IMG/VR virus record: IMGVR_UViG_3300044833_000300 | DNA: 16,161 nucleotides | Source: a virus | Direction: 5' to 3' (one strand) | Shown: in pieces, positions 1 to 16,161 of the stretch | How the letters are laid out: each line of letters starts with the position of its first letter | How positions within the stretch are numbered: the first letter of the stretch is position 1 | Position numbers and translations under genes: made by a program | Notes under the pieces: model-generated | Database searches by the model: none | What the model saw: only the letters and a program-made list of their open reading frames with translations | Told to the model about the DNA's origin: nothing

Positions 1-6144: not shown

Positions 6145-6397
6145 GCATTTCTGCCAATTCATCTTGGATTACGATGAGTTTTTCGGCCCGGTGGTCGCAT
6201 GGGACTTCAACGACCATCGCGTCGAATGCTGCGGCAAACCCGCACGTTCTAGGTACGAACGGGACTGGATGGGCAGATACAGCAGGGCACTGGCCCGGCG
6301 CAACAAAACGCCCATGGCGTGGCTCTGCGACGAACATTACGACGAACTGTTATCCGAACACGAGAAAATACCGAAAGACCCCAATGAAACTGAATGA
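6116..6397 (+). CDS. hypothetical Cys/His-containing protein (HRVECCGKP...WLCDEHY), 93 aa
   Basis: Coding-like codon usage. Overlaps the previous gene by 29 nt and the helicase start by 14 nt. The start codon is uncertain. Confidence 0.45.
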   Translation: MRTASSTATEHFCQFILDYDEFFGPVVAWDFNDHRVECCGKPARSRYERDWMGRYSRALARRNKTPMAWLCDEHYDELLSEHEKIPKDPNETE

Positions 6398-8381
6398 AGA
6401 GCAGACAGCGGCCGTGCAGCATCCGCTAGACCAGCCCGCTTGTCTGATCGCCGGGGCGGGGTCGGGCAAGACCCGCGTCCTCACCGAGCGGGTGCGCTGG
6501 CTCATCGACAACGGGGTCCCTGCGGGCCGCATCTGCGCCCTGACGTTCACCAACAAGGCCGCCGGGGAGTTGATCCACCGCTTGGAACTGGACAGCAAGA
6601 AAATCGCGGACACGCCCCGTGTCTCGACCATCCACGCCTTGGCCCTCAGCGGCATCCGCAAGAATCCCCCGGCCTTCGGCCTGAAGGACCGGGTCACCCC
6701 GCTGGACGACTACGACCAGAAGCAGATGGTCAAGAAGATCATCGAGCGCCACAAGTTCGAGATCGACACCGCGGCCCTGATGTTCCGGCTGCTGGAGAAG
6801 ATTTCCTTCCACCGCGCCCGAGGCATCGGGTTCCACAAAGAGTACACCGACGACGTGCATGAACTGGCCCTGCGGAATCATGCCGGGTACCACGCCATGG
6901 ACGAGCAGGAGTTGGAGTTGTGGGAGGAGTTCGAGCGCGAGAAGAAAGACAACTCGGTGGTGGACTTCGACGACATGCTGCACCTCGTGGTGCGCCGCAT
7001 GCGCACCGACCCCAAGTGGCTGGCGTCCCTGCACAAGCAGTTCGACCACGTGCTGATGGACGAAGCGCAGGACACCAACCCCGTGCAGTGGGAGTTCATC
7101 AACGGGCTGCTGCACCCCGACAACCGCAACATGTACGTGGTGGGGGACATGTCACAGAGCATTTATGGCTTTTCGGGGGCGGTGCCCGAACTTCTTAAGA
7201 AATACAGCGAGAAGTGGCGGGGGCTCGTCCCCGCCCTGTACCGCATCGCCCGCAACCACCGCAGCGTGCCGGAGATCGTGGACTTCGCCAATCTCATCCA
7301 GAAGAAAATGACCCGCACCCTGCCGCTGAAGATGGAGTCGTGGCGGGGCAGCAACGACGAGCACGGCGATGTCCGGAAGCTGCTCGCGCCATCCGCCCAG
7401 CTTGTGGCCGCGAACATCGCCTTGGAGATACAGCGCGACGGGCGCAAGGACATCCCCTTCAAGGACAACGCCCTGCTGGTGCGCTCGGCCATCCAGATTC
7501 GCGACCTTGAGGGCGAATTGATCAAGCGCCGGATTCCCTACATCGTGCGCGGCGGCCGGGGGCTGCTGACCACCGAGGAGGTGCGGGACGTGCTGGCGTA
7601 CATGCGCCTTGCCGCGAACCACCAGGACTTCACCGCATTCATGCGGGCGGCGGGGGCTCCGCGCTGCGGCGTGGGGGACGTGGGGCTTGAGAAGCTGCGC
7701 CGACAGGCCATCGAGGAATTCGACGGGGACTTGATTTCGGCGGGCCGCAAGGTCGCCAAGCTCCACCCGCTGTGCGACATCATCGAGCACGTCTCCTTGT
7801 TCAAGGAAGCCCCGGTCGCCGCCGTGGAGAAGATCGTGGCGATGTCCAACTACAAGGAATACGTCCGGCAGAAGTACAAGAAGGAACCCGGCAAGGTGCA
7901 GGGCAAGCTGGAGAACATCGAACGCTTCGCCATGCTGGTGATCGTCTTGGTGCGGGACAACAACCTGACCCTCGACGACTTGATCTTCCAACTCACCTTG
8001 GACCGCCCCAAGGGGGACGAGGCAGAGGAGCGCGACGCCGTGCTGCGGGCCTTCGAGGAGGGGAAGATCGACGCCGCCGAGCGGGACGCCAAGCTGCAAG
8101 TCATCGACCAAGGCTCCGTCACCATCACCACCATCCATTCCGCCAAGGGATTGGAATGGCGGCGCGTCTACGTCACCAATCTGGTCGAAGGCTCGCTGCC
8201 CCACAAGTTCTCCCTCGGCTCCGAGGACGAGATCGAGGAGGAGCGGCGCTTGTTCTACGTGGCCTGCACCCGCGCGCGGGACCTGCTGGTGTGGTGCGTG
8301 CCGGAGAGGCAGCAATCCCCTGACGGCACGAGGCTTACGAGGCTCGTGCCCTCCAGGTTTCTCCTTGAAATCGGCGTGTGA
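6384..8381 (+). CDS. UvrD/PcrA/Rep-family superfamily-1 DNA helicase
   Basis: Start MKLNEEQTAAV (UvrD N-terminus LNxEQxxAV). Walker A AGAGSGKTRVL, motif Ia LTFTNKAAGEL, motif II DEAQD, motif III GDMSQSIYGFSGA, motif IV YRIARNHRS, motif V TIHSAKGLEW, motif VI EEERRLFYVACTRARDLL. The first 70 aa of the six-frame ORF 6174..8381 are an off-frame extension. Confidence 0.9.
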   Translation: MKLNEEQTAAVQHPLDQPACLIAGAGSGKTRVLTERVRWLIDNGVPAGRICALTFTNKAAGELIHRLELDSKKIADTPRVSTIHALALSGIRKNPPAFGLKDRVTPLDDYDQKQMVKKIIERHKFEIDTAALMFRLLEKISFHRARGIGFHKEYTDDVHELALRNHAGYHAMDEQELELWEEFEREKKDNSVVDFDDMLHLVVRRMRTDPKWLASLHKQFDHVLMDEAQDTNPVQWEFINGLLHPDNRNMYVVGDMSQSIYGFSGAVPELLKKYSEKWRGLVPALYRIARNHRSVPEIVDFANLIQKKMTRTLPLKMESWRGSNDEHGDVRKLLAPSAQLVAANIALEIQRDGRKDIPFKDNALLVRSAIQIRDLEGELIKRRIPYIVRGGRGLLTTEEVRDVLAYMRLAANHQDFTAFMRAAGAPRCGVGDVGLEKLRRQAIEEFDGDLISAGRKVAKLHPLCDIIEHVSLFKEAPVAAVEKIVAMSNYKEYVRQKYKKEPGKVQGKLENIERFAMLVIVLVRDNNLTLDDLIFQLTLDRPKGDEAEERDAVLRAFEEGKIDAAERDAKLQVIDQGSVTITTIHSAKGLEWRRVYVTNLVEGSLPHKFSLGSEDEIEEERRLFYVACTRARDLLVWCVPERQQSPDGTRLTRLVPSRFLLEIGV

Positions 8382-8420
8382 GTGTAGTATTATCGGCCAG
8401 AAACGGAGGCCTTCGCAACA

Positions 8421-8615
8421 GTGAAACACATCAGCGACGAGATGTATTCTGCGGCGGCAGGCATGAGTAACGTGTTGTTCAACGCCAAGCAAAACACCAT
8501 GATACCGGCCGACTGGCGGCAGAACTTCGAGAACGCCCAAAAGACGTGGGACGCCGCGGTGGACGCTCACCGCGAAAAGCTCGCAACTGTGCGCAAATCG
8601 AAAGGCAAAAAATAA
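8421..8615 (+). CDS. small hypothetical protein (64 aa, basic C-terminus)
   Basis: GTG start with GGAGG 11 nt upstream. The stop TAA overlaps the ATG of the next gene (TAATG). Confidence 0.45.
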   Translation: MKHISDEMYSAAAGMSNVLFNAKQNTMIPADWRQNFENAQKTWDAAVDAHREKLATVRKSKGKK

Positions 8616-9553
8616 TGCCGAATTACGGCGTAATCGTGGGGCGGTTCCAAGTGAACGACCTTCACGACGGGCACATGGAGTTGTTACGGCAAGTGCGCGC
8701 CCGCCACAACAGGGTCATCGTGTTCGTGGGCACGAGCCCCGGCGGCTTGAGCCGCAAGAATCCATTGGACTTCACCACCCGCAGGGCGATGATCCAAGCC
8801 AAGTTCCCCGAATTCAACGTGCTGCTGCTGGGCGACAGGCGCACGGACGAGGAGTGGAGCCGCGACTTGGACGCCCAGATATCCTCGGTGATCGGGGCGG
8901 GCTCGGCCACTTTGTACGGCAGCCGGGACTCGTTCATCCCGCACTACAAGGGACGCCTCATCCCGGTGGAACTGGTTTTGCCCATCGGCACCGAGAGAGT
9001 CAGCGGCACGGACATCCGGGAGCAGTTCTCCGACAACGTCATTGAGTCCGCAGAGTTCCGCGCCGGGTTGATCTACGCGGCCAACCAACGTTGGCCCGAG
9101 ACCCTGCCATGCGTAGACATCGCCATATTCAACGACGACGAGACGGAGCTTCTTTTGGCCCAGAAGGAGGGCGAGAATCTGTGGCGCTTCGTCGGCGGGC
9201 ATTACGAGCGCCTGAAGCACTCCTCGTTCGAAGCCGCGGCCCGGGCCGAGACTTTGGAGGAAACCGGGCTGGACCTCGTAACCTTGGAGTACGTGGGTTC
9301 CTGCCCCATCGACGATTGGCGTTACGCGGACAGCCCGGACCACGGGATCGCCACGGCTTTCTTTCGCGGTCGCGCCATGACCAAGCAAGCGCGGGCGCAG
9401 GACGACATCAAGAGCGTCAAATGGTTCGCAATCGAACGCCTGAGGGCGTACGACTTTGTCCCCGAACATCGGGTATTATACGCACTGCTGCTGATGAGCA
9501 AAAAGGAGAAGCATGCAAACACTGCGGCTCAATCCACTGCTACAAACGGATAG
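8615..9553 (+). CDS. natV: bifunctional NMN adenylyltransferase (NadM type) / Nudix hydrolase, a NatV-like NAD+ salvage enzyme
   Basis: Starts MPNYGVIVGRFQVNDLHDGH, matching the archaeal/NadM NMNAT motif GxFxPxHxGH. The C-terminal half carries a Nudix box (GGHYE...FEAAARAETLEETGL). 312 aa. The first 23 residues of the six-frame ORF 8546 belong to the upstream frame. Confidence 0.8.
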   Translation: MPNYGVIVGRFQVNDLHDGHMELLRQVRARHNRVIVFVGTSPGGLSRKNPLDFTTRRAMIQAKFPEFNVLLLGDRRTDEEWSRDLDAQISSVIGAGSATLYGSRDSFIPHYKGRLIPVELVLPIGTERVSGTDIREQFSDNVIESAEFRAGLIYAANQRWPETLPCVDIAIFNDDETELLLAQKEGENLWRFVGGHYERLKHSSFEAAARAETLEETGLDLVTLEYVGSCPIDDWRYADSPDHGIATAFFRGRAMTKQARAQDDIKSVKWFAIERLRAYDFVPEHRVLYALLLMSKKEKHANTAAQSTATNG

Positions 9554-10955
9554 CTACAAGCTGTCCCACTGGTGGCAATACCCCCCGGACTCGCGCTTCG
9601 TGTATTCCTATTTGGAGTCCCGCGGCGGGTTCTTCAAGCACACCCAATTCTTCGGGGGGCAGCCCATCATCAAGACCAATTTCGTCGGCAAGGTGTTCAC
9701 GAAGGCCGACATCGACGAAGCCCGCGCTTTTTCCGCCCAGCACTTCGGGTCGGACGAGGTGTTCAACACCAAGGGCTGGACGCGCCTGCTGGAAAAGCAC
9801 GGCGGTATGCTGCCGCTGAAAATCCGGGCGGTGCCGGAGGGCACGGTGGTGCCGACACACAACGCCCTCATGACCATCCAGAACACCGACGAGGAATTCC
9901 CGTGGCTCACCAACTGGGCCGAGACCATCTTGCTGCAAGTATGGTACCCCACCACGGTCGCCACGCTGTCCTTCGAGATCAAGCAAGCCATCGGCAAGGA
10001 CCTCGTGCGCACGGGCGACCCCGCCCTCCTGCCCTTCAAGCTGCACGACTTCGGCTACCGGGGCGTCAGTTCCCGCGAGACCGCGGCGCTGGGCGCGGCG
10101 GCCCATCTGGTGAACTTCAAGGGCACCGACACGATTGCGGGCATCCAGTTGCTGCAACAGTTTTACGGCGCGAAGGAGATGCCGGGGTTCGGCATCCCGG
10201 CGATGGAGCACAGCACCGTCACGTCGTGGGGGCAGGATCATGAGATGGACGCCTACCGCAACATGATCAAGCGGAGCCCCACGCCCGTGATCGCCTGCGT
10301 GGTGGACAGCTACGACACGCACAACGCCGTGGAGAACATCTTCGGCGGGGAGTTGCGGGAGGAAATCCTCCGGCGCAACGGCACCGTGGTGCTGCGCCCC
10401 GATTCCGGCGACCCCACGGTGGTGATCGAGGACATCTTCAACTCGCTAGCCGACAGGTTCGGATTCGAGGCCAACACCAAGGGCTGGAAAGTGTTGTCAA
10501 AGCAAGTCCGAGTGATTCAGGGCGACGGCGTGAACTACCAGAATATTTTGCGCATCAATTCTCACTTGATCCGCAACGGCTGGTCGATGGACAACTGGAG
10601 CTACGGCATGGGCGGGGCCTTGCTCCAGCAACAGAACCGCGACACCATGCGCTTCGCCCTGAAGTGCTCCGCGATCAACCGGGCCGGGACGTGGCACAAC
10701 GTCATCAAGACCCCCAAGACCGACATGACCAAGGCGTCCATGGGCGGGCGCTTCAACCTCTTCGACCACGGCGGCAAGGCCGGGCACCGCTACCACACGG
10801 TGGAGAGCACGGAGGAGGACGCCTACGAGAACCTCCTGAAGACCGTGCTGCTCGACGGGGAACTCAAGATAGACTACACGCTGGACCAAGTCCGGGCGAC
10901 GGCCGCCAGCCACGACCGCTATGTGGCGGAAGCGGAGTCCGCTGCACACGCATGA
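9513..10955 (+). CDS. nadV: nicotinamide phosphoribosyltransferase (NAMPT/NadV)
   Basis: 480 aa. The N-terminus LLQTDSYKLSHWWQYPPDSRFVYSYLESRGG closely matches NAMPT ([30 protein letters not shown]). AAAGGAGAA SD. Overlaps natV by 41 nt. Confidence 0.9.
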   Translation: MQTLRLNPLLQTDSYKLSHWWQYPPDSRFVYSYLESRGGFFKHTQFFGGQPIIKTNFVGKVFTKADIDEARAFSAQHFGSDEVFNTKGWTRLLEKHGGMLPLKIRAVPEGTVVPTHNALMTIQNTDEEFPWLTNWAETILLQVWYPTTVATLSFEIKQAIGKDLVRTGDPALLPFKLHDFGYRGVSSRETAALGAAAHLVNFKGTDTIAGIQLLQQFYGAKEMPGFGIPAMEHSTVTSWGQDHEMDAYRNMIKRSPTPVIACVVDSYDTHNAVENIFGGELREEILRRNGTVVLRPDSGDPTVVIEDIFNSLADRFGFEANTKGWKVLSKQVRVIQGDGVNYQNILRINSHLIRNGWSMDNWSYGMGGALLQQQNRDTMRFALKCSAINRAGTWHNVIKTPKTDMTKASMGGRFNLFDHGGKAGHRYHTVESTEEDAYENLLKTVLLDGELKIDYTLDQVRATAASHDRYVAEAESAAHA

Positions 10956-11191
10956 GAATGACTGTCATAGTGCGCATCGCCGAGGACGACGAGAGAGTGA
11001 CCATCGCCCAAGGAAGGCTCGTGAGGACGCTTGAGGAATTGCCGCCGTCCACGACGATTTGCATGAGTTCCATAGCCGACCGTGTCTGGGAGCAAATCTT
11101 GAAGGATTCACCCGTCGCCGTTGCGGACCCGGTCGTGGATGAGCAAGAGTACAGCTCTACTGTGGAGGAGGAGTCCGTGGGGACGAAATGA
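10952..11191 (+). CDS. small acidic hypothetical protein (79 aa)
   Basis: ATG overlaps the nadV stop as ATGA. The long upstream six-frame extension (10664..) is the off-frame shadow of nadV. Confidence 0.5.
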   Translation: MRMTVIVRIAEDDERVTIAQGRLVRTLEELPPSTTICMSSIADRVWEQILKDSPVAVADPVVDEQEYSSTVEEESVGTK

Positions 11192-11508
11192 CCGTTGAGG
11201 GAGCGGGCTCCATCTACTTGACGTTCGGGATGCTTTGCAGCATGCCGTTTTTCTTCAGCTACGTGTACGGCAGGAAGCTAGGCATGCCCGTGATCGCCAA
11301 CTGCTTCGGGGTGCTGATCTTTTCCCTCGTGGCGGCAGGCGACTGCGGGGTATTGGCGCTGGCGCACAACCGCAGGGCCGTGACGCTCGTGGGGCCGATG
11401 CTGGCTGCTTCTTGCGCGGGGTGTTATTATTTCGGGCGGCAACTGTTGAAGGCGCTGCCAAAAACCAACATACAAGAAAGGGAAAGCCATGGCAACAGAG
11501 CTAATTAG
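11188..11508 (+). CDS. small integral membrane protein (2-3 predicted TM helices)
   Basis: ATGA overlap with the upstream stop. Hydrophobic segments FGMLCSMPFFFSYVY, VIANCFGVLIFSLVAAG, LVGPMLAASCAGCYYF. Confidence 0.5.
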   Translation: MTVEGAGSIYLTFGMLCSMPFFFSYVYGRKLGMPVIANCFGVLIFSLVAAGDCGVLALAHNRRAVTLVGPMLAASCAGCYYFGRQLLKALPKTNIQERESHGNRAN

Positions 11509-12019
11509 GAGACCGATCAAAACACAGGGGCTGAAGTCCCTGACCACCGAAGTGATGCAGGAAGTCAAGGAGGTTCTGGGCTACGACGTGCTGATGGAGG
11601 AAGTGGATGTCATCCGCCGGGTGGCCGAGATATTCAAAAAGTTGGAGATCGAGCCGCTGGAGACGAAGCGCGTCGAGCTATACAAGAAGGAAATGGCGGC
11701 GTCCGTCACCTCGAAGAGCAAGAATTACAGTTGGAATGGCGATGGGCGGAGGTACTACCGCACCGTCAAGGGCGTGTGGAGGCAGAAGACGCTGCGCGGC
11801 TACACCAAAGCGATCCCGCCGTTCGCCTTGCTGCGGGCCAACGAGATTCAAAAAGCCACGCAGGCGGCTGGCATCGAGGGCGCGTTCTTCGTCGAGGAAT
11901 TGACCAGGAAGCACAGCACCGTCATCATCGACCCCTTCATGGTCTTCGTCGTCGCCGGGAAGAAATTCTACACGGACGTGTGGGACGAGCCGAAGTTCGA
12001 GGGCCGCCGGACAGTCTAA
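11489..12019 (+). CDS. hypothetical protein (176 aa)
   Basis: ATG with a GGGAAAG SD-like sequence. Clear GC3 codon bias. Overlaps the previous gene by 20 nt. Confidence 0.6.
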   Translation: MATELIRRPIKTQGLKSLTTEVMQEVKEVLGYDVLMEEVDVIRRVAEIFKKLEIEPLETKRVELYKKEMAASVTSKSKNYSWNGDGRRYYRTVKGVWRQKTLRGYTKAIPPFALLRANEIQKATQAAGIEGAFFVEELTRKHSTVIIDPFMVFVVAGKKFYTDVWDEPKFEGRRTV

Positions 12020-12022
12020 AAG

Positions 12023-12232
12023 ATGAAGCCGATCCCCATCAGCGCAGCCAAACAGATCGCCGAGAAGTACGGCTACGACCAAGTCGTGGTCATAGCGCGC
12101 GCGGTGGGCGACAACCGCGGCGAGCACGTCACGACCTACGGCAAGGACAAACTGAATTGCGGCGTGGCGGCGCGGATCGGGGACTTCTTGAAGTTCAAGG
12201 TGATGGGCTGGGTCGCCGACAATGACTCTTGA
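12023..12232 (+). CDS. small hypothetical protein (69 aa)
   Basis: ATG 3 nt after the upstream stop. Coding-like composition. Weak SD. Confidence 0.45.
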   Translation: MKPIPISAAKQIAEKYGYDQVVVIARAVGDNRGEHVTTYGKDKLNCGVAARIGDFLKFKVMGWVADNDS

Positions 12233-12458
12233 CGCTGTCTTGGAGTGGATTCAAGCCAATCATGTCCCGGCGTTTTTTGCGGGCTGGTTCATTTTGCTGG
12301 CCCTCGGGATCGTGCTCAATTTCTTCCACCAGATAGCGAAGCAAGCGGTTTACGCGATCCGCGGCGTCCCGGCTCAGATCACGGTGAGTTGCCCCTGCTC
12401 CTGCCACACCAAGAAAGAGGACGAAGATTCGGAAGACGACGTGATAGAGGAGGAGTAA
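12222..12458 (+). CDS. small single-pass membrane protein with an acidic C-terminal tail (78 aa)
   Basis: ATG overlaps the upstream gene end by 11 nt. TM segment AFFAGWFILLALGIVLNFF. C-terminal EDEDSEDDVIEEE. Confidence 0.5.
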   Translation: MTLDAVLEWIQANHVPAFFAGWFILLALGIVLNFFHQIAKQAVYAIRGVPAQITVSCPCSCHTKKEDEDSEDDVIEEE

Positions 12459-12459
12459 A

Positions 12460-12711
12460 ATGGTACCTGCGGCGATGTTCATTGAATCGGGGGCGGCTTC
12501 CCTGTTGAAGATGAGCGAAGAAGTCAAGAAGGACCATCTAGCGGAATTGCATGAGTTCGGCCCTGCGGGTGTCGCGGTGCTGGGCGTGGCGGGCGGGTTG
12601 TCCCACGAATTGCAAACCGGATATTTGTTGGGGTTGGAGACCGCCCGGGCCATCCTTGCCACCGATGGAATACTAGTGCAGAAGGCGATTGACCCGAAGG
12701 ACGTTTTGTAG
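12460..12711 (+). CDS. small hypothetical protein (83 aa)
   Basis: ATG with a GAGGAGGAG SD. The start lies 1 nt after the upstream TAA. Confidence 0.55.
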   Translation: MVPAAMFIESGAASLLKMSEEVKKDHLAELHEFGPAGVAVLGVAGGLSHELQTGYLLGLETARAILATDGILVQKAIDPKDVL

Positions 12712-12713
12712 CC

Positions 12714-12935
12714 GTGCTCAGGGGAATGACGGCGGAAGAAACCAAGCTTACGGACCAGCGGGTGCGGGAATTGTACACGAGCAAGTGGACCATCGACAAC
12801 CTCACCGCTTCGTTGATGGATTCCTCAGTCGGCGGCCTGGGGCTGCATGAAGACCCGGCCCGGGCCAAAGCCGCCAAGGTCGTCGATTGGCTGAACCACA
12901 TTGTGGGCATAGCAGTACCACAGACCCGCGAATAA
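12714..12935 (+). CDS. small hypothetical protein (69-73 aa)
   Basis: GTG at 12714 or ATG at 12726 (MTAEETKL). Coding-like. Start uncertain. Confidence 0.45.
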   Translation: MLRGMTAEETKLTDQRVRELYTSKWTIDNLTASLMDSSVGGLGLHEDPARAKAAKVVDWLNHIVGIAVPQTRE

Positions 12936-12951
12936 AATAGTATTAAAGGGG

Positions 12952-13713
12952 ATGAACAATCCCTTTTGGCAAGAACTGCGCAGCACCGTCATGCTCCGTG
13001 GCACGGACTGGCGGGAAGTGGTGGAAAGCCTCCCCGGCAGGATAGACGCCTCGGAAGTGAAGTCCATGCTCCAGTCCCCCCACCAGTTGACCCATTGCAA
13101 CATGCAGGGCGTGGCTTATCTGGCGGGCTACCCCGTGTACGCCTCCCCCGACCCCGAGATTCTCGGGGAGCACGTCACCCTCGACATGACGGCCGAGCAC
13201 GTCACGCTGCAATGGCTGTACCAATTTTTCATCATCGAGGGGCTGATGACGGCCATGCACGACACCAACAAGCTCGCCCCCATCGCCGAATGGCCGCCGA
13301 TGATCCTCGACATGCTGGCGCGCAGCCTGCAAACGATGGTGTACATGGCGGCGCTGCTGACCCTCATGGAAGAGGGGGCGCTGGACGCCTGCGACGGGCC
13401 GGTCACGCCGCCAAATTTCCTCGGGACGCAAGACGCCGTCCGCCACAGGGTGGGGAAGACCACGGAGAACCTGTTTTCGAAGGCGCAGGACTACGGGGAG
13501 AGCTTCCGCCGCCACGGGCTGGCGGGGTTGATTCCCAGGCTGTGGGACAAAGTCGCCCGGATCGCCCAGCTTAAATCCCAGGATCGTGCCCCGAACTTCG
13601 AGTCCATGCAGGATTCGGCCCGCGACCTATTGGGCTACACGGCCATCGCATGGACCTTGGTGCTGGAAGTCCCGGCGGCCAACAACATTCACAAGGTGGA
13701 AGTCAACCGTTAA
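12952..13713 (+). CDS. hypothetical protein (253 aa), predominantly helical
   Basis: ATG with AAAGGGG immediately upstream and an AT-rich (TAAAAT) tract before it. Strong GC3 bias. No family recognised with confidence. Confidence 0.6.
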   Translation: MNNPFWQELRSTVMLRGTDWREVVESLPGRIDASEVKSMLQSPHQLTHCNMQGVAYLAGYPVYASPDPEILGEHVTLDMTAEHVTLQWLYQFFIIEGLMTAMHDTNKLAPIAEWPPMILDMLARSLQTMVYMAALLTLMEEGALDACDGPVTPPNFLGTQDAVRHRVGKTTENLFSKAQDYGESFRRHGLAGLIPRLWDKVARIAQLKSQDRAPNFESMQDSARDLLGYTAIAWTLVLEVPAANNIHKVEVNR

Positions 13714-14429
13714 ATCCGGCTGCGGCGGCGCAGTTGCTGCGGAAACTGGCGCAACGACAAGCGGCGCGAAGCCTCCACGGGCGTGTGCGGGGTTGGCGCT
13801 TTCTCCGCCAGCTTTTGCGTCCAGCCCGCGGTGTTGGGGATGGCGAACACCCCGATGTAGCCGCCCGCCAGAAGCTGGAACGGGGCCTTGACGTGTCCCT
13901 TGAAGTCGAAGGCGGTCGCCGGGGAAGTGCCCGCGGGCTCGAACCATTCGGGGGTCACGAAATCGCTGACCTTGAAGTCGTTGATCGCATAGCCGAGAGA
14001 ATCGTCCTCGCAGGCGTCACAAAGTTCGTACGCGTACGCGATTCCCGCCACTCCCGTGTTGTCCAAAACGAGCACCGTGGTGTTGGCGTACGGGTCGCCC
14101 AGCATCTCGATCAATTCATGGCTGGCCGTGACGGACCAAGACATCCCCGCCTGCTCGGTGGTGCGGATGAATATCTTGCCGAGCGGGAGGCCCGTGCTGG
14201 TCAACTCATGGTACCCCAGCGCCCCGGCGATGTCGGCGGTGTCGAAGAAGACAAGCTGCCAATGGGCGGGGTTCGCCACTTGGCCCTTGGGGACGTAAGT
14301 AAGGACGGCGTTGTAGCCCCAGATCGGGGCGAAATCCCGGTTTATTTGGATTTGCAGGGCGGCCGTCAGCCACTTGAGGGTCTGGTCGCTAGCCTCGGTG
14401 CTTTGGTTCAAAAGGTCGATGTAAATCAT
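13710..14429 (-). CDS. hypothetical protein (about 239 aa) containing an SHELIEMLGDP motif
   Basis: The only convincing reverse-strand gene. ATG (MIYIDLLNQ) has GAGGAG 8 nt upstream on the minus strand. The 13 extra N-terminal residues in the track ORF lack an SD. Its stop codon overlaps the stop of the + gene 12952..13713 (TTAA). Confidence 0.6.
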   Translation of the reverse strand: MIYIDLLNQSTEASDQTLKWLTAALQIQINRDFAPIWGYNAVLTYVPKGQVANPAHWQLVFFDTADIAGALGYHELTSTGLPLGKIFIRTTEQAGMSWSVTASHELIEMLGDPYANTTVLVLDNTGVAGIAYAYELCDACEDDSLGYAINDFKVSDFVTPEWFEPAGTSPATAFDFKGHVKAPFQLLAGGYIGVFAIPNTAGWTQKLAEKAPTPHTPVEASRRLSLRQFPQQLRRRSRI

Positions 14430-14524
14430 TGGGTGTGTCTCCTCACTTAGGGGGCAGGAAATCAGCAAACTCCCCTCGGTGAAACAAGCGATTATCTAAG
14501 TCTTGTTATAGGAAGGACTTTCCA

Positions 14525-15493
14525 ATGATCGCTTTGACGAATGGCAAGACGCTCACCGCCGGGGACCTCGCCATCTTGGTGCGCGACGCGCAGGGAAATT
14601 TGCTGGACCCGCAGAACATCACTTACTCGATCTTCCAAATCAGCCAGGCGCTCCCCGTAAAGCCCACGCAAGCCTACGAGTACGACACTTTGCAGCCGCA
14701 AAATATGAAAGGCGGCCCGCCCTTGCCGCCCGAGGGGCTCACGCTCGTGGGCATGCCCAACGTCATCCCCTGCCGCGCTTCCCAGGGGGCGTATTTCGCG
14801 AACATCACCGTGCCCCCCACGTGGCAAGGCATCTTCCGGCTGACGTGGTACCTCCAGCAGTACCCGGCTTCGCCCGTGGACCAAGTGTACGAGGACTTCG
14901 CGGTGCAGGCGGTCGATCCGCTGGACCCGGCGTTCGAAGCCCCGTCCATGCTCGTGGGGCAGGCCCGCAGCATCGCCAGCGGCGGCCAGCAACCGCCGCC
15001 TTATTCCCCGATGCTGCTGTACGCCAAGGCCGTCAAGTACGTGCGCATCCTGCTGCGGGACAACAACCCCGACCGCAACTACCATTTCCGGCCGCCGACG
15101 CCCGGCAAGGTGGTGGCGGGCTACACCACCCGCGTGGGCTTCATCTGGATGGACGAGGACATCCTGATGAACCTGGACATGGCCATCAGCAAGCTCAACA
15201 CTTGGAACCCCATGAACTACACGGGCTGGACGCTGGACACCATCCCCGCGGACTGGGGGAGGGCGGCGGCGCTCGGGGCGGCCGCGCTGTGCCTCTTGGG
15301 CGAGTCGGCCCGCTGGACGGCCGACGAGTTCAGCTACAGCCTGAACGGCGTGTCCCTGGACATCAACAAGTCCGGCATGTACCAGACGCTGGGCACCACC
15401 TACGACACGCAGTTCACCACGTGGGCTCCATTGCTCACGGCCAACCGCCCGTTCAGCGCCGGACTTCGCCAGCAACGCTGGCTTTTGGGATAA
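14525..15493 (+). CDS. hypothetical protein (322 aa), possibly a virion or structural-type protein
   Basis: ATG with a GGAAGGA SD 7 nt upstream. Strong GC3 bias. Divergent from the minus-strand gene. The antisense ORF 14492..15670 is a shadow. Confidence 0.65.
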   Translation: MIALTNGKTLTAGDLAILVRDAQGNLLDPQNITYSIFQISQALPVKPTQAYEYDTLQPQNMKGGPPLPPEGLTLVGMPNVIPCRASQGAYFANITVPPTWQGIFRLTWYLQQYPASPVDQVYEDFAVQAVDPLDPAFEAPSMLVGQARSIASGGQQPPPYSPMLLYAKAVKYVRILLRDNNPDRNYHFRPPTPGKVVAGYTTRVGFIWMDEDILMNLDMAISKLNTWNPMNYTGWTLDTIPADWGRAAALGAAALCLLGESARWTADEFSYSLNGVSLDINKSGMYQTLGTTYDTQFTTWAPLLTANRPFSAGLRQQRWLLG

Positions 15494-15526
15494 GTGATTT
15501 GTTTTCAACAAGTTACTAAGGAATGA

Positions 15527-16066
15527 ATGCATAAGAACCTCAAGAACCGGATTGGTCAAATATTCGGCAGATTGACTGTCGTCGCGTACGCGGGGAAGAG
15601 ACCTGTTGGCAAACAAGCTGCAAATTTTTGGTTGTGCCGTTGTGTCTGCGGCTCCGAAGTTGAAGTGCACGGCGGCAATCTAGTTACTGGAAATACCCAA
15701 AGCTGTGGATGCCTCTGGCACGAAACGCCTCGCAATCAAAAACGTCCTTTTGAAAATGCTTTTAACTCTCTGCTTTGGCAAGCTAAGCATCGCGGAATAG
15801 AAGTAAACCTTTCCTATGCGGAGTTTCTGAACTTCACAAAATCCCCAACGTGTCACTATTGTGGTGAAACCGTAACGTGGAAACCGTACGGATCGCAGGC
15901 ATCCCAACTAGATCGCATAGACAACACTCTTGGATATTCCGTGTCCAATTGCGTGACCGCGTGTGCGACATGCAACCGGATGAAAAACGTTTTGGGATAT
16001 CGAGCTTTCATCTCGCAATGTAAAAAAGTCGCTCTTCAACACCGGGAGGCGGCCCATGGCGCATAG
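15527..16066 (+). CDS. HNH-family (homing-type) endonuclease
   Basis: The N-terminal GRLTVVAYAGKR...FWLCRCVCGSEVEVHGGNLVTGNTQSCGC is typical of phage HNH endonucleases. The C-terminal QLDRIDNTLGYSVSNCVTACATCNRMKN is an HNH motif with zinc-binding Cys pairs. GC is about 47% against about 62% for flanking genes. Confidence 0.8.
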   Translation: MHKNLKNRIGQIFGRLTVVAYAGKRPVGKQAANFWLCRCVCGSEVEVHGGNLVTGNTQSCGCLWHETPRNQKRPFENAFNSLLWQAKHRGIEVNLSYAEFLNFTKSPTCHYCGETVTWKPYGSQASQLDRIDNTLGYSVSNCVTACATCNRMKNVLGYRAFISQCKKVALQHREAAHGA

Positions 16067-16161
16067 TCTTTTTCGTAAGATGGCTGAGATTCCGGCCCTT
16101 CAGAAAACGGAGGTACCGACTTCTAAAGAATATGATGCCGTGCGCTGGGTCTATCAATGGT
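16056..16161 (+). CDS. 5' end of a further CDS (MAHSLFRKMAEIPALQKTEVPTSKEYDAVRWVYQW...), runs off the window
   Basis: ATG with GGGAGG 6 nt upstream. Open to the window end. Overlaps the HNH gene end by 11 nt. Confidence 0.35.
   Translation, partial: MAHSLFRKMAEIPALQKTEVPTSKEYDAVRWVYQW

Follow-up and report, generated by a model that had tools for sequence, protein, structure and literature searches.

Two overlapping genes of the window (the whole 16,161-nt stretch of viral DNA analysed here, IMG/VR record IMGVR_UViG_3300044833_000300) probably constitute, at a likelihood which we put at roughly 80%, a two-gene NARP2-type module for the salvage of nicotinamide to NAD+ in a huge (jumbo-class) phage. 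The first gene specifies a NadM-like protein and the second, nadV, a NAMPT (Table 1). The pair matches the known bacterial "salvage II" nadM–nadV and phage NARP2 pathway, of which it is a divergent example. NAD+ salvage was already known in large phages, and is newly extended here to phages of very large size and high GC content from an uncultured lineage. A sequence-only reading of this DNA had proposed a NAMPT together with a two-domain NMNAT-like/Nudix protein, forming a salvage pair of the NARP2 type, and in this core the domains, the fold and the residues agree with it.

Gene organization

Table 1. Features of the nadM-like/nadV pair and its surroundings
Feature	Position	Strand	Remarks
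Promoter-like TTGAAA-17-TATTAT	8365..8393	+	Between the stop codon of UvrD (8381) and the 64-aa ORF preceding the pair
nadM-like gene	8615..9553	+	312 aa; cytidylyltransferase-like and NUDIX domains
ATP-binding loop G9-R-F-Q-V-N-D-L-H17-D-G-H20	8639..8674	+	HxGH motif
S130-G-T-D-I-R135	9002..9019	+	Second nucleotidyltransferase signature, ISxTxxR type
Non-canonical Nudix box G194-G-H-Y-E-R-L-K-H-S-S-F-E206-A-A-A-R210-A211-E212-T-L-E215-E216-T-G-L	9194..9271	+	
Shine-Dalgarno-like AAGGAG	9503..9508	+	4 nt 5' of the nadV ATG, within the 3' end of the nadM-like gene; read from the sequence
Gene overlap	9513..9553	+	41 nt; non-conserved C-terminal tail of the first gene and first 13 codons of nadV
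nadV (NAMPT)	9513..10955	+	480 aa; NAMPT_N and NAPRTase domains

The limits first given for the pair (8615–10955), and its overlap, proved exact: on an identical 7.9-kb public contig an independent gene call gives 312-aa and 480-aa genes overlapping in the same way. In relatives the two genes overlap by 23 nt, and the C-terminal tails of the NadM-like protein vary among homologs. The ATG of the nadM-like gene overlaps by one base the TAA stop codon (8613–8615) of the 64-aa ORF upstream. The long coupled operon that had been described is also there, as eleven tightly packed genes on the + strand from 8421 to 13713 whose junctions range from the 41-nt overlap to a 16-nt gap. The overlap and the internal Shine-Dalgarno sequence before nadV suggest that the two genes of this block would be co-translated from one transcript.

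The promoter-like site ahead of the pair is the best sigma-70-like match in the window (10/12), as a match to the consensus only; eight such sites were found in the window where 3.8 would be expected. Terminator-like sites were not enriched in the window (16 found, 17 expected) and do not inform us of the ends of the operon. Rfam, searched at gathering thresholds for RNA elements such as an NAD+ riboswitch, gave only the seven tRNAs. The 64-aa ORF (8421–8615) and a 79-aa ORF (10952–11191) were considered as parts of the module and rejected, no homologs of either being found beside the pair at 165 related loci; loci L001 and L002 have small ORFs upstream of the pair too, but these specify unrelated hydrophobic peptides. 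A connection between the syntenic PP2C phosphatase (4438–5229) and the "phage phosphatases" which counter aRES was likewise unsupported; the latter are Macro-domain (Poa1p-like) enzymes within NARP1 operons.

The NAMPT

NadV is a clear NAMPT, for which the corresponding enzyme activity is predicted. It passes the equivalog threshold of NCBIfam PRK09198 [569.4 bits, cut-off 405], possesses Pfam NAMPT_N [100.3 bits, cut-off 25] and NAPRTase [177.1 bits, cut-off 20.8] domains, matches PHROG 448 [496 bits], and aligns over its full length with solved NAMPTs, scoring 457 bits to 7yqo and 421–426 bits to mammalian NAMPT. All six active-site residues checked against mouse NAMPT [2gvl] are identical in NadV: F193 (F180), R196 (R183), D219 (D206), H247 (H233), R311 (R295) and D313 (D297), of which H247 is the autophosphorylated His. 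Two of these, D219 and H247, had been set beforehand as the refutation test, and the equivalents of both are present. The best NAMPT match in the phage collection searched has 48% identity, and NadV lies nearer to cellular NAMPTs than to any NAMPT of that collection.

The NadM-like protein

The product of the first gene has the NadM-Nudix two-domain fold, although it is very divergent. Its N-terminal NMN adenylyltransferase-like domain covers residues ~3–155 and its Nudix domain residues ~160–295, and Pfam recognizes them as CTP_transf_like [31.2 bits, cut-off 21] and NUDIX [50.7 bits, cut-off 21.1]; the three Pfam families suggested earlier as a check on the pair, and NAMPT_N besides, all score above their cut-offs. 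In most homologs the N-terminal domain falls below a precomputed Pfam match. The family profile matches the NadM-Nudix enzymes 2qjt [1.5e-14, both domains] and 2qjo [4e-9]. An AF2 model (mean pLDDT 86.9) has as its top full-length Foldseek matches in the PDB the NadM-Nudix structures 2qjt, 2qjo and 2r5w [1e-14 to 3e-16], with sequence identity to the solved enzymes of 16–18%. That both the profile and the predicted fold match NadM-Nudix best supports reading it as a bifunctional NadM-Nudix protein.

The name NatV, given to the protein by the sequence-only reading after the protein of vibriophage KVP40, was apt as to the two-domain fold but not as to close kinship. Hhalign aligns the two proteins across both domains [probability 97.4, 277 columns], whereas the BLASTP alignment is confined to the N-terminal 163 residues, at 24% identity, which makes the NadM-like protein a remote relative of NatV in sequence. 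NatV is also longer (341 aa versus 312), and KVP40 has no nadV within 1.5 kb of natV, unlike the adjacent, overlapping genes of the window. The nine NCBIfam NadM-Nudix equivalogs (PRK05379 group) all score far below their cut-offs of 350–450 bits, the best being NF003787 [45.4 bits, cut-off 449]. The NMNAT/Nudix partner of these huge phages belongs to a divergent subfamily which curated models miss. Tblastn with the NadM-like protein (E<=1e-3) matched 40 phage records; KVP40 was not among the 30 matches listed, nor was Vibrio among the organism names listed, which comprised all but three of the names. Surveys seeded with KVP40 NatV may therefore undercount NARP2 in huge phages.

Pairing and comparison with known salvage systems

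Of the related loci with enough sequence downstream to hold the gene, 79 of 80 in viruses and 74 of 76 in bacteria have a NAMPT gene immediately downstream on the same strand. The pairing is near-obligate and far beyond chance. NARP2 is recognized by a Nampt-clade NAMPT and an Nmnat homolog, which stand side by side in the window; a preprint describes pairing with an NMNAT as a mark of the Nampt/NARP2 clade and not of the Namat clade. NARP2 has been reported in ~1% of sequenced phages. Among jumbo phages 33% carry NadV, which is present in every phage that encodes NadM (PMC9503650).

In KVP40, NARP2 likewise consists of a phage-encoded NAMPT and a two-domain NMNAT/Nudix protein, and the predicted chemistry of the window's pair is the same. 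NadV would condense nicotinamide and host-made PRPP to NMN, from which, with ATP, the N-terminal domain of the NadM-like protein would form NAD+. Since the window encodes no prs (no Prs or Pribosyltran domain was found in the 20 neighbouring ORFs scanned) the PRPP must presumably be supplied by the host. It had been suggested that ADP-ribose serves as a source of pyrophosphate through the Nudix domain. This part of the earlier reading falls away, as PRPP is the starting substrate of NARP2, while ADPR-pyrophosphate chemistry belongs to NARP1 (Adps/Namat). NARP1 shares with the pair its end product, NAD+, and in Namat a homolog of the NAMPT family, but it needs the Prs-like Adps. We rejected NARP1 as the identity of the pair: no Prs- or Adps-like gene lies beside the NAMPT, and NadV is an equivalog-level NAMPT paired with an NMNAT.

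Among cellular systems, "salvage II" of Synechocystis (slr0787) and Francisella (NadM) has the same gene pair and the same two-domain fold, and in Synechocystis the order, nadM then nadV, is also that of the window. The chromosomes of Mucilaginibacter and Chitinophaga carry nrtR directly upstream of a homolog of the nadM-like gene, which is followed by nadV; at the Mucilaginibacter locus, one of the two examined, prs comes after nadV. In other bacteria NrtR controls nadM–nadV and prs–nadV salvage operons (PMC2330246). That the same subfamily serves as NrtR-linked nadM in two Bacteroidota genomes provides an independent argument from genomic context for its function. In contrast to such operons the window has neither prs nor an NrtR regulator, NrtR_WHD being absent from its ORFs as it is from the genes called at L001–L004, which are related phage-like loci.

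Role in infection

During infection the pair might raise or restore NAD+ to the benefit of phage metabolism, and the analogy of KVP40 suggests that it might also blunt host defences which destroy NAD+. The Nampt and Nmnat of KVP40 raise NAD+ and measurably cancel type I Thoeris, DSR2 and aRES, and on the strength of these experiments a counter-defence role is plausible here. The defences listed by the sequence-only reading hold in part for this pathway: Thoeris, DSR, SIR2-HerA and SEFIR are the systems which a preprint reports for NARP1, and for NARP2 the rescue reported is from type I Thoeris, DSR2 and aRES.

Alternatively, with the same biochemistry, the benefit to the phage could be a metabolic supply of NAD+ for the long infection cycle of a huge phage rather than counter-defence, a prospect we rate at a little under even odds. 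NARP2 produces an excess of NAD+, costly or toxic, even in cells which have no active defence system, so that a role in metabolism alone is an equally good fit. The NrtR-linked pair of Bacteroidota is a housekeeping salvage operon, and the genes of the NAD network increase with phage genome size (PMC9503650). Moreover, the pair's neighbours in the window are genes of replication and nucleotide metabolism (UvrD, HNH, DUF1599), and known anti-defence genes are not among them. Set against this are the cancellation of the three defences by KVP40 and the retention by the phages of the two enzymes only, with the NrtR regulator dropped; the two roles are, however, not mutually exclusive.

The Nudix domain

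The Nudix box of the NadM-like protein departs from the canonical form. Ala occupies the position of the canonical Arg, an Arg standing one residue earlier, and at the GX5E position the Glu is absent and no other acidic residue replaces it. In the phage clade to which the window belongs the box reads [RK]-x-E-x-x-E-E instead of R-E-x-x-E-E. RExxEE is absent from 23 of 141 sequences and present in the other 118; when the sequences are ranked by identity, the 23 are nearly all viral sequences with at least 47% identity to the window's protein, plus three viral sequences more distant than these. In most of the family the box is one residue longer, and the strict pattern GX5EX7REUXEE(XGU), found in KVP40 NatV and in Aeromonas phage Ah1, is absent from the NadM-like protein. 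Just past the box the profile alignment shows the family to be four residues shorter than 2qjt, whose "DRSVRGR" stretch (of the D-x-P-x-R-S-x-R-G-R type), which we take to be the ADP-ribose-contacting loop of NadM-Nudix, has no counterpart; an invariant D234-W235-R236 is found instead.

Because of the missing Arg and GX5E Glu and the altered stretch which follows, ADPR pyrophosphatase activity is open to doubt. One might suppose that the Nudix domain of this clade is no longer an ADP-ribose pyrophosphatase and acts on another dinucleotide or, like NrtR, binds a ligand, leaving the NMNAT half alone to serve NAD+ synthesis. The domain-level Foldseek matches to NudC, NUDT12 and the ADPR-binding Nudix domain of NrtR would be in keeping with this. 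We nevertheless consider it rather unlikely. None of the 138 viral and bacterial relatives varies at the metal-binding residues E212, E215 and E216, which argues for retained catalysis; non-catalytic Nudix domains of the NrtR type usually lose these Glu residues. The Pfam score for NUDIX is also well above its cut-off, and the best full-length structural matches are NadM-Nudix ADPR pyrophosphatases. The domain most likely still hydrolyses a dinucleotide resembling ADP-ribose, in the manner of NadM-Nudix enzymes. The NadM-type Nudix domain yields AMP and ribose-5-phosphate, from which Prs is still required to reach PRPP. Other dinucleotides that may be proposed for an altered domain are NAD(H), NAD-capped RNA and an ADPR-derived immune signal.

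A more specific and improbable proposal is that the Nudix half has been re-tooled in this huge-phage clade, either to degrade another NAD-derived molecule or to sense ADPR and so activate the NMNAT domain. It draws on the shifted Arg, the lost GX5E Glu and the D-W-R which replaces the 2qjt stretch. The molecule degraded could be an immune signal built on ADPR, of the Thoeris gcADPR type, or else a product of non-canonical cleavage, for instance ADPR-1''-phosphate. If this were so, a single protein would both rebuild NAD+ and disturb NAD-based immune signalling. The clade-specific change in the box poses a concrete and cheap biochemical question.

The N-terminal domain

The H-x-G-H motif, singled out earlier as a check on the NMNAT assignment, is present (H17-D-G-H20) and nearly invariant in the family. 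Among 30 close homologs R10, Q12, L16, H17 and H20 are invariant, and across the 138 relatives so are R10 and L16, with H or T at position 17 and, at position 20, H in 135 and Q in three. The loop is two residues longer than the GRF[QR]PFHxGH of NadM and NatV, as aligned with 2qjt, 2qjo and KVP40 NatV; the insertion, which is family-wide, sits between GRFQ and HxGH, where the AF2 pLDDT is only ~76. In the second signature R135 is invariant in 138 of 138 relatives, and it aligns with KVP40 NatV "ISATDFR" and 2qjt "NATEFR".

The inserted loop, absent from the three comparators, the weak CTP_transf_like score and the NCBIfam NMNAT models, every one of which has a cut-off far above the score of the NadM-like protein, could indicate that the domain acts not on NMN but on another substrate, such as NaMN, FMN or a sugar phosphate, in which case the pair alone would not complete NAD+ synthesis. 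We regard this as very unlikely. By profile and by fold the domain is nearest, among solved structures, to NMNATs of the NadM/archaeal type [2qjt, 2qjo, 1f9a], and 2qjt, 2qjo and KVP40 NatV each have a counterpart that aligns with its D-x(3)-D-x(2)-W segment, W81 being invariant among the 30 close homologs. NMN is also indicated by the near-obligate partnership with NAMPT, which produces it, and by the nrtR gene upstream of the two bacterial homologs examined.

Relatives and phage origin

Megablast of positions 8000–11500 against 50,697 phage records gave no match, so that there is no close sequenced relative among them. The window is assigned to a phage through its relatives, namely IMG/VR contigs (those carrying relatives reach 463 kb), the huge-phage records LR756500-4 and LR745206, and the isolate Tunturi_5. 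Although homologs of the nadM-like gene are found on many bacterial chromosomes at 39–49% identity, it is most improbable that the window is a chromosomal fragment or mis-binned cellular contig bearing a host's own salvage operon, given that relatives of at least 50% identity all lie on IMG/VR viral or very large phage-like contigs with MVP-like/PP2C/UvrD synteny, that the window has a 7-tRNA array, an HNH endonuclease, packed unidirectional genes mostly of unknown function and no NrtR, and that a cultured jumbo phage has the same pair.

This phage, Tunturiibacter phage Tunturi_5, is the closest cultured one; its gp218 and gp217 comprise a member of the same divergent NadM-like subfamily with nampt directly after it. 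The named metagenomic huge-phage records LR756500, LR756502, LR756504 and LR745206 encode the same subfamily, and together with Tunturi_5 show 31–41% identity to the window's NadM-like protein over more than 90% of its length. The Nudix box of Tunturi_5 (locus L005) retains the canonical R-E, as "CRE". Its two genes, which bear no more specific annotation than "cytidyltransferase" and "nicotinamide phosphoribosyl transferase," are spaced by 117 nt rather than overlapping, and lie near the portal gene.

Organization of the gene pair

The window carries two intact, overlapping genes, nadM-like and nadV, for which there is direct support as to family and fold, conserved catalytic residues and near-obligate pairing. 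ORF reading places them exactly where the sequence-only reading had put a NAD+ salvage pair, with the same 41-nt overlap, and the public annotation of a 7.9-kb contig of identical sequence, made independently, has the same gene models. A longer, GTG-started reading of the nadM-like ORF from 8546 is unnecessary; its ATG has one base in common with the TAA stop of an upstream 64-aa ORF, and the nadV stop is overlapped by the ATG of the following gene (ATGA, ATG at 10952). The window has a G+C content of about 60% and its large ORFs lie on the plus strand. The long coupled operon which had also been claimed was borne out: eleven consecutive plus-strand genes occupy 8421–13713, closely packed, overlapping by as much as 41 nt or separated by at most 16 nt. 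One would assume that nadM-like and nadV are co-translated from one mRNA. The promoter-like sequence listed in the table is the sole one near the pair. Genes for a DUF1599 protein and an HNH endonuclease lie 3' of the pair in the same gene block, the former being present also in L001, one of the four phage-like contigs closest to the window (L001–L004).

Features of the window and, in the last two lines, of two loci from a bacterial-genome collection (L147, L135)
Feature	Position	Strand	Remarks
tRNA array, 7 genes	133–982	+	ARAGORN and Rfam concordant
MVP-like protein, 849 aa	1050–3599	+	Pfam MVP_shoulder 89 bits, Vault_3 39 bits
PP2C-family phosphatase	4438–5229	+	
UvrD-type helicase	6174–8381	+	
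Promoter-like TTGAAA-17-TATTAT	8365–8393		Directly 5' of 64-aa ORF; consensus match only
nadM-like gene	8615–9553	+	312 aa from ATG 8615
AAGGAG	4 nt 5' of nadV ATG, within nadM-like gene	+	Sequence reading
nadV	9513–10955	+	480 aa; start 41 nt before nadM-like gene end
DUF1599 protein	12952–13713	+	"Nucleotide modification associated domain 1", 25 bits
HNH endonuclease	15527–16066	+	PHROG 374, 86 bits
nrtR / nadM-like / nadV / prs	L147 2945–7262		Mucilaginibacter sp., NZ_CP168503.1
nrtR / nadM-like / nadV	L135 3119–6318		Chitinophaga silvisoli

NadV

By sequence, the membership of NadV in the NAMPT family is established. It contains the Pfam domains NAMPT_N and NAPRTase [100 and 177 bits, respectively], scores 569 bits against NCBIfam equivalog PRK09198 (cut-off 405) and 496 bits against PHROG 448 ("nicotinamide phosphoribosyl transferase"), and aligns end to end with solved NAMPT structures from bacteria [7yqo, 457 bits] and mammals [421–426 bits]. 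When aligned to mouse NAMPT [2gvl, native numbering], F193, R196, D219, H247, R311 and D313 correspond to F180, R183, D206, H233, R295 and D297 of NadV, six of six being identical. Since the active-site residues are the same, the objection foreseen by the sequence-only reading, a missing Asp or His (D219 or H247), does not arise.

The NadM-like protein

In single-sequence comparisons the first gene product is distant from characterized NadM-Nudix enzymes. Pfam CTP_transf_like [weak, 31 bits, residues 7–97] and NUDIX [51 bits, residues 165–291] were recognized, the best NCBIfam bifunctional NadM-Nudix model reached 45 bits where its cut-off is 449, and the NadM-Nudix structures 2qjt and 2qjo were matched at E-values of only 1.5e-4 and 2e-3. 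BLASTP aligned the N-terminal 163 residues with vibriophage KVP40 NatV (24% identity), while the Nudix half gave no BLASTP match to that protein. With the same query tblastn (E ≤ 1e-3) gave matches in 40 phage records; among the matches listed, 30 of the 40, KVP40 was absent, and Vibrio was absent from the organisms named for the 40 records, three organism names excluded. Despite this distance the kinship to NadM-Nudix enzymes is real. A profile of 30 homologs matches 2qjt over both domains [1.5e-14] and also the archaeal NMNAT 1f9a; hhalign pairs the protein with NatV over 277 columns at 97.4% probability; and the AlphaFold model (mean pLDDT 86.9) has 2qjt, 2qjo and 2r5w as its top full-length Foldseek matches [3e-16 to 4e-14, 16–18% identity]. 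The earlier naming of this gene as NatV thus holds for the two-domain architecture and fails for close homology, given the low identity and model score and a Nudix box which departs from the strict form present in KVP40 NatV and Aeromonas phage Ah1.

Motifs were compared in 30 close homologs and then in 141 distinct viral and bacterial relatives. In the nucleotidyltransferase half R10 and R135 (S-G-T-D-I-R) are invariant (138/138 relatives); H17 is retained in 131 of these, with Thr in 7, and H20 in 135, with Gln in 3. The segment D74-x3-D78-x2-W81 aligns to its equivalent in 2qjt, 2qjo and NatV, W81 being invariant among the close homologs. Unlike the GRF[QR]-PF-HxGH of NadM and NatV, the ATP loop is two residues longer throughout the subfamily (GRFQ-VNDL-HDGH in the window, ARFQ-TPYL-HEGH in Bacteroidota); this stretch of the AlphaFold model has a lower confidence of about 76. 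We judge activity of the NMNAT half very probable.

In the Nudix half E212, E215 and E216, the E-x-x-E-E through which the Nudix helix binds the catalytic metal, are likewise invariant (138/138). A box one residue longer than the textbook form, G-x5-[DE]-x8-R-E-x-x-E-E, occurs in 89 of the 141 relatives. RExxEE is absent in 23 of the 141 sequences, nearly all of them viral and at least 47% identical to the window protein. These viral sequences carry [RK]-x-E-x-x-E-E, in which the residue at the canonical Arg site varies (Ala in the window), the preceding residue is basic and the GX5E site is not acidic; three more distant viral sequences without RExxEE also lack the earlier basic residue. Downstream of the box, where D-W-R is invariant, the family lacks four residues relative to 2qjt and consequently has no counterpart of its "DRSVRGR" stretch, which contacts ADP-ribose in the NadM-Nudix structures. 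The conserved glutamates make it probable that this half has remained a metal-dependent hydrolase.

Distribution and origin

The NadM-like protein has 1,275 database homologs (E ≤ 1e-3), the best on contigs of 240–894 kb, and the closest relatives keep the order MVP-like / PP2C / UvrD / small ORF / nadM-like / nadV. Eighty loci each were fetched from IMG/VR and from a one-genome-per-species collection, and NAMPT was sought in each by tblastn. A same-strand NAMPT follows the nadM-like gene in 79 of the 80 loci from IMG/VR and, of the 76 bacterial loci with 1.5 kb or more of room, in 74. Adjacency is therefore the rule in this subfamily, whereas in KVP40 natV does not adjoin nadV.

Many bacterial matches are to Bacteroidota (Chitinophaga, Mucilaginibacter, Arcicella, Marivirga, Cytophagales; 39–46% identity), several on complete chromosomes. 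A gene for NrtR (NUDIX + NrtR_WHD) directly precedes the nadM-like gene in Mucilaginibacter and Chitinophaga, and in the former that for Prs follows nadV; neither nrtR nor prs was found among the scanned ORFs of the window or in L001–L004. NrtR responds to ADPR and represses nadM-nadV and prs-nadV salvage operons (PMC2330246); this context independently supports the view that the subfamily supplies the NMNAT step of nicotinamide "salvage II". The Mucilaginibacter NadM-like gene has NUDIX as its sole Pfam match, so annotation may record genes of this kind as no more than Nudix hydrolases.

We infer that the window is of phage origin from its IMG/VR relatives, its gene style and the following. 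NadM-like homologs occur in huge-phage records LR756500, LR756502, LR756504 and LR745206 (31–39% identity) and in the cultured 309-kb Tunturiibacter phage Tunturi_5 (gp218, "cytidyltransferase", 41% identity), where nampt (gp217) comes after gp218 and the portal gene is a few genes away. The seven tRNAs (Ile-GAT and Gln-TTG twice each, Thr-CGT, Thr-GGT and Thr-TGT) form an array of a kind typical of very large phages. The best "bacterial genome" matches (49% identity) are on 87- and 66-kb Terracidiphilus MAG contigs, medium-sized pieces binned into Acidobacteriota which may themselves be phage. Together with Tunturi_5 and the 60% G+C, they hint at an acidobacterial host.

The contig L003 (JGI 3300035696, Ga0374055_0000025), which carries the PP2C / UvrD / nadM-like / nadV block, measures 894 kb. 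To our knowledge no phage genome of this size has been published. Concatenation or mis-assembly could account for the length, or the element could truly be larger.

Proposed role

NadV would convert nicotinamide and host PRPP to NMN, from which the N-terminal domain of the NadM-like protein would form NAD+ with ATP; the Nudix domain may hydrolyse ADPR or a related dinucleotide. As a result, NAD+ in the infected cell would be raised or restored. This corresponds to the already named NARP2 pathway (10.1101/2024.02.11.579819). The use of ADPR as a pyrophosphate source, proposed in the sequence-only reading, does not belong to NARP2, the conversion of ADPR to ADPR-PP by Adps being NARP1, and the list of defences given there (Thoeris, DSR, SIR2-HerA and SEFIR) is likewise the one reported for NARP1 (10.1101/2024.02.11.579819). 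The homologous KVP40 pair cancels type I Thoeris and DSR2 (10.1101/2024.02.11.579819) as well as aRES (10.64898/2026.01.28.702374), and raises NAD+ whether a defence system is present or not (10.1101/2024.02.11.579819; 10.64898/2026.01.28.702374). Because it draws on PRPP it carries a metabolic cost. The selective advantage of the window pair might lie in counter-defence, in metabolic supply, or in both.

About 33% of jumbo phages have NadV, which accompanies NadM in every phage encoding the latter (PMC9503650); in Flavobacterium jumbophages the combination of NMNAT-Nudix with NAMPT has been reported under the name "NAD-salvage islands" (PMC13573597). What is new here is modest: a divergent NadM-like subfamily common to huge phages and the examined NrtR-linked operons of Bacteroidota, its two-residue ATP-loop insertion, and a non-canonical Nudix box specific to the clade of the window.

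Syntenic neighbours

The PP2C phosphatase and UvrD helicase genes are syntenic with the NAD pair in L001–L004; no functional link of either to the NAD genes was found. In L002, L003 and L004 the UvrD gene specifies approximately 1,240–1,257 aa and shows a faint intein-splicing match. The MVP-like protein has no PHROG match. It is homologous to the eukaryotic Major Vault Protein, residues 464–736 matching 4hl8 and 2qzv [2e-19] and being followed by a long, charged, helix-like C-terminus. Such a protein is unusual in a huge phage, and L001, a contig of 454 kb, has a 69% identical copy at the corresponding position.
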